Of a stretch of DNA of 64,000 nucleotides, positions 1 to 64,000 are shown in pieces; the stretch's first letter is position 1; the number at the start of each line of letters is the position of its first letter. The DNA comes from Neocallimastix sp. 'constans'. Its lineage: Eukaryota. The stretch lies in contig JBODTK010000122.1 of the NCBI GenBank assembly GCA_050613775.1, positions 372,001 to 436,000 of the forward strand. The letters run 5' to 3'. Position numbers and translations under genes: made by a program. Below the pieces are notes generated by a model that was not told the origin of the DNA, made no database searches, and was given only the letters and a program-made list of their open reading frames with translations.

Positions 1-38
1 TAAAGAAAGAAAAATCTAAATCAAAAGTTAATGAAGAA

Positions 39-1988
39 ATGAAAAATGAAACTGATAAAAAGAATAATAATAGTAATAATAGTAATAATAATAATAAAGA
101 AAACCCAGAGAAAAATGAAAATCCATTAGATGATTTAATGGAATTATTAGAACAAAATATTGATTTAGAAGATTTCAGAAAAAAAATGGAAAAATTTAAT
201 AATTATACTGGCTTAAACTTTTTATATAATTATTATTATTATGAAAAACCTGAAGTGACTGATATTGAAAGAAGGAATGGTTTAAAGGGTATAGAAGAAA
301 AAATAATAAAAATAAATGATTTTAAAACTATTAAAGAGAAAATCAAGCTAATAAAACATTTAATAAATAGTCATTTAATTAAAACTGTTGATGATATTAA
401 AGTTTTTCTTAAGGAAAATGAAATTACCATTAAGGAATTAAATAGTCTTAAAGGTTTTGATCTCTTAATCTATTTAATTGAAGGTCAGACTGGCTATATC
501 ACCATTCCATTAATAAAACACGTAGTAAGTTATACTTATTATAAAAATTTAAATTATACCATTTTCAGTAATAAATTTGGAGTTAGGTCGCCACTTCTTT
601 CTGCAATTATTAATAAAAATTATAGAGCTGCGGACTTTTTAATAAAAAGGGGTGCTGATATTAACTTTAAAATAAATTCTATTAATGTTCTCTATTATTT
701 ATTAAATAATCAATTTCTTGATAAAAGTACACTTAAATATTTAATTAATAATGGATATGATGTAGCTGTAATGGATTCCTTTATTATCAATAATTTAAGT
801 AATGATTATATTAATATCATATTTAACTATGGTATCTTTGATAATACTTTTGTTTTGAGGATGCTTCATGGATATAAGAAACAAATACCATTATCAAATG
901 CTCATATTCAATTCTTAGTGGAAAGAGAAAAGAAAAAAATTAAAATTCAAAATGACTGGTATTTTGAAGCCTTTAGTAAATCTGATTATGCAAAGATTGA
1001 TCTTTTATTTACCAATGAAATTATTCCTAATGAAAGCAAAATAAATGATATCATTTATAAAATTTTCTCTATTGTAGATATATATGATATGAAAAATCAT
1101 TCCGATAAGAAATATGAATTTAGAGAAGCAATCGAGAATAAGGAATTAAAGCAATTTCAAAAAATGTCTAAAGAATTTTTAGATGATGTCTCCCTACCAA
1201 ATATAGAACAAAAAAGAAATATGATTAAGGAGATAATGAAAGAAGATAACTTTGAAAGACTTATTGAATATGTTAAAAGGAATAATATCATGACTAAAGA
1301 CTTGAATGATGAACATTTCGATATATTAATTTATGCCATTGAAAACGGAGTATCCTTTGACAATATTTATGAAATTATAAAATTAGCACAATATCATATA
1401 TTTGACTATAAAATAATAGATGATGAAAGTAAAGATTTTAAGACACCATTTTTGGTTGCTATTTCTAATAGAAGATATGATGTAATTGACTTTTTAATAA
1501 ATAATGAAGTAAATATTCATAAACATCTTATTACAATGGTAGATGATAAACCTTGTAACGATCTCATTAACTATTTATGTAGAAATAAAAAATTAAATTA
1601 TCAAAGTCTAATCTACATATTTTCCAAGTTAGATAATAGTAAGGAAGATTATTATGTCGCTCCGGAGTCGTTTAATTATTTAATTGAAAGTTCAAAAAAT
1701 AAAGAAGCAGAATTTCTCATAAATAAATTTTCATTACCAATAGTGGATGATTGGTATAAAAAAGCTGCCCAAGTAGAAAACTTTGGATTTATTGATATGG
1801 CCTTTGAACATGATACCAGAGAATTTGATAAAAAATCTGAAATTCTTCAAACCATATTAGCCGAAAATCTTCATCCAATGAAAATTGCAGAATTTATGAA
1901 ATATACCAAACATACCAAGATAAAAGATATTTATCGGGAAACCATGATAAGTATATTCCAAGGTGAATTTGGAAAATTACTTTCTTAA
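39..1988 (+). CDS. Ankyrin-repeat-containing protein, 649 aa, intronless, two-fold internally repeated module
   Basis: Long open frame in very AT-rich DNA. Ankyrin-like motifs SPLLSAIINKNYRAADFLIKRGADINF and TPFLVAISNRRYDVIDFLINNEVNI, each preceded by a similar FD(L/I)LIY(L/A)IE block. Confidence 0.8.
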   Translation: MKNETDKKNNNSNNSNNNNKENPEKNENPLDDLMELLEQNIDLEDFRKKMEKFNNYTGLNFLYNYYYYEKPEVTDIERRNGLKGIEEKIIKINDFKTIKEKIKLIKHLINSHLIKTVDDIKVFLKENEITIKELNSLKGFDLLIYLIEGQTGYITIPLIKHVVSYTYYKNLNYTIFSNKFGVRSPLLSAIINKNYRAADFLIKRGADINFKINSINVLYYLLNNQFLDKSTLKYLINNGYDVAVMDSFIINNLSNDYINIIFNYGIFDNTFVLRMLHGYKKQIPLSNAHIQFLVEREKKKIKIQNDWYFEAFSKSDYAKIDLLFTNEIIPNESKINDIIYKIFSIVDIYDMKNHSDKKYEFREAIENKELKQFQKMSKEFLDDVSLPNIEQKRNMIKEIMKEDNFERLIEYVKRNNIMTKDLNDEHFDILIYAIENGVSFDNIYEIIKLAQYHIFDYKIIDDESKDFKTPFLVAISNRRYDVIDFLINNEVNIHKHLITMVDDKPCNDLINYLCRNKKLNYQSLIYIFSKLDNSKEDYYVAPESFNYLIESSKNKEAEFLINKFSLPIVDDWYKKAAQVENFGFIDMAFEHDTREFDKKSEILQTILAENLHPMKIAEFMKYTKHTKIKDIYRETMISIFQGEFGKLLS

Positions 1989-2188
1989 TTAATAAATAAA
2001 TAAATAAAAAGGATAAATATTTAATATAGAGTAATAATAATAATATAATATAAATTTTATATTATATATAATAATAATAATAATAATAATAAAAAAAGAT
2101 TAAATATTAAAAATTGTAAATTAATTTTTAAATATATATAAAATAAAATATGTGTTGATACTTTATTATTCAATAATAAAAATTTATA

Positions 2189-2222
<34 letters not shown>

Positions 2223-2751
2223 TTTTTTTTTTCCAATAGAATGTATTTAAAAAAATTAATAAAAACATTATATAATTAAAAAAAAAAAAAAATTTAAAAA
2301 AAATTGAAAGGCCACTTTTTAAAAGTGACTAATTTCACTAAATTTTTTAAAATTGACAAAAATTCATTTAAATTAAAATTTTGTTATAAAAATTTAAATA
2401 GTGAGAAATTATGTTGAAAAGATAATCAACGGTCGAGTTTTTATCAATTTAATAAAATAAAACTATTCTTTCAAGCTAATTTTAACTTGAACTAAATCAT
2501 ATTTAAATATTATTGTTATTATCATTCATTATATTTATTATCATTTATAATAATAACAATAATAATAATAATAAATATATATATTATATTAACAATATAA
2601 ATTCAATTTAAATTCTTAAAAATGCTTATAAAAAAAAATTCTTAAAATGACAATTAAAACTTAAATTTCAAAATCAAATATACATAGTTGTAAAAAAATT
2701 TTTTTTTATAAAATTCAACGAAAAAACTTTCAAATTATTTCAATAGGTTAA

Positions 2752-2798
<47 letters not shown>

Positions 2799-4592
2799 TT
2801 TCAAGTTATATTCAAGAATTTTATATATAATTAATATAACTTTTATAATAAAATAATTATTATTTTTTTTTTATATTTATAATTATTTAAATAATAATGT
2901 AGTTTTAATAATTTTTTAATATCTAAATAAAACTAAATAAACTAAATTAATTTTAATAGTGGTTAAGTATTACAATTATATATGTTTAAATAGTAAATAA
3001 AAATAAATAATAAATAAATAAATATAAATATTAATAATAAAAATATATAATAAAAATAATAGTAACTAATAAAAATAAAAATAAATAATAAAAATAAATA
3101 ATAAAAATAAATAATAACTAATAAAAATAATTATAATAAATAATAAAAAATAAATAATAAAAATAAAAATAAATAATTAAAATAAATAATTAAAATAAAT
3201 AATTTATAATAAAAATAAAACTAAAAGAAAAAAAAATAAAAATTAAAATAAACAGTGTAATAAACGAAAAAAAAATAAAAATAAAAATAAACAGAGTAAT
3301 AAATTAAAGTGTTTTATTTATAATCACTGAAGCAGTCTGTAAAAAAATAATAATAATTCTTTCTTCTAACTAATAATTATTATTTCTTAGTTTTGTTAAT
3401 TATTTATATAATAATAAACATAATTTTATGTTTTAAAAATATAATATATTCATTCAATATTTATTAAATAATCTTGATAGAGTTTATTTTATTTTCTTAT
3501 TTTTATTTAATATTTAATATTAAAAGAAAATGATTAAATATTTTATAATAATTAATTTTTAATAATTTTTATTTTTAAAATAATTTATTTGTTTTATTAT
3601 GACAAAGTTTATAATAAACTCTAATAACATAAAGTATTGTATATTATTTTTCATTTTTCTCTACTTATTAATTAATATTATTGTAGTTAATAACTTAATT
3701 AATAATAAGGAATTTTATATTTTTAAGTTGATGTGATAATGAACAAAATAGGTTCAATGAAATAACTTTTTATAGTTTTATATAATTAAAAAAAAGGAGA
3801 AAAAATCTTTAAATAAATTTTTATATATATAAAAATATATATATAGTAATTATAAAAGAAATAATCTATTTAACCAAAAATTGGTTTAAGGTTTATATTT
3901 TTATATAATCTATTTTCAGGAGACAATGTAATAACTTTATAAAGAACAAATATTTAATTAATTAAGTCTTTATACTTCTTTTCATTTTTATTTTTCAATA
4001 TATTATGAATTAGATAATTAATTACAACATTGTTCATATTAAATAAAAAAAAAAAAGTTTTATATATATAATATTAAAAAAAAAAAAAAAAAAAATATTA
4101 AACTTTTTATAATATTATACATACAAATTTATATAAATGTCAAATGTCAAATTTAAAAATTACAATATACATTGATTGATTAAATGGATACTAAAATAAT
4201 TACCATAAAATTTTCCTGAAATTATTTTATTTTATTTTTATTTTTATTCTTATTCTTATTTACAATTATTCATTTCATAGATATAATTAATTATTAATTG
4301 AAAATAATTATTATTTATAATCAAAGGTTATTGCAAAATCTAATACGATTTTAGATATTTTCATAATGACCATTTCTTGTAGAGTTTGAACATAGAATAG
4401 TAATTTTTAATTTTTTTTCTTTTAAATTTTTTTATTCTATTTAATATGTAATTCATTAAAATACATTCCGATTAATTATCTTTATAACATATTTTTAATT
4501 TATTAATGAAAAAAGTTTTATATAATATAGAATTTTTTATATTATAATAAAATAATAATATATTTTAATCATACAATACACTAAAAAAAAAA

Positions 4593-4635
<43 letters not shown>

Positions 4636-6326
4636 TTTAATAAAAAAGATTATAAAATATATTTAACAAAATTAATATATTAAAATGAAAATGAAAACTA
4701 TTTTTTTTTAAACTAGGAATAAAAAAAAAAAAAAAAAAAAACTTAATATTATATTTATTATTGTAAATAATATAACCTTAATTTCATATTAATTATAGTA
4801 TATAATATAACCTTAATATTTTATAGTAAATTATATACATTAAGTTCTATTATTATACTAACCAAAAATAAACTTCAGTAATTATTCCTGCTATATATAT
4901 ATATCAAATATAGAACAGATAAAAATAACCTGTTTTGTATCATAGTAGATTGAATCTATTTTAAGTACTAAAAATTGTGTGTTGTAAAAAGAATACATTA
5001 GATTAAAAAGTTTAATATTTATATATTAAAAAAACAATAACAGCATTTAATTAACATAATAAAATTAATACAATAAAATATAAATGTTGCCTAATAAATA
5101 ATGTTATTATTATATTTATTATAGTAGGGAAAATATACATATTAAAAAAAAATTTAACATTTAATAACCAAAACAAAAATAATGTAAATAATAAATGTCA
5201 ATATTATATTTATTATCGTAGGAAAAATCTACATATATTAAGGTTTTATAAGCGCTATTTTTATAAGAATTTTTTGTTATTTTTAGAAATGATACATAAA
5301 TATATATATATATTACAGTAGGGAAGAAAAAGAATAAAAATATATATAAAACAAATATCATTTATAATATTTTTGAATATATATTAATTAATAGTCTTTG
5401 GAAATGTAAATACTAAAATAAATATAAATGAAATATTTACTAAATACAGAGATTATATTGCATCTATGATTATAAATTTAAAACCAATAAAATAATTATA
5501 TTTATATTTATATACTAATTATTATTAATAGAGGTTCTATAAAGTATTGATTAGATTAATAATTCATTTGATAGTACATAGATCATATACAGTATTCAAA
5601 TATATTATTTATTTTTAAGTACAAAATATTATATATTTTTATATTTTATGATTTTAATTGATGTTTAAAAATATATTATAAATTTAATTTAGTGCATAAG
5701 ATTAATCTAGAAATAAAATATGTTTATAATATATGTAATTTATTATTAAATAATAATATATATCTGGTATATATATATATATATATATTTGATACTATAT
5801 TTACATTTTAAAAGCTAATATCACAAATTTTCAGTATCTTTTTAAAAATACATAATTTTTTTTTTTAAAATAAGAATTTTATTAAAAATGAATAAACTAA
5901 ATAAATAATTAAATCGATTCAATATATTAACTTTAAAAAATTTTTAAAATATAATAATTTTTACATATATATAAATTTTATTTTTTAATAAATTACTTTT
6001 TTAATTGATGATAGAAATAGTAATAATTTTATTTTTTAAAAGTTAAACTATTTATAATGTACTATTTAAATGTCAATTTAAACTTTAATTATACTACTAT
6101 ATACATATTAACATTCAAAAAAAAAAAAAACTTTATTTTACTTTATTTTAAATAAATTAATATAATTTAAAATTGTAACTAATTTTATTATGATTAATAT
6201 CACATCAATTCTTATTACTACGTTTATAATTAATTCAAAAAAAGAATATAAATAAGAATAATATGAAAAATCGTAATTATAATTAATTTTATTTTTTTTT
6301 TTATTTTGTATATAAATAATTCATTT

Positions 6327-6358
<32 letters not shown>

Positions 6359-6423
6359 ATAAATCATTATTAATTTTATATAATAAAATCAGTATTCATT
6401 ATTAAAATAGCATATTAAACAAA

Positions 6424-6597
6424 ATGCCATTTACTTGTTCTGATATCTTCAAAATTATCTTTGCTATCATCTTACCACCACTTGGTGTTTTCTTAGAAAG
6501 AGGAATTGGAATGGATTTAATTATTAACATTATCTTAACTATTATTGGGTTTGTTCCGGGTATTATACACGCGCTGTATATTATTTGCAAGTATTAG
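6424..6597 (+). CDS. PMP3: PMP3/UPF0057 plasma-membrane proteolipid, 57 aa, copy 1
   Basis: Translated by hand: MPFTCSDIFKIIFAIILPPLGVFLERGIGMDLIINIILTIIGFVPGIIHALYIICKY*. Contains the family motifs LPPLGV, INIILT and PGIIHALY. The ORF track shows only the antisense shadow ORF. Confidence 0.92.
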   Translation: MPFTCSDIFKIIFAIILPPLGVFLERGIGMDLIINIILTIIGFVPGIIHALYIICKY

Positions 6598-8402
6598 TAC
6601 AAAAATTATCATTAGAATTTACATGAACGCCATATCCTTAATTTCAAATAATCACAGTAAAGCAAAAAAAACAAAAAAAAAAAAAATCAAGAAGAAATTA
6701 TACAAATTCCATATATAAATGGAAACATTAACTTGTAAATGTAAAAAAAAAAAAAAAAAAAATATTCTCTATCATCAAATTAAAAAACTTCATCATCATA
6801 TTAAAATTACAAAATGTTTATAAAACAGAATTCATACTTAAAAATATACAAAAAAAAAATTTTTTTAATTAATAATTATAATTAATTGTATAAAAAATTT
6901 AATTTGTATGAATATAATAAATAAATAAAATATATATAAATATATAAAATATAATAATTTGAATAAATTTTTATTGAATTATTGTGTAATATGAAATTGG
7001 AGGTTTATTATAGTTATTTTTATATAGACATGATATCAAGAATAGTATTATTAGAATGTAATATGAATTTCTCTTTTTATATTGATAAAATATGTTATTT
7101 AATGTATATTTAACGTTGAAAATACTGATATTATTTAAAAAATAAAAATTTTACTACTATATTATTTGATCATAAATAATCTTAAAATATTTAATATTTT
7201 AAAATATTATTATAAATATATTATTATTATTATTATATTATTATTATTGAAACAAATTAATTAAATAATAATATTAATATTAATTAGTTTTTAATATTTA
7301 TTAAAATATTAATTAGATAAAAATTAAATAATATTTTTTTTAAAAAAAAAAAAAAAAACAGAATTTTCTAATGGCAATAATTATATATTTATTAATAAAA
7401 TTAATAAAATCAATTACTAATTATAAATTCATTTCATATACTTATGACACATTTAAATTTTTTTTTTATTTTTTTAGATAAAGATTAACGAGAGGGACTC
7501 TCTAATCTCTCCTTTAAACGAATATTGATAATTTATAATTATTAATTCTTTATATTTAATTAGTATTATATAGAATATTCATCATAATATAGAGTTTAAT
7601 AGTATGAATGCATGATTTATTTTTTATTAATTTTTTTTATAGTTTATTAGTATTATATATTTATATAATATATTTATATATTACTTTATTGGAGACAAAT
7701 TTTTTCTTTATTATAATTTTTGACAGTTCATAAGAATAAAAAAAAAAATTGATCATATGATAATTTATTAAATTAATTTATTAATTTAATAATAAAAAAT
7801 TTAAAATAAAACTATAGAATATTTTATAGAAAGAATTAAAGTTTTAATGACTATTTTAACTGAATTCTTTAACTGAAATGAAAAAAGTTTTTAATTATTA
7901 TCCAATCAAAGTTATATAAAAAAAAACTTTTAATTGTATTTATGAAATAGACAATTAAGATAATAGTTAATACTGAATAATATATTTATTTCCATATTTT
8001 AGTATTTATTAAAATAAAAATGATAATAGCTGAACTTTCCTTTAAAAAAGTATTGGATATGTGTTATTAGAATTTAATCATTAAATAAAAATCTTAGGTT
8101 AATAGTAAAACTAAGTTAATTTTAGAACAAGCCACAAACTTGTATATGTACATTTATATTTCATTATTTATTATATTATAATATTATCACTTAATTAAAT
8201 TTTCATTCAAAAGATAACTGAATTAAGAATAATTTATAACAATCATGTTTTAATATATTATAATAGTGTTTAATTAAAATAATATTATATGAATGATTAA
8301 TTATATATTTTGATTTATTTTATATATTATTTTTGTATTGCGTATTTTTTTTTTTTATATATATATTCTAATTAAACTAAAAAAAGAAAAATTAAAAAGT
8401 AT

Positions 8403-8433
<31 letters not shown>

Positions 8434-8695
8434 TCTTTGGATATATAAAGAAGAAATTTTCTTAAATTTTATTAATTTTTCGTAAAATAATAAAAAAACA
8501 AAAAAAAAAAAAAAAAAAAAAAAAACAAGTTTTTTTTTCTTATTTAATTTTAATAAGAATTGAAAAAAGGAATTCAAGTAATATTTTAGTTAGAATTTAG
8601 CTAAAAAAAAAAATTATAAATACGAAGTATAAATACGAAAATAATATAAATTTTAAAAAATATTAATATTATTTTAAAGAAAAAATTAAAAGAAG

Positions 8696-8869
8696 ATGCC
8701 TTTAACCTGTAGTGATATTTTCAAGATCATTGGTGCTTGTATTATTCCACCACTTGGTGTTTTCATGGAAAGAGGTTGTAATAAAGATTTTATTATTAAT
8801 GTTCTTTTAACTTGTTTATGTTGGGCGCCGGGAATGATACACGCATTATATATTATCTGTAAATATTAA
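8696..8869 (+). CDS. PMP3: PMP3/UPF0057 plasma-membrane proteolipid, 57 aa, copy 2
   Basis: Translated by hand: MPLTCSDIFKIIGACIIPPLGVFMERGCNKDFIINVLLTCLCWAPGMIHALYIICKY*. Colinear with copy 1. Confidence 0.92.
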   Translation: MPLTCSDIFKIIGACIIPPLGVFMERGCNKDFIINVLLTCLCWAPGMIHALYIICKY

Positions 8870-9811
8870 TAAACTCAAAAGAAATTTAAATTATTTAAAT
8901 GAATAAACATATTTAAATAAATATATTAAAAAAGATTGTAAAAGATCTTAAAAATTTCTTGAGAAATAATTGAAATGAATAATCATTTCAAACATAAACA
9001 ATAATTATTATAGTTTTTATTAACTTTTATCGAAAGATATATTTATAATTATATCATATTACGCTAAAAATTACAGTATTATTTATATATATTAACATTA
9101 ACAATGAATATCACTAAGCAATATTTAAACTAAATATATTAATATTAATATTCAAAATAAAAAAAAAAAAATATTATTTATATTAGAATAAAAATTTTGA
9201 TACTTTCAAATACTTTTTATTTTAATATTATTATACATAATATTTATTGCATGTATCATATTTTAAAATTATTACTAAAAAAAAATTATTAAAGTTAAAT
9301 AAAAAAAGAAAAATAAATAATAAAAAAATAAATATTTTAAAAAATAAATGAAAAAGTTTTTTTTTTGTTCAAATTATTATTATTTAAATAAAAATTTTTT
9401 TATTCACATGTATATGTATAATATATATAATTATATATATATATATATATTTTTATATTTGAAGATATATTTTTATTATAAATTTTGTAATATTGTATAT
9501 TTTAATTGTAATAAATATATTATCATAAAAATTATTTTTAAGAAAGTATTTTAAGTTAATAATGTTTGTATTACATTAAATTATAAATTATAAAGTATTA
9601 AAAGACAGGATGTCATAAATTTTTATATCATTAATTTTAGAATTTGAAAAATAATTTTTTTTTTCTTTTTTTTTTTTTTAGAGTTAAATGAATCTTCAAA
9701 ATTTGAAAAAGAAAGAGATATTCTCTACATAAAGGAATCATTTAAAAAAAAAAAAAAAAAAATAGGATTCTTTTTTAATTATTTGGATGATATTTCATAT
9801 TTATATAATAT

Positions 9812-9850
<39 letters not shown>

Positions 9851-9853
<3 letters not shown>

Positions 9854-10200
9854 CGTAGGCAACCAAACCTCACCTCCTCCAGATTACTTATTCTGGATTA
9901 GGGCTTGAATTGACTATCTGAAAGAAATTATGGTCATCTCTTTTAGAGTCATTTTCCCTGCTGGTCTATCTTACTACATTTTCAGCGTTGACTCTACCGG
10001 TTCTACTGGTTAGTTTGCGTTTATACACATCACTTTTTTTTTATATATATATATATATATATAATCTAAAATCAATAATTTTTTGCATCTCTTCCAACCA
10101 AGAAGGAGGGGTATATAATTCATACCATGTCACATATATATATTTACACGGTCATTATTCAATAAATTACACTTCCAGTGCTTTATTAAATAGATTAAAA
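9851..10200 (-). mobile_element. Degenerate LINE 3' fragment, same family as the 54.7-58.5 kb element
   Basis: 9865-9945 (caaacctcacctcc...ggattagggcttgaattgactatctgaaagaaattatggtc) matches 54921-54995. ttccaaccaagaag...taccatgtcacatatat matches 55268-55315. Confidence 0.75.
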
Positions 10201-10459
10201 TATTTTTATGTATTACATTTAATAATAAAAAAAATACATTATTTAATTAAAAGATAAAAAATAAAATGTATATAAAAGATTAAGTAAAATAAAATAAAAA
10301 AAAAAAAAAAAACAATAAAAAATAATTATATAAAAAAAAAATAATAACAAATTTTAATTAATTATAGAAAATTTAATGCAATAAAGAATAAAAATAAGTT
10401 CAAAAGTTAAAAAAAAAAAAAAAAAAAAATTTCGGTGTGATGTATACTATGTGTAGTAA

Positions 10460-10697
10460 TGGATTTTCACCTCCAGATACAGATTCGATTGATAACACTA
10501 ATACTGAAATTATTACTCACAATAATGGACGTGGTGTTATTATCGAGGAATGGGAAAAGTTAGAGGCTATTGCTTCTAACGCACTTTTATAATTTTATTA
10601 TATATAATATTTTATTTCATGTATTTTATTTGTTATTTTTTCATTTAATTTCATGTAATTTTATTATTATTATAAATTAAATAAAGTTTTCTCTAAG

Positions 10698-10730
<33 letters not shown>
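10460..10730 (+). mobile_element. 5'-truncated LINE insertion (ORF C-terminus, 3' UTR, poly(A)) with a 30-bp TSD
   Basis: Encodes DTDSIDN...GVIIEEWEKLEAIASNALL*, matching the C-terminus DTDSND...GVIFDEWEELEAISSSKLIT of the 13.9-kb ORF. Ends aataaagttttctctaagtct(A)30. Flanked by identical TTTCGGTGTGATGTATACTATGTGTAGTAA at 10430-10459 and 10731-10760. Confidence 0.85.
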
Positions 10731-10734
<4 letters not shown>

Positions 10735-10760
10735 GGTGTGATGTATACTATGTGTAGTAA

Positions 10761-10958
10761 CATGATCTTTACCTGTAAAGAATTGGGAAAATTACAGAAA
10801 AAAGTCTTTACCTTTTCTAGAAGATCTCTTTTGTATGAATTTGTTATGATAATTGAACAAAAATCCTTGGATATTTCTTTAGATTCAGAAAAGGATTATG
10901 ATAATGATATCTATAATTTTATATGGAGTGCTCTTCTTTGGCGGACGATCAATATATG

Positions 10959-10996
<38 letters not shown>

Positions 10997-11546
10997 AAAC
11001 TTAATGATGGGGAACAAAGACAATTAGTAGACAATATTTTTAAACAAAGTTCTACTTTGTCGACTGTTTCTGTATTTTGTAGGACATTGTGGAGTTTCTA
11101 CCAAACATAATATCATTAATTTTAATTTGTTGATCTTTTTAGATTGATGATGAAATAGTATTCCGTTGAATCTATTGAATCTATTGTTGCTAAGAGCGTC
11201 GACGACGTCGTACTGATAAGGCATAATGATAATACAGGATCGTCATCTATTTCTACGAAGGATGAATCTTGCCCTAGTAGTTCAATAAATGATGAATCTG
11301 GGGAGAGTTTAGTGGACACCACACTATCTATTTTAAAGATGTTACTTCTAGGTTTTATTTCTTTTTTATTTGTTAGGAAGGGAAAAATTCCCGCATAGTA
11401 CAACTTGCCGAAATACATAGTATTTTCGAGCTTTTTTATTTTTTTATTTTTTAATTTTTTTATTTTTAATTTCAAATGTACTTTTCACCTACATGTATTT
11501 TTTTAAAATAAAATTAATAAAGTTTTGGAAGTGTATTCTCTTCCCC

Positions 11547-11581
<35 letters not shown>
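10761..11581 (+). mobile_element. Degenerate LINE 3' fragment (post-zinc-finger region, 3' UTR, poly(A))
   Basis: Frameshifted peptides EQKSLDISLDSEKDYDNDIYNFIWSALL/GGRSIYE/GEQRQLVDNIF align with EKSLNIPDDKEEDFDDNINFYVLCLLLGGNAVFE...GERRRFINNIF. Contains AAGAGCGTCGACG (KSVD) and ends ggaagtgtattctcttccccttct(A)n. Confidence 0.8.
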
Positions 11582-11587
<6 letters not shown>

Positions 11588-12051
11588 GTCGACGTTCGAA
11601 ATGATAAGGCATGGATTTTCACCTTTCCCGTTGAAAGATCTGACTCAAATTCGATTGATAAACACTAATACTAATACTGAAATTATTTACTCGCAATAAT
11701 GGACGTAATGTTATCATTGAGGAATAGGAAAAAGTTAGAAACTATTGCTTCTAACGTACTTTTATAATTATTATAATATATAATACTTTCATTTCAAGTA
11801 TTTTATTTTTTATTTTTTATTTTTTATTTTTTTTTTTATTTTTTATTTTTTATTTTTTATTTTTTATTTTTTATTTTTTATTTTTTATTTTTTATTTTTT
11901 ATTTTTTATTTTTTTATTTTTTATTTTTATTTTTATTTTTATTTTTTATTTTATTTTATTTTTATTTAAATCATTTAATATTTATTATTATTATTATAAA
12001 TTAAATAAAGTTATTCTCTAAGTCTAAACAAAAAAAAAAAAAAAAAAAAAA
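11582..12051 (+). mobile_element. 5'-truncated LINE 3' fragment with poly(A)
   Basis: Starts AAGAGCGTCGACG. 11612-11770 closely resembles 10460-10592. Ends aataaagttattctctaagtct followed by an A-tract. Confidence 0.8.
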
Positions 12052-12646
12052 TTTCTGAATTATGAGGTGTGTAATATATATATGTGATATAGTACGCGAT
12101 ATGGCAAAGGAATAGTGTGGTTAGAAGTCCTATTAATTCTCATCAACATACATTTAACTAACAGCACAGTTCCAAACACAGAACCTATAGTTTAAGTAAT
12201 TCAATTTTTGATGATTTTTCTTATGATTCAGGGGATAGTTTTAATGGATACAACATTGTTTATTTTAAAGATGGTACTTTTTTGATTTTATTATTTTAGA
12301 TTTAATTGGTGATCCAGTGAGAAAAGCTAGGTACAACTAACACCACCCCATGGGCAACATTTAGGGTAATCTTCTGAAACTATTTTTCTTTCAATGGAAA
12401 TAGAAAATTACTAATAATAAATAACAACGATTATCATCATTTGACCTATGCTGTGCTGAGCTTGAATAGATTTCTAGTTTTATATATATATATATATTTA
12501 AATTATAAAGTTATCGTAATTCGTACCTTTAATTTTTTTTTTTTTTTTTTTTTTAGACTAGGAAGAGAATACACTTCCAAGTCTTTTTTTTTTTTTTTTT
12601 TCGTACCTTTAATTCGTACCTTGGAATTTAGCAACCATCAAACCAT

Positions 12647-13745
12647 TTTTTTTTTTTTTTTAACGGCAGCAAACTTGTTTCATCTTTATTAATTAAATAT
12701 TTGATAAAATACATGTAATAAAATAAAAAAAAAAAAAGATAAAAAAAATAAACAAAAAATAAAACACAAAATAAAATAAAATAATGGTATAATATATTCT
12801 AGTTTCATTTAATTAATATTTGTAAGACTTCACAAGGGCATTATTATACTGAAGTATAATAATTAATTTTGACTTCGCAATGTTAATCATAATTTTAAGA
12901 AACAAAATTATGATCTTCATTGGTTGCGCTATCCCTGCTGGCCTGTTTTACTGTTTCTTCAGCATTGACGTTCTTGGTAGTAGTAGTACGATTCGATTTG
13001 AACCTATTGAACAAAGACCATTGCTGGCCAATAGCAATAGGTATAATTGATTGGAGAAGTGCCGCAGTAACCACTAAGAACGGAGTATCAGAATAAGCAC
13101 CTGATTTCATTTGGCACTTAAATAGATCCTCCCATTCCCTTGTACTTTTATTAATACTTCGACCTCCAAGAAGGAAATTAAACACTTTTTCACACACACT
13201 AGAATCAATATACACATTATTTTCAATACTATTACTAACATTACTAAAAATATTATTACTAGTAATACTATAACTATTATTACTATTACTATTATTACTA
13301 TTACTATTATAACTATTACTATTATCATTATTACTATTAACTATATCATTTGTTAGGTTGCCACGGTTAAAAGCATTATATAAAAATAAAATTTTATCAT
13401 TAACTTTACTACGAATATGATCGAAAAAAGGACAATCAATTAACCAATGACTTATCTATTGTTTATTACTTTTACAACAGGGACAAAAATTAGGACACAT
13501 TTGATCTACTATTTTTGCAGCTTTAGCAATTCTAGCATCTAATCTATATCCGCTTCGTGCTCTCAATAGCCAATAGAAACCATATAAAAGATCAGGATAT
13601 TCATAACAAAGTTTTATAAATTTTGATGTTTTTTTCGAATTTGTTTTTGTCATAAAACTCAGCTTTAATAGAATTGATTTTCATATCTCTTTTCCAATAA
13701 AAATCCTTGATTTTATTATCGTTATTACCTCTTTTCTCTAGTTTA
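12647..13745 (-). mobile_element. Degenerate LINE C-terminal portion, interrupted by the younger 13759-17817 element
   Basis: Peptides GFYWLLRARSGYRLDARIAK...CPNFCPCC and NFLLGGRS...EWEDLFK...EDHNFVS are homologous to the LINE C-terminal domain. An A-tail lies at 12647-12661 on the minus strand. Confidence 0.8.
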
Positions 13746-13886
13746 CGTTTAACCATCATTTTTTTTTTTTTTTTTTTTTTTTAGACTAGGAATAAACTTT
13801 ATTTAATAATATTATTTTAAAAAATACATGAAATTTAAATACATGAAATTTTTTTTTTTTTTTTTTTTTATATTAATATTAAAAAA

Positions 13887-16800
13887 CTACGTTATGAGCT
13901 TCGAGGACGAAATGGCCTCTAACTCTTCCCATTCATCGAAGATAACCCCATGTGGATGAAAATTATCATTCGAATCTGTATCAGAATTTCTTCTTTGCCT
14001 TATCGTTACGACGTCGACGCTCTTGACAACGGTAGGTCTAACACTATACAAATCGATCATGGTGTAAAAATCACCAATCATAATAGGCATAACGTTAGTA
14101 AGGAATTCCGCAAGCCCCACAAAATATGAAATCGGGAAAGAAGACTCGTTCGAAGGTGAATGAAAAATATTATTAATAAATCGCCTTCTTTCCCCCGAGC
14201 CGATCTTTAAGATTTCAAATACTGCATTTCCGCCAAGAAGGAGACACAGCACGTAAAAATTGATATTATCATCAAAATCTTCCTCTTTATCATCAGGAAT
14301 GTTCAATGATTTCTCATGAACAATTAGAGAAAAATTAATAAAAATTTCATCAACAAAGGGAATGAAATGTTGCCTAAATTCTTCAAATTTAGGACATAAA
14401 AGTATCCAGTGTGTAAAACTAGGTATGCTGTTACTCTCACCACAACAAGGGCAGTATGTTGGGCAATTTTCTGATACTAGATTACTTTTAACATACGTTT
14501 TTACATCAAATTTGAATCCACATTTAATTCGTCCAATCCAAAAAAATCCAAGAGAAAATTGTGAATATTTTAGTGATAGACGATGAATAAATTTTTTAAA
14601 ACCAAATTTAAATTTCTTGTATTTTGTAGATCTGATCGCAGGAGTGCTTGAATAATGAATATTTTCCCAGTAAAACTTCCTTATTTCTCCAGGAAGTTTA
14701 TTATTGTGCTTGTGTACTGCTAAACTCCGTGCTTTTTTCGTCCATGAATAGTGAGAAAGTGTAGGTATATTTTTGACTAAATGAGAAATAATACAAGAAG
14801 AATCTTTCCACTTTTTAAAGCATCGAATCATCGCCTTAGCACAAAAACTAGCTATAGGAGGTATAGAAAGTTCCTTAGACATATTTTAAATTGAAGTATT
14901 GGAGGTTTTATTTTTAAACCCGAAACTCCAATACAAACCTCGATTAAAAGCAGTTTGAGCTTTTTCAGTATTCTTTTTATTTGAACCAAGTAAGGGAGCA
15001 TAATAAAGAACTGAACTAAGGACAAAAGAAACTAGTATACGAGTTTTAAAGTAGAAAGGAACATTCCTATTGGTTAAAAATCTAAAGAAAGAGTTAACTG
15101 TATAATTAATTTTACTATTCATCTTAGCAATAATAGGTTTTAAATCCAACGATTCATTAAAAGGTATACCAAGATATGTATATTGATTAGTGCTTGGTAT
15201 ATAGTTCATACCAAGTCTAAATGTAGGATTTTCATAATGTCTTGAAGGTATAAAATTCTTTGGTTTAACAACTAGTGTAGCGCATTTATTGATTCCAAAG
15301 GTCATTTCATTTTTAATACCCCAATCATGAGCAATATTCAAAAGGTTTTTAAGTGAAGATTTTGTAGGAGCTAATAATACAATATCATCAGCAAATAATC
15401 CACCACAACACTTTTTCTTTTCAGTAATCACACCATATCTTTTACATTTATCAAAAATATCATTGATAAATATATTGAATAAGATAGGTGAGAGAGGACA
15501 CCCTTGGCGAACACCACGGTGTATTGGAAATTCTTTTGAAAGTTTACCATTAAAGTTTGCACGAGCTTTCGAGGTAAGGTATAGATTAGTAATGAATTGA
15601 AGGCATTTACCACGAATACCAAGATTATCTAGTTTAGTAAGTATATTGTAAATTGGAACTGAATCATAAGCTTTTTTTAGGTCAAGAAAGGCAAGAAAGG
15701 TAAATTTATCCTTAAATTTTCTTCTTTGACAAATTTCACGAATGGATACAAATAAACTAATACATTCTTCTTTATTTCTAAAACCAAACTGTTCTGGTCT
15801 AATTATTCCATTAGAAAAAGCATAGTCCGATATTCTTTTAGTGACAATTTTTGATAGAATTTTTAAACCTACAATGATGAGAGAAATACCACGATAATTA
15901 TTACAATCTGAAAGATCCCCTTTTTTAGGAATAGAAACAATAGAAGCAGAGTTCCATTCATTAGGAAAGTCACCATCCCAAATTTTATTAGAAAGTAATA
16001 ACAGACACTTTGCACAATCGGAATAAGTAACCTCTTGATTAGAGTCATCCTGAGAAGAAGTTCTACTCTCAGGATTAAAAAATGCTTTAAAAAATTCTGT
16101 AGGTATACCATCAGGACCAGGTGCTTTGTTATTTTTCATTGAAAGAACAGTTGAATGAATTTCTGACATGGAAATAGGTTGATTAATATCCCATGATTCC
16201 TGAGGAGTAGAAAAATTATTAAGTATTTTTTTCCAATAATTTTCATTAAGACTGTGACCAGTTGTATCAGAAGCAAGTGAGCCAGTTAGCAAAATCAGTT
16301 TCCGCTTTTTCTCTAGAGTCTTTGTGTTTTTTGCTAGGGATGTAAATGTTCCCTAAAGAACATCTGACACCCCAAAAAGAGAATATATTTACTGAGAGTA
16401 TATATCTATATTCAAAATCATCATTAGTGAATTGGCAGGAGGAGTGCACACCTATATAAAGGCCCCTCATACCAGGGATTTTTTTGTCCGCACGTCTCAG
16501 TACTGTTCTATAATGATTAAGGAATGGATATGAGTTAGAAAAAGAGTTAAGGAATGAACTATTACCGACTTCTTGAAGACAAATACAAATAGGATTAAAG
16601 ATTGAATTAAAATTGGTAAGTCCGTCACGTTTTTCAGAATTCCAACCATTTATGTTCCAGCTAATACAGAGGTTGAAATATTGAGTATTCGAGAAAGGGT
16701 TAGCATACAGGAGGCTTTCAGAGATGGGGATTGAGGGTTCAGAATAATACCTGGTTCTATTATGATTAACATTGCTAAATGTGCGTATCCTTGAAGTAAT

Positions 16801-17085
16801 CTTCCATTTTATTCTTTTAACAGGTAAGTGCTTAGTAATCAAATAAATAACCTTCAAATAATCCGTATAATTGTTATAGTTAACTCTTAGGATGAAGTAG
16901 TTTTCCATATTAATATAGTGTTTTTTAACGATTCCATGAATAACTTCATTACAATTTGATATCTTTTTGCTTAAAAATTCCCATAGTCTACTTTCAGTCC
17001 AAGATTCAAGATCATGAATGAAAATTAAAACAAATTTATCATGGTCAGGACCATAATGTCGCAGACCTCTTCGTATAGTTGACAT
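13887..17085 (-). pseudogene. Disrupted LINE polyprotein (N-terminal domain, APE endonuclease, reverse transcriptase, Cys/His domain)
   Basis: The three track ORFs are pieces of one frame. 14886-16292 and 13887-14882 are separated by a single in-frame TAA (TCA ATT TAA AAT ATG). The APE part stops at FANWL before GDFN/SDH and changes frame into LASDTTGHSL near 16280, consistent with a deletion junction. Confidence 0.9.
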
Positions 17086-17319
17086 AATAAAATAAAAAAC
17101 TTATCTATATTAATAAAAAGTAAATGTAATATAAAAATAAAAAATAAAATTAGTAAAAAATTAAAAAATTAAAAAAAAAAAAATAAAAATTTATTGCTGT
17201 TGTCTTCTCTTTCGTGTATATTGTTTGCTAAAACTTGTTTGTTTTTCTTTCTTTTTGTGTTGACTAGTTTTTAATTAATGATTTTCAATTATAAATTCCT
17301 GTTTTATGTAAAAATTTCT

Positions 17320-17817
17320 GTAAAATAATCATATATAATATAAAATTTAAATGTTAATGAAATAATAGTTGTGAAAAAACTATAAAAAGATTCCCATCCG
17401 TTAAATAATGTCTTAAACACAAGCTTTGGAGTGAATCAATCTCCTACATTTCCATTTTACAATAGCTACATGAAAGTATAAATAATACTATAGAAAAATA
17501 CATATACAAAATAATGCTAAAGTAAAAAATACAATAGATTCATTACAATGATAATATGTAGAAACTACATGATATTATTAATTATACAACTCCAATGTTA
17601 CTACATATCCAGTTTAAAACAATATAAAACATCAGGTTCACTTTCTACAGTCTTCCAGTATTCCAGTTTTCACTCTTCGTACTAGAAGCCACTTTAGAAA
17701 GGATAACCATATATTATCATCAGAATCACAGAAAGCTGTAATTAGTACACCTGATATAGGTTAATCCTTTTCCATCAACCCTCCATGGACCTGGAAAAAC
17801 AGTCCACTTCATTGGGG
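17320..17817 (-). ncRNA. Candidate structured 5' leader RNA of LINE copy 1 (kink-turn/pseudoknot and multi-hairpin domain)
   Basis: Shared with 57970-58486, including an identical block of more than 60 nt. Minus-strand start reads CCCC-AAU-GA-AGUGGAC-UGUUUUUCCAG-GUCCAUG-GA-GGG-UUGA-UGGAAAAGG. Folded by eye. Confidence 0.6.
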
Positions 17818-17830
17818 CGTTTAACCATCA

Positions 17831-17915
17831 GACCAGTAATAATGTCTTGAAAGGGATAAGGTTCTTTGGTTTAACAACAACAAAGTACATTTACCTAAAT
17901 CTAAAAGTCATTTCA
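17831..17915 (-). mobile_element. Short LINE RT remnant forming the target of the 13759-17817 insertion
   Basis: ttctttggtttaacaaca...catttacc...gtcatttcattt resembles 15257-15313 (NEMTFG.NKC..LVVKPKN.IPSRHY). Confidence 0.65.
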
Positions 17916-18472
17916 TTTCTTTTAGCATTTTTAAAATAAAAATAAAAATAAAAATAAAAATAAAAATAAAAATAAAAAAAGTTTCTTTTTCTTTATTTCC
18001 ATGATATTGCCCTCCTCTAAAAGGCAAAAACACAATTCAATATTGAAATAGCATTAAATTATTAAATTTAGCAAATTTACACTTTTTCTATCTTAATTTT
18101 TTTTTTTATATATCTTTATATATATATATTATTATTTTTTTTTTCTATTTATTTATTTATTTATTTATTTATTATTTATTTATTTATTTGTTTATATGAA
18201 ATTTTATTTATTTATTTTACTTTTTATTATTTGAAGTTTATATGAATTTCTTTATATTAAAATTGTTCATCTATTATTTTAAAGGTTTAATTTATTTTAC
18301 CTATTATTATTATTATTATTACATTTAATAATAATATATAGCTTATGAAATATTTTTCAAAGATGAACAATTTATTTTGAAAAAATAAAAAAAAATATAT
18401 ATATTAAAAATATTAAATAATATATTATTTTTTAAATTGCAAAAATTACTATTTTACAATTTTTATTTCTCT

Positions 18473-18517
<45 letters not shown>

Positions 18518-19155
18518 CTTTCCCTCTTTAAAGCATTACTTTGCTTTGTTTAAATTATTCGTTTATTAATAATTTTCCTATTTTTTTTTTTTTTTTTTTT
18601 TTTCTATAAATAAAAAAGTTAAGAAAAGAAAAAGATAAAAAAACAATAAAAAAATAAAAAAAAAAAAAAAAAGAATATTTATAATAAAATAAACATTTAA
18701 TTATAAATAATAGAACAGAAATATTAAAATTGATATTACTATTAATTTTTTTTTCTTTTTTTTTTTTTTTAATTAAATTGTTTAAAATAAAAAAATTGCT
18801 AATTTATTTATATATTGAAATTTATAATAAAAAAGAAATGTTTAATGTTTTAAAAAAAAAATAAAATGTTAAATTATTTTTTAAATATATAAAAAAAGTT
18901 TTAATAAAAAAAAAATATTACTAAATATCACATCCAATTTTCTTTTCAAATTAAATACTTTCAAATTAGTTATCATTGAAAAGAAAATGGATAATATATA
19001 AATTATTTTATATATAATTTATTACTAAAAAAATTTTTTTTGTTGTTTTTATATTTATTTGCATATTAATTTACTTGTTCTTTTTTTCTTCTTTATTTGT
19101 AATATTTATTAATAGTCTTCAATATAATAAAAAATATTCCCCTTTAATCTTCCAA

Positions 19156-19782
19156 TTAATATTCGTAAAGTGAAATATCATCATCTTCTTCTTCAGTTTT
19201 ATTCCATGGATAGTATGGATTTGAAACAGTTATACCCTTACTCAAACTATCGTTTGAACTTGTGCTACTACCAATTATTATAGTTTCTGAAGAACTTGAG
19301 TAAGAACTTTCAGAAGAGTTTGATGAAAAAGATCCCTTAAATCCATTAGTAATAGCAAAGCCTCCATGTTGATGATATTTATGGTTAAGATGCCCATGCT
19401 CAATATTATACATATTCTTTTTAGTTAATTCACAAGATCTAAAGACCTTATCATTTTGATTTAGCCATTGACTTAAACCACTTGAAACACTTGGATTGTA
19501 ACAACCTGCATCATAATTTGGTCTATTTCTAAACTTTAAATCATTACCTTGGTAAAATAAAAGTTTATCTGGATTATTCAAATACTTTGAAGAGGCATTA
19601 TAGGAACTTGGACTACTACCTCCACTAATCATACTAGAGTTATCATTAAACGATCCATATTCAGTAGGTAAACTACTAAGTTTTAAGCCCTTTTCATCTT
19701 GGTTTCTACAGAGAGAACAGCAATATAACTCTCCATTAGTTTGCTTTCCACAATTTAAGCACCAATTGGTATCAATATCCAT
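19156..19782 (-). CDS. Ecl1-family (life-span regulatory, zinc-binding) protein, 208 aa, intronless
   Basis: N-terminal WCLNCGKQTNGELYCCSLCRNQD fits the Ecl1 pattern C-x2-C-x-K-Q...LYC-x3-C-x3-D. It is followed by a Ser-rich disordered tail. Confidence 0.8.
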   Translation of the reverse strand: MDIDTNWCLNCGKQTNGELYCCSLCRNQDEKGLKLSSLPTEYGSFNDNSSMISGGSSPSSYNASSKYLNNPDKLLFYQGNDLKFRNRPNYDAGCYNPSVSSGLSQWLNQNDKVFRSCELTKKNMYNIEHGHLNHKYHQHGGFAITNGFKGSFSSNSSESSYSSSSETIIIGSSTSSNDSLSKGITVSNPYYPWNKTEEEDDDISLYEY

Positions 19783-20276
19783 TTTATTTTATATTATTAG
19801 TAAAAAAAAATTCCTTTATTAAGTTTAGTTATAAAAAATATAGGTTTTTATTGAGTATTAGGTAATAAATAACTTTTTATTTATTATCCGCTTTTTATTA
19901 ATATTTGTTTTATATATTATAAATTTCTATATATAAATATTGATATAATTAATAAAACCAAAATAATATTAGTATTACATATTTATAATAAAGTAAAAAT
20001 TATAAAACACTATCTAAAAATTTAATATTAAAATAAATTACCTTTTACGTATTATTTAGTGTATATATTTTTAAAATATAAATTTATTATTTATAAATTA
20101 TTTTTTTATTTTATTATTGAATAATAAATAAAAAGATTTTATTTATTTATTAAACTTTATTATTACTTTATTTATAAAAACTTTTTATTTTTTTTTTATA
20201 TTAATTTGTATTATTATTTTTTTTACTTCTATTATTATTATTATTATTATTTATTTATTTAGTTTAAAATTACAAT

Positions 20277-20369
20277 TTAATCAATATCAATTTCTGATTT
20301 TTGTTTGAAATTAATACTAGTAGTTTGATTTTCAATGATGATAATAGTAGAATTCTTGCTAAAGTTCAT
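20277..20369 (-). other. Putative 30-codon upstream ORF of the Ecl1-like gene
   Basis: ATG AAC TTT AGC AAG ... GAA ATT GAT ATT GAT TAA gives MNFSKNSTIIIIENQTTSINFKQKSEIDID*. Same strand, ~500 nt upstream, more complex than its flanks, TATA-like run just upstream. Confidence 0.3.
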
Positions 20370-21654
20370 CTTAATGTATATAAAATTTATTTTAAACTGC
20401 TTTTTTTTTATTTTATATATAAATATATATAAATCAATCACGATTTTTTAAAAAAAAATTCTTAAATATAATAAACGCTCTTTTCTATATAGAAAAAAAA
20501 TAAAATACAATTTGAAGATTTAAAAATTAAGATGGAAATTTTATCTATTTATATAAAAATTTTTAAATACAAAAAATATATATATTAAATTAGATAAATA
20601 ATAATTAATAATTAATAATTTATTTAGTTTATTTATTTATTTATATAAATATATTAAATAAAAAATTTTAGAATATTAAAATATTATAAATTATTATTAG
20701 AAGAAAAAAAAATTATTTTTATTATTATTAACCATTATTTAATTTTAATAATCATTTAAAAAATTTAATAATGGTAATAATAATAATAATAATAATTTTC
20801 TTCTTCTATTTAATAAATATGAAGTCTATTTAATAATTTATTAAAATATATATTAAATGTAATATAATAAATATAATATAAAATAAATATCATATATAAA
20901 AAAAAAAGCATTTATTAAATAATTAAATACTATTTAAATATAAAATAATATTAAATTATATTATCAATTATATTTAGTAGTATATTATATTTAATATATA
21001 TTTATTATAATTAAATTAATTTTTTTATATTAATTGATATATAATAACTAATATAATTATTAAGAATAGTATCAAAAAAAACTACATAGAATAGTTATTT
21101 CTATTATTCTAACTACTATTTTAGTACTGTAATATATTATTTTAAGTTGTACCATATATTATAATTAATTGAAATTTTTATTAAATTTTAAATTTAAATA
21201 AAAATAATTAATTTAAAAAGTAATAAATTCCAATTTAATTATAATATTAAAGTTACATATAATAAAAATAAAATGTAATATTTTAAAATATTTAAATTAA
21301 TATAGATAATTTCATTTTATTAGTAATTAAGCTTTAATATATATTTTGTATATATAAAAAAGCAACATACCATTTAATAATAAAAAATATTAATAAAGTA
21401 TAATAATAATAATAATAATAATAATAATTTTATTTTAATTTTTATCTGTGAGTTTTGAATAATGTAGTAATATAACAATAATATATTCCGAATATATGAC
21501 ATTCTTATTCACTATTTAAACAAATATTCTCTTGATATATTATTAATAAGCATATTTAATATTTAATATTTAATATTTAATATTGGGTAATAAACTTTTT
21601 TTTAAAAAAAGCCATGACAATTAATAATAATTCTAAAATTAATACTTTATTTAC

Positions 21655-21685
<31 letters not shown>

Positions 21686-21718
21686 CTTATTTATTTACTT
21701 ATTTATTTACTTATTTAC

Positions 21719-21789
<71 letters not shown>

Positions 21790-24700
21790 TATCAAATACA
21801 CTATTATCAAAAGTTTTAATAACAAAAAGATTGTTCATATTACCTATTAGGTTTCCTACAATAACTAAGAGTATATTATAACAATCAATTAAGTTTTATA
21901 TATGCTATTAGATAATACATTTATATTTTTAAATTTTCCTTCATTCATTATTATCTCTGTTTTTATTTTAAAATCTTTTATTATTTAAAATTTCATACTT
22001 TTTTTTTTCAATTTAGGTTTTTTTTTTTATTATTATTATTTTTGTAATTGATTAATTCAAATAATAAAATTAAATATATAAAAAGTTTAAACCCTCTCAA
22101 TTTTTTCCTACCCTATTTTTATCCCAAATAAAATTAAAATAAAATGAAATATAATACTACAATTTATATATAATTATGAATAATAAATAATTAAACAATT
22201 AAAATGATAATAATAATAATTTATAAACAATTTTAATAATTTTTTTTAAAAATAAAAAAAGTAGTTTAAATAGTATGAAAGTGATGTAAATATAATTGTG
22301 AATAATCCCATTAATACATTTAAAAGTTTAGTCTTAAATAATTATTAACGGTTAACTAGCCTATTTTCATGCAATTTTCCATTTATTAAAGTTTTATAAG
22401 TTAAAACTCATAAACTCTACTATTAATATATTAAAACTAATAAAAAAAAAAGTATAATATATTTTCATTATATTAATAATTGAATAATATACAATTAAAG
22501 ATTTTTATTAATATAATATAAAAAAAAAAGTTTAAAATTGAACTTTTAATGTAATATATAAACTATATTAGTTATTATAATTATAATATATTTGAAATAG
22601 TTTTAATTTTAAATTTTAGTTTTTATAATAATAAATATATATAAAAAAAGTATTTACTATATATTAATCTATTTTGTATAGAAATATAATAATTAATAAA
22701 GTTTAACATTTATGATATAATTTAATAATTGCATAAAAAAAAATAAAATAAACTTTTAATATGATTTACTTTAATTTATATTAAATTTAACAAATATTAA
22801 ATTAACTAATTAATTATTTTATTAATTAATTTGTAATTATTAATTAGATTATTATATTTATATAAAAAATTTAAAGAAATATAAATAAATGATAAAACAA
22901 AAAAGTACTATAAAATTAGTAAAAACATAATTAAATATAAAATAATGAAATTATAAAATGAAATTAATATTAATATTAAAAATAGTAATAATAAATTAAT
23001 AGTAATAAAGTAATGATAAATTCCTTTAATAAAAATAACAAAATATACGATTGTTCATATTAAAAATATTGATGGACATTAATTATAAAGTATTGAATAT
23101 AATATTAATATGAAATTTTTTATCTATAATAAAGAATGTAAAAGAAATACATGATTTAAAAAAAAAAAATATGAATTTATAAAATAAATATTAATAAAAA
23201 TTATGGCTAAAGTTTATTTTAATTCTTTATTACTTAAATCTATTTTATATGATTTTTATATATTTTTTATTTATATATTATTTAGTATATTTATCTTGAT
23301 CTTTTATTTATTTATTTATTTATTTATTTATCTATTTTTTGATAAATTATAGTTCAAAAGTAACTAATATTATTTAAATAAGTATTCTTTTAAAAATATT
23401 TTAAAATATAAATAAAATATTAAAAAAAAATAATTACAATATTAATAATACTAAGGAAAAAAGGAAAATAAATTCTTGGTAATTCAAAAATTTGATTTTA
23501 TTAAAAATTTTTATAGTTAGTAATTTAATAATCTCATTGGTCAAGTCAGGTTAGTATTGTCTAAACATTAATTGTTTATTATTATTAAAAATATAATATA
23601 ATAAAAAGAGTAATATGATTTAATATGGTTAAATTATGAATAATCTTTCTTTTAATAATACCAAAATATGAACAATTAATATAAGTTTATAATGAAATAA
23701 TCTAATTAAAATAAAATGTGCTCTATTTATTTCAATAAAATAATTGTTTTTGTTTAATAATCATTTTAATTTAACCTTTTATAAAGATATTTATCCTTTT
23801 TTTTTTATTCAATTTTAGCATTATTAACTTTTTTTTTTTATTAAAAATTTATAAATAAAAGGTTAATTTGGATTAATTAAAATAATTAACATTCATTAAA
23901 TTTAAAAAAAAAAAGTATATATATATATATAAAATAAAAATAAAAATATAATTGAGTTAAAATTTTAACATATAAATAATAATTAAAATTAATTTTTACT
24001 TGGCCGTAGAATTAAATTTTCAGAGGGAAAATTAAATTGCGTATTTATTCATTGGCAGAATCTATTGTAAAATTTTCTTTTCTTTTAACAAGAAAGAGAC
24101 AAATATTGTTGGGTTATCTCAACTAAAAATAAAAATAAGATTATTATTACTATTTTTTATCAAATTTTATAATACTATAATTAGAGTTTTTAAAAATATT
24201 TTTAATAAAACAAAAAAGTCAAAATCATTTAAAATATATAATAAATAAAGTTTTAATTTAATTTGTATAATAAAAAAAGGGGATTAATTAATTAATAAAT
24301 TCAATAAAGAATTTTTTTTATTTATTAATGGTTAATACTATAAAGAAAGAATTAAGTATTTAACCAATATCAAAAAATAAATATATAAATATGAAATATA
24401 AAATATATGAAATATTTAATAAATATATATTAAATATATATTAAATAAATATATTATACATATGAATATATAAAAATAAAATTAAATATATTGAATAATT
24501 ATATAAATTTATTATTAAATAAAAATTATCATTAAAATATAAAAAGATTTTAAAAATATAAAAATTAAATATTAATAAATAAATACTAATAAATTTAAGA
24601 TAAACCTTTTCAATCAATTCAATTTATTATCTGTTTACATTATTATTAAATGAAACAAAAAATAATAAAAGTTTAGTTAAAAAAAAAAAAATAAAGATAA

Positions 24701-25008
24701 AAGTAAATAAAGTAATTAACTAATAAAAATAATAAAAGATTTTTATTTTAATTAACATGGAAATTTTTTTTTATACATCGTTTACTACTAATAATTTCAT
24801 ATGTTATTCACAATATATAGGTAAATAATTAATTAAATATATACATTAAATAATGTTTATTTATATGAAATAATAATATTAAAAAAAGAGTTTTAAAATT
24901 ATTATTTAGTTTATTTAAATATTACATTTACTAAATATATTATATATTAGTTTCAATGTATTAAATAATAGCAATGCGTATTACATATGAGATAGTAATT
25001 GAATAAAA

Positions 25009-25046
<38 letters not shown>

Positions 25047-26943
25047 GTTTATACTATTATTCAGTTTCTATTATATATTTATATTCATTAAATGTAAATG
25101 AAAAATGAAGAAAAAAAAATATTGAAATCGGTAATTTAATACCAATAATTTAATACAATAGATACCATATATATTTTTCTTTTTTATTGTTTGTTTGTTA
25201 ATTGTTTGTTTGTTTGTTACTCAAAGAAAAAATATTAAATAAAAAATAAATAAATAAATAAAACAAAGAAAATATTTTTTTATTTTATATTTAAAGGAAT
25301 TATTTTTTTCTTCCGTACAATACTCCACAAAATAAAACTTTAAAATATATATATATTTGATTTGTAAATTTATTTATTTACATATTTATTTGTTTGTTGT
25401 TAAAGTCATTTACTTCATTTACTTTTTTAATTGGCTTTATATAAAAAAAATAATATTTCCTTTTATGTTAATATTATTGTATTTTTGTGTCACCTTTATT
25501 ACATTTATGGAAGACAATAAGACAATACCTCAATTTGTTGTACATTACATATAATGCATTAATGTATTAAAAGAAATATAAAAAAATATGAAAAAAATAT
25601 TTATATAATAATTTTTTTATAATAAAATTATATATTTATTTTTTTTAATAATTAAATGAACATATAAAAATTACAAGGAAAAAAAAAAAATATACATAAA
25701 TATATTATGTATAAAAATAATGTTAACATAATTTTGTACATTATTAAATTTTTTTCTTTTTTTTTATTAATATTATTATTAAATACATGAATCATGATAA
25801 CCATTGTACAAATATAAAGTATAAAAAATATATATATTTATTAATTTAATATAAATAAAAAGTAATTTCTAATATCCAATATGCTTCATCACCTATGAAT
25901 CTATAATCTATTTTCAAATATTTAAATTTTAATTAATAATTACGGTCATTAATAAAATATATATTATAGCTTTACTTTTTATAATCATTTTATATTATAA
26001 CTTTATTTTATTTTATTTATAATATTTCATTTTATATCATTTGATTATGTAAATTTTTATTTTTTTTTTTTTCATAAAAGTTAAAAGAAGCTATATTATT
26101 TAAATGTTTATTTTTTAATGAGTTATTTAATTAATATCAAAATATAAATAATTAATAATTGTATTAATAAAATCATTATTTATTATTAAATATTAATTAT
26201 ACTACCTAATAATATTTATGAATTTATGAATATTATACCATTACTATATTTTTCTATATGATTGATTATTATTTATTTATATTTTTATATTTTTCTATAA
26301 AATTAATTATCATTTATTTATGCTTTTATAATTATGATTATTATAATTAATATTGAAATTATTATTAGTATCATCATTATATTTTTTTTTATTATTATAA
26401 TATTTATTATAATTAATCAATATTAAACTTCTATGGTTATTATTATAGCGTTTATAATATAATTAGTATTAACAATGGATTTTTCATATTTAGCGGGAAA
26501 TAAATCTTTAATATCCATTCCATTATAAATTCTTTTTCATCAAAAAAAAAAAGTAAAAAACAAAATTATTGAATTAATAATCATTAGTAAAGTTATTTAA
26601 TATTGATTCTAACTTTATTGAAATACTTCTTACAAAACTTTAAATATTTTTAAAAACATAAGACTACTATTTATAAAGGATATATTTAATCTATGATTTG
26701 AATTATATAACTATAATATATGTGCTTATATTTTTATCCTATTTTTAGAAAGTTTATTTAAAGAGTTATTTTTTATTTAATAACCCAATACCATTTATTT
26801 TTTTATTTTTTTCCTTTTTCCTTTTTTCCTTTTTTTCTATATTACTAATATTATAATGTTTTTTGGTTTTTTTATTTATACTCTTTTGTTATGACATATA
26901 TTTAATTAATATATTAAAAAAAGAAATATCTAATAGCAAGTTT

Positions 26944-26980
<37 letters not shown>

Positions 26981-27440
26981 GGAGTCTTGATATATTTCTT
27001 TTGTTATTAATAATTATCATAAAAAAAAATACATTTAATTATTTTTTTTTTTTAATTTTAATTTTAAAAATCATTCCTAAAATAAATAAAATATTAAAAT
27101 ATATGATATTAAAAACATGTCTAGCTAATAATATTTATCATAGTTGTTTGATTATCTTTTATAATTTACATTTTGTAGATAAAACAAAAATTCAATATAT
27201 ATTTAAAAAAAAAAAAGTTATTTTTTATTATTATAAAGTACTAAATAAAGTTTATTTCTTATAATGACATAAAAAAAATAAAGACTTAGATGAAGTTTTC
27301 TTTTATTATTGAATATATAATAATACGTTTATTTTTAATTTCAAATTTTATTAAAGATTTTTATTATTTCTTTTAAAAATTCAATAAAAAAACTTTATTT
27401 TAATTCTATACCATGTTTTTTTATAATAGATAAAAAATAT

Positions 27441-27707
27441 TATTATATTATATTATATTATATTATATTATATTATATTATATTATATTATATTATATTA
27501 TATTATATTATATTATATTATATTATATTATATTATATTATATTATATTATATTATATTATATTATATTATATTATATTATATTATATTATATTATATTA
27601 TATTATATTATATTATATTATATTATATTATATTATATTATATTATATTATATTATATTATATTATATTATATTATATTATATTATATTATATTATATTA
27701 TATTATA
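27441..27707. repeat. (TATTA)n pentanucleotide microsatellite
   Basis: Perfect tandem run of about 265 bp. Confidence 0.97.
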
Positions 27708-29836
27708 TGCAATAATTTATTCTCCTGAAAATTTTAAAATTTAAAAAAGTTTATTTTATAGGAAAATATTGATAGAAAAATAAAAAAAAAGTTAACTTTA
27801 TTTATTATAAAATTTAAAGATCATTCTAAAAAAATATTTTTTTCTTAATTTAATTCTATCATTTTTAAAGGTTAGCTATTTTAATAATAAATATTACAAA
27901 CTTCAAATCAAAAATTTGATTTTTTTTTTTTTTTAAATATTTTAAATTCATATTCTATCTATTTTATATATTATGTTTCGTTGTATATAGTATTTATGAC
28001 TTTATATTTTTATTTATTATCTTCATCTTTATTTTATTAATTAGTTAATAATTAATATTACATATATATCATTATTTTTTTCAAACTTATTTTTGTTATT
28101 TCATTTCTATGTTTTTCAATCACATTTTAAACTTTTATTAATTTTTTTTTTAATTTTTTAATTCTTAAAAATGCATATAATAATTTATATTGGATTATTA
28201 AGTATTACTTTATTTATATTTAGAAACGCACATATAAAAATATAATAGATAAATGAATGTATAAATATTATATGCAATTTAAATTTTATTTTTTATTTAT
28301 TCATTTATTTATTTTTTTTTTTTAAAAATAAAATATTATAAATGAAGTTTATTACAATGTGCCAATCTTTGTAATTATAATAATTAGACTTTACTTCTAT
28401 AATTAAAACAAAAAGTAATTAAAACGTGAGATTACAGCAACAAATCATGATAACATTTTTATTTTGTGCATAATCCATACAACCAAAATTATAGATAATA
28501 AATAAAAAGGTTATTATTATTTAAAATTTGTTGAATTTTGATTTGTTTAAAAGATTTAAAACAAAAAAAAAAAAATTTTTTTTAAGGAGGTTACAATTAC
28601 CATAAATATTATATTTTTTTTGTCAAGTTTTGTACTGGCTAAAAATAAACTTATATTTTATATTTATTTATTTTTTTGTTTTACTTTTTATATCATGAGA
28701 ACAATTAAAGCCACACTATTACATGGTACAATTTTTATAATTGTTTGGATAATATAAAGTAATGAAAATATATAGTTATATATAATATAATAATCATTAT
28801 TATTAATGAAGAAATTCTATTTTTTTCTTTATTTTTTTTTTCTATTATTATTATTATTTTTTATTTGTAAAACTTTGATTTGTTTCAAAAGATATAAATA
28901 AAAATTTTTTTTTAAAATTGTTTATATTACCATAAATATTATTTTTTATCACTTTTTTTTTTTTTTTACTAAAATAAATATAATATATATATATATGTTT
29001 CACTTTTTATATCATGAGAACAATTATATTTACTTTCATTTTCGTAGCAAAATTTATGGATAATATAATATATACTATAATAAATATTTAATAATTTCAT
29101 TTTTATTATTAAAGAAATATTCTTATTTTCGCTTTTTTTTTTTTTTTTTTTTTTTTCATCATATAATAAATTAAATATTTAATACACTGAATTTTCTATA
29201 AAATTATTAATTATTATTCCAATTGTAGAAGTAAATAAAATATCTTAAAATTATAGCGCCACCAATGGTGTAATTATTATTATTGTATTTTTTAAAATTA
29301 TAACTTTAAAAACTTAAAAATTTAAATTTATGATTGAAATCAACAATGATAATAAAGGTTTAATGTCATTTATATTTAAAAAAGGATAATAAATATGTAT
29401 ATATATATTTTTTTGTGAAGTAAATATAGCATATAGCATATATTTATTTATATATATATATTATATAAAAACTACATAGATCATTCATAGCCTTATTTAT
29501 AATAAGTAATCTTTATGAACATGTATATTTAGTTATTTTATTTAATTATATATTATAAGATAAAAAATTATCTTTTAACATTATTTTAAAATGAAATAAA
29601 TACATAATATAGAATTAATATAATAAATATTAATACATGTTTAAATAAATATAACAGTTAATTTCAAGTTTTAAGCTTTTTTTTTTTTAAAAAAAAAAAA
29701 AATAAAGTATTTATTTATAAAAAGATTTTTAATTAATTAAAGAATGTCAATAAATATTCATTTTGTACTTTTTAATTACTAATAATTAAATATTATTATT
29801 AAATTGTTACTTTCTTTATTTTAATTATTAATTAAA

Positions 29837-29880
<44 letters not shown>

Positions 29881-30491
29881 ATATAAAAGGTCATGTTTTT
29901 TGTTAATATTTATAATATTAATTAATTTATAAGAAATAATTAAAAAGGCTTAATAAATTATTATAACATTTTAATTTTAATTATTATTTTACAACAGTAC
30001 ATTATTTTTAATGTAGAAAATTTACTTTGAAGATTTCATTTCATTAAACTTTAATTTCCATATGACTTCTTTTTTTTTTTTTTTAAAACTTTTTATACTT
30101 AATTTTAAATAATTAAACTTTATATATTTTTTTCATTAAAAAAAAAAAAAAAAAAAGTCATTAAAATAATAAAAAAAGTAAAATATATTTATATATATAA
30201 TAAAATAAAATAAGAATAATAAAACTATTATAATTCAAAATTTAAAGATTTAGATTTTGATTTAATTTTGAATTTGATTATAATAAAAACTTAGTTTTGC
30301 TGCTTAAATAAATAATAATGAAATTAATAAAAAGACAAAATAATAATAATATTAATTAATTTTAAGTAAAATAAAAGAAATGGTATGAAAAACTTTAAAA
30401 AATCTCCCTATAAAATAATTTGTTAAACTTACTTAAACTTATAATTTATGATTATAATATTATTATTAGTATTAATATTTTTATTTTTTAT

Positions 30492-30532
<41 letters not shown>

Positions 30533-32070
30533 AAAAAAAAAAAAATCTTTAAATAATTTTATATGCATTATATTGTAAATATCTTAACATAAAAATAAAA
30601 TTTATTCCTTTTTAAGACATTTTTGTTTCTTTAATGGATTAAAATTATTTGGTTTATTCTTAAAGGAAAAAAAAATAATAAAAGTTAAAACAGGTCATCT
30701 TGTATGTCTTAAAAAGTTAATATATGTCATTTTTTTTATGTTTATTTTTATTACCATTATCATTATTATTATTACTATAATTATTATTATCTTTATTATT
30801 ATTATTATTTTATTTATAAATAATATATGCAATAGTATATATTATAAAAATAAATTTAAGTATATTAATAATTATATATTATAATTAATTTTAGAAGTAT
30901 AAATTATTATTAGAAATAATGAAAATTATTATTTTTTTTTTTAAATGCAATCTATTATTAAAATTAAACTATTAACCATAAAAAAAAAATACTTTCGAAA
31001 TAGAGAGAATTTAATTAAATAAATATATATAAATAAATATAGTTAGATAATTAATATTTAATTATTTATAATTATATATATATTACAAAAAAAAAAAATA
31101 ATAATAGTAATTATAAAAACATATGAAAGTAATAAGTAATGAATAATAAAAAAATAAAAAATAAATAACAAAAATCAATATTTAATTATAATTATATATA
31201 TATTACAAAAAAAAATAATAATAGTAATTATATGATAATGATAATAATAGTAATTATAAAAACATATGAAAGTAATAATGAATAATAAAAAAATAAAAAA
31301 TAAATAACAAAAATCAGTAATAAATTATTAAATAATTATTAAAAAATAAATAATTTTATTATTTATTTATTATATTCAAATCTTAAATAACAATAATTAT
31401 AATTAAATACTATTTAAATATACTAAAAGAATTAATATGGAAAAAACTTTTTTTTTTTATTAAAACCTTATTCTTAATTAATTAACCTTAAATTAATTAA
31501 TTATTAGATTTATTCTATGTTATTATAATTAAACTTTTATTTAAGAAAATTAACTTATGATTATTATTAAAAAAAATATAATAATAATACTAAATAATAA
31601 TAATATTAATTAAAGTAACAATACAATATAATAACAGTAATAATAATTAATACTAATAAAAAAAAAAATAGAAATTTAGAATCTCAGTAAACCTTTTTAC
31701 TGAGAAATGAATTATATATAATATTTTATTTATTATTCATTAGTAAAAATAATAGTATAATTTAATATGATTCAATTTTATTGATTTTACTATTTTTTCC
31801 ATAATCTATAAATATAATTATAATAATAATTAATTATAAATGATAGTAATTAATAAATAATAAATAATTATTAATGGTATAATAATAATAAGAAATAATA
31901 GTAATAATTAATAGTAATAAATTATTTATAATTTATAATTTATTATTATTATATTTTTAATTATTATTAAATAACAATTGCTATTATTATTTAATAATAC
32001 ATAATGAATATTATCAAATATAATAAAGCAATAAACATTAACTAATGAATGATAAATAACATTTTATTTA

Positions 32071-32102
<32 letters not shown>

Positions 32103-32351
32103 CATTTTAAATAATAATAATAAATGAAATTTTAAATTTATTACTTTTAATATCTTTTTTTGGATAAATAGAGATGAAGCTTTAAAGAATAAGATTTTTT
32201 TTTAATTATTATCAGAAATGGTTAAATTGGATATAATAAGCTTAAATAAAATTCAAATTTGTTTTTATTTTAAACAAAATGATAATTTTAATATTTACTA
32301 ATTAATTAATTAATAATAAATAATGTTTAATAATAGATAATTAATACTTAT

Positions 32352-32640
32352 TAATAAATAATAAATAATAAATAATAAATAATAAATAATTGAATAATAA
32401 ATAATAAATAATAAATAATAAATAATAAATAATAAATAATAAATAATAAATAATAAATAATAAATAATAAATAATAAATAATAAATAATAAATAATAAAA
32501 AGAGTATTTATTAATAAATAATAAACAATTAAATAATAAATAATAAATAATAAATAATAACAAATAATAAATATAATAATTATAAATAATAAATTATAAA
32601 TAATAAATAATAAATAATAATTAAATAATTAAATAATAAT
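32352..32640. repeat. (AATAAAT)n heptamer satellite
   Basis: Tandem heptamer with an embedded AAAAGAGTATTTATTAATAAAT variant. Confidence 0.9.
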
Positions 32641-33269
32641 AAATTAATAATAATTATTAATAATTAATAAAAATAATAAATTACTATTAAATTTTTAAAT
32701 AATACTTGTGTATAATTATAATAACACATAATAATTAAAATAATATATTAAATATGAATAATTATAATAATAAATAATAAGTATAAATGCTTATAAAAAA
32801 ATAAATATTTAATGAAAAAATAATGAATATAAACATTTATAGAAAACATTAATTCTTTATAAACAAAAAACATAAACAAAAAAAAAAAAAAAAAAAAAGT
32901 TAAAAACATATGAAAATCAAATTAGTTTATATAAATAATTATAAAAGATTAATAAAATCAATGATGAGAGTACTAATAAAAAAATATTTTTATTATATAA
33001 TTATAAATTAAATGTAATAAGATAGATGTATTAATAATCTAAATATTTGTCTAATAAATAGGTCAAATTTTTATTAATTATTTTCCATGTTTTGAAATAT
33101 ATTGAAAAATAAAAATAAAAATAAAAATAAAAATAAACAGAATAATATAAATACATATTTAAAAATATATATAAACTATATATATAAAAAATATAAAAAA
33201 ATAAAGTGTTAATAATATTAAAATACTAAAATATTATTTTTATTTTTATTTTTATTTTATTATATTCAA

Positions 33270-33841
33270 TATGTACTTTATTTATATTTCAACTATTTTA
33301 TTTTATTTTATTTTATTCAATCTGTACTTATATTCATATTCTACTATTTATTTTATTTTATTTTATTTTATTTTATTCAATCTGTACTTATATTCATATT
33401 CTACTATTTATTTTATTTTATTTTATTTTATTTTATTTTATTTTATTTTATTTTATTCAATCTGTACTTATATTCATATTCTACTATTTATTTTATTTTA
33501 TTTTATTTTATTTTATTCAATCTGTAGTTTATATTTATATTTCAACTATTCATTTTATTTTATTTTATTCAATCTGTAGTTTATATTTATATTTCAACTA
33601 TTCATTTTATTTTATTTTATTCAATCTGTACTTATATTCATATTCTACTATTTATTTTATTTTATTTTATTTTATTTTATTTTATTTTATTTTATTTTAT
33701 TTTATTTTATTTTATTTTATTTTATTTTATTTTATTTTATTTTATTTTATTTTATTTTATTTTATTTTATTTTATTTTATTTTATTTTATTTTATTTTAT
33801 TTTATTTTATTTTATTTTATTTTATTTTATTTTATTTTATT
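33270..33841. repeat. ~50-bp minisatellite (ATTCAATCTGTACTTATATTCATATTCTACT core) merging into (TATTT)n
   Basis: The ttcaatctgta core recurs six times between 33317 and 33630, followed by a pure TATTT run to 33841. Confidence 0.92.
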
Positions 33842-34042
33842 CAATAAAATAATTTAAAAAAAAATATTATTTTAATGTTTAAATTTTTTTTTTGTTTGTT
33901 TGATTATTGTATAACTTTAAATCATTTATATTATTGTCCAAAACTTTTCTACTTTTATGAGCAATAATAAAATATATATTTTATTTCTTAATACAAATAT
34001 ATATTATATTTCTTAATTATTAAAAATTTTTAAAAATTATTT

Positions 34043-35582
<1,540 letters not shown>

Positions 35583-35712
35583 TTGATTTTAATTTTTATT
35601 TAAATAGTAAAAAGGTATTTGTGAAGAATAAATTTTATTTTAATAAAATATTATTTAGAAATATATATATATATATGTTTTTTATTTTTTATATTTTTAT
35701 TTTTTAATTTTT

Positions 35713-35744
<32 letters not shown>

Positions 35745-35904
35745 GGATTATGTTTATTATATAGATTATCTAATAAAATATTTTGTTATTATTTAAATAA
35801 GAACTTATTATTTAATAATTTCTATTAAAACAAAAACTTTAAAAAAAAAAAAAAAAAAAAATTAATTATTAAAAAATTTCAAAATTATTTTTATTTGAAT
35901 AAAA

Positions 35905-38115
35905 TTAATTTTTTGGTTTTGGTGATAATATTTCTTTTATATTTTGATTCAGAGATGACAAATCGATTCTACTTTTATCTAATTCGATTTCATGACTATT
36001 GGCATATTCCATTAATAATTTTACAATTTCTAAATTACCATTATTACATGCCTCATAAAGTGGATAATCTCCATATTCATCTTTATCATTCAAAGTTAAT
36101 GTTATATTTTTTTGATTGGCATATTCCATTAATAATTTTACAATTTCTAAATTACCATTATTACATGCCTCATGAAGTGGATAATCTTCATATTCATCTT
36201 TATCATTCAAAGTTAATGTTATATTTTTTTGATTGGCATATTCCATTAATAATTTTACAGTTTCTGGATTATTTTTTTTACATGCCAAATAAAGTGGATA
36301 CCATTCATTTTCATTTTCATTTTTATCATTCAAAGTTAATGTTATATTTTTTTGATTGGCATATTCCATTAATAATTTTACAATTTCTGAATTACCATAT
36401 AGACATGCGTTATAAAGTGGATAAAATCCATTTTCACTTTTATCATTCATAATTAATGTTATTTGTTTTTGATTTGCATACTCGATTAATAATTTTACAG
36501 TTTCTAAATTACCACTATAACATGCCAACTCAAATGAATAATTTCCATATTCATTTTTATTATTCAAAGTTAATGTTATATTTTTTTGATTGGCATATTC
36601 CATTAATAATTTTACAATTTCTGAATTACCATTACTACATGCCCGATAAAGTGGATAATCTCCATTTTCATTTTTATCATAATACCATCCTTTTACATTT
36701 TTATTTTTATCATTCACAGTTAATGTTATATTTTTTTGATTGGCATATTCGATTAATAATTTTACAGTTTCTGAATTATTATTTCTACATGCCAAATAAA
36801 GTGGATACCATCCATTTTCATTTTCATTTTTATCATTCAAAGTTAATTCTATATCATGTTGATTTGCATATTCGATTAATAATTTTACAATTTCTGAATT
36901 ACCATTTTTACATGCGTAATAAAGTGGATAATATCCATTTTTTTTATCATTCACAGTTAATGTTATATTTTTTTGATTGGCATATTCGATTAATAATTTT
37001 ACAATTTCTGAGTTATTATTATTGCATGCCTCATAAAGTGGATAATTTCCATTATCATTTTTATCATTCAAAGTTAATTCTATATCATGTTGATTTGCAT
37101 ATTCGATTAATAATTTTACAATTTCTAAATTATCTTTATTACATGCAAATAAAAGTGGATACCATCCTTGGTTAACTTTATCATTCAAAGTTAATTTTAT
37201 ATTTTTTTGATTGGCATATTCCATTAATAATTTTACAATTTCTGAATTATTTTTATAACATGCTAATAAAATTGGATAAATTCTTTCTTTATTTTTATCA
37301 TTCAAAGTTAATGTTATTTGTTTTTGATTAGCATATTCCATTAATAATTTTACAATTTCTAAATTATCACTATAAAATGCACTTAAAAGTGGATACCATC
37401 CATTTTTAGTTTTATCATTCAAAGTTAATGTTATTTGTTTTTGATTAGCATATTCGATTAATAATTTTATAATTTCTAAATTACCACTTTTAATTGCGGA
37501 ATAAAGTGGATACCATCCATCGTCATCTTTATCATTCAAAGTTAATGTTATTTGTTTTTGATTAGCATCTTCCATTAATAATTTTACAATTTCTAAATTA
37601 CCCATATGAAATGCACTTAAAAGTGGATAATATCCATCTTTAGTTTTATCATTCAAAGTTAAAGTTATTTGTTTTTGATTAGCATATTCCATTAATAATT
37701 TTACAATTTCTAAATTATCATTACGAAATGCGTTATAAAGTGGATACCATCCATTATCATCTTTATCATTCAAAGTTAATGTTATTTGTTTTTGATTTGC
37801 ATATTCGATTAATAATTTTACAATTTCTAAATTACCATTAAAACATGCCGAATAAAGTGGATACCATTCATTGTAATTTTTATCATTCACAATTAATGTT
37901 ATATTATGTTGATTTGCATATTCGATTAATAATTTTACAATTTCTAAATTATTTTTGACACATGCATATAAAAGTGGATATTCATCAAAAAAACTTTTTT
38001 CATTGATTTTTAAAACAATATTATTTTGGTTAGCATCATTAATTATTGATTTTACTTTTTCAAGATTATTTTTTTTACAAGCTTTCAAAAATGGCTTTTT
38101 TTTAAATAGTCCCAT
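35905..38115 (-). CDS. Ankyrin tandem-repeat protein, 736 aa, intronless
   Basis: About 17 near-identical ~40-aa units of the form YPLxxACxNxNxEIVKLLxEYANQKxITLTLNDK. Confidence 0.92.
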   Translation of the reverse strand: MGLFKKKPFLKACKKNNLEKVKSIINDANQNNIVLKINEKSFFDEYPLLYACVKNNLEIVKLLIEYANQHNITLIVNDKNYNEWYPLYSACFNGNLEIVKLLIEYANQKQITLTLNDKDDNGWYPLYNAFRNDNLEIVKLLMEYANQKQITLTLNDKTKDGYYPLLSAFHMGNLEIVKLLMEDANQKQITLTLNDKDDDGWYPLYSAIKSGNLEIIKLLIEYANQKQITLTLNDKTKNGWYPLLSAFYSDNLEIVKLLMEYANQKQITLTLNDKNKERIYPILLACYKNNSEIVKLLMEYANQKNIKLTLNDKVNQGWYPLLFACNKDNLEIVKLLIEYANQHDIELTLNDKNDNGNYPLYEACNNNNSEIVKLLIEYANQKNITLTVNDKKNGYYPLYYACKNGNSEIVKLLIEYANQHDIELTLNDKNENENGWYPLYLACRNNNSETVKLLIEYANQKNITLTVNDKNKNVKGWYYDKNENGDYPLYRACSNGNSEIVKLLMEYANQKNITLTLNNKNEYGNYSFELACYSGNLETVKLLIEYANQKQITLIMNDKSENGFYPLYNACLYGNSEIVKLLMEYANQKNITLTLNDKNENENEWYPLYLACKKNNPETVKLLMEYANQKNITLTLNDKDEYEDYPLHEACNNGNLEIVKLLMEYANQKNITLTLNDKDEYGDYPLYEACNNGNLEIVKLLMEYANSHEIELDKSRIDLSSLNQNIKEILSPKPKN

Positions 38116-38294
38116 TTAATTTTGTTTTTATTATTTATACAATAAAATCTTTTTTTTTTTTTTTTAAATGTTAAAAAAGATAGAGATATAAAAAAAAAAA
38201 TAAAATAAAATTTAAAAAATGAACAAAAAAAATTTTTTATTTATAAAAAATCATTCAAAAACATTTAAAAATAAAAATTTATATTTAAATTATA

Positions 38295-38330
<36 letters not shown>

Positions 38331-40319
38331 ATTATTGTTGTTGTGGTTGACTTCACTCATAATTTAACTATATATTTAATTTATTTATTTATAGTATTTG
38401 TTTATGTTTAAATGTATTATGATCTATCGTCTTGTATAAATCAATGTTAATTATCTTTTAATATTTATTTAATTAATTTTTAATTTATTCTATGCTAAGT
38501 AACATATGACTTTATTACTATCCTAAATAATTAAAAAAACCTTTCTAAATTAATTTTATTAGAAATTGGAAATTATTAAGAAATTACATTTTAAAATTAT
38601 AAATTTATTAATATGAAATACATTTTAATCACATAACATAAATTATATATATAAGAATATAATTATAATAATAATTGATGATAATTGATGATTAATAATT
38701 AAATCATTAAATATTTAAATAATATTTAAATAAATATTTAGATAAATAATTAAATATATAATTAATTAAATAATTAAATAAATAATAAATAAATAATAAT
38801 TGGTGATAATAATTAAATCAATAGTTAAAAGTATTACAATAAGATATACTTTTTAAAGTTTCATTAAAACTACTATTAAGCCAAAAAAAAAAAAAAAAAA
38901 AAAAAAATTTTTTTTTTTAATACAAATTGTTAGATATGTAAATGAACCAATAATCTATATGTATTAAATTTACCTATTTATATTAGTTTGTCACATTATT
39001 ATTCTAAAATATATTCCTATATAATATGATGAAATATGTTATTTGTTGATCATAATGCGTATTTCTTAAAGGTTTTCTTGTATCGTCATTTTATAACTCT
39101 TCTGGTTTAAGCTAGGCTTATAATTATTAAAAATATTTATTTAATATTTATTTTAATAATTATTTAGGTTAACTAATATAGGAGAATAATTTTTAATTAT
39201 TTTAATCGGTTCATTTTTGATTTTGGAATAGCTTTTATTTTTGATTTTTTGTGTAATCTCAATCTATTAATGGCTATAACTCCTGAACCGATAAGGATTG
39301 AGCCATGAGACTTGGAAGTGTAGCTTTCAAACAAGCCTAGCGCCTTCGCGTTTTGACCAAATATTGAACCACGTTTTGAGAAGTTACGCTTGTTTAAAGC
39401 ATTGACTCATTTTTTTTTGAAATAATTAATAATATATAACAGTTGTTCACTCATGCAAAACATAAAAAAAATTTTTTTATTTTTTTTAAAGCTTATTTAT
39501 TATAAAATTTAAATATAAAATTGAATTTATAATTTATTTGTTTTTGTATAAGCGATTTCCAAAAGTGATTTATTTTTTATATTGCATTTTTCAACAGGAC
39601 TTTTCCCGAAAAACAATGAATAAGTGACACATAATATTTTTTGAATGTTTAAATCTATATTTAAAGTTATTTTTTAAGAAGTAATTTCAGATTAAGTCGA
39701 AAAAATTTTAATCTTTATGTAAACATTTTCGAAATTGATAAAATTTTAATAGATAATAGATTTAATAAATATAATGAAAAAGGACTAGTAAAAACAATTA
39801 TTTTAGGAATCTCATTTGTATTAATATTTATATCATATTAATAAAAAGATTAACAATATCAGAAGCATCAAATGAAATTAAAAAGAAAAAAAAAAGAAAA
39901 AAGCAACTAAAATAGTTAATTTTTAACCTTGATAAAGTAACATTATTAAAAGAAATTCAACTTTATACATATAAAGTTATTAATCAATATTGTTCAGCAT
40001 TTTTAGTATTTATGAACCTGAAAGAATTTTAAAAGATTTAAAATTTATCGATTAAAAGAAAATCACGAACAATTGAAAGATGGCACTTAACATATTACAA
40101 ACCTAACCCTAGATGCTAATCCCAACCTAAATTATATAAAGATAGTAATAAAACTTTAATTATTATTATATTTTATATTAAAGCTTAATTATATTTATGG
40201 TCACAAAACCAAATATGGAATAATTAATTAATTACTTTTTAGATATTTTAAATTTTAAATTGAAAAAATTAGTTTAATATTATTTCCTTATATTGAATTA
40301 ATAGTTTAAAATAATAATG

Positions 40320-41033
40320 AATAAAATAATAAATAATAAATAATAAATAATAAATAATAAATAATAAATAATAAATAATAAATAATAAATAATAAATAAT
40401 AAATAATAAATAATAAATTGTAAATAATAAATAATAAATAATAAATAATAAATAATAAATAATAAATAATAAATAATAAATAATAAATAATAAATAATAA
40501 ATAATAAATAATAAAAATAATAAATAATAAATAATAAATAATAAATAATAAATAATAAATAATAAATAATAAATAATAAATAATAAATAATAAATAATAA
40601 ATAATAAATAATAAATAATAAATAATAAATAATAAATAATAAATAATAAATAATAAATAATAAATAATAAATAATAAATAATTAAATAATAAATAATAAA
40701 TAATAAAAAGTGTATTTATTAATAAATAATAAATAATTAAATAATAAAAAAAATAATAAATAATAAATAATAAATAATTAAATAATAAAAAAATAATAAA
40801 TAATAAATAATAAATAATTAAATAATAAAAAAATAATAAATAATAAATAATAAATAATAAATAATAAATAATAAATAATAAATAATAAATAATTAAATAA
40901 TAAATAATTAAATAATAAATAATAAAAAGAGTATTTATTAATAAATAATAAATAATAAATAATTAAATAATAAAAAAATAATAAATAATAAATAATAAAT
41001 AATAAATAATAAATAATAAATAAATAATAAATA
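40320..41033. repeat. (AATAAAT)n heptamer satellite
   Basis: About 700-bp tandem run with two AAAAG(A/T)GTATTTATTAATAAAT interruptions. Confidence 0.95.
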
Positions 41034-41941
41034 ACACTTTATTATTCTTCTATTTTATATTCAAAAAAAAAAAAAAAAAAAGTAAATAGAACAATTTTAA
41101 ATAATTTGTATTTAGTTATATATTAAAAATAAAATTCAGTTTTTATATATTATTTGTTATAATTTTTTTTTTTTTTTAATTTGAAATTTGTTTTAACAAT
41201 GAATATTTTTTATTTATTTATTTATTTATTTATTCCTTCCTTCATGTACATAATATGCACATATATGAAGACAGAATTAGGGAATAATAAATTTCCTATT
41301 TTGAAAAAGTCATGAATAGAATTATGTGTTTTTGTGTAAAACCTAAAAAAATATATCTAATATAAAATAGGAGGAAAAAAAAAATTAACAAAAGTTAACA
41401 AGTTAGCAAATAGAAAATTTAATATATAGAAATAATTATGGTGAAACAAAATAAAAAACAAAATAAATAAATAAATAAATAAACAAACAAATATATAACT
41501 AATATATATATATAAATACAATTAAAAAAAAAAAAAAAAAAAGAGAAAGGTAAGGAGTAATATAAACAAATAGTACTAACAAAATAATAATAAAAATAAA
41601 AATAAAATAAAATAATAAAATAAAGTTAAATAAAATAAATAAATAAGTAATAATCATATTTAAAAAAATAATAATAAATTTATTATATAGAAAGCGTAAA
41701 TATTAACATGTATACTTTATTTTATTTTATATTTTATTTTGTTTATTTAGCTCCTATATTTAATTATTAAATATTTAATTACTGAACTGACAATTTTACT
41801 ATATTTATTATATATTTTGTTTATTTATCAATTTGTTATTTAAATATTTATTACTTATTAAATAAAGTAATTATATATTTTGAACATAATTTATTCAAAA
41901 ACATTCTGTAATGTAATAATACATATATAATTTGATTTCAG

Positions 41942-42480
41942 GTTTTTTTTTTCTTTTTTATTTTTTGACTGGGAGGAAGAACTATAGGGCCTACAATCTC
42001 TCCCATAAATGTATCAGACTCTTATTGGAATCTTTGCCATACTGATTTGGCGTCCTCGGTCCTCTCTCTAAGCAAGGCAAGACTAATATAAAAGAGATTC
42101 TCTTTATTCTCAGGTTTATACGACTAGCTTCCTTTCAGTGATCTCTTGAGTCAACATTTAGGGAGAAACAACTGCACTAATCCCTTCACAGATCAAAGTA
42201 CTCTCTGCATTAGTAATTATAGAGTCCAACAATAGGAATACTTACCATGGCAGGAGAATATCTAATTCGGTTATAGAAAAAAAAAACAAAAAAAAAAAAA
42301 AAAACACACTGGGAGGATGAAAAATACTTCATATAAATGCAGGAGGTAATTGTGGGGTTTATCCAAAAATTTTATGTGTGTTAGTCCCTAGTACTAATCA
42401 CCGGGATAATAATTGGAAAGACATTTTGAGATAGTCATTTAATAGATGGAACTAATAGAATATTGCCATCAGTAAATATT
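41942..42480. mobile_element. GC-elevated island, probable retroposed fragment(s); orientation unresolved
   Basis: Bounded by a T-tract (41943-41966) and an A-tract (42277-42304). ACTGGGAGGA repeats at 41968 and 42308. Termini resemble LINE 3' ends seen elsewhere in the window. Confidence 0.4.
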
Positions 42481-44960
42481 AATAATATATAATATATAAT
42501 AAATAAATAATTAATAAATAATATGTAAATAAATTAATAAACATATCCTTATAAAAAATCATTTAATAATAAATAAATAAAGTAAATAAATTAGTAAATA
42601 AATAAGCTAAATAAATAAATAAATAAGTAAATTAATTAATTAATTAATTAATTAATTAATAAATTAATATCTATATATAAATAATACTAAACTAAAAATA
42701 ATTAAAACTGAAAAAGATTTAATATAAATAAAATCTATTAAAATTTTGATAAAATAACAATTTAATATTCTAGCCATCATCTATAAAACCAAAACTTGCT
42801 TTTCTTTCATCCTCTTTACGCTATTGCATAATCATTCAATAATCATTCAATAATCATTCATCATTTTTTTTTCTATTATTTCTATTATTTCTTTTTTTAA
42901 CTTTGTGTTATTGAAAATAGAATCAAAATAAAAAATTATTATTTATTTTATTTTATTTTATTTTTCTAAATTTAAATTAGAATTGATATTTAATTTTCTT
43001 TTATTATAAATAAAAATTTTGCCACTATTATTTATTTATTTATTATTTATTTATTTATTTATTTATTATTTATTTATTTATTAATTATTTATATGTATGT
43101 ATGTTTATTTATTTATTTGCAGATTGATTTTGACATTTGTTATGATTTATTTATCTTGTGATATTTTTTCATATATATAATAATATGTGGTTAAATTAAT
43201 TGATAATATATGAAAGTTTAAAGTTGTATAGATGACCTCAGGCTCTTTATTTACTTTTTATGATTTAAAATTTCATAAGGAAATAGGAATAAAATTAGAT
43301 GAAAATTAACCAATTTATTTCAATATAATGTACTATATTTATATTTACTAATTTTATTTTAGTTTATATACATTATAATATAATATAATATATATCATAT
43401 TATATATCATATTATATATCATATTATAATATCTTATTATATAGCTTATTTTATTTTATTTGAAAGTTTTAATCTATACAACTTTAAATTAATTAAATTA
43501 TTATCATCATCATTTTATTTATTTATTTATTTATATGTAACAACACTTTCATGTTATTTATAGTTTGTATTCATAATCTAAGGAATAATATATTTAATAT
43601 ATAAATAATATATAAATTAATATAAACCAATATATTTAATTTTTAAATAATAAATAGATAAATAAAAAAACTGAATAAATTATTTAAACCAATTTGGAAA
43701 AGGATAAAATTAAAAAAGAATAAAAAAAAAAGAAAAGAATAAACTTTTTATCATATATTATAAATAATATAGACTTAAATACATTTTAATATATCACAAA
43801 ATTGAGTAATAATTAATATATAATGGTAATATCTATGAATAATAATAAATAAAGTTTCATAGTTCCTTCTTTTTTTTTTTTTTTTTAATTATTTATTTCA
43901 TATTTTATTTTATATAATTTATAAATGATAAATATTTTTGTTAAGTTAGAAAAACATTTAAAAATAAAAAATAAAATTAAATTGAAATGATATAATTAAA
44001 TAATAATAATATAGTTTTATATATACTAAAATAGTTTGTAAATTAATAATTTCATATATTATTATTATAGTCTATATATATCATTCTATTTAGGCAATAA
44101 ATATTTTTTAATCTATATTTTATTATAAAAGTTGAATAAGAATAATATATTTACTAATAGTATTATTTATATATGTAATATATTAATAATAATTATTTTA
44201 AATTATTCATTTTTTCATTTAATCTTTTTTTTTTTAATTATTTTTGTTTTTGTTATAATTATTAAACTTTTTTTAATTACCTATAATAATAATTTTTATT
44301 ATAATTATTTAATAATAAATATATAATTGTTTTTTATTATTATTATTATTATTATTATTTTTTATTAATCTATTATATTTATTAAATTAATGATATTGAT
44401 TAAAGAAAACTAACTATTTAAAAACAAAAAATTTACTCTTTTGAAAATTTTTTAATTTTTTTTTTTTACTTTACTTTTAATTATAATTATTTTATGATAT
44501 ATATAGTAAAAAACAATAATATAATTAATGAAATTATAGGTTATTAAAATAATATTTAAATAAATAAATAATTAAAAATAGAATAATATATAAAAGCGAT
44601 GATATTTTTAAATATATAAAAATTCAAACTGACATTAGGATATGAAAATAGTTCATTTTATTTAAATATTACTATTCTCTAAATAATAATATATTATTTT
44701 AATAGATATATTTATTTAAATAGATATTAATTTAGGAGTAACAAAAAAAATGATATTTTCAGTATTATCCTTATAATTAAAAAAAAAAAAAAGAAAGTAA
44801 ATTGACAGGAATTTAAAAAAAACAAAGAATAAAAATATTTTAACATTTTATAAAGAAATAGAAAAAAATATCAAAATAAAGTAATAATATTATTATTAAT
44901 AACAATAAACTTTTTTTCTTATTTATTGGTATTTTTTATTTTATTTTATTATATTTTTAT

Positions 44961-45001
<41 letters not shown>

Positions 45002-46052
45002 TTTTTTTTTTTTAATAATATATTAAATATAAATAATCTTCAAACAATGTATTAATGATTTATTATTTAAAATATATAAAAATATATTAATTATTTTTTA
45101 GCTTTAGAAAGTATTGTTTTTATTATATTTATAAGTAATATATATATTTTTGTATTATAGAAAATAAATATAAAAATTTTGATAACAATAAGAATACTTT
45201 TTTAAAGTCAAATATAACTTTATTTTTCTATATAATATAACATAATAACTAATAATTATATATTTTAGTAATAATAATATCAAATATTAAATTAAAGTTT
45301 ATTCAAATAAAAAGCATTATTTTGTATATATTGTATATAATATAAAAATAAATATAAATAATAGTAATAAAAAATATAAAATAGATATTATAAATATTAT
45401 AATATTTATATTAATTTTTTCAATTATAATACATTAATTATAAAAATAATACTATATATAAATCATCAAAATTTTTATAATTAATTTGAAAATATAGAAA
45501 TATATTTATATAAACAATAATAAATATATTTAAATATTAAAATAATTATTAATTGTTATTTTTGTATAATTTTTTTTTTTTTTTCTAAAAAAAAAAAGAG
45601 AATAATATATTTGTATATTGGAACATCTAAATATCTAAATATATTTAGATATTAATATTAGAAGCTAAATTTATAAAATATTATAAATAAATAAATATTA
45701 TCTTTCATTTTTTATCTTTTTTTGTTTTTATTTCTTAAGTTTTATTATTTTTATTCTTGTATTTTTTCTATTAAAAAAATAAAAAAAACAGAACAAAACA
45801 AAGCTTTTATTTTGTTTGCGTTAGAACTTCGTTTTGCATATAATAATTATAATTCATTTTTACATATATATTTTTAAGTTAAATAAAAAAAATTATTTAA
45901 GCTTTTAATATTTCAATTCTTTTTTTTTTTTTTTATATTTTCAATATAAATAATAAATAATATAAAGTAAAAGTAATAAAAAGAGGAAAAAAAAAAATCA
46001 AAATATATTTATACATATATAAATATTATAACAAAACAAAAGCAGAAACAAA

Positions 46053-47507
46053 ATGGATATTGACTGCGATTGGTGTATTTGTGGAAAGAAAACTACTGTA
46101 AGTAATAATAATAGTAGTAACGATAAAAATTTTATAATTTTGGTGATATAATATAATAAAAAAATTATAAAACTAATTGTTATTTTTAATTATATAAAAT
46201 TATTTTTATTTTTATTTTTTTTTCCTATTGTATTCTTTTCTATTTGTTTGTATAATTATATATATTTTAAAATATAGAACGGAAGTCTTTATTGTTCAGA
46301 AGAATGTAAACTCTCTGATTGTGCTTCAGAATCTTCTTACAATTCTGATTTTTCCTATCTTTCTAATTCATCCTATGCTTCTATGATGACTATAAGTAAT
46401 TATATGCCAACTCTTTATAACAAAAAGATGAATAAAAATTATGTTTCATTTATTAAAAGTAATAATAGTAGTAACAAAACCCTCAATCTTAATACTATTA
46501 ATAACAAGAGTTATGCTAATAAAACAATGAATCATCCTTCTCCTACTTCACAAATATCGTCGAATAAATATAATAAAATGAACATGAGAAGAACTTCTAC
46601 AGGAGGATTAATAACTTCAAATATGATGACGATGAATATTCCAGCAGTAACTACCCATGTAAATACTTCTGGTCATATTATTAAAACTTCTACTTCTGCT
46701 CCTAAAATCGATATTGATTCTGTAATCACTCCGCCATCTAAGTTTTATAATCGTAGATATTCTTTACCATTTCATAAAGGAAATCATCAAATTAATTTAC
46801 CTATTAATACTCTATATAATACAAACAGTAATGCATTAATACCACCACCTATCGGACTTTTAAACTATGATACAAATGATAATAATTCTGATACTAATAT
46901 GGATACGGATATTGAAACTAATACTAATAAAAATGCTAACCCTATTAATAATCATTTAAATATTAGTACACAAACTATTGCAAATATACTTAATAATACC
47001 ATATATGCGACAATTACACAAAATAATATAATTAAAAATAATGAATATCAATCACAAGAGGAACCATTAACTTATAAAAATAATGATAATACATTAAACT
47101 ATTATGAAAATAATGAAAATATTAATAATAATAATAAAGGTATATTAGATTATACTAAAACTCTAAAACCAATATCTGAAATTATTACTACAAAAAATAA
47201 TATTACTCAATCCAATGATACAAAAAATATAAATAGTAATAATAATAATAATAATATTAATGATAATATTGAAAGTAAAAATAATAATAATAATAATAAT
47301 AATTTATTATATAAGACAAATGCTTCTACTAATCTTTGTGCCCTCAATAATAATAATGGTAAGTGGAATACTATGGGAAATCTTAAAATTATTAATGGAG
47401 GAAACAATACTATTATAAAACCATTAGCTCTTCGTAGAACTAATAATGCAGATTCCATGGAACCTACTACTAATTCAAATAATAAACTTACACCAATTTA
47501 TTTTTAA
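46053..47507 (+). CDS. Ecl1-family zinc-binding protein, about 424 aa, two exons (46053-46097, 46278-47507)
   Basis: Exon 1 encodes MDIDCDWCICGKKTT. A GTAAGT...TAG intron spans 46098-46277. Exon 2 begins NGSLYCSEECKLSD and runs in frame into the 46383 track ORF. Splicing restores the Ecl1 Cys motif; the tail is Asn-rich. Confidence 0.85.
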
Positions 47508-47561
47508 AGAAATAATTAACTTTATTATTATTTTTTTTCCAGTTTTATTTTATTTTTGTTG

Positions 47562-47606
<45 letters not shown>

Positions 47607-47882
47607 AAAGGAATTAATTAAATGAGAAAAAGAAAACTATTATAAAATTTTTTAATATACCGGTTAAAACAATTAATAATAATATAATTATAGTATTCTT
47701 TAACATTTTTTTTTTAAATCAAAATCAAAACAAGACAAAACCAAAAAAAAAAAAAAAAAAAAAAATACATACAATACACACAATTAACATTAAAAAAGTT
47801 TAACATCTATTATTTTTTTTTGATTTTTTATTTTTTTTTGATTTACTTAAAATACCTTTCAAAAAAAAAAAAAAAAATATAT

Positions 47883-47919
<37 letters not shown>

Positions 47920-47936
47920 TTTTTATAATCACCATA

Positions 47937-47969
<33 letters not shown>

Positions 47970-48478
47970 TAGTACATAAATAAATAAAAAAATAAAAATA
48001 ATAAAAAAAAAATTTTTTAGATATATATATCTATATATAAAATATACCCTATATGTTTGTTAAACTTTTTTTTTTTTTTTTCCTAATGATTTAAACTCTA
48101 TTAAACTATTATGAAAAAAATTTTTTTAATAATATAAATAAAATTTTATATTATTTATACCTTTTTTTAACCTCATCTTTATAATTTATTATTATTATTA
48201 TTATTATTTTAATATATAAATAAACATAGATATATATAATGAATCATTATTAAAGTATTATGATTCTTTTTATTATTATTATTTAATATTATTATTATTT
48301 TTAATTAGTAAAAGTTTAAATAAATAAAAAATTAAAATTTTTATAATATATCATAATATAATATTTATGTATATAAATATAATAATATTATATATTATAT
48401 ATTATATAATAATAATTATTATTATTATTATTATTGTTTTTTATTATAAATTTAACAATATTTTTTTTTAATAATAAT

Positions 48479-48511
<33 letters not shown>

Positions 48512-49710
48512 AATAATAATAAAAAAGAAAAAAAATTTTTTTTTATCAAATTATATTTAAACATCTGGTTCTATTTTGATCTCTTTAATTTTTCCTTTTA
48601 ATTTAATTTATTTAATTTATTTTTATTTTTTTTTTTATTTTTTTTATTTTATTAATTTTCTATTTTTTATTAAATTTTTATTTTTTATTTTATTTTATTT
48701 ATTTTATTTTTTTACTTTTCATATTATAATTGTATTTTTAATATTGCCTTTTCTGATCAAATTAAAATTTATATATATATCTATCTATTTATTTTCTATT
48801 TTTTGTCATCAAAATATTGAAAAATAAATAAAAAAAAAAAAAGAATTTTTTTTTTATTTTCATAATAAATAAAATTTTATATATATCCTATAATTTATAT
48901 GAATTTAATATATAAAGATTATACTTAATACCTATTATTGATTAATTCAAAAACAAAAACAAAAACAAAAACAAAAACAAAAACAAAAACAAAAACAAAA
49001 ACATAATAATTAAAAAAAAAAAAAAAAAAAAAATAAAATAAAATAAAAAATAAAAAAAAAAAAGTTCTGATTGATTTCATTTATTTATTTTTATTTTTTT
49101 TTTTTTTTTTGAATTATCATTAAAATAAAAAAAAAAAAAAAAAAAAAAAAATAAATATAGTAATAAAATTTAAGAGAGACAGACAATATTTAGAAGAAAT
49201 ACTCTGAATAGAAGATGTAAATATTAAAAGAAGATTGTTTTAAATTAATATATAACAATATATAAAAAATACATTTTAATTTATGGTCTTAGAATCATTA
49301 TGATTAGTATTATTTATTATTACCATTACTATTATTCTTTTTAACTTTTATATTCGTATTATTAATTTGTATTATCATAACCATTTACTATTTTTTTCAT
49401 TATAATTATTATTAAAAAAAATTTAGTTTTTTTCTTTTCTTTTTTTTTTTTTTTTTTCTTTTTAATTTATTTTAATTTTATATTATAATATGATTAAATT
49501 AATATATATAATTATTCATTCTATTAGACTTAATTTGGTTATAGTTTTTTTATTTATTTATTTATTTATTTATTTTTTTATTTATTGTTTTTTTTTTCTT
49601 ATTGATTTTTTAGTGATAATTATCAAAAAAAAAAAAAAAAAAAAAAAAAAATTAAATAATTGTCACAATCAATAAATATATATATATATATGTCTATTTT
49701 ATGTAGAGAT

Positions 49711-49775
49711 TAGTATTACATTTAAAGTATTACATTTATATTTCATATAAATGTAATACTTTAAATGTAATACTA
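49711..49775. repeat. Perfect 31-bp inverted repeat with 3-nt spacer
   Basis: TAGTATTACATTTAAAGTATTACATTTATAT-TTC-ATATAAATGTAATACTTTAAATGTAATACTA. Confidence 0.95.
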
Positions 49776-50388
49776 TATATATATATAATTTATTTAATAT
49801 ATTATATTAATAAGATAAAATATGAACAGAAATGAATATGAAAAAAAAAAAAAAAAAAAAAAAAAAACAATTATTTTAACCATAAACATATTGTTTTTAT
49901 AATATAATACACGATCCCTCGTTTTTTTTTTATCCTTCTTTTCCCATAAATATTTGAATGAATGAAGAAAGTTAAAATTTAATTTAATGTTCATTGTGTG
50001 TATTAATAAATAATCTTTTTATCCTTTTTTTTTTCCAACTCTTTTTAAAAAATAAAATAAATGTAATTTTAAATTTATCTTAGAAAATGTGTATATATAT
50101 AAAAGATATATTATTTTAAAGTGTATATAAAGTGATAATGATATTACCTTTTTGTTTATATGAAAGAATAAAAGAGAAATATATATAAAAAAAAATAAAA
50201 TTAAAAAAAATTTTTGTTTTGGAAACAGGATTAGAAGTAGAAAGAGGAAAAAAAAAAGTGGGAGAAAGAGAGAGAGAGCGATGGATAAAAGTATTAAAAT
50301 GGAGCAAAAGATAGGAGCGAGAGAAAAAAATGTTAATATAATGAAAATGAAAATGAAAATAAAAAAGATATGTAGAGGAGTGAATTTC

Positions 50389-50422
<34 letters not shown>

Positions 50423-50510
50423 TATTATTGAATATTGGTGAGGATATTTGAGATGGAGATGGAGATGGAGATGGAGATTAAAGTAAAAAAAAAAAAGGAT
50501 AGAGTTTGAC

Positions 50511-50541
<31 letters not shown>

Positions 50542-50581
50542 CAAAGTATCTTCTACGGAATGGCGTGGAGATTTCTCTCAT

Positions 50582-50617
<36 letters not shown>

Positions 50618-51555
50618 AAAAATAAGGGTTAGATTTGATATATTTATTAAGGGAAGAGTTGCATTTTGCCAAGTGGAGTATTGATAGAAATAAATGAATA
50701 AATAAATAAAAATTTAAAATAATTTCTTTTAAACTTGCTTGTATATTCAATATTAATAATATTTAATTTTATTTATTTATGTATTTATATAATAATTTTC
50801 AATTTGGCGAAATACAACTCGGTGAAATACCCCACTCCCTTTAACAAGAATATGGAATTAATGAGGTTGATGAAGAAAAACAAAAAAAAAAAAAAAAAAA
50901 AAAATTGAAAAAGATTAACCTATACTCTTTAACTCTAATAATAAATATATATATATATATATATATTACTAAAAAAATATATAAATAATGAAATAAAAAA
51001 ATATATTAAATTATATATGTTAAATATATCAATAATCATGTATAATACTCATATATACATGATATAATCAATATACTGTATAAAATAATATAAATATATT
51101 CATATAGAGTTACGAGTTTAATTTTTATGGCTCAAAGAATTTTTTTTTGTAATTACTTTATTAAAAAGTATTAAAAAATATCATCAAAACATAAATGGTT
51201 TATATATACTGATTACATTGATAAAAACAGTTTAAATAGTTATATTCAATATATATGATGCTATATGCATCAATATTTACTCTAATAAAATATGATTTTA
51301 TTTTTTAAGATTAAAGTTTTAAGTAAATAAGTGTAAATTAATAATAATGAATTAAAAATAGTAATTTAATTATTTTTAATATCCAGAATAATCGATAAAT
51401 TTTACAGTACAATTAACTAATATATATATATAATCAATTAATTACTTATTTCAATTATAGATCTATTTATTTTAATTAAAGAAAGAAAAATTATTTATAC
51501 TAATATTAACAAATGTTCTCTAAACTATTATTACTACATATGATAAATTCTTCTG

Positions 51556-51589
<34 letters not shown>

Positions 51590-51796
51590 TTGTGTGTGTC
51601 TTTCAATGTATGATTTTAAATATATTTATTTAGAATATTAAAAAAAATTTCATTTTTAATTTCTATTTTTTTTATTTCTATTTTTTTTTTTTTTTATTTT
51701 TTATCTATTTTAATTTATTTTTTATTATATAATATATTTGTAGATTAAATAACAGAATTTAATAAAATTATTATTATCTACCTATCTACCTTTGTA

Positions 51797-51829
<33 letters not shown>

Positions 51830-52118
51830 TTTTTTTTTTTTTTTTTTTGTTTAACCATAGTATTAAATAATATCTTAATGATTAAAAAAATATTTAAAAT
51901 TTTTTTAAAAAATAGTATAAATCAAAAAAAAAAAAGGAAAATATCACATTAAACTTTCTACTTATTAATAAAATAAAAAATAAAATAAAAAATAAAAATA
52001 GAATAAAATAAAATAAAAATAAAAATAAAAATAAAATAAATATAAAAATAAAATAAAAATAAAATAAAAATAAAATAAAAATAAAATAAAAATAAAATAA
52101 AAATAAATATAAAATAAA

Positions 52119-52174
<56 letters not shown>

Positions 52175-53856
52175 TTAAAATAAGAAATATTTAACTTTAT
52201 ATATTTTTATTTGAATTTATAATTTTATTTATACTTTTATTAGATGTTTAAAAATAATATTTTAGCTTTTTTTTTTTTTTTACGAACATCTTTATAATAG
52301 AAATGTCTAATACAAAAATGGTATAAAATAAAATAAAAATAAAATAATAATGATAATAATAATAATAATAAAAAAAACAAACAATTAAAATAAGAAAAAT
52401 TTAATTTCATAAATGTTTATTTGAATTTATAATTATATTTATATTTTATTAGATGTTTAAAAATAATATTTTAACTTTTTTTTTTTTTTTTCAATAAGTT
52501 AATTATTTTTACTCTATACTATTTCTATGATATTTTTTTTATATATAAATAGATTAATTTTAAAAATTTAGTATTAATTTCAGAAATATTCAATTTATAT
52601 ACTTATTTTATTTTTTTGAAATTAATATTTTTTTTTTATTGAATTTTTAAAAGTGGTAAGATTTATTATTTTTTTTTATATTATCATTTAATTCTAAAAT
52701 AATCTTATTTTTATTGGCATAATCCATTAAAAATTTAAACATATTAATATTATTTTTAGAAATGGGAAAATGAAAGAGAATACCATTCATTTTCATTTTT
52801 TTTTTTATTTTAATTCAAAAATAATTTAATTTTTGTAATTATAATTCTCAATAATTGAATCATTTCAAAATTATCATTATCCATAGTTTATAAAAATAGA
52901 TACCATCAAAACAGATTTTTTTTTTTTTTTTTTCAATTCATTTCCAATTTAATTTTTATTTTTATTTGTATAATTTTATTAATAATTTAGTTATTTCAAT
53001 ATTATTAGGCAGAAATGACTTAATAAAAAACAGTGAATAATAACCAATTTTTATTGTTTTTTTCATCTTATTTCAAAATAGGTTTATTTAAAAAAATATA
53101 TATATATTAATATATATAATATTAAAAATAATTAAAATAATTAAAAAAAAAAAACATTTTAATTATCTTTTCATACAAACCTTTTTTTCAAAATTTTTTA
53201 GTTCCAATTTTTTAAAGATAAAAAAAAAAAAAAATAAAGTTAATGTAATAAAAATTTCGGACATAATAAAATTAAAAAAAAAAACAAAAAATAAAATTTT
53301 TTTTTGAAATAATATAAATTTAAATATATTAGAATATATTATAATATATTAGATATATTAAAAATTTCTTTTTGAATTAAAACTATAAATTTAAATAAAT
53401 TATAAAAATACATTAAAAAATATTTATTAGCTAATAATCCATTATCCTATAAAAATATCTTTTTTAAAAATAATAATATTTAATTTTAATAATATATAAA
53501 TTAATTATGTTAATTATTAAATATTTTTGTTTAAATAAAAATATTATAAAAACATCTCTACTTTTTTTTTTTTCTTTAATTAATAATTAATAAAAAAAAT
53601 TATTAATTTAATAAAATAAAAAAAATATAATTTGATTTATACAAAAAAAAAAAAAAAAAGTACAACATTTACTATAAGAAATAGATATATTAAATACTTT
53701 TTTTTTCTTTGTAAACTTTTTTAATATTAAAATTTATTCAAAATACATATTATTAATAAATAATAATTTTTCAACTTTTTTTTTTATATTTAAAATTAGA
53801 GGTTTAAGTTTTGAAATTCAAATAGTTAAAATGATAAATACAAGTTAATAATAATT

Positions 53857-53890
<34 letters not shown>

Positions 53891-54167
53891 TTAAAAATTT
53901 AATTGTTTAATTAATTATATATAAATATTTTTAAATTAAATTATATTAAATTATACAAAAAATATTTACTTTCATTTTCGTTAAAAAACATTTTCCAATT
54001 CGTTACACATATTTTTTGTTTTTTTCACTTGTTGTAAAATGTCTTCTACACAAAAAAAAAATAAAAAATAAAAATAAATCAATTTTAAATATTGAATAGT
54101 TCATCAAAATCTATTTATATATTCATCAAGTACTTAATATATATCTTTCTCAAATGTCTATGGAGAT

Positions 54168-54213
<46 letters not shown>

Positions 54214-54587
54214 GTTTCATTAATACTTTTAACTCCCATTAAAATATAAAATTAATATACTCGATTATTAATCACATATAGCAGGAGAATCGAATGATCG
54301 ATCCCAGCAAATAAAAAACCTTTCAATCTTGATCAACTTATCATCCACGTAATAACCGTCACCAACGATTTGATATTTATCATCTTTTTAAAAATTTGAT
54401 CTTGGTTTGGATTATCTTAGAAGTATCCCAAAGATGGATAACTAATTCATTACCGACCTTCGATCCAACCAATATACTGAATAAAATAAATATCAAGGTA
54501 AAAAAAAATCGTTTAACTTTCCTACTAATGTCATCTTAATCTTTTAAAGAAAAAAAGAGCCTTTAACTTCTTAAGCAATTTGATTTA

Positions 54588-54624
<37 letters not shown>

Positions 54625-54667
54625 GTTCTTAAAATAATCCTGGATCTAGATTTGATCAATAATTCAA

Positions 54668-56046
54668 TTTTTTTTTATAACCGCAATTATTACTAACTTT
54701 AATATTTATTTATTTATTTATTAATTAATTATATGAATATTTTTTATTTTTTTTTATAAAAAAAAAAAAAAACACATAATTAAAAAAAAAAAATAAATAT
54801 TATTTGTTCAATTAGAACATAATGATATTTAAAATAGTATCGTGAAATAAAAAAAAAAAGTAATATTCAAAAATAAAGTGTATAAATAAATTCAGAAAAA
54901 AAAAAAAATTCATTGGTAAACAAACCTCATCTCCATATTACCTGTTCCGGATTAGGGTTTGAATTGACTATCTGAAAGGAAATTATGGTCTTCTCCTTCA
55001 GAGAGAGACATTGATCCTGGTAGCCTGTCATACTGCATTTTCAGTATTGATGCTCCTTGGTTAATTTGCGCTTATATACCGTCGGAATTAGCAATCCTTG
55101 TCGAGTACTGGCCCTTAGGCATTATTTCTGTAAAGAGAGCCAGTAGATCACATCAAGAATGACGTTTTTTGAATAATCACTAGAAATGATTTGGTTCTTA
55201 AACAAAACATCCCATTCTTTTTTTTTTTTTTTTTTTAAATAATTTAAATCAATAATGTCTTCATCTCTTCCATCAAGAAGAAAGTTATATAATAGATACC
55301 ACGTCACGTATATATTTATACACCCATTATTCCGAAAGAATTTCTTAAATTAACACGATTTTCACCAACTGAATTATTCACTACACTATTAGTAACGATA
55401 CTATTATTTTCACTATCACTAATATTAATACTAAAATTGATATTTTCACTATCACTAACACTAAAATTAATATTTTCACTTTCACTCATACTACTATTAT
55501 TTATTAACAATATTATTTCTATTCTTATTATTATTTATATTATTTATATTATATCCTTTGTTACTACCATCAGAATCTGTACGTGATTCTATATTATTCA
55601 TTTTCCGTGATAATAGTGATTACATTACTATATGATATTGGTCATTATTTAGAAATCATAAAAAAATTTTTCATAAAGAATTTCAATATCCTTAAAAATA
55701 TTTCATTTTAAAAACCCGGAAAAGATAGCAATTAGTAAAGCTAATGTTCCAGTCAAGGATCTCTTTTTTTTTTTTTCTAATAATAACAAGGACACCTCTC
55801 TGGATAGTCATCTTCAATCATTTTTGGCGACTTTTACAACACAAGCATCAAACTTAAATCCATATCTGGCATATGAAGTACCCATCGAAAGCCAATATAC
55901 TAAATTCAGGATACTTAAAAGTTAAGCCTTTAGGGAGTCTCTAGTCTCTAGTTTTTCCAAAATTTAAATTTTTTTTTTTTTTATAAGCTTTAGCCTTGAT
56001 TGATTTTCCTGCTATATCTCTATCCCAGTAAAAGTTTAAAATTGAT

Positions 56047-56077
<31 letters not shown>

Positions 56078-57094
56078 AAATTTATCTAATTTGTCTACTA
56101 AAAAATTTTTTTTTTTTTAACTTTCTTTATCCAATTTTAATTCAATATAAATATTCTTATTTCTCTAAATTCGTTACATTTTTTTTTTATAAAATTGATT
56201 CACATAGTACAGTATACAAGTCAACAATTCTTAGTAAATTCATTGGAATCACTTATAGATTTGTAATCTTTAATTTATTAATATATTATATATGCTTTAC
56301 CTTTTGAGGACAATACTTTTTTTTTTGCGGGATATTCTAAACATCGCTTTTTTGATATCTGTTGAAGATGTCATCGATAAATCCTTAGCCATGGAATTAG
56401 TAGTGTTAATGAACTTTTCAACTCTACTATCTGCTGAAAGCTCTTAATATTTCCTGATTCTTCACTGAAGAATCTTAAATTTATTGTGATCAGATGCTGA
56501 AGGATCATCAACAAAAAAAGTACTTGATATTTTTATCCAGTATACTTGAATTGACTAACACACTCATGATCAATATCTGAGGAATATCTACATTTCATCC
56601 ATGAAATAGATGAATCATTAATCTGGAAAGATAAACCTGTTACCAAGACTATTGTTGGTTAATTTATCTTGTATATCAGTGGTGCTCATGTTAAAATCGC
56701 TAAGAAGAATAGATGGATGGATGGATGATTAGTGTAATTCTGAAGCCATGTGAAAACCTCAAAGAAAGGATATCGTCCTTGTAATAAGTGCTTCCTAATG
56801 GGAATATAGGCAATACCTTATAGAGTACACAGAGTGATTTCACAGACTATATATTTGTTAAAGAAACAAGATGAGTATAGAAATTATCTTCAAGAACTGC
56901 TTAACATGAGACATGATACTCAAGATATAAACCTCTGCAACCTGGCGTATTAGGATCTATTCTTTTCTGGAAATATTTGTAGTTGGGGAAGTGTTACTTT
57001 ACATGGATTTCTAAGTATCAAATGGTACCATTACCTGTTTCCTTGAAAACATAGGAATAATGGTTTAAAAATCATGTTGAAGTATTCAATATTA

Positions 57095-57149
<55 letters not shown>

Positions 57150-58486
57150 ATTCCATCCATTGGTATTCCAACTCTGACAAAAAGAAAATTTTTCTGTGTT
57201 AGAATATGAAATTGGATTCTGAGAATTAAGATTAGGTATATTGGGAGCATTGAGTTCATGATTTGCCATTTATAACATTTGCTAAATTAGTTGAACTGAG
57301 ATTTACTTAGTTTGTATTATTGGATGTGTTATTAGATACTAAATTTTGTTTTTTTAAAATGCTAAAGAGCAATCCTATGATTCCATTTGGAACATCTACC
57401 ATATGAAATTTTTAACTCCTGTAATTGATTTTTCTAATATTTTTTTCAAATTTTTCATGGCTGAAATTTGGAGTGCATACTTTTATCCTGATGAAACTAT
57501 CATTGAATTTAGTAATTTTTTTTCACTGACAAAATTATCCTTGAATTTTTTTTGTAAATCTTGAATGAATAAATTCCTTCATTTTAGTAATTGGTTCATG
57601 AGCGTACGTACAACGAATAAAAATCAACCATGTATTGTCGATAGATGTTCCATATCAGCGAGAACCCCGGTGATATATCTTTTCCATAGTGAGCTATAAA
57701 TTATAAATTGATAAAAAAATTGAAATCAATATAAACTAAAATACTAAAAATATAAGAAATATAGATGATATAAATAAAAATATATTAAAAAAAATAAATA
57801 TGGAAAAATTAAAAAAAAAAAAAAAATTAAAATAATTTAAATTAATATGAAGTTTTTTCTTTGTGTAGAAATTCAATTTATGAATTTTATTGTAATGAAT
57901 AATCTCTTGTGTTGAGTTTTTGATGTTCTATTCGATTAATAAAGTTTGATTAATGTAATAATTTTCTTTAAAAATAATCATATATAAACTAAGATGGAAA
58001 AGTAAATAAAATATTAGTAGTGAAAAACTATAAAACAATTCCCATCCATTAAATAAAGTCTTAAACACAAGCTTCGGAATAAATCAATCTCCTACATTTC
58101 CATTTTATAATAGATACATGAGAGTTTAAATAATACTATAGAACATATAACAAAATAATGCTAATGAAAAAAAAAAAAAAAAAATACAATAGATTCATTA
58201 CAATGATAATATGTAGAAACTACATGATATTATTAATTATACAACTCTAATATTACTACATATCCAGTTTAAAAACAATATAAAACATCGGGTTCACTTT
58301 CTATAGTCTTCCAGTATTCCAATTTTCTCTCTTCGTACTAGAAGCCACTTTAGAAAGGATAACCATCCATTATCATCAGAATCACAGAAAACTGAAATTA
58401 GTACATTTGGTGTAGGCTATTCCTTTATTCCTTTTCCGTCAACCCTCCATGGACCTTGGAAAAACAGTCCATATCATTGGCGGGGG
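54668..58486 (-). mobile_element. Degenerate 5'-complete LINE lacking the RT domain
   Basis: 14-bp TSD GATCAATAATTCAA at 54654-54667 and 58487-58500. A-tail at 54668-54676. ORF start near 57687 (MEKIYHRGSR*YG...LIFI versus MSTIRRGLRHYG...LIFI). APE remnants SWNTNGW, ILLSDFN and SDH, then a jump to C-terminal FYWDRD, CPC and NFLLDGR...EWDVLFK. No RT motifs seen. Confidence 0.88.
57970..58486 (-). ncRNA. Candidate structured 5' leader RNA of LINE copy 2
   Basis: Minus-strand start reads CCCCCGCC-AAU-GA-UAUGGAC-UGUUUUUCCAAG-GUCCAUG-GA-GGG-UUGA-CGGAAAAGG. Homologous to 17320-17817. Confidence 0.6.
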
Positions 58487-59313
58487 GATCAATAATTCAA
58501 AGATAGCTAAATTAGCGAAGTCCATGATCAGATTCCTGCAATCGCAGCTTATTTTAGGTCTCTCTCTAGGAGCGATTTTCTTGGATGGTATGATAACGGT
58601 TACTACATTTATAATATTTTTAATTTTTTTTTTTCCTTTTGAGGATTCTATTATTATCACTGACCATTTAGCTGACTAACATTTCCGGCGGATCAAAACT
58701 GAATATAAGAAACTCTTATTATGATTAAATTAATAAACAAATTTCAAAAGAATTGTTAAACTATTAAAATCTTTAAACATTATTTACTAAATATCGTAGC
58801 TATTGTCTTTAAAAATATATAGTATACTACATTATTAAATGATAAAAAAAAAAATCTCTATTTGATAATATTATTCAGCCTAACCTTAAATGCTACTAAT
58901 AGTGATAGACTTTTATAGAAAAATGATTATAAATAACATATATTGACATATTCCTAAATGGATAGGTCATTCTTAATATAAAAGCAATAAAATAAATAAT
59001 TAAATCCATAATAAAAAAAAAAAAGTAAATATCATTTCTGATTTTAAATATTATATTTAACAGATTAATAATTCATTAAAGATTGTTAATATCAAAATTC
59101 AATATATAAAATACTAAACATTCATTAAATATTAAAGATATAAACACCAATAAAGAAAAAACACTTAAAGTATAATAGCACTGTCAGGATTATAATATTG
59201 AACAGCCTTAATGAATATACAAAAAAAATCTTTTAAATAATTGAACAAGTGAATATTTAATGATAAAATGAATTAAAATAAAGATTTTCAGTCCGAAATG
59301 GGTATATAATTTC

Positions 59314-59349
<36 letters not shown>

Positions 59350-59599
59350 AAGTCATACGGCCACTTTTACCATAAAAATGGGCATACTATTGATAACTAT
59401 TTTTTCGACTTATCCAATTCACCAAAGAAGTATCTATGGGGGAGAAAAGAAGAGTAATAATAGATGAAGATATAAAAATAAAAGTAAAAAAAAAAAAAAA
59501 AAAAAAATTGTTTATCATCAATCGTGGTAAATTTTTCTGAAATACAGGCTATAGTTACATTTGATAGTAAAGTTTCATTCTTTTCTTAAGTAACTTTCA

Positions 59600-59900
59600 T
59601 AGTTAATAATATTTTTATTGTCTTTACTTTTTCATTCAAGAAAAGACATCTAATAAGATGTTTTTTATACCAGGTTCGTAACAAATATCAATACCTTAAG
59701 AAGCTACCAATTAAACACTATCTCGTCTGTTTTTTTAGTTTTTCAAAGAATGTTTACTATTCATAATTTCATATATACTTGAATTGGTTCTACTTCCAGT
59801 TATTGATTTTAAAGAACACCGTTGTTATGTTTAAAAATTTTTATTTTATTTTTCTTGAATAATGGACTGAAGTTAAAGACAACGGTTACTATAGTGACCT
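59600..59900 (-). mobile_element. Highly degenerate Ty3/gypsy-type RNase H remnant
   Basis: Minus strand at about 59635-59690 reads DICYEPGIKNILLDVFS, resembling the I-x-Y-x-PG-x2-N-x2-ADALSR motif. A VHYSRK-like peptide lies upstream near 59860. Confidence 0.45.
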
Positions 59901-60327
59901 TTCCCTTCACAATAGAAACCTGTTTTAATAGTTAGACATTTCATTTTACTAGTAAGATTTTCCATTTCAAACATCTATGTTAATTATTTTTGATTCTTTA
60001 GGGTCTAATTTCTTTGATTAAGGTACAGAGGATGAAATTACATTCGAAGTTATTATTACTATAATGATTACATTGATGGAAGTTTTCATGATTTGTAGAT
60101 CTATAACAGGATGTATTATTGATATGGATATAACACCAATTTCTTGGTATTCAAAATTATAGTGCTGTGTTTTCGATTATCAATTTGCAGAAAGCGAATA
60201 TTATAGCTTAAACGAATGTACTTTGAAATATATGTGACCAAAATATTTTTTAAATGAATTAAATATTAATGCAAAAGAATATAGAAATTAAAGTGGACAA
60301 TAAAGCAGCAATTTATAAAAGATTAAA

Positions 60328-60438
60328 TAATTAATTGAATATAAATGTATTTTTAAATAAATGTTAATAAACGTATTAAAAAATTTATTTTTTGTTTATT
60401 AACATTTATTTAAAAATACATTTATATTCAATTAATTA
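60328..60438. repeat. Perfect 45-bp inverted repeat with 21-nt spacer
   Basis: TAATTAATTGAATATAAATGTATTTTTAAATAAATGTTAATAAAC (60328-60372) and its reverse complement (60394-60438). Confidence 0.95.
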
Positions 60439-61407
60439 AGATTTATTATTATTAATGAAAATAAACAAAGTGATAATTTTATTAGCATTTATTATTATTA
60501 TTAATAATAATAAAAAATTTAATAAATAAAGTGATAATTTTATAAGAATAAGATTTAATTAATCAATGTTAAATTTTTTATACCTTAAATAGGAATAATT
60601 AATAAAATAAAATAAAAAAAAAAAGTTCTTTTTTTTGTATCATTTCCTTTTGTAGAAAAATAGAAAATGTAATGAATAAAGTATTTATTTATCTATTTTT
60701 TCTTTTATTTCTTTTATTTCTTTATTTCTTTTATTTCTTTATTTCTTTCTTTCTTTCTTTCTTTAATTATATTTTTTATTTTTATTTTTATAAATATTTT
60801 TATTTTATTCATATTTATTATTTCTTTTTTTTTTTAAATAATTTGAATTGCCTGCTTTTAAAAATAATATTTTTTTATTTAAATAATTTATAATTATCTT
60901 AATATTAAGTATTAAATGAGATTTTATTTATTTATTTTTTTTTTTTTTTTTTTTAAAAAAGATAAATACCAATATTTTATAATTTAAAGTTACTAAAAAA
61001 ATTAACATATAATAATTTTTGATATATTTAAAGAATTCATGAATAAACCTATCTATTAGATAATGATTAATTTTTTTTTTTTAAGATTAATTGATTTAAC
61101 TAATATAGTATTTATTTTTTATTCTTATTTTAATTTTATCATAAGAAATAATAATAATAAGAAAATTTTTTTTATTCATTAGTAATAAACATATGTAATA
61201 AAGATGAATATGGGAGTGCCAAGAATTTGAATAAAAAATATTGAATTGATGTGGAATAATTTATGGTTGTACAATTTTTTGATATAAATATAAATATAAA
61301 TATAAAAATAAATTTAAATATATATAAATATAAACATAAATTTAAATATAAATATAAATATATATAAATTTAAATATAAATTTAAATATATATAAATATA
61401 AATATAA

Positions 61408-61438
<31 letters not shown>

Positions 61439-61714
61439 AATATTTATATATATATAAATATAAATATAAATATGAATATAAATATAAAATATAAATATAA
61501 ATATAAATATGAATATATTAATATTAAGATCTTTAAATAATTTTAATCTTATAAATATTAATATCATTTTATCTTTTTAATTTTATAAATATTAATATCA
61601 TTTTATCTTTTTAATATTTTTTATTTTTATTTAATAAAAAAATTTTTATATAATTGTTATATATTTATATATTTAAATTTAAATTAGAAAGTGTTTTGAG
61701 TCTTTTAAATTTTA

Positions 61715-61761
<47 letters not shown>

Positions 61762-61960
61762 GTATTAAATATTAAAATATAGAATAAGTAAATATTATTT
61801 CTAAAAATTTTGTATCTACATTATTTTATAAGTTTTAGAGATTCATATATATATAAAAAAAACAGTCCTTTAATAATTTTTAATATTGCTATAAAAATGA
61901 ATAATTATTAAAAGAAATTTTGATAGATTTAAATTTGAATGTTTTTACTATATGGTTTTA

Positions 61961-61999
<39 letters not shown>

Positions 62000-62744
62000 A
62001 AAAAGCCTAAAAATCTAATAAATAATAGTTTTATTCATAATTATGTATGATAATACTATGAATACTAAACTATTAGGAAATAATAAATAGAATAACCCAT
62101 TATTTAAATTTTTTTTTTTTTTTTTTACATTTTATATATTAAAAAAAAAAAAATATTAAATAATAATAATAAAAGAAAAGGTTATTATAGAGTAGAAAAA
62201 TAATTTAATTAAATATTAATAAGAAGGTTACAACATATTTAATATACTATATTAAAATGATCATGATAGCAGTAAAAATAATGAAATTCAAATAAAAAGC
62301 AATGCATTTTGGTAGTAAATGAAGCATCAAATAAAGGGTATCAAGTTTTTTTTAAGTATCTTTATTATTTAAAATATTTTCTATTACTGTTAATAAATTA
62401 TAAGGTATTTCATTAATAGTTAAATGCACTTGTACATATTAGTATATATTATATAGATAAAGTGATATTAATACATAAATTAAATGTGTTCATATAAATA
62501 AAATAGGTAATAAAAATTTTTAAAGCATTGATAAAAAAAAATATGAATTAAAGCATACTATTTTTTTATATATATATATATTATATACTATAAAAATTGT
62601 TTGAATTTATATTTAATTGATGGATTAATGTTTATAATTATAATTCTTTAGATTATAGTGATAAATACATATGAAATTATTAATTTTTTTTTTTTATAAT
62701 GATAAATACATATGAAATTATTAATTTTTTTTTATTTAATTAAA

Positions 62745-62788
<44 letters not shown>

Positions 62789-63151
62789 TATTTAAATTTA
62801 GCATTTTCTTTTTCATTCATTTCTTTTCCAATATGAACTTTTTTGTCTATGATATGATAAAATAATATTTTTTATAATTAAATCTATTAATAATTAATAT
62901 ATAAAATGTAGTTTATATATTAGTGTAGTTAATTAAATTAAATTCATTAGATAATATAAAAATCAACCAATTACAATATATAAAACTAATTAAATTTATA
63001 TAAAAATATTTAAATGAAATCATATACTTTAATACTTTTAACTTTAAAATTTATAAAGAAAATTTTTTTTATTTTATTAAGGTACATTATTAGAGACATA
63101 TTATTGGTTGAAATGAACAGAATTATTTGAATTGATTATAAAAAAAATTTT

Positions 63152-63377
<226 letters not shown>

Positions 63378-64000
63378 CTATTAATATATATATAAATATA
63401 AATAAATAAAGAGTATAAATAATTAAATAAAATAAAATAAAATAAAATAATTGTAATCTACTTAATAAACCTTTCAAAATATATAATTTATCTAAAAGAA
63501 TAAAAGAACGTGATGTAATAAAATAGAATGATTATTGTAAAAACTTAATAAAATGAAAAGAAAAAAAGAAAAAAAAAGAAACAAGTAAATTTTTGGTACA
63601 AAAAAATATAAATATTAATATTTTTATTAAAATTTAATAATTTTTTCTATTTTTTTTTTTTTTTTTTAAAAAAATTATTATATTTTATTTAATATATATA
63701 TAGAATATATATTATATATTATATATTATATATTCATAATATATACAATTTATTTTATTTAATTTTTTATTTACTATACTTTTCAAAGTTTCCCTATATT
63801 TCTCCTATATATTACTTTTATGATTGAAGTTAATAATAAATAGAATTAAAAAATTTTTTTTTTTTTAATTAAAGATAAAATAATAAAAGTTTCGTTGTTA
63901 CTTTCAAATTTTTATTATTCATATATTAAAGAAAATGAAGATATAATTTATTGAAAATTAAAATTAATAATTATAATTATTCAAAAGAAATCATTACAAC

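Follow-up and report, generated by a model that had tools for sequence, protein, structure and literature searches.

The window, by which we mean the whole 64,000-nucleotide stretch analysed, is very AT-rich and carries two copies of a retroelement on its minus strand. The features of these copies are as follows.

17817-13759, minus strand: copy 1, a non-LTR retrotransposon with a 13-bp TSD and polyA
17818..17830, minus strand: 5' TSD of copy 1, 13 bp, with the same 13 bp at 13746-13758 past the polyA
17086..17817, minus strand: 5' UTR of copy 1, 732 nt with 15 AUGs
16267..17085, minus strand: ORF piece 1 of copy 1, a predicted ferredoxin-like (RRM-like) N-terminal domain and the first part of the APE endonuclease
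14886..16352, minus strand: ORF piece 2 of copy 1, reverse transcriptase (RT; RVT_1, E 2e-37), with a stop at its end
13887..14885, minus strand: ORF piece 3 of copy 1, C-terminal region with a Cys/His knuckle
13746..13782, minus strand: polyA tail (13782-13759) and 3' TSD (13758-13746) of copy 1
54668..58486, minus strand: copy 2, a decayed element with a 14-bp TSD, the same 5' module (G1b at 58475) and a divergent coding region

Copy 1 is an APE-type non-LTR retrotransposon, with APE and RT domains, polyA and a TSD. Its coding part is a single ORF that is now broken; judged against the 99%-identical P0121, ORF piece 1 is followed by an internal deletion. The predicted ferredoxin-like (RRM-like) domain, with a beta-alpha-beta-beta-alpha-beta order, occupies residues 18-97 of ORF piece 1 (16795-17034, minus strand), ahead of APE. 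It was modelled with a pLDDT of 70-90 and had no Pfam match, and a fold search with the N-terminal domain returned nothing at E 0.001 or better. As the predicted model is not L7Ae-like, the domain was rejected as an L7Ae-like protein. The best named RT relatives were proteins of Orpinomyces and Piromyces (50-77% identity); Batrachochytrium, brown algae and others came next. Many RT matches were proteins of Batrachochytrium salamandrivorans, the genome of which has LINE/RTE-X families; possible membership of the element in the RTE-X clade is a lead only. Public runs with matching sequence were mostly gut or faeces metagenomes, with two coded organisms besides. The RT relatives and these runs make an anaerobic gut fungus the probable host. 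Contig depth summed over the element, which is not a copy number, reached thousands of times single-contig depth, and this suggests that the element family is very abundant. Copy 1 is nested in an older related element, with an RT remnant upstream (17839-17918, minus strand, 79% to 15234-15312) and, past its 3' TSD, remnants of a C-terminal region (12895-13745, minus strand).

A preliminary description of this DNA had placed an RNA motif at the exact 5' end of a retrotransposon, and the boundaries bear this out. TSDs (13 bp with polyA in copy 1, 14 bp in copy 2) mark the element boundary in both window copies, and copy 2 begins at the same motif. Loose ends of aligned contigs also cluster at 17816-17817: among the 5'-side ends listed, 53/108 were located at 17817 and 21/108 at 17816, the others at 17815 (10/108), at 17813 (11/108) or further in (13/108). 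These counts come from four runs, three of which (X7, X9 and X11) have loose-end sequences in common and may represent one organism. The sequences aligned to the window were contigs throughout; the sole contig from an RNA library (X5) continues into another flank, so that no RNA start is readable from it. One contig each in X1 and X7 contained a joint going back 126 nt (17691-17816), a tandem duplication of the 5' segment.

The motif reads on the minus strand from 17817 to 17766, and nucleotides are numbered from 17817. Its parts, together with the second hairpin discussed below, are given here.

17759..17817, minus strand: predicted 5'-terminal RNA module, element nt 1-59, with k-turn hairpin, pseudoknot partner and possible second hairpin
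17807..17814, minus strand: k-turn bulged strand, -1b C, 3-nt bulge ending in U, then G1b A2b A3b G4b
17781..17785, minus strand: k-turn non-bulged strand, U4n G3n G2n A1n G-1n, which is U33 G34 G35 A36 G37
17785..17807, minus strand: NC-arm hairpin of 7 bp (11-17/27-33) with a 9-nt pyrimidine-rich loop, pair probabilities 0.56-0.96
17793..17798, minus strand: loop strand of the predicted pseudoknot or kissing helix, U20-C25, from complementarity
17768..17773, minus strand: 3' strand of the predicted pseudoknot or kissing helix, G45-A50, from complementarity
17759..17780, minus strand: alternative second hairpin, nt 38-42 with 55-59, with the pseudoknot 3' strand in its loop

In copy 1 the bulged strand consists of C4 (17814), the bulge A5 A6 U7 and then G8 A9 A10 G11, giving a C:G pair at -1, A:G at 3b:3n and G:U at 4b:4n. 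According to the accessible text of a study of k-turn folding (PMC8191799), C:G at -1 is best for folding, a G at 3n allows folding in ions, and G:U at 4b:4n improves folding if 3b:3n is A:G. Under these rules the copy 1 sequence fits the class predicted to fold best. The same features (3-nt bulge, tandem G:A/A:G, -1 C:G, 3b:3n A:G and 4b:4n G:U) are shared with the standard k-turns Kt-7, drum and RAGATH-18, whereas the C helix of 1-3 bp at the 5' terminus and the eukaryotic retroelement context are particular to the module described here. A comparison by eye with the RAGATH-18 crystal oligo (PDB 7EAG, as given in the accessible text of PMC8191799) found 12/13 k-turn core positions to be equal; L1 differs. 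The preliminary reading as a k-turn of the standard pattern is strengthened by this, and the bulge and the tandem G:A/A:G pairs are present in 4/4 copies. The Rfam check proposed at the same time gave no family match to the module, and neither the RAGATH-18 nor the drum family matched it as a whole. RAGATH-18 is described, in the part of the literature accessible to us, as a long stem-loop beside IS607 TnpB. Given the negative Rfam result, and since RAGATH-18 is another RNA, one associated with TnpB, we regard the likeness as convergence on a good k-turn and not as membership.

Four copies, all close relatives, were compared: copies 1 and 2 of the window and the metagenome loci L022 and L054. 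The two loci were the true copies among 87 loci found in a metagenome scan with a downstream anchor, the other 85 being dropped as anchor-only chance matches. The sole match in the genome_contigs scan (L088, GC 50%) was likewise a chance match, scans of viral_contigs for the module found nothing, and a covariance model (R1) run on the window recovered only the two known copies, the next match scoring 13 bits. C4:G37, the 3-nt bulge including its U, the G:A and A:G pairs, the G at 3n, the stem and the pseudoknot were kept in 4/4 copies. The loop strand U20-C25 can form 6 Watson-Crick pairs with G45-A50, and 7 in copy 1 and L054. Both the loop complementarity and its preservation along with the tandem G:A pairs had been anticipated, and both hold across the copies. 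The sites that differ are 3b (A or U), 4b (G.U or A-U), the loop length and the outer C-helix pairs: 3b:3n is A:G once and U:G three times, and the C helix has 3, 2, 3 and 1 bp in the four copies, with C.A at -2 in L054. Copy 2 had been described as keeping all elements with one compatible change from G.U to A-U. This change is found at 4b:4n as claimed, but copy 2 also has A to U at 3b, an extra A in the loop and a C helix of only 2 bp.

The covariation in stem and pseudoknot to which the preliminary description had looked was not seen: 0/16 pairs were changed on both sides among the four close copies, which leaves the structure unsupported by covariation. Identity between copies 1 and 2 was 92% in the first 50 nt and 86-96% in the next 400 nt; as the first 50 nt are no more conserved than what follows, conservation in copy 2 is uninformative. 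Contig variant tables contained variable sites at 0/23 positions of the module and at 24/175 positions of the rest of the UTR (Fisher p 0.08). These tables miss differences near alignment ends (17764 is present in one table and absent from another) and are therefore silent on 17788-17817, the last ~30 nt. In the visible part, substitutions of at least 1% occurred only at 3n (G34) and linker G42, so that the only k-turn substitution at this level falls on 3n, where the rules tolerate variation. One run also contained four 1-nt indels near 1%, including one at G35. Within nt 54-228, variable positions showed no deficit of pairing relative to the others (p 0.46).

Copy 2 shares ~450 nt of 5' UTR with copy 1 at ~90% identity, whereas its coding remnant is ~30% identical in the one alignable APE stretch. 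This difference within 54668-58486 suggests UTR swapping between LINE lineages. At L054:1340-1666, the initial ~125 nt of the element are flanked by two RT-like coding pieces, one on each side, in a rearranged derivative or a chimeric contig.

Chance expectation was estimated with dinucleotide shuffles of the first 60 nt of the element. A loose k-turn descriptor matched 223/20,000 shuffles, and 5/20,000 when a 6-bp pseudoknot was added. A strict descriptor matched 29/50,000 shuffles and 1/400 windows along the element, and a rule-conforming k-turn plus a 6-bp pseudoknot was present in 44/300,000 shuffles. A hairpin plus pseudoknot without the k-turn was frequent (237/5,000); the pseudoknot alone is therefore unsurprising. 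In the window the loose descriptor had 10 matches, 2 of them copies 1 and 2, and on both strands the strict descriptor matched twice only, at the 5' ends of copies 1 and 2. All descriptors were made after the sequence was seen, with the k-turn rules taken from the accessible text of an independent paper (PMC8191799). The 5' motif is a real, statistically unusual sequence feature.

The minimum free energy of the module was ordinary (z 0.54). In ViennaRNA, which has no terms for k-turns or pseudoknots, the nearest-neighbour ensemble backed only the 7-bp stem, and C-helix pair probabilities were at most 0.002. The second hairpin (G38-G42 with U55-C59) competes with the C helix for the G-run and outscored the terminal C helix in 4/4 copies, with k-turn and pseudoknot terms absent; in L054 it scored worse than the first hairpin alone. 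Its pairing is kept under A57G (29% of depth in X7, also present in copy 2) and under the 8-nt insertion of copy 2. The predicted pseudoknot may thus be a kissing loop between two hairpins and not a simple loop-to-strand knot. With two hairpins, C4:G37 would form a stack with the second of them, and a kissing contact between the loops would bridge the kink. In the terminal C-helix model, rough geometry suggests that a 5-nt linker would have to span about 21-24 Å in the kinked form versus 34-36 Å in a straight one. Under both models it is the kink that would make the long-range pairing possible. Nothing points to a three-way k-junction; those tested by others gave no response to L7Ae, as far as the accessible text of that work goes. 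Overall we consider it likely that a real k-turn/loop-loop module folds at the 5' end, pseudoknot included. Further into the 5' UTR there is a long hairpin (17641-17701, minus strand); the 90-nt window around it had a z of -3.9, the lowest of 14 windows. The variants 17667 and 17672, both common, would together exchange a single pair in its small apical stem, should they be present on the same copy.

The CCAAUGA...GAGG core had been likened to the k-turn of U4 snRNA, which is bound by Snu13/15.5K. K-turn-assisted pseudoknots, in which a kinked hairpin docks its loop downstream, are found in SAM-I and c-di-GMP-II riboswitches. The module differs from these by the lack of a ligand pocket and of an Rfam match, and by its place in a eukaryotic mobile element. 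Closer likenesses concern the position of the RNA end. In 15.5K-bound RNAs, box C lies 4 nt (45%) or 5 nt (53%) from the 5' end, and only a minority have a C stem of two or more pairs (accessible text of bioRxiv 10.64898/2026.08.03.742641). Measured from the two commonest element ends (17817 and 17816, among the ends listed), the box-C-equivalent strand of the module is 5 or 4 nt away. A short or absent C stem and a bulged strand 4-5 nt from the end are thus shared with 15.5K/Snu13-bound box C/D, k-turn and K-loop RNAs, to the extent that the accessible text describes them. In those RNAs the partner is a 3'-terminal D box, whereas the partner strand of the module is local; 3b:3n and 4b:4n also differ from the C/D type, and the module heads a 4-5 kb coding RNA. 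An identity as box C/D snoRNA was rejected, the partner strand not being CUGA and the snoRNA matches in Rfam being sub-threshold only. With the D-box side non-canonical, assembly of a full C/D snoRNP is unlikely. The xrRNA-D of dianthoviruses and poleroviruses shows the same order of P1, internal loop, P2 and a loop that forms a pseudoknot with sequence on its 3' side; the base of its P1 is where Xrn1 halts (accessible text of PMC6299227). The RNA end would be at the base of P1 in both, and by analogy the module may resist exonucleases. There is no Rfam or sequence match to xrRNA-D, and the internal loop is a k-turn in the module.

These likenesses suggest a role for the module as a 5' cap structure. 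The first ~55 nt would fold as a k-turn, and the kink would let the hairpin loop pair with the downstream purine run, yielding a compact cap. Such a cap would likely bind the host protein Snu13/15.5K and would likely set or protect the RNA 5' end by stalling 5'-to-3' exonucleases. Longer read-through transcripts would be trimmed back to 4-5 nt ahead of the bulged strand, as happens with RNAs of the box C/D type and with viral xrRNAs, and trimming to a fixed point would let every new copy inherit the same end without a ribozyme. We favour this k-turn cap because of the 4-5 nt end register of 15.5K RNAs and the helix order of xrRNA-D; that it sets or protects the RNA 5' end in the manner of snoRNAs or xrRNAs is a tentative proposal, to which we give somewhat less than an even chance. 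Snu13 binding and the trimming of read-through transcripts we infer more weakly than the folding. The full route, in which the 5' end of a LINE RNA is made by host exonucleases halted at a Snu13-bound k-turn pseudoknot, is doubtful but worth stating. To our knowledge, the origin of a defined, stable 5' end of non-LTR elements is known only for elements with an internal promoter or a ribozyme, and the exonuclease-stop route, if true, would be a third beside these two.

The same sharp end could arise at the DNA level, if the first 50 nt were an internal promoter or start site and the k-turn and pseudoknot were incidental or secondary. This is unlikely in our view, although the GC-rich start (50% in nt 1-52 versus 19% past nt 200), the about equal conservation of the whole first 450 nt and the lack of double-sided covariation (0/16, four copies) would all agree with a promoter. 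It would be unusual for Pol II to start at a pyrimidine run, neither a Pol III A box nor a tRNA was found in the 732-nt 5' UTR, and a promoter gives no account of a k-turn and pseudoknot as rare in shuffles as found here or of strict matches confined to two 5' ends in the window. Transcription from Pr77 of L1Tc starts at +1 (accessible text of PMC3383444), so a sharp end is equally well explained by a promoter. Alternatively, the k-turn module could be real and serve not in setting the end but as a scaffold, either for translation initiation or for the RRM-like protein of the element in its RNP. With 15 AUGs in the UTR, initiation by simple scanning is unlikely, the N-terminal domain has a predicted ferredoxin-like fold, and the 5' ribozymes of R2 and L1Tc have been proposed as IRES and protein-binding sites (accessible text of PMC6765202). 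We nevertheless consider a scaffold quite unlikely: the module is ~680 nt away from the start codon, the 4-5 nt register of the end would be left unexplained, and the N-terminal domain lacks a match at E 0.001 or better in the fold search.

Non-LTR elements are reported, in the accessible literature, to carry HDV-like (R2, L1Tc, RTE) and twister T-variant (Perere-3) ribozymes at their 5' ends, and with these the element shares an exact, TSD-adjacent 5' end of an APE and RT element with variable flanks. This signature led to the idea that the module is the core of a new self-cleaving ribozyme, cut just 5' of nt 1, that frees the element from co-transcripts. Moreover, the five bases after 3n and the next four are identical to those at the 3' end of a single twister row from S. 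mansoni in the accessible alignment. The ribozyme analogy drawn in the preliminary description nonetheless fared badly. Rfam 15 scans gave 0 matches at gathering score and 4, 2 and 1 sub-threshold matches at E up to 10, none of a ribozyme. The HDV-like descriptor (home-made, without a positive control) matched 0/4 copies, no conserved complement of the first bases was present across copies as HDV P1 needs, and the double pseudoknot and P2/T2/P4 core of HDV-like and twister ribozymes are missing. The twister descriptor, also without a positive control, had no match in the module in 4/4 copies and one unrelated match further down in copy 2 only. Hammerhead was rejected as well: its descriptor (again without a positive control) had no match in the module, and the core heptamer at nt 95 lies outside the module, with 0-2 closing pairs in the window copies and 4 in one L022 register. 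Pistol, hatchet and twister-sister had no covariance model match in Rfam 15; pistol cuts at its own P2-P3 junction, so that the module would be lost from new copies. Since the k-turn, stem and pseudoknot already account for every conserved base, a new ribozyme appears improbable, a little more so than a scaffold. The capture of a host box C/D-like small RNA as the head of the element, as in SINE-like chimeras, is very improbable. It would fit the bulged strand, which agrees with box C at 6/7 positions in 3/4 copies, the D-box tetramer and near box C at nt 95-101, and the presence in copy 2 of the same UTR ahead of a divergent coding region. SnoRNA matches scored only 17-18 bits against cut-offs of 39-55, however, and the k-turn partner is local (nt 33-37).

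The k-turn cap, if true, would add a mechanism based on a host protein or an exonuclease block and would link the snoRNP/U4 factor Snu13 to a mobile element. Even without an end-setting function, the module would be a k-turn in unusually full agreement with the rules and, apparently, a known motif in a place not yet described, a retrotransposon 5' end. A literature search on titles and abstract starts, with subscription journals and Repbase/Dfam outside its scope, yielded neither a k-turn at a retrotransposon 5' end nor an RNA motif of gut-fungal LINEs. The accessible main text of a survey of fungal motifs (PMC5640933) contains none of the terms kink, k-turn, retrotransposon, Neocallimast or Piromyces.

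Several other features were noticed in the window. A pair of 68-bp inverted repeats with 87% identity (11505-11572 and 12533-12600), about 1 kb apart, is possibly part of a small DNA element, and 11560-12051 also repeats 10409-10726. Two ORFs encode ankyrin repeats (39-1988, plus strand, and 35905-38115, minus strand). An ORF at 19156-19782 (minus strand) resembles the Ecl1 family, with a score just below the Pfam cut-off.
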